Shown here: positions 1-43,099 of the stretch, piece by piece
How positions within the stretch are numbered: position 1 is the first letter of the stretch
How the letters are laid out: every line of letters begins with the position of its first letter
Assembly (NCBI GenBank): GCA_001642005.1
Contig: LWCA01000185.1
Span: forward strand, 1-43,099
Direction: 5' to 3'
Length of the DNA stretch: 43,099 bases
Source of the DNA: Intoshia linei
Taxonomy: Eukaryota > Animalia > Orthonectida
Program-made: the position numbers and the translations under genes
The notes under the pieces: generated by a model
Database searches by the model: none
Told to the model about the DNA's origin: nothing
What the model saw: the letters and a program-made list of their open reading frames with translations, nothing else

Positions 1-174
1 CATTTTTTGTTTTAATAAAATATTTCAGAAAAAAAATATATGAATACTAAAATGGGAACTTTTCTGTTAGATGACTACCATAAATAACGATCAAATTTAT
101 TCAATAATCAAAACAGAAATAATACAGAGTGGCGTTTTAAGTCTCTATCTCAGTTTTCTGTGGCGGCATGAAAC

Positions 175-470
175 TGTTAATATCACTTAAGATTACATCG
201 AATAAGTCTTCACCCTTATTTTTCTGACGCCACTTAAAATTCACACAAGTAACTGTCTAATAAGCTTCTAGCTGTGCCACATTCTTTTTTGTTGCGAATC
301 TTGGCTTGGTGCCACATGCTCTCCACTGTCTACATATGGGCGCCACTTTCCGGATCCACAAAGTTATAACTGTAATTAACGGTTTAGTGCTGGAACTCCT
401 GACTTAATGTTATTATATGCTTTCCATTTATCAGACATAATAGTAGAGCCCGGTCTAATCAAACTGTTAA
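175..470 (-). mobile_element. Merlin/ISXO2 (IS1595-like) DDE transposase remnant
   Basis: Minus-strand translation gives LIRPGSTIMSDKWKAYNNI, then after a frameshift TVNYSYNFVDPESGAHM*TVESMWHQAKIRNKKECGTARSLLDSYLCEF. These are the typical SD.WKAY / VNH..NFVDP..GAHT..IES.W motifs. Internal stop present. Confidence 0.85.
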
Positions 471-640
471 ATGGAATCATTATGCTCATGTATATTAATA
501 ATGAAATATATTTCATAAACTCATCTCTTGTCACATATTCATATTTGGTTTTATTTACAAAATTATCTTTTCTGATTTTTTTTATTCTTGCATTTAGTTG
601 ATGAATAAAAAAATTGACTAATTCTTCCGTAAAAAACACT
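471..640 (-). mobile_element. piggyBac-like transposase N-terminal fragment fused to the Merlin remnant
   Basis: FFTEELVNFFIHQLN...VTRDEFMKYISLLIYMSI resembles the piggyBac pattern FFT.E....IV..TN...T..E...F.G.LI.MG. Confidence 0.6.
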
Positions 641-899
641 ACAGTGCGCGTCACTTGAATAGGGATAAAATGTTAAGTGGATTAACTGTAATTTAGCCGA
701 CTTTTAAAATATAAAAATGATATAGATAGTGTGAATTAGCGATTGATGAATATCCTTGAAAAATTATTTATTAATTGGCTAATTCCAATTTAATAAAAAT
801 AAGTCTATTTTTATTGCGACACTTGAATAGGGACAAAAATAAAAACAGTTAATAAATATACAAATATTTAATTTTACAAACTGAAATTTAACTGGATGG

Positions 900-1390
900 T
901 TAAGGTCAACAATGTGGTTTATTAAAATTGTTAATTAAGAAAATCTTTAATATGCTATTTTTTTCCTATTGCATTTTGCTAGTTCAAACATTCTGTTAGG
1001 CATAGAATTCACTACTCTTTGAAAAACATTTCATTCCATGCAGAAATGATACCTATTTTCAGGTTTTGTATGGAATTATATTGTTTTCCATTTTTATAAA
1101 CCTGACGTGCAAGAATACCCATATTATATTTATAGGGTTCAGGTCTGGAGATAGAGAAGGTCAATTTAGAACATTTATATTATTCTTTTCAAACCAATTT
1201 TTGGATATTTTGGAGACGTGTATTGGTGTGTTATCTTGCTGAAATATCCAACTTGATCCTCCAATTGTAGAACCGATATGTTTAAGATTCGATTTTTTAA
1301 CATTTTTATGTATTTGCTTGAATTTAAACGTCCATTAATTACTTCTAAATTTAGCTTTCCGTTATAATCGAACGTGCCTCATACCATCAT
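900..1390 (-). mobile_element. Tc1/mariner transposase remnant
   Basis: Minus strand: WIFQQDNTPIHVSKISKNWFEKNNINVLN*PSLSPDLNPI...GILARQVYKNGKQY...IISAWNEM (QDNA..H and SPDLNPIE motifs), with stops and frameshifts. Confidence 0.88.
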
Positions 1391-1779
1391 CATCAATTAA
1401 ATATTTTTATTTTTCCAAAATGTTAATTTCAGTTGCCAATCTAAATAGATCACTTAATAATTAATATTATTCATGCTTTTAATACAACTAAAATTATAAA
1501 ATTGTAATCAGTATGCAATTTAAACCTTGGGTCAAGATTTGGTGTTGAAATTCAAAGTAATTTAAAATTGAAACGAATAATTCTGTTATTATAAAAGTGA
1601 AATTTTATTTTAATTCAAGAATAATTATCTAGTCTTTAGCAACCTTATAATCTGACCAAATGATCAAGCATTTCTTTAATGTTTCCATTTAGTTATTCCC
1701 TACTAGTGGGCCTGACTCACGGTTGGGAAACACTGGATTACTATTAAATTACATTATTATTAATCTAAATAATTTATAG

Positions 1780-2904
1780 ATAGCTTGTCATGCTAGAAAT
1801 GCAGAATATAATCCTAAAAAATTTTCTGCTCTCATTATGCGAATTAGAGAACCTAGAACAACGGCTTTAATATTTAATTCTGGTTTTTATGTTATCAATA
1901 TTTAATATACACAATTTTAATATTTTTTAAATGGTTAAAATTAAATTTTAGCTTTTATTATTATTGTTAATTATGAAAGAAAATATGTAAACTTGTAGTA
2001 ATTTTGACTTCAATTGACTATATTGGAATTTCAAATAATGTATTTAGACTTTTTGAATATACTTGATTTTCATAATATTTTGATTTGTTCTCCATAAGGC
2101 GATTCTATTGATACCAGCATTTTAGCCAGCCTGACAATAAATAAAATAACACTTAATTCATCCCATTCAGAAATAATCAGTAGTCTTTGAAAATTATTAA
2201 TTTACTCGTGCTAACATTTTAATAATCTGTATTTTAGGTCGAATTGTTTGTACAGGTGCTAAAAGGTTTTTTGGTTTTATTCATTTTAACACTGTATTTA
2301 GCGTTGAATTATCAAAATTGGCTTCAAGGAAATATGCCAGAATTATACAAAAACTGGGATTTGAAGTAAGATTTTTTGCAGTTTTTTATATTAAAAAATA
2401 TCAATATTTTGTAAGTTTCATATTATTTAGACAGTATAACTCCTATTTATTAAAAACGTTTACCAAAACCATTCATTTTAATTTTTAGATTTTCAGAGCA
2501 TCAGATTTATGATAAAACTGTAATACTAATTTTAGGCGAAATTTAAAGAATTTAAAGTTCAAAATATTGTCGCATCGGGTAATGTTATGTGTCCTATTCG
2601 TTTGGAGGGATTGTGTTACGCTCACAGTCAGTTTTGCAGGTATTTTTATTATTTACAGTTGACATTGAAAATTTAGTTACGAGCCAGAATTATTTCCAGG
2701 TTTAGTTTATCGAATGCTAAAACCACGTATAGTAATTTTAATATTTGTTTCTGGGAAACTCGTTTTAACAGGTAATTTTATTAATTTATTTGTTTAATTA
2801 ATATTTCAGGTGGCAAATTTGTGGATGAAATTTATGAAGCTTTTGATATTATAGCACCAATCTGCAAAGCTTTTCAAAATAAAGCTACCACAAACCGTAA
2901 ATAG
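1780..2904 (+). CDS. TBP: TATA-box binding protein (5' exon(s) not found in the window)
   Basis: Exons 1780-1882, 2238-2265, 2302-2365, 2536-2639, 2677-2771, 2810-2904, all GT-AG, splice to [44 protein letters not shown]...[12 protein letters not shown]...VQNIVAS...[32 protein letters not shown]...*. Confidence 0.96.
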
Positions 2905-2911
2905 TACTAGT

Positions 2912-4551
2912 TTAATAATCGTCACATACATTTTGTGAACAATTGTCAATAATAAATTTGGTTGCTTTCTTTATTTTGTGTTTTGCGGCGTAGCGAATTA
3001 GTTTAATCGATTCACTAAATTGTTTTAAATTAACAATAACGAACTGTACCCTATTTTTAAGCCATTATTTTTTCCGAATTGCATTAAATTTCCATAAGCT
3101 AAATTGAAGGAGGCGTATGGATGCCCCTTATCTGCCGCTTTTCTAATTATAGTATTAACATTTTTCTTTTCATTAAGAATTGTGAACTACAAATTACAAA
3201 ATTGTAGTTGACAAATTCAACACGAGATGGTAAAAATGAAAAGAAGATGTCAGTTGTAATATAGAAATTCATTATTATCAATAATTTGAATTAAATTTTT
3301 ATTAGGAGTGGTTCCCAAACTTATTTCACGAGTCACCACTTGTAATTTAATTGTAATACAAGATTTTGAAATTTATCAATTAATTTTAAAAAAGAATAAT
3401 TGGAGTTTTTGATCTTGAAGGACTCAATTTCTGGAATTTTTAGATAAAACATTAATAGAAATATGGAATGTTTATAACTAGACACTGTACCGTGTTTACC
3501 TTACAAACTACTGCACATAAATGTGTATTGTACATTACCTGAACCACTTCATGGCTTCATTTTTATCAACAGGTGCACCATTTCCGTGTAGATACTTTTG
3601 TCCCAGTATATTTTGACTTTCAGTAAAATCTGCGTATGCATAAACTCGAACCACATTCAAATAAACTATATCGATGTAGGTCATAGCTCCACAAAAACCA
3701 ATTATTCCGCATAAAATCCAGCATATCTAAAATGAAAATTCATTTGTTTTAGTTTTCATTTGGTTGCATTCATAATTTTAATAAACAATTAAATTAAAAA
3801 CCGATGATTTCTATATTTTTTATAAAAATTATAAAATTTTTCAATCCTCTTCAACGGTAGTAGGCCCCTAATATATTTTTAAATTGAATATTACATTTTA
3901 AAAACATTCAATTTTTCGTGTCCCATTACCAAACCTACCATTTTGAAGGCCACGCTAAAATTAAAAATTTCAAACGATACGAAATCAAATTTAGTGCCCT
4001 ATCCCAGTAGGCCGGATCAGATAGGACCTCTATGCTACATTACTTAATCGACCGTTTAATATCTAAACATAAAAAATAATCGTTGGAAATCGAAATTTTG
4101 GTAAACTTGACAAATTTTTTTACATTATCTATTAATATAAATTAAAATAGTAGCCAACATGATATTAAACCGGGCATGTGACCTCTAGCTTTCTACGGGT
4201 CAAGAATCCTGACCTAATAATTTATATTTGACACTCCAAATAATTACGATACTCAAAAATATAATTTTTTTAAATACTAAATTTGAAAAAAATTGTCCAA
4301 ATCCACAAGTGGGTCTCGTGTATAATAGGTTCGTCTTTGCCATCAACACTCAAATTTTTGCATGGTCCAAAATATTTTTCACCAACAAATAAATAATTTA
4401 ACTTTTTCTAAATTGATACCTCAATTTTTGTGAAAGTAAAGATTTTGGAGCCTTTATCTTTACATAATAAATCAATATTATGTTTTTTTAAAATTTTTTC
4501 AACCTTTTTAATGTGTGCTCCTTGGTTGATAGAACCACAATTTTCTTGCAT
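2912..4551 (-). CDS. Small Sel1-repeat protein with an N-terminal hydrophobic (TM) segment
   Basis: Not in the ORF track. Exons 4551-4504, 4457-4420, 4213-4183, 3726-3539, 3142-3050, 3014-2912 splice in phase to MQENCGS...TRRKLEICWILCGIIGFCGAM...ESQNILGQKYLHGNGAPVDKNEAMKWFRKAADKGHPYASFNLAYG...NCSQNVCDDY*. The Sel1 consensus is clear; the first three exons are less certain. Confidence 0.85.
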
Positions 4552-4596
4552 ATTTTAAAATCAAAGGTTTATTTTATAACAAGTGAATAAATACAA

Positions 4597-7500
4597 TTAT
4601 TGATTAAAATATTTTATGGCTTTTCGGGCAGCATTGTGTTTTGCCCATTGGGCATTGTTACCAGTCCCAATAAAAGAGCATTTTCCAAAAATATGTACTA
4701 CTGCCGCGTACATATTTCCATTGGAAGTTGGTTCACTAAAAGTATGTCAATAAAAATAACAAGTAAAATTTGCCTAAAGGTAACTTCTCCTGGTTTTAAT
4801 TCATGAAGAAGACGAATTGGTGATTTAGGAAGATTGTTAACAAAATAATCTATAAATAAAATTAACAAAAGATTAAAAATAAATCTACCTAATTCTGTTT
4901 TTATAAAGGGATAAAAAACGTCCCAAAACTTATTCATATTGCACTCACAATCGATAAACACGGCTCCAGCCAAAGATTCAAATATGTCTCCTAAATTAAT
5001 ATATAGATGGCATTAAAAAGTAAGAAATACCAAGTGGTTTCGGGCATTCTGCATATTCATCATCTTTTGAGTCATCTTGATCGTCGTTATCATTTTCATA
5101 ACCGTAATTAATAAGACGACCCCAAATAGCTGCATCTTTCTGATGATTTTCCTAATAAATTTTAAAAATGTAATGTGAATTATTAATTTTACTTTTTTAT
5201 TTTTATAAAGATCTTCTACAAAATAATCGATTCGCTTAAAAACAACATCAGACAGACATAATAAATAAGAATGCAGTCCATATTTAACAGATAATGATCC
5301 AAAAATTTGATTATTTACTAAAGCAGATCTAATGTCGTTTAAAAAAGCTGGAGAAAATTCACGAGGATCATTATAAATACATTTTGTAATACAAAAATCG
5401 AGCACTGCGTCACCCAAATATTCCAATCTAAAATATGGTTACAACTCAGATATATACCATTATACACTATATTACACTAAACAACACTGCAAAAATTAAA
5501 TTAAAATTATATAGTCGTATTCAGTGTTAATTTGGCAGTAATTAGATAATATGTTGTCGTGTCAAATCGGTGAGTTAATTTGCCAATTAATAATTATTAA
5601 TGTTGCTATGTTAACAAAGATTATAATAAATTATATATCGCAGTGTTAGAGTTATGTTCTATCTGCAAAAACAGTTTTTCATAAATCGACTTTAAAGTTT
5701 AAAAGTACTATATTGCCTAAAATATTTTTATGTTGAAATTTAATAATACAATTTAGTTTTTTAATGTTTGTTTAAGTACAGTGGTTTCTGTTCAATATGA
5801 ATACTGTATAATATTAATTCACGCTTATATGAGTTTCATGAAAATAAAAGTTAGATTTGTATAGTATTTATTGTGAGAAAAAATTTTTAATATGAATTTC
5901 ATTCAATATGAACTGTGAATATGAATTTGTGTAAATAAACATAAATTTGTATTAATTTTCTATCACGTGACTTATAAATTTCAGAAAAGTAACCATTCAA
6001 TATGAATTTGAAGAGAAAAAAATTTTTAGATAAATGATAAAATAGAATTCATTAAACTGTTTGACGAATATTCAAATCGATCTCAAAAATATTTAACCAC
6101 CAAACACTCAATTTCAGTAGGTTTGATAAATAAGTCGTTAAAATATCGTGAAGAAATCCTTAATTGTAATAATTTAAATTTGAATCAGGAGACAACCTTG
6201 CCTAAGAAAATCAATGAAAATTGAATCAGTGGTTTCAACGTCAACGGACATTAAGTATAAGTGGCAATATATTGAAAGAAATGGCGCTGGAAATTGCCAG
6301 TCTTTTGAATTTGAACGATTTTAAAGCCTCTACTGGTTGTTTAAATTCTTTTTTTTAACCAGAGATTTCATTAAATTAAAAAAAAATTGTAGAAAAATCA
6401 AAATTAATAAGCGAGTCTAAAATAAAAAAATTATTTTCTAAAGCTGTAGAAAAATATAGAAATGATAACATATTTAACTGTGATGAAACCAGATCTTATA
6501 AAAAAAGATCTTTTAAAAGAAAAAATTGAAAACACTAACAAAATTAGAAACTATTTTCCATTGCAAAAATAAATACTTATACATTTGTGTTAATATTCAC
6601 TTGATTCTTAATTCATATTCATATTGACCAACCAACTTTATGAATATTCTAAATATCCGGTCGCTTGACATTTATATTGTACAGAAAACTAAGTACACTT
6701 TAGTTTTTTAATATTTGTTAAAGTATATTGAAATGTTTCGTACAATAAAAATAAAAAAAATGGTTTTTCAAAACTTAAATTTCACTAATGGAACAATCTG
6801 TCTAACTATTTGATTTGAAAAAATTGCAAATAGAACATTATTCTATAGAAACTGTTGACATTTAACATTTTTATCAATTTATATGTTTAAATTATAAAAT
6901 TCTTTACTCATTGTCCATTTTGATTAACATACTTTTAATGTCTTTCTTTTTAGAATCTGTGAGGTTATTTTTAATAGCAATTTGATAATTTTGTAAGGAA
7001 TTATCAAGTCGAGATTTAGTAATTGAACATGTAAATGTTCGTTATATCATAAAATAATACGTTTTCAAGCTAATTTTTTTGGTAAAAATGTAAAAGATGA
7101 TTTAAAACATTTTTCATCAAAATCCTCATTTTTGACAAAAATGCAGATAGAACATTATAACTCTAACACTGCGATATGTTACCGTCCGTTTGTAGTTTCA
7201 GTCATTATGAAGACTTTTCTTTAATTTTAAATTTTTTCAATATCCATCATTCCAAAATCCACTTTTACCAAACCTTAAGGAAAAAAGACGGTAACATATA
7301 ACACTTAATCTTATTGAGTTTACACTTTTTATTGTCAAAATCACAGAAATTAAAATTTGAGATAAGACCTATGTAAAAACAAATTAATCAATATCATTTA
7401 ATATTAACTGATTTAATTTTTTAAATTTTGTCAAAAAAAGCTTCGCATAAAAAACCCTACCAAAATCTTTAAAAATTGGTAAAAACATCAATAAGATTAA

Positions 7501-10500
7501 TTAGCAAAATCTATCATTATGTGGCGCTAACAATACATCGCTCAACTGAATGTTCGCCCTGAAATATAATTATTCAGTATAACTTTTACTCAAAGTGATA
7601 TTTAAAATTTAGAATTCAGATTAATTTTTTACTTTCAAAAATGCCGATTTTATAGTAGCAATTCTCAATTTAAAATTACAATAAAATATTCGAATAATAA
7701 TTGAATAATATTCGAAAAAATATCAAAAAACCTTTGATAATTGTCTGTAAATACATTGTATTCGTAAGATGAATGAGTGAATGCTTGAAGTAAAAGTTTG
7801 ATATTTTTAAATTGGTAATTTAAAATGTTTTGCACAGGTTCAACTCTTTTGAGTAAATCATTGAAATTATCTGATGATCCATCAACTTGAAAATCAGATT
7901 TCCCCTTCTTCCTAGTAATTTCAAACGACTTATTCAAATAAGAGTTAAAATCAAATTTCCCGTTACTAATATCTTTTGCAACAGAAAAATTGATACCGAA
8001 ATATTCAAAAACGGAAATGGCTGCTCTAAAATCACAATTACAAACCCAACAACCAATAATAGCTTCAAACGAATCTGACAAATTTTTATCCGTTAAGCAT
8101 TGATGGTAATGAACATCAAAAGGAACAAATTCAGAAGAAACGTTTATATGCTTACATTCTTCATTAAATTCATCGTAATAATTATCAATTGAATAGATTT
8201 TACTTAAACTGTCAGTTAATTCTACTGAATCAACAGATTTACTGAAATTGTAATATTTGGAAGGGTAATAATCAACAGTATTTTCTTTGTTGACAACTTT
8301 ATTTAAAAAATTTTGACTCTGAGAATTTAATGACACAGAACTGATAGAAATGGCAGTATCAGAATCAATAAAATATCCTGGAGCCAACCAGCTAATTTCA
8401 ACGTCAAATTTAGTAGATTGAATAAAATTAGCTAGGCCTTTACTAACAGCTAGCTTGTATAAACTATAATTGCTCACGATTGCACTTCTAATGGAACTGA
8501 GACGTCCTTCTGAATAATGAAAAGGATGTTTGAAGTACGTATTGATAGATGAAGTCAACTTCAAAAACGAGTCTCCAAGCATCTCGTACCTTTCCATGTT
8601 TATCAAATCGGCAGCATTCGTGGTAGTCAGAGTCGCTAGAAAATCAACCAATTCAGGAAGACAGTTTACATTTGTTTGACACAAATATTTATCATATTTT
8701 ATGAACGTATCAATTTTATCAGTTTTGTAAGTTTTTGCATCAGAAATTAGTGTCTTTTTAAACATTTCAGTTGCACAATTTAAAGCTTCGTCAATTTTAT
8801 CAGTATTTCTAAAATTTATCGATAGATTACTAATACTAGAATCCGAATTGGTTTTCACATACTCTTTAAATTTGACATGTTGTAAATTTCCAAAGTTTAA
8901 ACCGAAAATGTTGACAAAATCGTTAAATTTCGGGTTTTCTTTCATAGTAACATTTATTTTGTCAATTTCCTTTTTTATACAAGTTTTGTAAGATACTGGA
9001 ATATTTTTATCAATTATATCTTGTGCTTCCTCCGTTTCATCACAGTCAAAATCATCAATAATTTTCATACTATTCTTATTGATTTTTCCGTCGTACGCTT
9101 CTTGAATTTCTTTGAACGGATTCATTAAATAAACAAAATAGTCACTGGATATATTAGAGTTTGATTTTTTTATGAAATCGGCAATGTCATTGTATAATTC
9201 AAAGGATAATAGCAAACTAACCAGTCGCATCATTATCGACGGTATTAATACTATTTGATGCCATAGAGTAGCGGGAATACAGTGTTTGTAGCACAGTTGA
9301 GGTATCATAATTTCATAGTTTTTTTTAGATGTTTGTGTGTTCAGGGGCATTCTATTTTTTATAAAATTCATCCGTCTTTCAACGTATTCGCAATATAATA
9401 AGTTTTGGTTGTTTTCTAAATTTTTAACATTGTACTTTGCTTCATAATAATCAGCAAATGTACCGAATTTTTCATTAGGAAAATTTGATAACGGAGTCAA
9501 ATTGCTTACTTTATTTACATATAAAAAGTGAACATTTTTGGTTCTATATATAGGCAAAATAATTGCATTTTCGTAGTTTTCATTTGGATTATATTTTGGT
9601 ATCGATGTTATATCCTTTTTATCAATACAAGTTTGTAATACTTCAACTATATCCCAATCCACTTTATCTATAAAATAAAAAGTATAAAAATTAATTAGTA
9701 TAAACCACTGATGGAAAAATGTGTTTTCGTGTTAAAAATACAAAGTACACAGTTAATTTATTTTTTAACACATTTAAAACACCTTAAAAGTTAAATTTAA
9801 AAAGAAAAACATCATAATAGAAACAGATTCCATGAGTAAGCAAGGCTCACTTGCGTAGCTAATATAGTGAAACCCCTCTAAAAAAAATTATCATGCTTTT
9901 AAAAATATATCAATCCTATATAATTTGTTTATTACATTTTCACATGTCAACAGTTTAAGTTGTATTGAATTTTTATGACACTTATCACGCTTTTTTGATA
10001 CTCCAAAAAACAAATTAGTCGTTAAATTTTCAAAATCGTTTGTTTATAAAGAGGTTTCACTGTACTACGAAATTCTAACTAATTAATTATAATCCTAGGA
10101 CGGTTGTAAATTTTAAAAAAAGACAGTTAATATTTTTGTGTTAAAGGACTAAATTTCTGACAATGAAATTTGCTATAAAACATCACCTTCGAAAAATTGT
10201 ATTAGAAATATTGAATTTTTAAATTTTAAAAATTGCATATTCTATTACAGTTTTTTCCGGGGGTAAAAGTAAGATTCATTTCAATCTCCAATTGAGTCCT
10301 TCAATGTCAAATCCCCAATTTACCTTTTTTTTAATTCAAACCCATCCTAGAATTATAAAAAATCCACAATCTGATCAAGATTTTAAAATCATTCACATTA
10401 TAATAATTTTCAATTTGAAAAGCTTGTATTTATGTATTTTCACGGCTAAAACCACAAATTATCATTTTTTGTAAAAAGGAAAAAAGTCCTAGAATTGTAT

Positions 10501-13500
10501 ACAACACAAATTCTGGGATAGTTTTTACAATCATAAGTATAATTATAAATAAATTTATTATTGTGTCACTGTTTATCCCCGTAGATCCCAAACTCAGAGC
10601 CGTTTTAATGCATGGGCAATATGGGCTGTAGCCCAGGGCCACTCATTAAAAAAGGCCCCCAAATTAATAAAAGTACTTGACATTTATATTTTAAAACGAG
10701 GCCCCAAATTATTAAAAAATATTTCACATTTATATCTTAAAAAACAGTTTATAAGTTTTAGAGTGTGGGAATTCAAATAGCTAGAAAGAAAATAGTTTAA
10801 AGAATCATAATTCTAATAATTATTCAATTTAAAATATATTCTACAATGTTCCTCATATAATATTGACATAAAAACTGTTTCAAATGATAATATTAAACAT
10901 TAAAACCTTTATATTAAGTTAATATTCAAAACAGAAAGTAGGTAAGTTGTAAGTAATAACAAAAGTTACTAGAAACTTACATAATATCTTTTAATGCTTT
11001 TATTAATACTCAATGAAATAAGACTTTAAGTCTGCAACCAACAGTATGCCATGTCTTTTAAAAAGGGGCCTAAATTTTTTTATCGCTTCGCTCAAAACTT
11101 TAAAGGGCCTCCGGCCCTTTGCTTAGCCCAAACTTGCGATAAAAATCTCCCCTTACAACCAAAAAATTCATCAACGCCCATTCTATATTATTATATACTA
11201 GTATAATATTATATATTTTAAAATCGCCCACTTTGGGAACCCCTGTTTTAAAGTGTAGTCCCAACAAGAGTCCAGTCTGGCTGTTTACATGAAAGTGCTT
11301 ACAACTTGATAAATAAAATTATGTTAACATTTATCTCATCTATTTGGTAAATTCTGGGACCCAATATGTGAAATATTGGATAAAATAAAAAATATAAAAA
11401 TTATATACTAACCTTGAAGCAGAGGAACAATTAAATATTTTATAAGACTCGTATTAAAAGAAAATTGCATTTTGGATTTGCGCTCGTACAACATTACGTT
11501 ATTTATTAAATATCTATGAGAATTTTGCAATTTTTTCATTTGCACACTATTCAACACAATTTCTTCAAGAAACATAATTTCTACATCAACCTTGCCAGAC
11601 CTGGTAAACAAAGGAATAATACAAATGCGTGGTATTTTCGAAGATGTGATAATAGCTACACCATCATTTAAATTTTGATACTTGATAATTCCTTCGACTT
11701 CTAAACGTGTAGATTGTTCAGCGTCACATTTCAAAGGATCAACTAATAATAATTTAAATTTGTATACATACAATATTTTATCAACTTCCACAGGTTTCAA
11801 CAACTGTTTAGGGTACTAAAATATAAAAATGTCACTATAAATAAATAAAATAATTGTACCTTTCTAGAATACATTTGTTTTCTTTTGACGGTACCAGGTT
11901 TTTCTGCGATAGTCTGCACATTTTTTTGAAAAAGTTTCAACGAGTCATTTTCAGAAAAGACGGGTAAAATATTTTTATCCAAATATTTATTGTTATACAA
12001 CCATTCCGCCAATTTAAAAGAAACATCCATTTTGGCAATTTTTTTATTAATCATGGCGTCTCCCAGATAGAATGATTCTAAACCCTTTATATTTGGGCAT
12101 AATATCTTGAAAGAATAATTTTTACTAGGTAAATTCTTTTTATCAGTAACAAAAATAATATCCTTTTCCTTACCGGTACTTTTGGACTCTTTAATGAAAT
12201 AACGAGCAAACAAATTCTTTCCAACAAATTCTTCTCCCTTATAACATTGGTAGAACCTATTTATCACAGAGATTGAATTCTGCATGCAAATGACTGCATT
12301 TTCTGTAGTCACAATAGGTTTGTTTATGCGAGACAAGTCCGCTCCAAACGCTAGGCTTTCATTTTTACTTTCCAAAGTCAATTCTCTAATAATTTTTTCA
12401 GTTTGAATATAGAGATTAATGCTTCCAATTTTTTTATCCAAATCTTTTTTATCAAAAGAAAAATATACAATTGAATCATCATCCCTAGCTCTACCTGTAG
12501 ATTGTATATAAGAGTTAAAACTCCGCACATCGCAAAAATTGTACACCATATTGCAGTTTCTGATATCTATACCTTCTTGAATAACTTCAGTACAAATCAA
12601 AATATTAATTTTATCTGACCGGAAATCGCAAATTTTTTGATTATTACTAGTCAATTGTTTGGAAACGGGATTATTAGTCCCCACTATGTAATTACACCGT
12701 ACAAAGGAAAGACTTAATTTGCATTTAGAGACAAACTTGATTAGCTTACACAAAGTTAGTGCCGTTTGCCGGCAAGTTACAAAAACCAGCATTCTGTTCA
12801 TTATAATTGGTTTGCTGTCATCTTCATCTAAACCTTCCTGAATCATCAAATTGGTTGATTCTTTGTCTTCTTCGATATGTTCACGTTTGTGCTTGTATAT
12901 AGTGCTAATTAAATTGACCACATTTTCTGATAAGTACGGTTTTATATAATTATACATGTATTTATCTTTAAATAGGTTGCTAAATTCCTGGTATATTTCA
13001 AACAATTCCGTAATAATGACTTTCATGGTTTGATTATAGAGTTTAAGCTTTTCGGTAGTTATAAAGGTGGTCTTGATTAGAGATAAATTTTTAATTAAAT
13101 ATTTTGAAATTACTGCCACTCCCAGCGGTCCCAAAACTTTGTAAATATTTTCAATCGACAATATAATTCTTTTTGGTAAATTGATAAAACTCGTCATTCC
13201 CAATGTTTCTACCAGAATATAGTCTTGATTAGATTCAATTTTTGTATACAAGGGCTGCATATATTTTACAAACATTTGTAAATCAGAAATTTTGTATCTC
13301 ACCATTCTACTTAATTTATCATCAAATTCAAGATTCGAATAAAAAATTATTCTTTTTTTTCTGTTAATATTTTTATTGGCAAAATAATTATATGAAGTAT
13401 CATTCAACGATGTAAATGTTTTGCAGTTTAAATTTTTTTCTAACAATGCAATTTTTTCTTTAATGAGTTCTTGGGAAACATGCGTATCATTTATCAGTGA

Positions 13501-14022
13501 AGCTGTTAAACCAACAATTCGCGGTTTGTTACAAGATTCATAATCTTTGATGTGTCGCATAATGTTCACTATACAATGATTCTTAATAGCCCGATGACAT
13601 TCATCAATTATTAACAAATTTATTCGGTCAAAAGTAATCATACCATGTTGAAATAATTCGAGTAATATTTGATATGTCATAACTAGAACTTCAAAATCTT
13701 GAAAAATAATATTCCATTGAGAAGGCGACCATACCTTTGAACCATAAGACCCTATCACCTCTTTAACACTTAAATTAGAAGATCGACGAATCACATTTGC
13801 TTGCTGATTTACTAGTGCAACTACAATATAATTATTTTTCAAAATTTAAATAGAACTTGAGTGGACAATGAAAAATGTTCGTTTCGCTACACCTTCCGAA
13901 TAAGAACCTTGTAACGACAAGGAAAATTCGTGGATTGCCATAATTGATATGTATGTTTTACCGGACCCAGGACTCAAAAATACTATTGAATTTTCATTTT
14001 TTATGTTTTGCAGCATATCCAC
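4597..14022 (-). CDS. DICER1: Dicer endoribonuclease (DExH helicase, DUF283/platform, PAZ, RNase IIIa, RNase IIIb, dsRBD); true start uncertain
   Basis: Exons 14022-13857, 13820-11860, 11815-11413, 9667-7732, 5427-5193, 5151-5031, 4990-4889, 4849-4774, 4735-4597. Motifs: PGSGKT, DECH, TAS, QSTGRAR; PAZ TPLSNFP...TFADYYEAKY; RIIIa ERYEMLGDSFLK...KNLSDSFEAIIG; RIIIb QRLEYLGDAVLD...KPLGDIFESLAG; dsRBD PKSPIRLLHE...GTGNNAQWAKHNAARKAI. First in-frame ATG at 14016; no upstream coding exon identified. Confidence 0.96.
5638..7174. mobile_element. Non-autonomous TIR DNA element in a Dicer intron
   Basis: TCGCAGTGTTAGAGTTATGTTCTATCTGCA at 5638 and its inverted copy TGCAGATAGAACATTATAACTCTAACACTGCGA ending at 7174; TA on both flanks. 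Confidence 0.8.
5779..6693 (+). mobile_element. pogo/Tigger transposon remnant nested in the element above
   Basis: TA-flanked degenerate TIRs (CAGTGGTTTCTGTTCAATATGAAT / ATTTATATTGTACAGAAAACTAAG). Coding relics MALEIASLLNLNDFKASTG and YRNDNIFNCDET match the CENP-B HTH and the first catalytic D region. Confidence 0.8.
7177..7296. mobile_element. About 120-bp MITE
   Basis: TGTTACCGTC ... GACGGTAACA inverted termini with TA flanks. Confidence 0.6.
9865..10062. mobile_element. pogo/Tc1-type MITE in a Dicer intron
   Basis: TA|TAGTGAAACCCCT ... AGAGGTTTCACTG|TA imperfect TIRs. Confidence 0.6.
10595..11130. repeat. hAT-like non-autonomous element (copy 1, left end present)
   Basis: Begins CAGAGCCGTTTTAA. 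Region 10820-11130 closely matches 29787-30052, whose end TTAAGACGGCTCTG is the complementary TIR. Confidence 0.7.
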
Positions 14023-14289
14023 CTAATTTTATTTATTTTAATTTATTCATTTAATCTTAATTGTTTTGGGGAGATAAGCCCACCAGTCATTACGGCTTTA
14101 AACCGTAATTATCATTTTTTATTGGTTTAAAATTTAAACCAATTTAATTTAATTTAAAATTTACAATACTTCAAATAAACTAAACCTGTTTAAATTTTAA
14201 ATTGGTTTTAAATAGTGCTTCTCAAAATAGTCCATGTGGACCCCAGGGGTTCACGGCTAAATTAATGTATTATTTAAGGAATTAATTTA

Positions 14290-15010
14290 ATATTATTAAG
14301 GAGAAAACACCACTAAATCCAACTCCAAAAGAGAAAATCCAAACATACCATAGCCTTAAGGAATAATTCACTTCATAATATTTTTTTAAAAAATCCGTTT
14401 TTACCAAACATGACAAGAAAATACCTCTTAATCCAACCCTAAGAGAAAAAATCCAATTTTACCAGCCCTTATGGGAAAAATCCCTTTTTTCCAATATTTT
14501 TTTAAAAAATACAATTTTACCACATCAAACCACTTATTAACAATTCAACATAAATTAAATAGAAAAAACGTATGCCAATTATTACTAGCCAGACTAAATA
14601 ATAAACCGTTTTTATAAAACAGTGATATTTTATATATGAAAATATATGATATAAATAGCATTTAAAATCTGACATTGATACCTCTTTTGACAAATAAAAT
14701 GTAGTTTTTTTCAAAATGAAATTAAGAGGCTACCGGAACGTTTGAGAAGAATTGTTAAATGTAATGGAGAATATTTTGTAGAATAAAGGTTAATCAAAAT
14801 TGCTATTTTAGAAGTTTTCATTATAGTTATAAAAACGACATTACTTTGTGAATGACCTAATATGAATCATTGGATGTGAAACCGATAAAGGGCTTGAAAT
14901 GGTATTTTTTATTTAATGTTAAATTTAACGGTGGGATAAAAGTGAGATTTTTAGAATAATAATTTAGAGGTCGTCTATAGTTTGGGATAAAATCCCAACA
15001 TCTGGCAATT
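14290..15010. repeat. Dispersed TIR-element remnant with AAAATCC...CCCTTAAG subrepeats
   Basis: 14300-14520 resembles 30700-30890. 14890-15007 is the reverse complement of 30570-30690 (TTGCCAGATGTTG...ATCCCAAA). Confidence 0.6.
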
Positions 15011-15237
15011 ATGCAATAATGTATTTTACAAAAATAAAATAATTTTTTATGTTCGCTGGTAATAAAACCAGAAGTGATGATACTTACATGCATAAAATTT
15101 TTATACACAAATTGAATTACAAAATTATATTGTAGAAATTTTTCAAATTTTTTTCATATTTATACAAATCTATTTATCTATTCACTAATAGAATCGTTGC
15201 CATGCTAAATAATATCATAGTATACCTATGGTTAGTA

Positions 15238-15306
15238 CAGTATAACCTCCGTTATATTGTACTATATTAATAAAAATTAACCGGGCGAATAACGAACGTT
15301 ATACTG
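15238..15306. mobile_element. 69-bp mini-MITE (pogo-like ends)
   Basis: TA|CAGTATAACCTCCGTTAT ... ATAACGAACGTTATACTG|TA. Confidence 0.6.
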
Positions 15307-15574
15307 TACCAACAAATTTTCTAAATAAACAGTATATTTATAGCAAAAATAACTGGTGGATCTCATCTACACAAGTCCCAAATGTAACCTTAATTTGAGT
15401 GAATAAACATAAAAATTACTTGATATTGTCGGCATTCATAATCAGAATAATTTTTATCCAGGTTCATTTTAAAATAAAAAATATAAAATTTAAATTAAAT
15501 TAATTTCAAAGCGTACATATGTATCATAATTTAAATTGAAGTTAATTTTTTGTACATATAAATTTGCAATTTGA

Positions 15575-16027
15575 ATGGATATTCCAATAACTGGGTACAA
15601 CTTAAAGTTTAATAGTCAGCTGATTTTCTGAATTATTGTTGATATTTAAATTTTAAATGTCAATATTTATGTTTAATCTAGACGAAATCCAATCAAGGAA
15701 CATGTAATGTTTGAATTTCAAGGTTCGTTCAAATGTAGAAACAAAAATGATATGCTCGATGATAAAACAATTGGAGATTTAGTTATTAAACGTGATGATA
15801 ACATGGTTTTTATTTACAACGTCATATCTATAGTTTATTAGAATATTATTGACATTTTTTTGTTGTGTGGTCATGTCTTAATTAAAGGGAAATTAATTGA
15901 CTTGGAAAAACCTTTGATGATGATGAAAAAGAATGTATCGGAAACTGGGATACAGTATAATGTGGAACGATTAATTACCAAAAAAATTTTATTTGATTCT
16001 AGACCTACTCCTGTTTTTATAAAATAA
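15575..16027 (+). CDS. CTF8: Chromosome transmission fidelity protein 8
   Basis: Not in the ORF track. Exons 15575-15594, 15682-15805, 15842-16027 give MDIPITG...VMFEFQGSF...TIGDLVI...LLCGHVLIKGKLIDLEKPLMMMKK...YNVERLITKKILFDSRPTPVFIK*, matching the Ctf8 motifs ELQG, G.L..L.KP and K..F..RP.P. Confidence 0.92.
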
Positions 16028-16369
16028 ACTATTATTACAATTTAGTCCTCAATTTCAATGCATATCTGTATGTTTTGTACTACAAACAAACATAGCTAAC
16101 TCTTTAAAGGTGGGCGACGTCGACTGGGGGTTTCCATTGTTTAAAAAAATTTTATAATCGCTAGAATTCTATAAAAAATGAAATTTTAAAATAATTAAAA
16201 TAAACAGATAATTTTAAAGAAATTGACAAAATAAACAAGAAAATATTCTTAATTTAGCGGGTTTAAGATAAAGTGACCAGAAAAATACGTAATGTCACTT
16301 AGTTTATTTGGAATAAATTTTGAGCTGATTCACGACCCATATTTTGAGAACAATTGGCAGATGTATCCA

Positions 16370-16620
16370 GAGCCGAACCATCCAAGCTCGAGGTCACCGA
16401 AAGTGAAAAATGTTTCGCAAACCATGCGTTGTTATATAGAGTATCATGAGAGATATAAAGTCTCATGACTTATGACTTGAAATTTTAAATTTAATACAAA
16501 AGCTAGTTATGACATTCAACAACGTAATTTTTTTAAATGCTCAATTTGGAAAAATGAGGCGTTATTTTCAAAAAGTTTCGACGAGGTCCTGAAGAGAAGA
16601 TTGGGGTACGGTACCTCCTT
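16370..16620. repeat. Dispersed repeat family (other copies at about 22440-22620, 26205-26360 inverted, 33950-34000 inverted)
   Basis: Shared blocks CCGAAA(G/A)TGAAAAAT, CTTGA(A/T)ATTTTAAATTTAA, and TTTCGACGAGGTCC versus its reverse-complement variants. Confidence 0.6.
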
Positions 16621-16783
16621 TACTGGATGTATAATGTATTACATAAGATTGCTAAAAATATTCAAATTTAAATTTTGATATTTGATTAAAAAATAAAATA
16701 AATTTCAAAATATAAAATAAAAGTATATTTATTTTAACTAAATTTTCACAACGTACATTTGTATAAAAATCATTTGACAATCT

Positions 16784-18325
16784 ATGCAAGAAAACGATGA
16801 AATATTTTATTTCAATAATGAACAATTCCACAACATACCAATCTCAAAACCTTCTGATGGTATCCAAACGTATTTTTTTAATTTTATTGGTTAAATGCAG
16901 TTATAATTACATGGATATTTAAAGTCATTGTTAATGTCGGAAATTTAAAAATTGATTAAAAATTTGATGAATTGTGTGAAATTTTTTAATTCGATTTTTT
17001 GATTTTCTATTTTATTGTATATCAAAAATTCGTCACGATAAAAATTTTAATTTAATGAAAATTTGACAAAAAAAACTTTGGGTTAAATTAATGCAATCCA
17101 CAGAAAAATGCTGTATATGATTTAAAATTGAATTCTTTAATATGGAATTTGAAAGTACTGTCATAAAAAGCGGCCCACTGTTTTAGAGTTTAAAAACTTT
17201 ATTAGAGAGGAATTATTGGGACACAGAAAATTTTTAAACATGTCAAAAAGTATTAATTTTTTTAAATGGTTCTTTTCAATTACACGGTTCGCATTTTGAA
17301 AAACACCTAACATTGGTATATCACATCAAATAAAACTCAACTTCACGATCAAAAAGATCCATATATAACCGTCGGTTATGGTCGCTAAGATATTAAAAAC
17401 GAGTCTTGAACATTATTACTTATTTGTGATTTATGGCGTTAACGTTCACATGATTTATATATTTCAATATTATATTACATTAACTTATGTATTTATCAAA
17501 TTTGAATTAAAGCCAAAAAATATGTTGTTAATATATACATTTTTTTCCGTCTATGGGGGTAAAGTATCTGCTTTCAAATAATGACGATATTTGCAATCAC
17601 AATACATGTGTAAAATAAAAATATAATTGAACTTTATACAATAAACTAATTGATATTATTGTATGGAAAAATAACGAGTTACGTATGCGACGGTTTTAAA
17701 ATAATATTAATTTAAAACTATAATTGCAAATAATTATGACCTCGTCACACCTTAATATTTATACATTCAAATCAACATGAAATTATCAATTTAATGATAT
17801 CACACAAGTTTAGGTGTTTTTCAGAATGCGCACCGTGTTATTGTATTACTATATTAATATATGCATTACATTATTTTTTATTAGAAATCCGACAAATAAT
17901 TTTGTTTATTTGTACATGCTTGTATTTTTTACCAATATTGGAAAGCACATTGAATACGAACAAGAAAAAACGCACAGTTATGATTATAACAAAAGTAACG
18001 TTTATGTCAAATACCCAATAGTGTTTTCAGAACATTTTTATTTTGATAGCGTTTATAAGTTTTTCAAAAAATTTTATATTATTTTTTATTTTTTTTGTCT
18101 TCTCTTAATCTATCTTTCTTGTGTTCTAAGACAATGTCTAAAGGAGTCAATTATATAGATTTCCACCCATATCTCTTTATTTGAAATGTGTAGACGTTTA
18201 ATGCACTTTTTTTGAATTGTAGGATGAATATTTACATTTTTAAGTTTTATCCAAACATTTGAAAAAAATATTGGTTGATAATATATTAAAAATTATTTTT
18301 CACCGGGAATGCGTAGATTTCTCGG
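16784..18325 (+). CDS. Putative coding exons of unknown function; possibly a 5' extension of the BCL2L13-like gene
   Basis: Open segments bounded by GT/AG (MQENDEIFYFNNEQFHNIPISKPSD; the 17814-18050 ORF; ISTHISLFEMCR; LSKHLKKILVDNILKIIFHRECVDFS). The last ends in phase 1, matching the exon at 19127. No recognisable motif, and the full structure is unresolved. Confidence 0.35.
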
Positions 18326-19126
18326 GTGAAATTTTGTATTTATATCAACTGGAATAAGCTGTATCAGAATAATCAATTTTTTTATTTGTAAGACCGTTAA
18401 TTATTTCAATTTTTTTGGTTTAATAAAATATCTTAGAAATAAAAAAGTGTATACTAACGTGCTATTTTGACGGTGAAGGTGTCACTTGTTCAGATTTAAA
18501 TTTTTTATGTGTGTTAGCTGGGTATAACTGTATCATTTGTATTGTTTTTAAAAATTTTAGGGATGTTTTCATTTTTAAAAAAAAGGTAATCTGTGGTTTT
18601 TATCGTGAAAATTCACTTTTTTGAGATTGCTATTTATGATAATTTTTATGATTTTAAAAACTCCGGAATTGATGTTTTATAAAATTTTAGGATATATTTT
18701 ATTTTAAAAAAAAAAGGTAATTTGGGATTTTGACCATGAAGGTGTTTTTGAGTCTTAGTCGTAGGTCTTACGACAATGTTAATGATTTTAAACGCATCCC
18801 AGAATTTATATTTTATTACATTTTTTGGCTGATTTAATTTTTAAATAAATTAACAAATTGGATTTTTGACCCTGAAAGATTCAAATGCGGAATCTACAAA
18901 ATAAATATCAACATCTCTGCAAAAAACTGTATTAGAAAGTGGGTTATTTAAATCCTACGACTGTTAATTTTTTTAAATATACGGTAACACACACAGACCT
19001 AAATTTTATATAAGTGAAGGATATGTTTTTTTCTCGCGTAACCGTATTGGAGTCAGAAACCCCTTTGAAATATAAAATATATAATTTTTATATTGTTTAT
19101 TATCTTAAATTACGTTCCGTATTTAG

Positions 19127-20479
19127 TGGAGCCTAAACAATTGCAAAGTGGTATAGAATCTAATGAAATGGTATGTTTAATATTTGAATTTTTTTTATAT
19201 TTTTGATCAGATATTAAAACTGAATCAACGTTGTTTTTCAAGTTATAAAACTAATAAATACATCGGGATTTCGAATTTTCTATCATATGTGGGCGCGCAT
19301 ATTATTTATTTAATCTGCTGTTGCCAAACCTTTTTCGTTATGGATCCCCAATTTCAGAATATAAATCCAAATAATCATAAATATAATATTTTACGTGACT
19401 CATCCTCCAATAATTTCAAAATTTTCCATGTTTATGTGAAACAAAATTAGAAATTTTCATAAAACTATATTATAAATAGATTCTAAGAAAAATACACAAA
19501 TCTCTTGCAACTTTGAACGCTCAATTTTGTTTCAATAATAACAGTGGAAATGTAATTTTTTCAGTCCCGTATCTAAAAACGATACCTCCATTTAAAAACC
19601 ACATTTATCACGCAATCTCATCAAACAATGGCATGCGAAAAACAGTCGAGAACATTTACATCCTAGCCGAAAAATTTACATACCCTAAGTTTATAGATCA
19701 ATTAGATTTTACCATTGGTCTAGCAATGCAGCAATTACGGAATTCTAACAGTAGCGGTAACGCCAAATTAAAATATAACAATTTCAGTAATATATTCGAA
19801 ATTGAATTTATAAAAAAGAACAAGGTGACTGGTGGAATGAACATGGTTATTATTAATTTTAAAAATTATATTAAAAATTTAGATACTACTAATTTTGTTA
19901 TACGGGTGCGGGTTAAGCCATGAAATCTTGATGGATAAATATACTCATTGTCAAACTGTTCGAATTGCCAATTTTACTACATATTTATTGGAATCCTTAA
20001 ATTGTAAAAAACTATTTTATTCATTAATCACAAATATGGGCGACCAAGCAGTTTCCGATTTTGTTGAGGTTTCAAAAATGGAGGTACGTTAATTAAATCA
20101 TTTTAAACATTAAACGTTATATATTAGGGTGAAATTGAACCAGAGCCTTTTGATTTAGAAATACTTGGAGCATTAGAAACAAGCGATGAATTTACTGGTA
20201 AATTGGACTGGCTTCAGCTGCTTGCATTTTGATGCTTTTTCTTTTGATATTCTATAAGCTATTTTAGAATCGAAAGATTCTTGTATAGTTTATCTCTCAT
20301 CTATACTAAAATTTGAATATCCTTACGGAAATGCAGTCAATAATGAAAACGATAATTCTATTTGCCGACCAGTTAATGGATCTCAAACTAAACTACACAA
20401 AATATTTTTTGTGTTTTCCATCGGCCTTTTGGGCGGATTTTTATTTTCCAAATTCCTTAATTACAAAAAAGGAATTTAA
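19127..20479 (+). CDS. Divergent Bcl-2-family tail-anchored protein, BCL2L13/Bcl-rambo-like (5' end uncertain)
   Basis: Exons 19127-19170, 19211-19429, 19480-19845, 19883-20083, 20128-20197, 20268-20479 splice in frame. FSSYKTNKYIGISNFLSYVG resembles Bcl-rambo FHYETKYVVLSYLG. YNNFSNIF...GGMNMILLILLYGCGLSHE...VRIANFTTYL resembles Bcl-2 helices 4-6. C-terminal TM IFFVFSIGLLGGFLFSKFL is followed by NYKKGI*. Confidence 0.68.
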
Positions 20480-20500
20480 CGTTTTTATTGTGTACATTAT

Positions 20501-20845
20501 TTATTTTTTCAAAAAAAAAATCTTTTTGTCCACATTTGTTTTTTTATCATTAGAAATTATCCTATCTATTTTGTTGTTTAATTTTATCATTGTCATTTCC
20601 TGGTTATGTGGTGATTTTGGTGTGCTACACGGCGCATTCGGATAGATAATGGAATGGATCTTTGATACATTTATATCTTGTTTGCATTTGTCTCTCTTTT
20701 TGCATAATACTGCTCGATTTGGAATTCCATATTTCCGATATTTCAACTTTTCTATAATATTTCTAGATCCATATAAGCCTTCTATCGGAAACTCGGGTCG
20801 TAGTTGGATATTAATTATTTTGTATTTTTTCAATATTTGTTTCAT
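20501..20845 (-). CDS. Hypothetical basic 114-aa protein, single exon
   Basis: ATG-initiated 345-nt ORF filling almost the whole gap between two genes in very AT-rich DNA; no motif recognised. Confidence 0.5.
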   Translation of the reverse strand: MKQILKKYKIINIQLRPEFPIEGLYGSRNIIEKLKYRKYGIPNRAVLCKKRDKCKQDINVSKIHSIIYPNAPCSTPKSPHNQEMTMIKLNNKIDRIISNDKKTNVDKKIFFLKK

Positions 20846-20932
20846 TAGATTAATTGGAACAATTTGTTAAATTGTCAAAATAATAATCAGTTTCGCTTTT
20901 AATTGTTTATTGAGTACAGAATTTAGTTTAAG

Positions 20933-21599
20933 TTATTCCTGCAAATAATCACACAAGTTTTTGAAAGCTTTGTATCTGTGGGACATGTTGTTTTTTTCAT
21001 TCTCGTTCATTTCAGCGTATGTTTTCTCGCAAAAGTCGGGTTTAAAGATTGGATCCCATCCAAACGTTATTTTGCCTCGAGGTTCCACTATTTTACCATT
21101 TGTAGTTCCAACAAATAGCATAATCTTTCCTTTATTTTGTCTATTGTCCATGAAACCTAGTGTACATTTCACTTCGGCCGATTTGTCTTCAAACCCGTTT
21201 AATAATTTCGGTAGGTCTAAACATGTTTGAATAGATTATAATATATTTTTATAGTTTACCGTCAACGCCCAATTTTTTCAAAAAATCTCGAATGTACACT
21301 CCAGGTAGGCCGCCCAAAGCTTTAAAACCAAGACATGAATCTTCAATCAGTATGCTCGGTGTATCGTCACCATAATCAGTTTTTATTTCCTTGTAGGCCC
21401 TTTTTAATTTGTCTATGGCCACTTCGTCGGATGTACCTTGTATTTCGACCAAATCAATCTTAATTCTGTCAAAGAATATCTAATAATGTCAGTAAATTAG
21501 CAAATTAATTATTACATTCTTATTTGTAACAAGAGACTTTACAATATCTTCTGCCTCTTGATATTTGTTTTCGTTTGAAGTAACGAACAGTATTTTCAT
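20933..21599 (-). CDS. ITPA: Inosine triphosphate pyrophosphatase (HAM1 family)
   Basis: Three exons: MKILFVTSNENK...; IDLVEIQG...IEDSCLGFKALGGLPGVYIR; ...PRGKITFGWDPIFKP...TYAEM...KNNMSHRYKA. Confidence 0.96.
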
Positions 21600-22189
21600 A
21601 GATTTAATATTTAAATTATGTAATTATTTATTTTGTTTATTAGTAATGTCACCTTGTTTTCTGTATATTAGTCTCTACAGTTTCTAGCAATATGGTAAAG
21701 TGGTTTCTGTCCTAATTAATATCGAGGGATTGGATATTTGAGGTATTCATAATAAAATATTTTGTTAGTATAAACTTTACAAATAAATCCTGAATTAAGC
21801 TAAAAGTTCATACATTTCAATTCCCAAGATAATCGTGTTACAACCAAAAACAACTTATGGTTTAACTTAATGGATAATCTTCGCTATTCGTTTCCTTTTT
21901 TAAAATTTTGATTTAATATCTGAAACAGTTGACGATGGCAGACATCACTTTCAGTCAAATATTTGTTAGTGTATTTTGACATAAAAATTTTTTTTTTGAT
22001 CGTAAGAAAATTATTTTTTATTTTTTTAGGCCTAAAATAAAATGTATACGAATTTAAAGCTTTTAGTTTGAACAGAAAAAGCAACAATATATTATAATTA
22101 TAATCCTGGTAATTGTAAGATAAATTTTAACAAAATTTTTGTACTTCAGAAAAATTAACAGTTCGTATATAGAAATGGCTTGTATTTAT

Positions 22190-22356
22190 AGCGTCAGTAT
22201 TTTAATCGTAAAGTGCCAGTATTTTAAATAATTTGTCAGTAAAAAAAATTATTTTGTCATTACTTAACTTAAAAAAACTGACAAATATGTAATTGAATAC
22301 TGACAAAGTATATTTTAATATTTATACTGAAGATTTTTTATTAAAATACTGACAGT
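22190..22356. repeat. Foldback-like element of short inverted subrepeats
   Basis: Three to four GTCAGTA(T/A) units facing four (A/T)ACTGAC/ACTGAA units. Confidence 0.55.
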
Positions 22357-23035
22357 TTCGGTAATTAAATACTTCCCTATAGAAATTAAATCATATTATA
22401 AAAAGAATACAATATAAACAATTTATGGAAATTTTGAGAGCCTAAGCTAGCGGACCACCCGAAAATGAAAAATATCATTGAGATCCGTAGTACCATGCAG
22501 TCACTAGCTAGTAGCTACCCATCCATGGCTCTTGATTTGATATTTAACACAGAATACTCATGATATTCAAGAATATAATTTTTTTAATGTCCAGTTTGAA
22601 ATGATGAGGTCTCATTTTACAAAAAACACTTAACATTTGCTGAGACACACTAGTGCGCTAAGGTACAACTTTTGAGAAACACTAACCTAATTAGATTTCA
22701 AGTTTACTACTTTCATAAACTCCCAATCATAACATTGATATATGTATTAACTATTTGATAAAAATATCTTTGTGAATGGTTGACGTAAAAGTGTTAGATG
22801 TAAATAAATAATTACAAATTGACGAGTCACAAAGATGAATTAATCTTTTCAAATTAAAAATGATGAATTAGCGAGCCTTTGTTATCGGTTCTAGTGCTTC
22901 AAAAAGTAAAACCGCAAAAGAAATGAATGCACCACAATAATTGGAAATATAAAATGACGAACAAAATTGACAGATGGCAATACATGTAGTATAAATTTAA
23001 TAAAAATCAGGTACAATAAATAATGTATTTACTAT

Positions 23036-26000
23036 TTATAAATAAAGACTAGCCGCAAAAACAATATCCTTTTTAATGAGTTCAATAGCTTTAGTAAATT
23101 TAGTTTCAAGGTCTGTTTGTTCAATCGTTTTAGCTGCTAGAGAAAGTTCACGCAAACACTCTTCGAGTCTTCGCATGGTTTTGATAATTGTACCTTCATA
23201 AATATCAGATTTTTCAAGTATACTCTTAAAAGATGCTCCATTACACCAATCATACACAATATTAATCATGTGAGGGTTAATAGATTTCAGGTATTTATTT
23301 TCATCAAAATCACGGATTTGGCATTCTTTGTTAGTCTCTGAAACTAATTTAGCTGTTTCAAATATTTTTATGTAATGAGACTGAAGAGATGCATGTAGCC
23401 TTAAAGGCATATTAGATTTTTCCTGAAAAACAAAGCATGAAGCCAATGCAGCAATTTGAGTAGGTTCCAAATCGTTAAAAAATTTATCAAATATTAACTC
23501 TGTCAACAAAATTGGATCAGCAGAAGCAATGTTACAACCTACTTTTCCTTTAGGTTCAATGATGCCATCATTATTGATAAACTGCATACGTTTCAGTAAA
23601 CTCTTTCGACACTTTAATTGGTCAATCAAGAGAATTTTTTTTTTGCTCTTAATATCTTCCTTTATTACTTTCAACTCATCCAACATTTTCAAAGAATCCA
23701 AAAATGCATTATATTCTTTTTCACACGCTTTATTCTTGTGAATTTGACTCCTTGTTAGTCGTTCTTCAAATTTCACAACATTTTCAACATAAGTCTTTAA
23801 TTTAGAGTGAGTAATACCCATATCTGATACTGGATCCAATAGTGGCAATCCATCAGGAAACTTTTGTATTATGCTTTGTAAATCTTGATATATTTTTTTT
23901 CTGTCCTGGCTTTGTGTTAAATTGTTCAAAAAGTACATTCTTATAGAGCTGAGTCTTGCAATTGTTTCAAGGGCGATGGACAACACAATAATATTGACTG
24001 AAGAAATAGATTTAGGAGGACATAATTGTTTCACATGCATATTTGGGGTGCAAGAAGAATCTATATTGACCAAACAATCTACAACATACTCATCTGTATT
24101 TTTAGTCTCATTCCCATTATTATGGAAACCTATCACAACACCCCAACCAAAATCGGTTTTATTATTTATAATTCTAATTATTCTACCTTTCTGCAAAAAA
24201 GGTATTATGTGTTCCGGTTTGTTTATTATATCTCGGATTTTTTTTTCATAAAAATCTATATTCTTTCTAATTTTATAATATTGTTTGTATTCACTCAAAT
24301 TTGTGAAACTGAGTGCATCATATTTTATTTTCAATTTTTGAAATTTATCGACCAATAGAGGAATGGATTTGTAGTTTTGAAATTGATAAAACGTACGTTG
24401 TAATAAAAAGTTTACATTCGAAGAAGACACACGAATCATATTTAAAATCATTGTATAAGAAAGGTAAAATGAGCTGTTGAGAGGGTCGGCCTTTCCTGTT
24501 AGCATCCTAAATCCTTCCTCCTTGTCCATCTTTTTATTAAGCATTACAATTACGATTCCTTTTTTGTCAATTGATCTACGACCAGCTCTACCAGACATTT
24601 GAATAAATTCTCCACTGTGCAATGTTCTTGAAAAAACTCCATCAAATTTTTGAGTATCTGAAAATAAAACGGTTCGAGCCGGCATATTAACACCCATTGC
24701 AAACGTTTCTGTGGCAAAAAGAGCTTTAACTAATCCTTCCGAAAAAAGTATTTCCACAGTTTCTTTTAAAATAGGCAATAAACCCGAATGGTGAATTCCA
24801 ATTCCACGCTTCAAAAGTGATAACAGATTAGTCACTTGAACTAAATTTTTATCTTCATCCGATAATGTGTCGATAGCATTATTGAATATTTCTACAACAG
24901 TATCTCGATCGTCAGAATCGTTAAAATTAAATTCACTGATTTGTAACGCATAATCTTCGCACAGTTTTCGAGAAAATGTAAAAACGATTACGGGAGCCAT
25001 GTCTCTTCCCATGATCATCTTAAACAGCCTTTTAAAGTCGCTTTGAACATTTCTTTTTGCGGTTGAACTTTCTAATTTTCGAAACACAGCATCGTAAGTG
25101 TCTCTTATAAACTCGTCGTCCTCTTTAACAACTAAATGGATTCCTGTATCTCCACTAACATAAACGTATTTTTGCAAAGGAATTGGTCTATAATCTGTAT
25201 AAACTAAATTACATGGGTGTTCGTGAATGTTGCATATCCAATCTGCAAATTCATCGCCATTTGAAATTGTGGCCGATAAGAAAACGAACCTAACCTGCTT
25301 TGGTAGAAGTGCAATCGATTCTTCCCATACAATACCGCGTTCTGGGTCTCTCATGTAATGAATTTCATCAAAAATTAACCATTTTACTTGTTTCACAATT
25401 TCAGCTCCTCTATAAATCATGCTTTTTAAAATTTCTGTTGTCATAACCAAACAATTTGCGTTAGAATTAATTGTTACATCTCCCGTCATTAAGCCAACAT
25501 CTTCAAACTCGTCATACAATTCCCTGTACTTTTGATTACTGAGAGCTTTGATAGGAGAGGTGTAAATGACTCTTTGTTTGTTCTGTAAGCAAACTGCAAT
25601 AGCATAAAGTGCTACAGCAGTTTTACCGGAAGATGTGTGTGAAGCAACCAAAACGGACTGATCGTTTGCAACACAATTTATGGCAGACCTTTGAAAAGGA
25701 TCCAATGTAAACGAGAATTCTTTTGCTCTCTTGAAATTGACGTTTAACGGTTTAAATATTTTCTTCGCAGGATAGTATACCTATAATAAAAATATAACAT
25801 TATACAATTCAAAATTACCTCATGAGTACAACCCGGATCGGTTTTTATTACGTGCCTTATATTACATTTTGAGTCATCACAAATATACCTAATATAAACA
25901 TTAATTATACGATTATTTATTTGTCAAAATTACTCTTCACAAATGTCATCCGAAATTTGATTACATTTCATTTCAATCAATTCCTTAATGTTTTCCAGGT

Positions 26001-26815
26001 TTCTATTATCTGTATCATCATCATCTGCATCTCTAAAATTAAAAATTGAAAAAAAAAATTTGCAATTCAATTGGTTCTAGAATCAAAACTTCCCATCACT
26101 GTCCACATCAGGTTGTCAAAGTGGTATACATTGACCCCAAACCTGTTTAATGTTTTGAAATAATTAGGGATTAACGACAAACGTAGAAAACCGTGATATA
26201 CAGTACTATCCAAACCTATCGTGCCCGAGACCCCTCTTCCGGTCCACGGCGAAATTTTTGTAAAATGGTGGCATCATTTTTCAAAATTGAGCATTAAAAA
26301 AATGATACTCTAGATATCATAACTATTTTGTGAGTTAAATTTAAAATATCAAGTCAAGAGTCTTAAAGAAGTCGTTGATATTTTAGATTGTTTACTTAAA
26401 TTATTAACTATCGCACAGGGTTTTTCGATTTCATAATTTATTGATATTATTTATCGCACGAGTATGTGCGATAGATCCTCAAATTGTTGTAATCAACATT
26501 TTGAAATATTTACTGAACGAACAAAAAATAGCGATGACACACAATGCTTGAAACCGTGTCTGTAGTGAAGAAGGCTGTTACTATTATGATGAAAAATTAC
26601 TAAATTAGCGCTAACTTAAAATTAATAAAATATTAAAACGGGTATATTTATAAAATAAAAGAAATCCTGATATAAATATTGCAATAATTTGAACGTTTGT
26701 TGATAAACTATGATAATAATTACATTTCAGCAACTTGTTCTTCTTCGGGTAATAAACAATTTGTTTCGACATTATCTTGCATTTCTACATCTCTTCCATT
26801 TTCTTCTATAGTCAT
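23036..26815 (-). CDS. MTR4: Exosome RNA helicase MTR4 (SKIV2L2/MTREX)
   Basis: Short exons at about 26815-26724, 26033-25934 and 25888-25819, then a long exon 25781-23036. Motifs FTLDPFQ, HTSSGKT, YTSPIKALSNQKYREL, DEIH, SAT, ATETFAMGVNMPARTV, QMSGRAGRR, arch/KOW region, C-terminal DIVFAASLYL. Confidence 0.97.
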
Positions 26816-27022
26816 AGTTTATTAATTTTTTATTCTTAAAAATATTTTAAATTAGTGATAATTAATTCTAAATGTAATAAAGATGTTTTCATTTTATTTC
26901 AAATATGAAATGATTGAAATTCAATCATAATTTATATTATTTTTATTGGAATTTACAATTTGTAGTAAATTAATAGGACCTAGATTAATTATTTATTAGT
27001 TGTGATTCTGATTGGGTGAATG

Positions 27023-27840
27023 AATCCTTACTTATATAAAGTAATTTAGCTAAAAATGTTTGTTTAACTGTATATCTGCCTACCTGTTTGTTTGTTAACA
27101 TTTATTTAGGCACGTAAAATGCGTAGACTTTTAAAAATAACTATTTCTAATACAATTTTTCGTCGGTTCGATTTAAAACAAATTGTATAATCAGCAAATA
27201 ATTCGGTCAAGGCAAAAACCCAAGTATCCATTTTTAGAAATCAAACCAGTCTCAGAATTTAAAAAATATACACTCTAATACAGATTATAAAATCATAAAC
27301 ATTATATTAAACTAGTGAGATGCTGTTGGCGTATCATTTGGAAAGCACTGCTGTAGGTGGTTGTTCGTAAAATATCAATTTGATATCTAATTCTGTATTG
27401 GCGTCTAAGACATATTTCGATTATAAAAGCGGTTTTTTGACCATGAAGACGTCACTTTTTGTGTCATATCTGGAGATAACTGTATAAATTGTAATTTTTT
27501 TTAAAATTCTAGGACTATTTGAACTTTCTGAAAAAAAGGTAATTTGTGGTTTTGGCCCTAAAGACAACTTTTTGTAATTTACATTTATGACAATTTTCAT
27601 GATTTTAAAATCTGTATCAGAGTCTACATTTTTTTAACCTATAGGATTCGTTTGATTTAAAAAAAAGGATAATTAGGGTTTTGACCGGTAAGATATGTTT
27701 TTGAGATTTAAATTTATCTTAATTTCACCACCAAAAAAAACTGTAATGAAAATGTGAAATTTTTAAAAGTCTGATACCCTTAGTTATTTAAATAAAAGAT
27801 AATAGACAGACAAACAAAGTGTTTTATATAAATTAGGATT
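27023..27840. mobile_element. Non-autonomous element with terminal inverted repeats, subterminal (GTTT)n and about 120-bp internal subrepeats; relatives at about 10090-10560 and 18430-19022
   Basis: AATCCTTACTTATATAAA ... TTTATATAAATTAGGATT termini; TGTTTGTTTG and ACAGACAAACA subterminal tracts; repeated TTTTGACC..GAAG units. Confidence 0.65.
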
Positions 27841-29206
27841 TCAATTTCAAAAACATATATCTTTACGGTCAAAATCCAAATTTACCCATTATTTTAAGAA
27901 AAATAGAAACAATCTAATAGTTCTAGGATTTTAAAAAAAATCACATTAAAATAAAATTTTTGGAACCGAACGAAGAAAAAATTCAAAATATAATATTTTT
28001 TTTATAATTTAGCTATATTTAACTGAATTGACAACCGTAAGTTCGTTAATTGATCATTCTCAAAATTAATCATCAGATAGTTTGTTTTTTTTAAACTTTC
28101 AGATTGACAGGTTTATCAAAAGCTAAAAAATTGAATAAAGTTGGATAAAATCTGTCATCCTAATTAAATATATTCATTAGGTTTGGGGTTTCCACAATTT
28201 TTTCACGGTGGACTGGTAATAAATTGACTTCTCATTAGTAAATTAGTTTATTAAATTATATCGCAAACATTTGGGAAAAGCTGTATTAGGGTGATTCAAA
28301 AAGTAAAAATTTTGCGAGTTTCCAGTGGCGTAACGTCATAGTGTGCAAAGTGTTCGCCGAACACCCTAGAAAATTTAAAAAAATTATATTTAATATATAA
28401 CATAATTATTATAGTTCATATTCGATATTCATATGTCAATAATAAATTATTGGCTACCTAGTAATTATACTTTATTTTAGTAATACGTACTTTATTATAA
28501 AGGTGAAAAGTTTTTTAAATTGAAATTTGAACTCATAAAAAAAATATTTTATGGTGTGAAGTTCACAGTACATATACATTGTGAACACCATAAAATATTT
28601 TTAATTTTTTTTGTAATATGGTATCTTAATATTTCAGCTTTAACTTCTGTCTGTAATGCATGATATAATATTTCAAAAACTAAATTTTTAATTTTGAAAA
28701 AAGGATGCAACAAACAAGGTTTTTTTACGACTTTATACCTAAAAGAAGTTAAAGAAATATTTAGTTTCTAATTTTTAAAATTATTTTTTCACTTTTATTT
28801 CATTTCATTTTTATAATAAAGTACATTACGAAATATGAGTCATAATTAGGGCAATTTTTTAAATAACATAAAATAAAAAAGACTAACCACTGATTTTTAG
28901 TAACTTTTAGCTGTTATTAGTAACTTTAAAATTTTTTTTTGTATACAAATCTAATTTGAATCTTGTTAACTTCAATCGATTAGTTTTTATTTTTTCCAAG
29001 TATTTTTTGTTTTTATTTCGTACCGTTTCAAAATTCATCAAAATTCAAAATATTTACTGAAATTTTTTTTCTCTAAATAAATAACTTTCTATTATTTGGA
29101 TATTTGGTCCTGCCCAACTGTAAACCAGCTAAAATGTTCAAAATCTTAAAATCTTATAGTATTTTCCATTGATAATATTTATAGTCTATAACGTCTAAAA
29201 TTCTTT

Positions 29207-29700
29207 TCAATTCTCTTTATATCCTTCTTTCATACGTCTGCTATATGCAAAAGGCAATGGCTGTGACGTATTTCTTGAATCAATTAAAATTACTTTAAAC
29301 TTGCCCCTGAACCGTCGATGATAGAGATGTTTCTTTTGATAATGTATATCCATCAAATCAATTAAATTTAAGATTTTTGAACAAGAGACAAGACCCTCAA
29401 CTTCAACATACAAATGAAAATACATGGAATGTCTCGTCCTATAAAATGAGCTATTCACATCAGCCCGTAAAATATTCCACTTTCTAAATAGCAGAACCGC
29501 ATTTTCGGACATTTGTTTAGAAAGTCCTAAAACTGCCACAAACTTGTTCACTTCTTTCTGGCTGATTTCTACAAACAAATCACCTGGATTGTATGAAAGA
29601 TCATTTGAGTCATCTCTAATCACAGAGGCAGAATTTGAAAATTGGCTGATGATTATGGCTCGTATAGGAGCTTTACAGCATCAAACAATAATTTGGGTAC
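29207..29700 (-). mobile_element. DNA transposase remnant, probably Chapaev3/CMC-like
   Basis: ISQKEVNKFVAVLGLSKQMSE...KWNIL...FYRTRH...LVSCSKILNL...FKVILI...PLPFAYSRRMKEGY follows the remembered pattern SQ.ELNDL.RDL.LSK...L..WNLL...YR.R...LKAVLL...P.A.S..MKE.Y. The superfamily assignment is from memory. Confidence 0.6.
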
Positions 29701-29786
29701 AATCGAATTTAAACTTCTGTTTGACATTTAGATTGACGTTTGAAAATTAGTTAGAAAGTAGTTTAAAGAATCAAAGTTCTGGTAAA

Positions 29787-30081
29787 TATTCAATTTAAAA
29801 TATATTCTACAATATTCATCATATAATATTGACATAAAAACTGTTTCAAATAATAATATTAAACATTAAAACCTTTCTATTAAGTGAATATTCAAAAATC
29901 AAAAAAAAGTAGAAAATCTTTGATTTTCTTTTATTAATTTTCAAAAACGGGGCTTCTAAAAAAGAGCCCTAAAATCTTTTTATCGCTTCGCTCGAAATAC
30001 TTTTTTAATTCGCTCAAAATTTTAAAGGGCCTCCGGCCCTTTGCTTAGCCCAGGGCCACGAAGTGGCTTAAGACGGCTCTG
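29787..30081. repeat. hAT-like non-autonomous element (copy 2, right end present)
   Basis: Closely matches 10820-11130 and ends TTAAGACGGCTCTG. Confidence 0.7.
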
Positions 30082-31677
30082 GATATAATTTTTATGTAAC
30101 AAAAATCGTCTACTGTGGTTCTTAAACTTTTCCATGTAACGACGATGACGCACCCCTGATGCAGTGATTCTAAGCCGGTGTGCCATTAGTAGCGTTAAGG
30201 TGTGCGTCAAAAAAATTTGAGTTTATTATATAAATTTTTGACAGGTTTATAACCAAGGATATCAGCCATAACACAAATAAAATTTATAATTAATAACATT
30301 TAGATTACATATCCCCAAAAATTTGTTGAATTGAAAAACAAGAAAATAATAAGTAATACCTAGTCGACAAATTAACAAACTAAATTTTAGTAAATGAAAT
30401 TAGAAATACTATCAAAATTACCACATTGGTTCCTCTATTTCAAAAATGAAGGGGTATTAAAAATAAAAAATAGTAATATATAAATATAAACATAAAACAT
30501 CTCGCGCCATCAAAATGTTATTACCAGAAAAATTAAAAGATTAGTTCATTTTTATAAAATGCATTATTGCAGAGTTGCCAGATGTTGAAATTTAATCCCA
30601 AAGCCTTAGACTTAAAAAATCCCAATTTTATTCCACCATTAATAAAATTAAATAATATTTACTAAAAAATACCATTTCAAACCCTTTGTAAAAATCCCCT
30701 TTTTACGATTTTACAAAAAAACTTGTGAGGAAAAAAGGTTTTAATTCAACCCCACAATAAAAAATCCAATTTTAGCAACCCTTAAGCCTTAACTTAAGGT
30801 AAAATCTCTTTTCCTACATTTTATTTGAAAATTTAACCAAACCTTACGAAAAAATCCAAAAATTTAGTAACCATGAAGGAAAAATCCCATTTCCGAGTAC
30901 TTAGATCAAAACATTAAAAATTTGTGAGACTCACAAGCGTTACAGCATTCAGTTTAAATTTTACAAATTAGTCATTTATATATTTAAAAAAATTTGCTGG
31001 TACCAACAAATGAACCACCTTGTATATGGATCAAGATTTGAGATATTTTTGCATGTTATGTAAAAACTGATTAGCAAAATATATTGTAATTTTTAAATTT
31101 AGGGGAAATATACTTTCAAGAGGTCAAAAACAACTTTTGTTAATTTGTCGGTTATTTTTCCACAAGCCAAAAATTGCATGTAAATAAATAATGTAAATCA
31201 GGGTGGGCATAAAATGACCCGTTCAACATTTTCATCTGACCCACGAAATTCTTCACTGATTGTTAATGTATAATTTAATATTAATTAATTTTTTCACCAT
31301 TAGAAATTAGTCACATACCATCTTGGCTAATAATAATTCCTGTTAACGATTAGTTTTGTTGAATCAGGCAATAATTTTAATTATAGGAATAAAGAAACAG
31401 TTTACATCTAATTTACTTCAATAGAGTTGAAAAAAAATGTGATTCGACACTTGGGTAAAAACTAGTGCCCATCCATTTATTGACATTTTAAAAAAATATA
31501 TACTTATTTTTATATAGTTTTGGACGAATGTTTCAATAGTATTGAAAGTAATTTGGCAAAATCACTATTAAAAAGATTCACCGAAAATGAAAATTGTACA
31601 AAAATAGTCTAACAACACAAAACAATGACTTTGCACATTTGTTTAAAACAATTATTAAAATATCACATTTATAAATA

Positions 31678-32895
31678 TTATTTTAAAAAATCTTGAATAT
31701 CTGAAAGTTCTCGTTGATGAGCTTGATAATGAACCCATCGTTGTTCAACTACAAATTCGTCAATATTCCAAGATTCATTGAAAATCACTTGACAACATAA
31801 CGGACATTTCTTTTTGGCTGAAAGTATACATGAATAAATTGAAACTGATTGATAAATACGTAAATATTACCATTAAATGGTGGTGATTTCATAAAATTAT
31901 CTAGACATTCAAAATGGAATAAGTGACCACAATATGATCTTTCTATTTTAGGTAACTAAATAAAAAAATAAATTTACTAAAACAAAGTAACCTGATCTTC
32001 TGGTTTGTCGTTGTCCTTTGGTAAAATGTTTTGCTCGCAAATTGGGCACACACTATCAACAAAAAAAACCAAAATATCCTGATATATAAAATTAACACAT
32101 TTGTACAAGTGAATTTCAGGCAACTTTTTTCTAAATAATATTACAAATATAAGTAAATTTGAAACGCACTCTTTATTTTTATTTAAAGGTGGATCGACAC
32201 TAGAACGAGCCAATTCCTTGGTATGAGTTTTATACACAGTGTTTAATATTGTGCTAGGAAAAGGGTCGTTATTCCAGTCAAAACTAAAAACTGGGTATAA
32301 TTAAAATAAAACAATTACGCTATTGATTCATTTGGATAATTATTGGGTATGGTAATGGTAAAATGGGCTTTATATTTTTTGTAACAAAGAATAAATATCA
32401 ATGATTTTTTTTTTTGTTTAAGTTTGACGGTATGGAGGCTTTCAGTGAAAATAAATTTATCTTTAATGTTCTTAATTTCATCAGCTGCCACAAGAAAGGA
32501 ATTTTTCAAGATAAAATTTAAAATTAAATCAATCACTTGTTGAACCTATCCTAACATTCATTTATTGAAAGAGTTAACACAACCTGAAAATTTAGTTTGT
32601 ATTTGTCCGCATGAATTTTAACGAGTTGATCAATTTTATCTAGTACGCCACTGGATATTGTTTTACTCTTTAAACTGCAAAATAGGCACGATTTTGGGTA
32701 ATCACTGGGAAAGTTGATTTGTACGTTAAGTTTTGAGTAATCGTTAATCCTAAACAATATAACAAAAACCCACACAATTTACTTCAAGTCTATAACAATG
32801 TAAAAGGAAGATAGTGTAATAATATCCACTCTTTCATTTTTTAAATAATAATTTTTTATCAATGATAATTCTTTCTTGTTACACTCACTCGCCAT
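31678..32895 (-). CDS. RWD-like domain(s) plus C-terminal RING-type zinc finger protein (putative E3 ligase)
   Basis: Multi-exon gene with short introns: MASECNKKEL...; INFPSDYP and ITIPNNYP (RWD-like); CPICEQ...IERSYCGHLFHFECLDNFMKSPPF...KKCPLC...AHQRELSDIQDFLK*. Confidence 0.8.
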
Positions 32896-33399
32896 TGCTA
32901 TAAAATAAATTTTAATTCTCGATTAAACTTTATTTTAATATTTTTTGTCGTATAATTATCTCAAAGGTAGATAAATATAATGACTCATTATTAATAGTAT
33001 GCACCAGTAATATATTATAATTAGGGTTAAATTATATTTTCAATCATAAATTTTATTTTATACAATTTCGTTTTGTTTTGTACTTTTATTTTATGCATGA
33101 TTGTAGTAAATAAACTTAATATTAATTTTTATATCACTCACTAAAAGCAGTTTTTATTTATTCTTAACTTATTTCTATTCAAATACAGGTAATTTAGCAA
33201 TACTTTTATATGATTAATGTTTTTTAAGCATGCGAAAATATGCGAAATCTAAATATGAAAAAATTTACAATATTACTAAACTTTACCCTAGTGAATTTAC
33301 TAAGAAAGACGACCATTGATTTTGTATGAAATGTTACTTTTACGAAATTACATTATGTTCAATTACACCGCAAATTAGCAAAACATAATTTTATGGATA

Positions 33400-33520
33400 T
33401 TGTTAGTATTGGAAATTCAATGAAAATATCAAATGACTTTGCAACAGAAATGGCGGAAGCATTTCTATCTGCGGACATACCTCTAAAAAATTAAATAACG
33501 TCAAGTTAAGAACAGTATTT
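33400..33520 (+). mobile_element. hAT/CGGBP-like transposase fragment
   Basis: NDFATEMAEAFLSADIPL(K)...NNVKLR resembles the hAT-family F..D...AF..A.IPL..L.N..LR segment. Confidence 0.55.
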
Positions 33521-33639
33521 AAAAAAAGGGAATAATTTTTCCATATGAAAGCAATTGTAGAAATAAAATTGATGATTTGTATTTGAAAGAAATGGAGAGA
33601 ATTAAAAATATTAAGAATAAAAAATTTTTTTTTTCGTCA

Positions 33640-33725
33640 CATACTGTGGGTAATAAGCTAACTTCATTACCTGTGTCTATAATCATGTTCACAATATTAT
33701 TATCAATTACTATCTTATAATGGCA
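33640..33725 (-). mobile_element. LTR-retrotransposon aspartic protease fragment
   Basis: IVIDNNIVNMIIDTGNEVSLLP has the retropepsin I.I....V...IDTG..VS.I motif. Confidence 0.65.
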
Positions 33726-34359
33726 ATACAATTATGTTTTATAATTTATATAACGTTGGTACAGCCGACAAGGCTCAGAACTATTATTACTATGGCGAAT
33801 AAGAGATTTCATCACTGTTCAGAAAAAAATTTAACGAAAAAAACAACACTACGTGAATTTTTTTTCCAAAAGTTAATATAGTTCAATAAATTTGATTGTA
33901 AGTTAAATTTTTTGTTTTTATAAGTTAAAAAAAGTCGCCCTAATTATAACCTACCGTATCGAGACCTTCTTCGTGGGCCTCGACGAAATTTTTGTAAAAT
34001 TGAGAGTTTTAATGTATATTGATAATTAATAAATTATTACATTTTATTTTTTCGAAGGTGGTTTTAGTTATTTAGGAACGATAAGTAAGGTTAAAGGGTA
34101 AATAAGGGAGCGTTTAAAGGGAAGCAAGTATATTAATAGTTGTAGATATAATTAATTGTAAACTAGGGATTTAAGTATAAGCTTTTGTCAATGTAAGTGA
34201 ACAGAACCGTGAGTAAGACGAAAAGAGAAACCCACGTCGAATTTGATGTTACGATTATCCAATTCAAACTAACCATTATTTTTTAAATAAAATATAATAA
34301 AAAAAATTAACCAATGAGTGTAATATAAATTTAATAAAAATTAGGAAAAAGGTATAAAT

Positions 34360-36162
34360 GAAGTCTTGACAGGATCGGCCATTCCTGTTAACATTCTAAA
34401 TCCCTCCTCTTTCCATATTTTTGTTAAGCATTACAATTAAAATTCCTTTTTTTCAATTGATTTACGACCAGCTCTACCACACATTGGAATAAATTCTTCA
34501 CCGTGCAATGTACTTGAAAAAATTCCAACATATTTTTGAGTATCTGAATATAAAACGGTTCTAGCCAACATATTAACATCCGTTGCAAATGTTTCTGTGG
34601 CAAAAAGAGCTTTAACTAATCCATCCAAAAAAAGCATTTCTACAGTTTTCTTTAAAAAAGGTAATAAACCTGAATGGTGAATTCCAATTCCACGTTTCAA
34701 AAGCGACAACATATTAGTAATTCGTGGTAAACTTTTATCTTCATGTGATAAAGTGTCAATAGCATTATAAAAAATTTCTACGATAGTATATTCATCGATT
34801 GAATCGTTAAAATTTATTTCATTCATTTGTAAAGCATAGTCTTCACATAATTTCTGTGAAAATGTAAAAACAATTACTGGAGCCATGTCTCTACCCATAA
34901 TCATTTTAAATAACTTTAAAGCTACGTTGACCATTTCTTTCTGTGGCAGAGCCTTCCAATTTTCAAAAAACAGCATCGTAAGTGTCTCTTATAAATTCAT
35001 CATCCTCTTTAAAAACCAAATGGATTCCGGTATCACCACTAACGTAAACATATTTTTGCAATGGAATTGGCTTGTAGTCTCTATAAACAAAATTACATGG
35101 ATGTTCGTGAATATTGCCTATCCAATGTGCAAATTGATTACCATTTGAAAACGTTGCAGACAAAAAAATCATCCTAACGTGCTTTGGTAAAAGTGAAATC
35201 AATTCTTCCAATTCAATATCGTGAATTGAATTTCATTAAAAATTAACCATTTTAATTGTTTCACAATTTTGGCTCGTTTACAAAGTATGTTTTTTAAAAT
35301 GTCTCTAGTCATAACCAAGCATTTTGCAATAAAATTAATTGTCAATTCATCAGTCATTAAACCAACATCTTTAAATTTGGCACAGAATTTGCTGTTTTTG
35401 ATTAATGAGTGACTTGATAGATGATGTGTAAATGGCTTTTTGATTATTCTTGAAACAAATGGCAATAACATAAAGTGGCACAACAATTTTATCAGATGAC
35501 GTGTGTGATGCAACCATATCAGACTGATCGTTTGCAACGCAATTTATGGTAGATCTTTGAAAATCATTTAATTTAAATGAAAATTCCTGTGAGCCCTTGA
35601 AATTAGACAATTTGAATATTTCTTTGGGACGGTAATATACCTAAAATAAAAAAATAAATGATTATTAATTAGGTTATAATTATAATACAATTCAAAATTA
35701 CAGCATGACTACAACCTAGATCGGTTTCTGCTACGTGCTTTACATTACATTCGGATTCGTCATACATATGGCTAATATAACATTTATTACATATTTTATG
35801 GTTAAAATTACTCTTTAAAAATATCATTAGAAATTGGATGTTTTATTTCAATTAAATTATTAATGTTTTTCACATTTGTTGACTTTCGGTTTTTTTGGGT
35901 TAAGTGATAAATGCTGTCACTATGGACACAATAAAGATAGTGGGGGAACTTACACTGCTTCTTTGGACAAAACCCATTTCTTACAAAATTAATACAGATC
36001 TGGTGTTTTATTAACTTTTCTCGAATCTCACGTGTGATTTCTAGTATAGGTTTGGGCATACCCCTGCTATAGGTTTCAGATTTATTACTGTCAAACCTTG
36101 ATTTTTGATCTTTTAGCCAAAGGAAGGTCCGCTGAAATTACAGATTTACTAGGTTTATCCAT
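34360..36162 (-). pseudogene. Decayed MTR4 duplicate with an N-terminal CCCH zinc finger
   Basis: Colinear with the MTR4 gene including two intron positions. Several frameshifts; Walker A SGKT changed to SDKI and DEIH to NEIQ; ends after motif VI. The 5' exon encodes CINFVRNGFCPKKQCKFPH. Confidence 0.88.
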
Positions 36163-37298
36163 AGTCTAGAAAATAAATAAATTATTATGAAGCGAAGGAA
36201 ATATTTAGTTCATATTTTATGTCAGGAACTTAAATAGCTGAAGATACTATACTATGATTACTTAATAAAGACATATATTGAAGCAACGTTATTCTCATAA
36301 TAATTTAGATGATGAAACTTTTCTTATTTATTATATACAAATTTTAACGGTCAATTCGATACCGTGCGTGAAGAATTATGAAACTTAGGATGAAATAGAT
36401 TTGTAGACGCGTTAATTCGTTATGTGGCTGATTGGACGTATGTATTTACCTCATGTCTCATTAATTTACGTTATCTAAAATTATATAATGGTCGGTTTCT
36501 TCTAATAGTTATCTTATATGTCTCATTAATTTACTTTTATCTAAATTTCTGTTTCTTTCGTTAAACGATAAATCTCATAATTACCAATTCTTCTTTTCTA
36601 AAAGTTTTAATGCCTATAACTCACGATAATTCTAAAATTATATTCTTATATTGTATTTTTTAAAGAGATTGTTAACATAAATAATATATACATTTGCGTA
36701 CGCCAATTTTTATTCTCATCTATATTTTAAATTAATATTAATTGTTAATTGTTTTTGAAACTGTGTATATCTATACAATACAGACATACAACAATGATAA
36801 TGTATTAAAATATATTAGTGGAATAGATTCCATAGATTTTATAATTTATACACTTGTATGTATTATATTTTCATTCTAAAACAATTTTTAGTAAAAAATA
36901 TACCTCGATCACGTTGTAAACTCTTAAATTCTTATTGATATGTTAAATTATACTCCTTAAATTAAAGTACAGTCCGACCCCGCTTTGGGGCAAACCTCGT
37001 TTTTGATTGCGAATTAGTTTTTATATTTTAAAAATACACACTTTTAGTGCTAATTACCCTTGATTCTTTGATGGGTGTGACACCCTAATGTATAATTTAT
37101 TCATTTTTTAGTAAATAATAAAAATTCGATATTCAACATAAGGCACAAATCTTTTTAAAAAGTACACTATATGAAATTAATTTGTATTAATAGGATAGTA
37201 GATAATCGTCTTATGAACCATTGAATTCACTCTGAAACGAAAATATATTAAAAATAACATTTATTTACAAATATACAATTAATATTCATTTCATTCAA

Positions 37299-37468
37299 TT
37301 AACAATGTATTCTTAAATAATTATTGAAAGTAATCTTGAATATTCAAAGGCATTTCTTCAATATTTGTTGAATAAAATTGTTCAATATCATGAAGAATTG
37401 GTAAATCATCTGGTTTCACAAAGTTGATGGCAATACCCTTGTCACCATATCGACCAGAACGTCCAATT
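37299..37468 (-). CDS. Terminal exon of an eIF4A/eIF4A3-type DEAD-box helicase (upstream exons not in the window, or lost)
   Basis: After a TTTAG acceptor: (R)[47 protein letters not shown]...*, i.e. motif VI plus the typical eIF4A C-terminus. Confidence 0.85.
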
Positions 37469-38015
37469 CTAAATTAGTGATAATAATAAATTAACACCTC
37501 ATTAAGTACGATTATAATCATCTTTCTTTGATTTGAGTGTTTTAGTCATAGCAGTGATTCTCAATCTTGTTTCTAATGGGCGCACTTAAAAGCAATTAAA
37601 ACTGTTGGATGATTCTGATAATTTAGGGGCCACCTTAAAAATTTACTACTGCTTGTATTTAGTAATTTGGAGTTAAATCAACAAGACTTGCCAAATTAAA
37701 TTTACATTTCATATAATTTTAAATATCTTATAAGTCGGATGCTCTTAAGATAAAGTGGCCAGATATACGTATTTTTTTAAGTTAAAAATGAAAAATAGGG
37801 TTATATGACATTATAATTCGTTTACAAAATGTTTTAATAGGCTATTTTTCATTTTATAAGTGGCGACGGGCTTGTTAAATTCAATTGCGAAAACTACAAT
37901 CCAACTAAATTAAATCGTTACATAGATTAAATTTAACTCACGTGAAAATTATTCACGTTATTCAGTAAATTTTCACTTCATTTTGATTAAATATAATATA
38001 ATAATAAATAAATAT

Positions 38016-39147
38016 ACTAACAACGTCAGTCACTGCGATAAGTGTATACATCTCCTATATACGAACGACGCCACACATGTTGAACGAGTCACTGAAAAAA
38101 GTGATACAACATTGTGTTACTTATTCGTCGATAATAAAAAATTATCAGCATTACAAGATGATCTGTTAAATAATAAAATGGGTTTTAAGTTAATAAATCA
38201 AAGGTTACCAACTGATAGTTAGGAACAAATAACAACCGGTATAAAAATAAAAATATGTGACGAATGGATACCAGCAGAAACAGTGATCGATTCAGTCATG
38301 CACGAATTGCGTGAATGGATGGATATGCAGACTCTCGATATGGAAGGTATTTGTGCGTATACTTATCCTGATCAAAAAATCAGTGATACAAAAAAGATCT
38401 TGGAAGTAGATTGTGCCGTATTACAAAGCGCTTATAGTGCAGTAGTTCAGAACCCTACGTTCATCGACTTCTCTTGTAACAATGGAGTGAATGTCAGTAG
38501 GAAGATAACCGTGAATACAGATTGCATAAAGTTAAATCCAACAAGCTTCGTAAATAAAAAATTACCAAACGAATATCTAATTTCTCCAAAAATAGCCACG
38601 TGTGCGTACCCAGACCGCACCGACACTGTAAAAAATCTGTTTGACGCTCTAAATAAAATAGTATGTGAAGTCGTATGTCTGATAGCTCCTATAGCTTTAT
38701 CAACATCGATCGTTCACTTTTCAACCAGGTTCATCAAAACCTATATAGTACCAAATGCATTAGAACTTATAAAAAATTTTCATGCTAAAGGTATAACCGT
38801 AACGAATGACGACGTGAAGATTTGGTCAAGTAAGTTAGATAATAATTAAAAGAAAAAAATAACTGAAATGGACTTTAATGACAATTTATGACTTGACCGT
38901 CATATGTTATATAAGTGCGTAAGATAGAGTGTTAAAAAGATGGTAATTACTTTAACGAAATTCCAAAAGGACAAGTTATTAGTGCTTCCAAATAGTTATT
39001 AACCGTCTGAAAACTTTACTTAAACACAATGTAGGATTGACTATAAGTTACAGTACAGAAAAACTGTCAAATTTTGTACATTACAACAGTAATATTACTG
39101 AAAAATTTATCGAAGTCGACATGTCAGATTTCGACAAATCACAAGTG
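38016..39147 (+). pseudogene. Endogenous viral element 1: virga-like (Martellivirales) replicase fragment ending at RdRp motif A
   Basis: KIATCAYPDRTDTVKNLFDALNK...RFIKTYIVPN...W, then through stops and frameshifts EIPKGQVISASK and FIEVDMSDFDKSQ (alsuviricete motif A, E.D.S.FDKSQ). Intronless. Left boundary approximate. Confidence 0.82.
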
Positions 39148-39319
39148 TGCAGAATGTGCACTATCCATCTAAATTCATGATTAAAATAATTTTGTTGTTC
39201 GTAATAGTGTAACAATTCCATTCTTCCTGTGAATTCATATTTTAGTTAATTTTAAATGCCCTGAATTTTCATGTATAAAAAAATTTTACGAGTTGAACAT
39301 CAAAATAAAAATTGAAATG

Positions 39320-39537
39320 CAAGAAGTTGAACAAAAAAAAAATGATATTTATGCTGTCGTGTATTGGTTATGCAGTCGGCCTTGGAAATGTATGGAGGTT
39401 TCCATACCTGTGTTACAAGCATGCAGGAGCATGCATGTTATTTTTAATTGGAATACCCATTTTTTTATTTGAATTGTGCATAGGACAATTTACTAGCAGA
39501 GGCCCAGTATATTGTTATAAACATGTGCCTCTTTTTG
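39320..39537 (+). pseudogene. SLC6 sodium:neurotransmitter symporter N-terminal fragment
   Basis: FMLSCIGYAVGLGNVWRFPYLCYK...GIPIFLFELCIGQF is the SLC6 signature. The FLIPY segment is deleted and similarity stops after VPLF. Confidence 0.9.
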
Positions 39538-39845
39538 TATTTACTGCTCTCTTTATTGCTTTACCAGATTTACCAGAAGCTAGAATACCTTTAGAGGTGC
39601 AGTTTAAGGGAGAGTACGCGGAGCATGCCACTCTAGCGTACAACCAATTGTCGGCTGGCATAATTAATTTAGACGTGCGAAGTTTCCGAGAATTCATGAT
39701 GCCCATGATATCGACTCGAGGACAAATGCAACAGCTTTCAAAGTCTCAAGTCACTATTTAGCTATAAACAAAAAAGTAATTTTTGTTTTAAAATTTGATT
39801 AAGCAAAAAAAGTATTTCTTTGCTTTTAAATTGTTATTTGTTACA

Positions 39846-40891
39846 ATGGCTAATATAAAAATTATAGATACTGGTGATTATAGTTATCAAAATAAATCCA
39901 CAATTGACAAACTCACTGGCATAAGTTTGGACGTTGCTGGATATGGAACTGATTGTTGTGCTAAATTGATGAAACAAATAATGTTAGTTGCAAAAAAATT
40001 AAAAATAAAATGTTGTACTGAATGTTTAGATGTTTTGTGTCAAGGAATATTGTTGCAAGATAGTTTGTATACAGTTACAGAAAAATACAGCGATTGCACC
40101 ATTTGGATGGTAAGATTATGGGGGCTACTTTAAGTTTTGCTTTTAAAATGTTAACATGTTAGTTGAATGGTAATAATAATTGTTGTTTGAAACATACTAT
40201 TTTAAATAGTTTTTTGACGACTCATGCTGTATATAATATGTTTGGTTGTCCAAAGACTTGTATAGCTAATGCCCAAATGAATACTATAGTAATGGATGGT
40301 ATATTAGATATCTTCCAATCTTTTTCCCCTTTTTCAAAAGCTGATGGATATAGATTAAAGCGGGCTGCTGATTTTTCAAGGAGTTTCACTTCAATGTTTA
40401 CTCTTATGGAGAAAGTTTCACTGTTTATGGCGCGATTTATTGATTATACGATGAATGCGTTTACTGAGTTGAATTCAGTAGTTCCTAATAATGTTGCGGA
40501 TTGGGTAAATAACGTCTCTAAAGTTGAAGTTATTTATTGTGAATCTGATGTTTTCCTGTCCAATAAAGAAGCTATGTCTAAGTTCGTTACACATAGAAAA
40601 AATATATATGATCTTTATAAACAAGGAAAGATTTACTTAGCGAAGTTTGAGCTATTGCCACAACAGTCGTTTATTGCTAAACTTGTTTTGGCTAAAGTTA
40701 AAGCCTTAGAGAAAATTATTAACCAGTGTTTATCTCTATATATAGGGAATGATCGTAAGGATAAACCTTTGTTAATTTATTTGTATGGAAAAGCAGGTAT
40801 AGGAAAAACAGTTTGTATAAATCATGTTTTTACAGATGTTTTTGCTGCCCTAAACCGTAAACTTATAATGCTAGTAGTGATAAATACTGCT
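39846..40891 (+). pseudogene. Endogenous viral element 2: picorna-like polyprotein fragment up to the SF3 (2C) helicase Walker A
   Basis: RKDKPLLIYLYGKAGIGKT matches R..P..I.L.G..G.GK[ST]. It is preceded by a 2B/2C-like helical region (DWVNNV...LYKQGKIY) and an AQ/M cleavage-like site. Intronless, interrupted near 40133; the assignment of 39846-40160 is weaker. Confidence 0.75.
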
Positions 40892-40959
40892 ACTATTTAG
40901 CCAAAAATCGACTTGAGTATGATTTAGTGGAATTAATCGCTTAAGGGACATGCATATTT

Positions 40960-42010
40960 GATGGTATAATCTACACTATCTGCGATGATAGACCAGATTC
41001 ATATATAAAAGAGATATCTTGCAGTGGGCTTAATTAATGCTAAGACCATTGCGGATGTTGGACATCATCTATTATGGTTATGACTCTGGCTAATAATAGA
41101 AATAGTAATATCTACAACCAAAAGTACAGTAAGCGGTGTACAAAAGCTTTGTCCAACATACGTAAGCGGAAATCTATTTAGCTAAGTGCTTCCTATTAAA
41201 ATATTTGCCAAATCTGAAGTTCAGGGTTGAATGGCTTCAGTTAAAAAAGATGACATTAACAAGGGGCATGGAGAATGATGTCTGTATGACAGACATTATT
41301 GATCCAAAGTTTGGTAGTATTATTTTTGACAAGTTATGGACAATGGCGAACCCAAATAGATTGACCACAGTAAAAGTATTAATAGCTGCCGTAGATCAAA
41401 AAAACTTCGGTGTCCCAAGATTAATGGCAAATTGGTCATTAGCTGTAACTGTGAACAAAGTAGTTGAGAAGTTCATAGACTTCTATTGTGTTCCTAATTG
41501 GAAAAACTACATTCCATCATTATTAGACGATAACTTAAAAATCACATGCGGTGAACTAACAACGTGGTTACGCAAGTGCTATGAAGCGAAAATAGGACGA
41601 TTAGATAGAGCAATCTATGAATCATTGTTTAAAGCTGAATACAATCCGTCACTATAGGGAATAATAAAACCAGTAATGACTAACGCATACATTACTAAAC
41701 TACCCAAAGAGCAAGTCATTAATGCGTCGAAACCTCTTGTAAATAGTATATATTCACCGCTGTTTAAACAGATATTAAATATATTAAGATGTTAAAGCTA
41801 AATATAGCTGTAAAAATTGATTATTCAAACAAAAAAATATCAAATTTTATGAACGTATATCACCCATCAACAGCACAATATGTAGAAGCAGATATGTTTT
41901 CCTTCGACAAAAGTCAGAATGCACTGAGTATATGTGATTTTCTTTATCTATGTCACATTTATGGGATGTCGAAAAACGACATAGACGTGTGGCATCACTT
42001 ACATATAATA
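40960..42010 (+). pseudogene. Endogenous viral element 3: second, distinct virga-like RdRp fragment
   Basis: KLWTMANPNRLTTVKVLIAAVDQKNFGVPRL...KFIDFYCVPN...*GIIKPVM...LPKEQVINASKPLVNSIYSPLFKQI...YVEADMFSFDKSQ...YGM...W..LH. Stop at 41657 and a frameshift near 41789. Confidence 0.85.
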
Positions 42011-42489
42011 TATATAAGTAACTCTTCACATTCAGTGTCTTTCAAAAATAGCTGTCAAACTCATATTTAATATTCATAAGCATCAAAATAAAGATGCAGA
42101 TTGCAAATAATTGCGTCAATATGAAAACAATATAATTAATTTAGTAAAATATAATAGCTATTATAACATCAGAAACGGTATTCACTTTGATAGCATCATA
42201 AAATGTGTAATTAACCACAATTTCTCAAAGGGGAACGTGTAATAATATTAATAATATCTTTAACTTTATTATTTAACAATATTATATTATGGACGTTCCA
42301 CGAGAAATGCAAGACAAGATTTTCCAGTGTAAATCTAATGCAATCTACATGAAGTGACACAGTAGATTTAAGGTATACATCCATGAACACTCGTTGGAGA
42401 AGAACTTCAATAGTGTATTAGTATTTTAGTAAAAGTATGAAACGGGTGTTTCTACTGCTTTGAGCAATGTCGTTTCAAGTTCCGATGTG

Positions 42490-42830
42490 AGTTCAAGGTT
42501 CAAATATTCACTGCATTGCTGCGATGTCTGCAACTTATATATTATTAAGTAGAATATTTAACTTCAAGACTCACCGAGGCTCATTTAAAGGTAATAATTG
42601 CAATGACTGGTTAAGAAGTTTGATTGATCAATGTACCAAAATGGGCGTAATCTCACCTACGTTTGTCATAGACAATGCTCCTGTTCACAGGAAACTTGAA
42701 TCTGTCATAAGAATTGGTGAAGATGCTGAAATTATACGCTTAGTTCCTTATTCATATTTGCTAAATCCAATCGAGCTTTCATGGAGTTGTTTCAAAAACG
42801 AAATAAAAATTAAGCTTAGGTACTTATTAC
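42490..42830 (+). mobile_element. IS630/Tc1 DDE transposase fragment
   Basis: GSNIHCIAAMS...GSFKG...FVIDNAPVH...LVPYSYLLNPIELSWSCFK. Confidence 0.88.
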
Positions 42831-43099
42831 TTATTGAAATACTTATTATATTAGAGATGAAATGCGATGAAATGTGAACAATTATACCATAAAAAATGTA
42901 ATAGATGGATCAAAAATTTCTGTAAATAGTGATAGATTAAAAAAATTAACTTAGATTTCATTTTTATTCTTTAAAGTTTGTACAGCATTACTGCACCAAA
43001 TTAAAATAGTTAATATTACCAAATATGCGATGATGTTTACACCATAAATGTTTTTCCACACACTTATAGCTAATTACACAGCTGCTTAGTATACGCATA

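Follow-up and report, generated by a model that had tools for sequence, protein, structure and literature searches.

Here we describe a 4.2-kb array in Intoshia linei in which pieces of RNA viruses and a piece of a worm gene lie end to end and in the same direction. On balance we read this block as a germ-line fossil of viral and host-gene pieces joined on one strand. A retrotransposon reverse transcriptase that switched templates probably made it, in the form of a single composite cDNA or a small number of them, and it is probably decaying without a coding role. The window, meaning the whole stretch of DNA analysed, comprises 43,099 nucleotides of contig LWCA01000185.1. A first-pass annotation had recognised, within 38016..42830, five pieces on the + strand (two virga-like RdRps, an SLC6 fragment, a picorna-like helicase and a Tc1/IS630 transposase) and had proposed a uni-strand trap locus archiving past infections. 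All five pieces and their strand are borne out by Pfam matches and, for the picorna-like piece, by a full HMMER search; it also holds that the viral ones stem from RNA viruses lacking a DNA stage, that the pieces are germ-line DNA on one strand, and that the host is a highly reduced animal. The inventory itself was incomplete, with two further pieces inside the array (39541-39761 and 40894-41299).

Contents of the block

Two distinct replicase pieces of the alpha-like type (Pfam RdRP_2) lie in the array, together with the 5′ ends of a calici/solinvi-like polyprotein and of an SLC6 gene; a further two pieces, of 220 nt and 400 nt, were matched to no source in the searches. Every identified piece is broken and lies on the + strand. 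The features of the array and its flanks are:

37321..37468, minus strand: final coding exon of a gene in the eIF4A family (eIF4A-III matched in PDB, E 1.8e-18)
37780..37990, no strand: high-copy, AT-rich, MITE-like repeat with a 28-nt inverted repeat, recognised by depth and arms; left border of the array
38016..39170, + strand: replicase fragment 1, from an alpha-like RNA virus (Martellivirales-type motif A), ending right after motif A
39171..39540, + strand: 5′ end of an Intoshia SLC6 transporter gene, with an AT-rich putative leader and codons to about 94
39541..39761, + strand: GC-richer piece without identity, 73 open codons in the SLC6 frame with a stop at the end
39762..40893, + strand: 5′ end of a calici/solinvi-like (picorna supergroup) virus, with an AT-rich leader, N-terminal region and helicase Walker A
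40894..41299, + strand: piece without assignment, not a continuation of the helicase
41300..42245, + strand: replicase fragment 2, from a second alpha-like RNA virus, RdRP_2 in two frames
42262..42880, + strand: Tc1/IS630-type transposase remnant of a multi-copy family (DDE_3 at 42554-42808, E 3.8e-9)

Replicase fragment 1 carries RdRP_2 at 38983-39170 (Pfam, E 4.3e-7) and is interrupted by stops at 38220, 38847 and 38889 as well as by frameshifts. Its portion 38577-38888 aligns to replicase fragment 2 (26% identity, E 1.7e-7); the preceding 38016-38576 has no match of its own and, judging by frame continuity, probably belongs to the same fragment. RdRP_2 is found in fragment 2 at 41334-41780 (E 1.6e-13, stop read as X) and, in a second frame, at 41783-42058 (E about 7e-6 to 6e-5), with a stop at 41655 and a frameshift near 41790. 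No motif B-C region was recognised in it beyond motif A, and its end, 42060-42245, has no Pfam match. Because the two fragments share 26-44% protein identity and no extended DNA match, they represent different viruses. Neither has a named relative in the sequence searches, and a scan with P0123 was likewise empty; the description of both as virga-like thus stands as far as Pfam RdRP_2 membership, the virga level lacking any named relative. The unassigned 40894-41299 probably forms the upstream portion of replicase fragment 2. It scores 27-32 against five helicase cores, where shuffled maxima reach 30-37, and 31 against the upstream part of fragment 1, which is not significant (shuffled mean 28).

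The calici-like piece has its ATG at 39846, frameshifts near 40085 and 40860 and a stop at 40160. It is weak in Pfam (0.029), and the full HMMER search of 1.84 billion proteins returned 19 matches, 17 of them 834-3185 aa long, the best at E 3e-36 and 36% identity; the proteins matched are polyproteins of the helicase-protease-RdRp type. RNA_helicase is present in 11 of 12 matching proteins scanned, and RdRP_1 too in 10 of the 12. The named relatives are Cryptolin calicivirus 1, Beihai sesarmid crab virus 2 and Beihai barnacle virus 4; the N-terminal and Walker A region is homologous in these calici/solinvi-like invertebrate viruses at 28-32% identity, and the window piece represents a distinct, undescribed virus. 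A CxxC motif stands at residue 57, counted from the ATG; in P0124 its position is 54. The origin in the picorna supergroup is thus as first annotated, but the piece is mainly pre-helicase region and ends just past Walker A at 40893. In a tree it falls into one group (support 97/96) with Cryptolin calicivirus 1, two contigs and another I. linei insertion; the sister insertion (support 95/88), P0130, lies elsewhere in I. linei and begins with a weak DDE_1 match (E 0.004). A word-index search with the piece found nothing among proteins up to 2000 aa. Matches to PIF1/AAA clusters (Atlas) were rejected as reflecting the Walker A motif, and a Walker B and motif C seen by eye after 40893 were rejected as no better than shuffles.

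The SLC6 piece matches SNF/SLC6 at 39333-39536 (Pfam, E 8e-22) and is identical to the I. linei protein P0007 at 59 of 75 residues, with a 7-residue gap, the highest identity among 120 matches listed. A decayed start region at 39305 agrees with 6 of the first ten residues of P0007, a match unique among 86,134 places in the window. Over codons 22-94 of P0007 the piece has no intron-sized insertion; it carries two short deletions, one of 21 nt. The adjoining GC-richer piece (42.5% GC versus 31-34% in the other pieces) has no match in Pfam, Atlas, PDB, viral or metagenome contigs or a fold search, and its predicted structure is poor (pLDDT 52). No tandem array of note and no Rfam match were found in the region, and exact look-up of ten window ORFs gave no match.

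Junctions and inheritance

The first-pass annotation had proposed checking the junctions by spanning sequence. A single contig in run X1 (study P1, 2016) covers 37963-42181 and another in run X2 (study P2, 2024, eight years later) covers 37963-42204, each crossing every internal joint. GT-AG joints mark X2, X3 and X5 as probably transcript-containing, and X1, without spliced joints, behaves as DNA. Contigs of X1 and X2 differ from the window by the same 21 substitutions and 3-nt insertion, and there are probably two near-identical versions of the block, either copies or haplotypes. Eighteen codons differ between the second haplotype and the window, 5 synonymously and 13 non-synonymously, as neutral decay predicts (34% synonymous expected). 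Stops and frameshifts together number about 2-4 per kb in every viral piece, a similar density that is compatible with similar age.

The block has the attributes of a non-retroviral endogenous viral element (nrEVE): it is homologous to RNA viruses without a DNA stage (RdRP_2; calici/solinvi-like polyproteins), the X1 (unspliced) and X2 contigs link viral pieces with the Intoshia SLC6 piece, and it is inherited, both P1 and P2 carrying the same 21 differences, plus stops and frameshifts. The link from the array to its outer flanks is unbridged by the contigs listed. Three RNA-virus pieces in 4.2 kb, versus no viral Pfam match among the ORFs scanned in 1-38000, is a non-chance concentration. Chimeric assembly is very improbable, as is contamination with sequence from viruses or from the nemertean host, and for the block interior both are largely refuted. 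Such an artefact could draw on the repeats at both block ends, uncrossed by contigs listed, and on the differences between the window and the contigs of both runs, but in each of the two studies, made eight years apart, the internal junctions lie within one contig and the differences are the same, X1 is DNA-like, and stops and frameshifts are not expected of live viruses. The SLC6 piece, moreover, is closest to I. linei (81%), with 58% to a Lineus protein.

Flanks, transcription and a possible small-RNA role

About 500 nt to the left of the array, on the minus strand, lies the final exon of an eIF4A gene that is expressed (acceptor AG 37470-37469, stop 37323-37321, AATAAA 37265-37260). Contigs of X2, X3 and X4 match 37327-37456/37470 and exit the window at 37470, with no differences in X2 and X4. 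A motif search of the window found no upstream eIF4A exon, so that the array possibly occupies a long intron in antisense orientation; that the block lies in the last intron of eIF4A has, in our estimate, a chance somewhat short of even. A second DNA path departs the exon at 37477. The repeat at the left border (arms 37785-37812 / 37828-37855, fold z only -1.7) coincides with a summed DNA depth of 423 in bin 37850-38099, and none of the contigs listed crosses it. To the right, other copies of the Tc1 remnant are about 94-96% identical in X1-X4, with a loose end at 42262 in X3. As a member of the array the Tc1/IS630 element is present on the expected strand but unbridged, the contigs listed ending at 42181/42204 and restarting at 42264. 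The flanks also hold an Mtr4 pseudogene and dense repeats. Coverage holes (X1 over most of 37093-37326, X2 over 42350-42577) are uninformative, the records being filtered. Dicer, placed by the first-pass annotation about 24 kb away, has its domains at 4701-14022 on the minus strand, but no contig listed bridges 36995-37446. Because piRNA biogenesis is Dicer-independent, this proximity carries no weight.

A miniature uni-strand piRNA source, read from the minus strand, likely within the last eIF4A intron, would be retained for its small RNAs, which would be antisense to SLC6 and Tc1 as well as to the three viruses. We hold this to be possible though doubtful. All identified pieces, including the DNA transposon, are antisense to the adjacent eIF4A exon, which has no upstream exon in the window, and the unspliced segment 37441-37788 beside that exon is enriched in X2 (X2/X1 depth ratio 3.9 versus 1.2-2.0). 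The species has three PAZ-PIWI proteins, of the Ago or the Piwi clade and as many as in Capitella, and one Dicer, as tabulated in supplement 15 of PMC7943196. According to the available text of 10.1101/2022.08.22.504762, mosquito clusters draw on host genes for their transcription and contain EVEs in antisense orientation, and PMC6085071, in the part available, describes a mollusc EVE that yields antisense 5′U small RNAs. However, transcription of the array, which such a locus would call for, does not rise above background in the unstranded contig depth of the spliced-transcript runs: its X2/X1 ratio is 0.76, against 1.2-2.0 in three control segments and 0 in a fourth, and its X3 depth of 3.5-5.4 is similar to the background of 2.6-4.4. 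The X2 contig was considered as a 4.2-kb transcript and dropped after this comparison with DNA. Orientation alone is weak evidence because five of five identified pieces on + give a two-sided P of 0.0625 if independent (0.03 with the unidentified piece added). The array is 4.2 kb without an LTR scaffold, whereas the Aedes loci described in the available text of 10.1101/127498 exceed 50 kb; a scan of frames over 36100-43000 found no retrotransposon domain, a scan that non-coding LTR ends would escape. The unbridged repeat and the second path from the exon also count against a piRNA source. The proposed trap locus thus keeps its single orientation and loses ground on transcription, on scaffold and to a simpler origin by reverse transcription. 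Improbable, too, is a minimal antiviral memory cassette, a scaffold-free three-virus chimera antisense in the last intron of highly expressed eIF4A, whose spliced-out intron would feed the Piwi pathway.

Origin of the block and its meaning

The virus groups represented in the array have no DNA stage, and for this reason we infer that viral and host RNAs were reverse-transcribed, presumably by a retrotransposon enzyme. An LTR-element reverse transcriptase would be a likelier agent than a LINE: supplement 1 of PMC7943196 gives 1.31% LTR and 0.02% LINE for the I. linei genome, and end-to-end jumping of the LINE type is downgraded by that scarcity. Template switching probably chained the RNAs into one composite cDNA or a few, which would account for the shared orientation, and the Tc1 element would have inserted later and separately. 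The pieces adjoin without recognisable retrotransposon sequence in between (Pfam), and such seamless joints are more simply explained by one or few reverse-transcription events. The SLC6 and calici-like pieces both start at the template 5′ end, with leader and start region, which fits RNA copying. Copy-choice recombination by an LTR reverse transcriptase is a published route to such elements, as the available text of 10.1101/127498 relates. An antisense intronic site in eIF4A would favour survival of the block without small-RNA function.

Several observations run counter to a composite cDNA. No LTR-element fragment was recognised in or beside the block, though copy-choice normally leaves one, and a single event requires three viruses and two other RNAs in the same germ-line cell. 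No poly(A) tail or target-site duplication is distinguishable from the AT-rich flanks. Capture inside one DNA transposon was ruled out, as no enclosing terminal inverted repeats were found around the block.

The block might instead stem from several independent insertions at a site that tolerates them, such as a long intron or a gap rich in repeats, the harmful orientation being selected out and deletions closing the gaps, with no small-RNA role; we judge this unlikely. The + strand of the block has 14 AATAAA and 7 ATTAAA versus 6 and 3 on the minus strand, so the observed orientation would be milder for a minus-strand pre-mRNA. Repeats, the Mtr4 pseudogene and the Tc1 remnant in the flanks suit such a site, deletions are frequent in the pieces, and the 21-nt loss in SLC6 shows that deletion could also have erased spacers between separate insertions. 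Yet five or six events would have had to fall in 4 kb, with all spacers lost and none nested, and the pieces have decayed alike, with no viral Pfam match in the ORFs scanned of the other 38 kb.

As a composite cDNA, the block resembles the virus-retrotransposon chimeras cited in 10.1101/127498 in having RNA-virus DNA joined to another template in the same polarity, but differs in its partners, which are other viruses and a cellular gene, with no retrotransposon recognised. With the Aedes piRNA-cluster EVEs, as presented in the accessible text of 10.1101/127498 and 10.1101/2022.08.22.504762, it shares several RNA-virus families at one locus in one orientation, transposon remnants nearby and a possible dependence on host-gene transcription. 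Those clusters span tens of kb with LTR fragments, whereas the Intoshia pieces abut within 4.2 kb without them and include a host-gene 5′ end; host transcription would be intronic, if any, in Intoshia and is read-through past a gene end in Aedes. Genes of viral-family RdRP in the I. linei proteome had already been noted, in one sentence of PMC6396948 that reads them as horizontal transfer; the part of that source available treats predicted proteins, with no locus, array or multi-virus join. A search of its supplement gave 0 occurrences, and the sentence may or may not concern the present pieces. We found no published description of the array locus and, in the literature, no described virus of Orthonectida.

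Even as a neutral fossil, the block is a record of three undescribed RNA viruses in the germ line of Orthonectida. It suggests that several viral RNAs can be strung together with a cellular RNA by a reverse transcriptase, giving a single insert in which no retrotransposon remains. If the block gives rise to small RNAs, the EVE-based antiviral memory that is well documented in mosquitoes would reach a drastically simplified spiralian parasite. Were the intronic memory cassette true, I. linei (42-Mb genome) would provide Orthonectida with its first locus of this kind, an intronic counterpart of the read-through clusters of mosquitoes, and with a first record of viruses infecting the phylum.

Composition of the array

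Translation and a Pfam scan of 37800-43099 were used to check the truncated pieces that the first-pass annotation had placed on the + strand. All five named pieces were recovered there, RdRP_2 (twice), SNF and DDE_3 by Pfam scan and the helicase piece by protein search.

Pfam-supported pieces of the array and the adjoining Tc1 remnant
38983-39170, +, replicase fragment 1 (RdRP_2, E 4.3e-7)
39333-39536, +, SLC6 piece (SNF, E 8.2e-22)
41334-41780, +, replicase fragment 2, first frame (RdRP_2, E 1.6e-13, stop read as X)
41783-42058, +, replicase fragment 2, second frame (RdRP_2, E 7.2e-6)
42554-42808, +, Tc1 remnant (DDE_3, E 3.8e-9)

The two replicase fragments cover the same region at 26-44% residue identity and share no extended DNA match, and thus derive from two viruses; several searches for a named relative found none, and their placement is at the level of Pfam RdRP_2. 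The SLC6 piece is closest, among the matches listed, to an Intoshia linei transporter (81% identity; 59/75 residues with a 7-residue gap in a second alignment). A GC-richer piece of 220 nt at 39541-39761, overlooked in the first-pass annotation, had no match in Pfam, Atlas, PDB, viral or metagenome contigs or a fold search.

Searching 1.84 billion representative proteins with 40163-40897 returned 19 matches at E <= 0.001: the window's own protein, another I. linei protein and 17 proteins of 834-3185 aa. RNA_helicase was present in 11 of the 12 matched proteins scanned with Pfam and RdRP_1 in 10, and named relatives include Cryptolin calicivirus 1 and two Beihai viruses. The proposed picorna-like helicase stands as picorna-supergroup homology, but the match, running from an ATG at 39846 to 40893, ends just past Walker A; the following 400 nt score no higher than shuffled sequence against five helicase cores. 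Counted from this ATG, a CxxC motif lies at residue 57, versus residue 54 in the comparison protein P0124, and is present in four of seven comparison proteins; the profile match of this N-terminal region is weak (E 0.027). An annotated Citrus unshiu protein (P0136), also among the matches, is probably a plant EVE.

A sister calici/solinvi-like insertion, P0130, lies on another I. linei contig of 21,875 nt (support 95/88; the 18-row tree left out P0122 and P0136). This second locus shows that viruses of the group were captured more than once. The protein annotated for P0130 weakly matches a DDE_1 transposase over its first 54 residues.

Junctions and decay

Six sequencing runs were listed, five of which, from two studies, contain some sequence words of the window. 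One contig of X1, a run without spliced joints, covers 37963-42181 and one contig of X2 covers 37963-42204, so that every internal junction is crossed by a single contig in each of two studies. Compared with the window, the two contigs agree in 21 substitutions and a 3-nt insertion, whereas the four left-flank X1 pieces differ from it once in about 1470 nt. Depth in X1 is 22.4 for the array, 19.4 for 42264-42626 and 4.5-13.9 for 12 listed pieces to the left, a hint of two copies or haplotypes, depth not being equivalent to copy number. None of the listed contigs crosses the repeats at 36995-37092, 37780-37990 and 42181-42264, and the array's linkage with Dicer and with the Tc1 remnant therefore rests on the assembly.

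No viral frame remains intact: stops lie at 38220, 38847, 38889, 40160 and 41655, and there are frameshifts as well. The haplotype differences affect 18 codons (5 synonymous, 13 non-synonymous; 2 further sites lie outside assigned frames) and give no sign of protein-level constraint, the synonymous share expected for random transitions being 34%. Three differences are tandem GG/AA pairs (38180-38181, 38321-38322, 40122-40123); at least three adjacent pairs among 21 random sites have P about 0.0002.

Transcription and the small-RNA reading

Because GT-AG joints are present in X2, X3 and X5, we infer that these runs, not on record as RNA, hold transcripts. Relative to X1, X2 is enriched 12-fold over the Mtr4 coding region and 3.9-fold over 37441-37788, with controls at 1.2-2.0-fold for three segments and 0 for a fourth. 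The array stands at 0.76-fold, in contigs that carry no strand information, so no transcription above background can be claimed for it.

Flanking gene
eIF4A gene, -, last exon (acceptor, stop and AATAAA present), located 500 nt to the left of the array

Contigs of X2, X3 and X4 exit the window at the eIF4A acceptor, their loose letters reading by eye as the preceding exon, whose motif is not present anywhere in the window. If 37321-37468 is the working exon and the assembly across the 37780-37990 repeat is correct, the exon before it would be located past 43099, which would place the array in antisense orientation inside an eIF4A intron of >5.6 kb. We give this arrangement somewhat less than an even chance: the unspliced neighbouring segment 37441-37788 is enriched, but a second DNA path departs from the exon at 37477, the array itself is not enriched in X2, and the longest intron in window contigs is 1132 nt. 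Short introns of 33-53 nt also occur in the window, in line with a median of 57 nt (PMC6543705). Within 37321-37788, two DNA paths, of depth 10.5 and 9.6, exit at 37477, and the exon has two versions (0 and 4 differences to the window), both abundant in X2; these are two alleles or paralogues.

The first-pass annotation read the array as a uni-strand small-RNA locus archiving past infections. RNA-virus pieces do lie on one strand, as several virus families do in Aedes clusters (10.1101/127498), and the array may borrow transcription from the eIF4A gene, as a mosquito cluster does from its host gene (10.1101/2022.08.22.504762). However, no precursor transcript is seen above background, no LTR scaffold was found, unlike the Aedes cluster, and five pieces on one strand have P = 0.0625. 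We consider this reading doubtful, and membership in Aedes-type piRNA clusters cannot be claimed on present evidence. Supplement 15 of PMC7943196 lists 3 PAZ-PIWI proteins (clade not given), 1 Dicer and no eukaryotic RdRP for I. linei; elsewhere, antisense 5'U small RNAs come from an EVE of a whelk, whereas earthworms are described as being without virus-derived small RNAs (PMC6085071). The proximity of Dicer, mentioned in the first-pass annotation, has no bearing.

The Dicer gene itself (4701-14022, -) has the full architecture of helicase, dimer, platform, PAZ, two RNase III and dsRBD domains. A decayed partial Mtr4 helicase copy (34348-35872, -) is 79% identical to 24460-25997, and a 41-nt GT-AG joint at 35632-35672 (+) in X2 and X3 marks a spliced transcript antisense to it. 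A 157-codon ORF at 29210-29680 (-; GC 0.35) has no Pfam match. Since one 2122-nt X2 contig (19479-21260) joins + exons of the 16749-20458 gene to an ITPA-like gene on the - strand, their 3' ends likely overlap.

Probable origin by reverse transcription

The virus groups represented here have no DNA stage, so their DNA would have been made by a cellular reverse transcriptase. LTR elements make up 1.31% of the I. linei genome, LINEs 0.02% and DNA transposons 8.0% (PMC7943196 supplement 1), making an LTR-element enzyme the likelier agent. Such an enzyme would copy viral and host RNAs and, jumping between templates in one or a few events, could give a composite cDNA; the Tc1 remnant, whose family has other copies 94-96% identical, is probably a later arrival. 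Template switching fits the seamless joints, common polarity, similar decay and the two pieces that begin at the 5' end of their templates, although no LTR remnant was recognised in the array. Separate insertions, with gaps later closed by deletions, could also have produced it. If template switching is the cause of the polarity, the shared orientation needs no selection.

That the I. linei proteome includes RdRP genes of viral families is already on record (PMC6396948). In the literature searched we found no description of this array or of orthonectid viruses, nor any on Intoshia and endogenous viral elements; the main text of 10.1101/2023.11.03.565523 mentions Orthonectida once, and its supplements may list viruses. 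The array is thus a genuine EVE of an orthonectid, composed of pieces from several viruses, and on balance we lean slightly towards its being a neutral product of template switching by reverse transcriptase.
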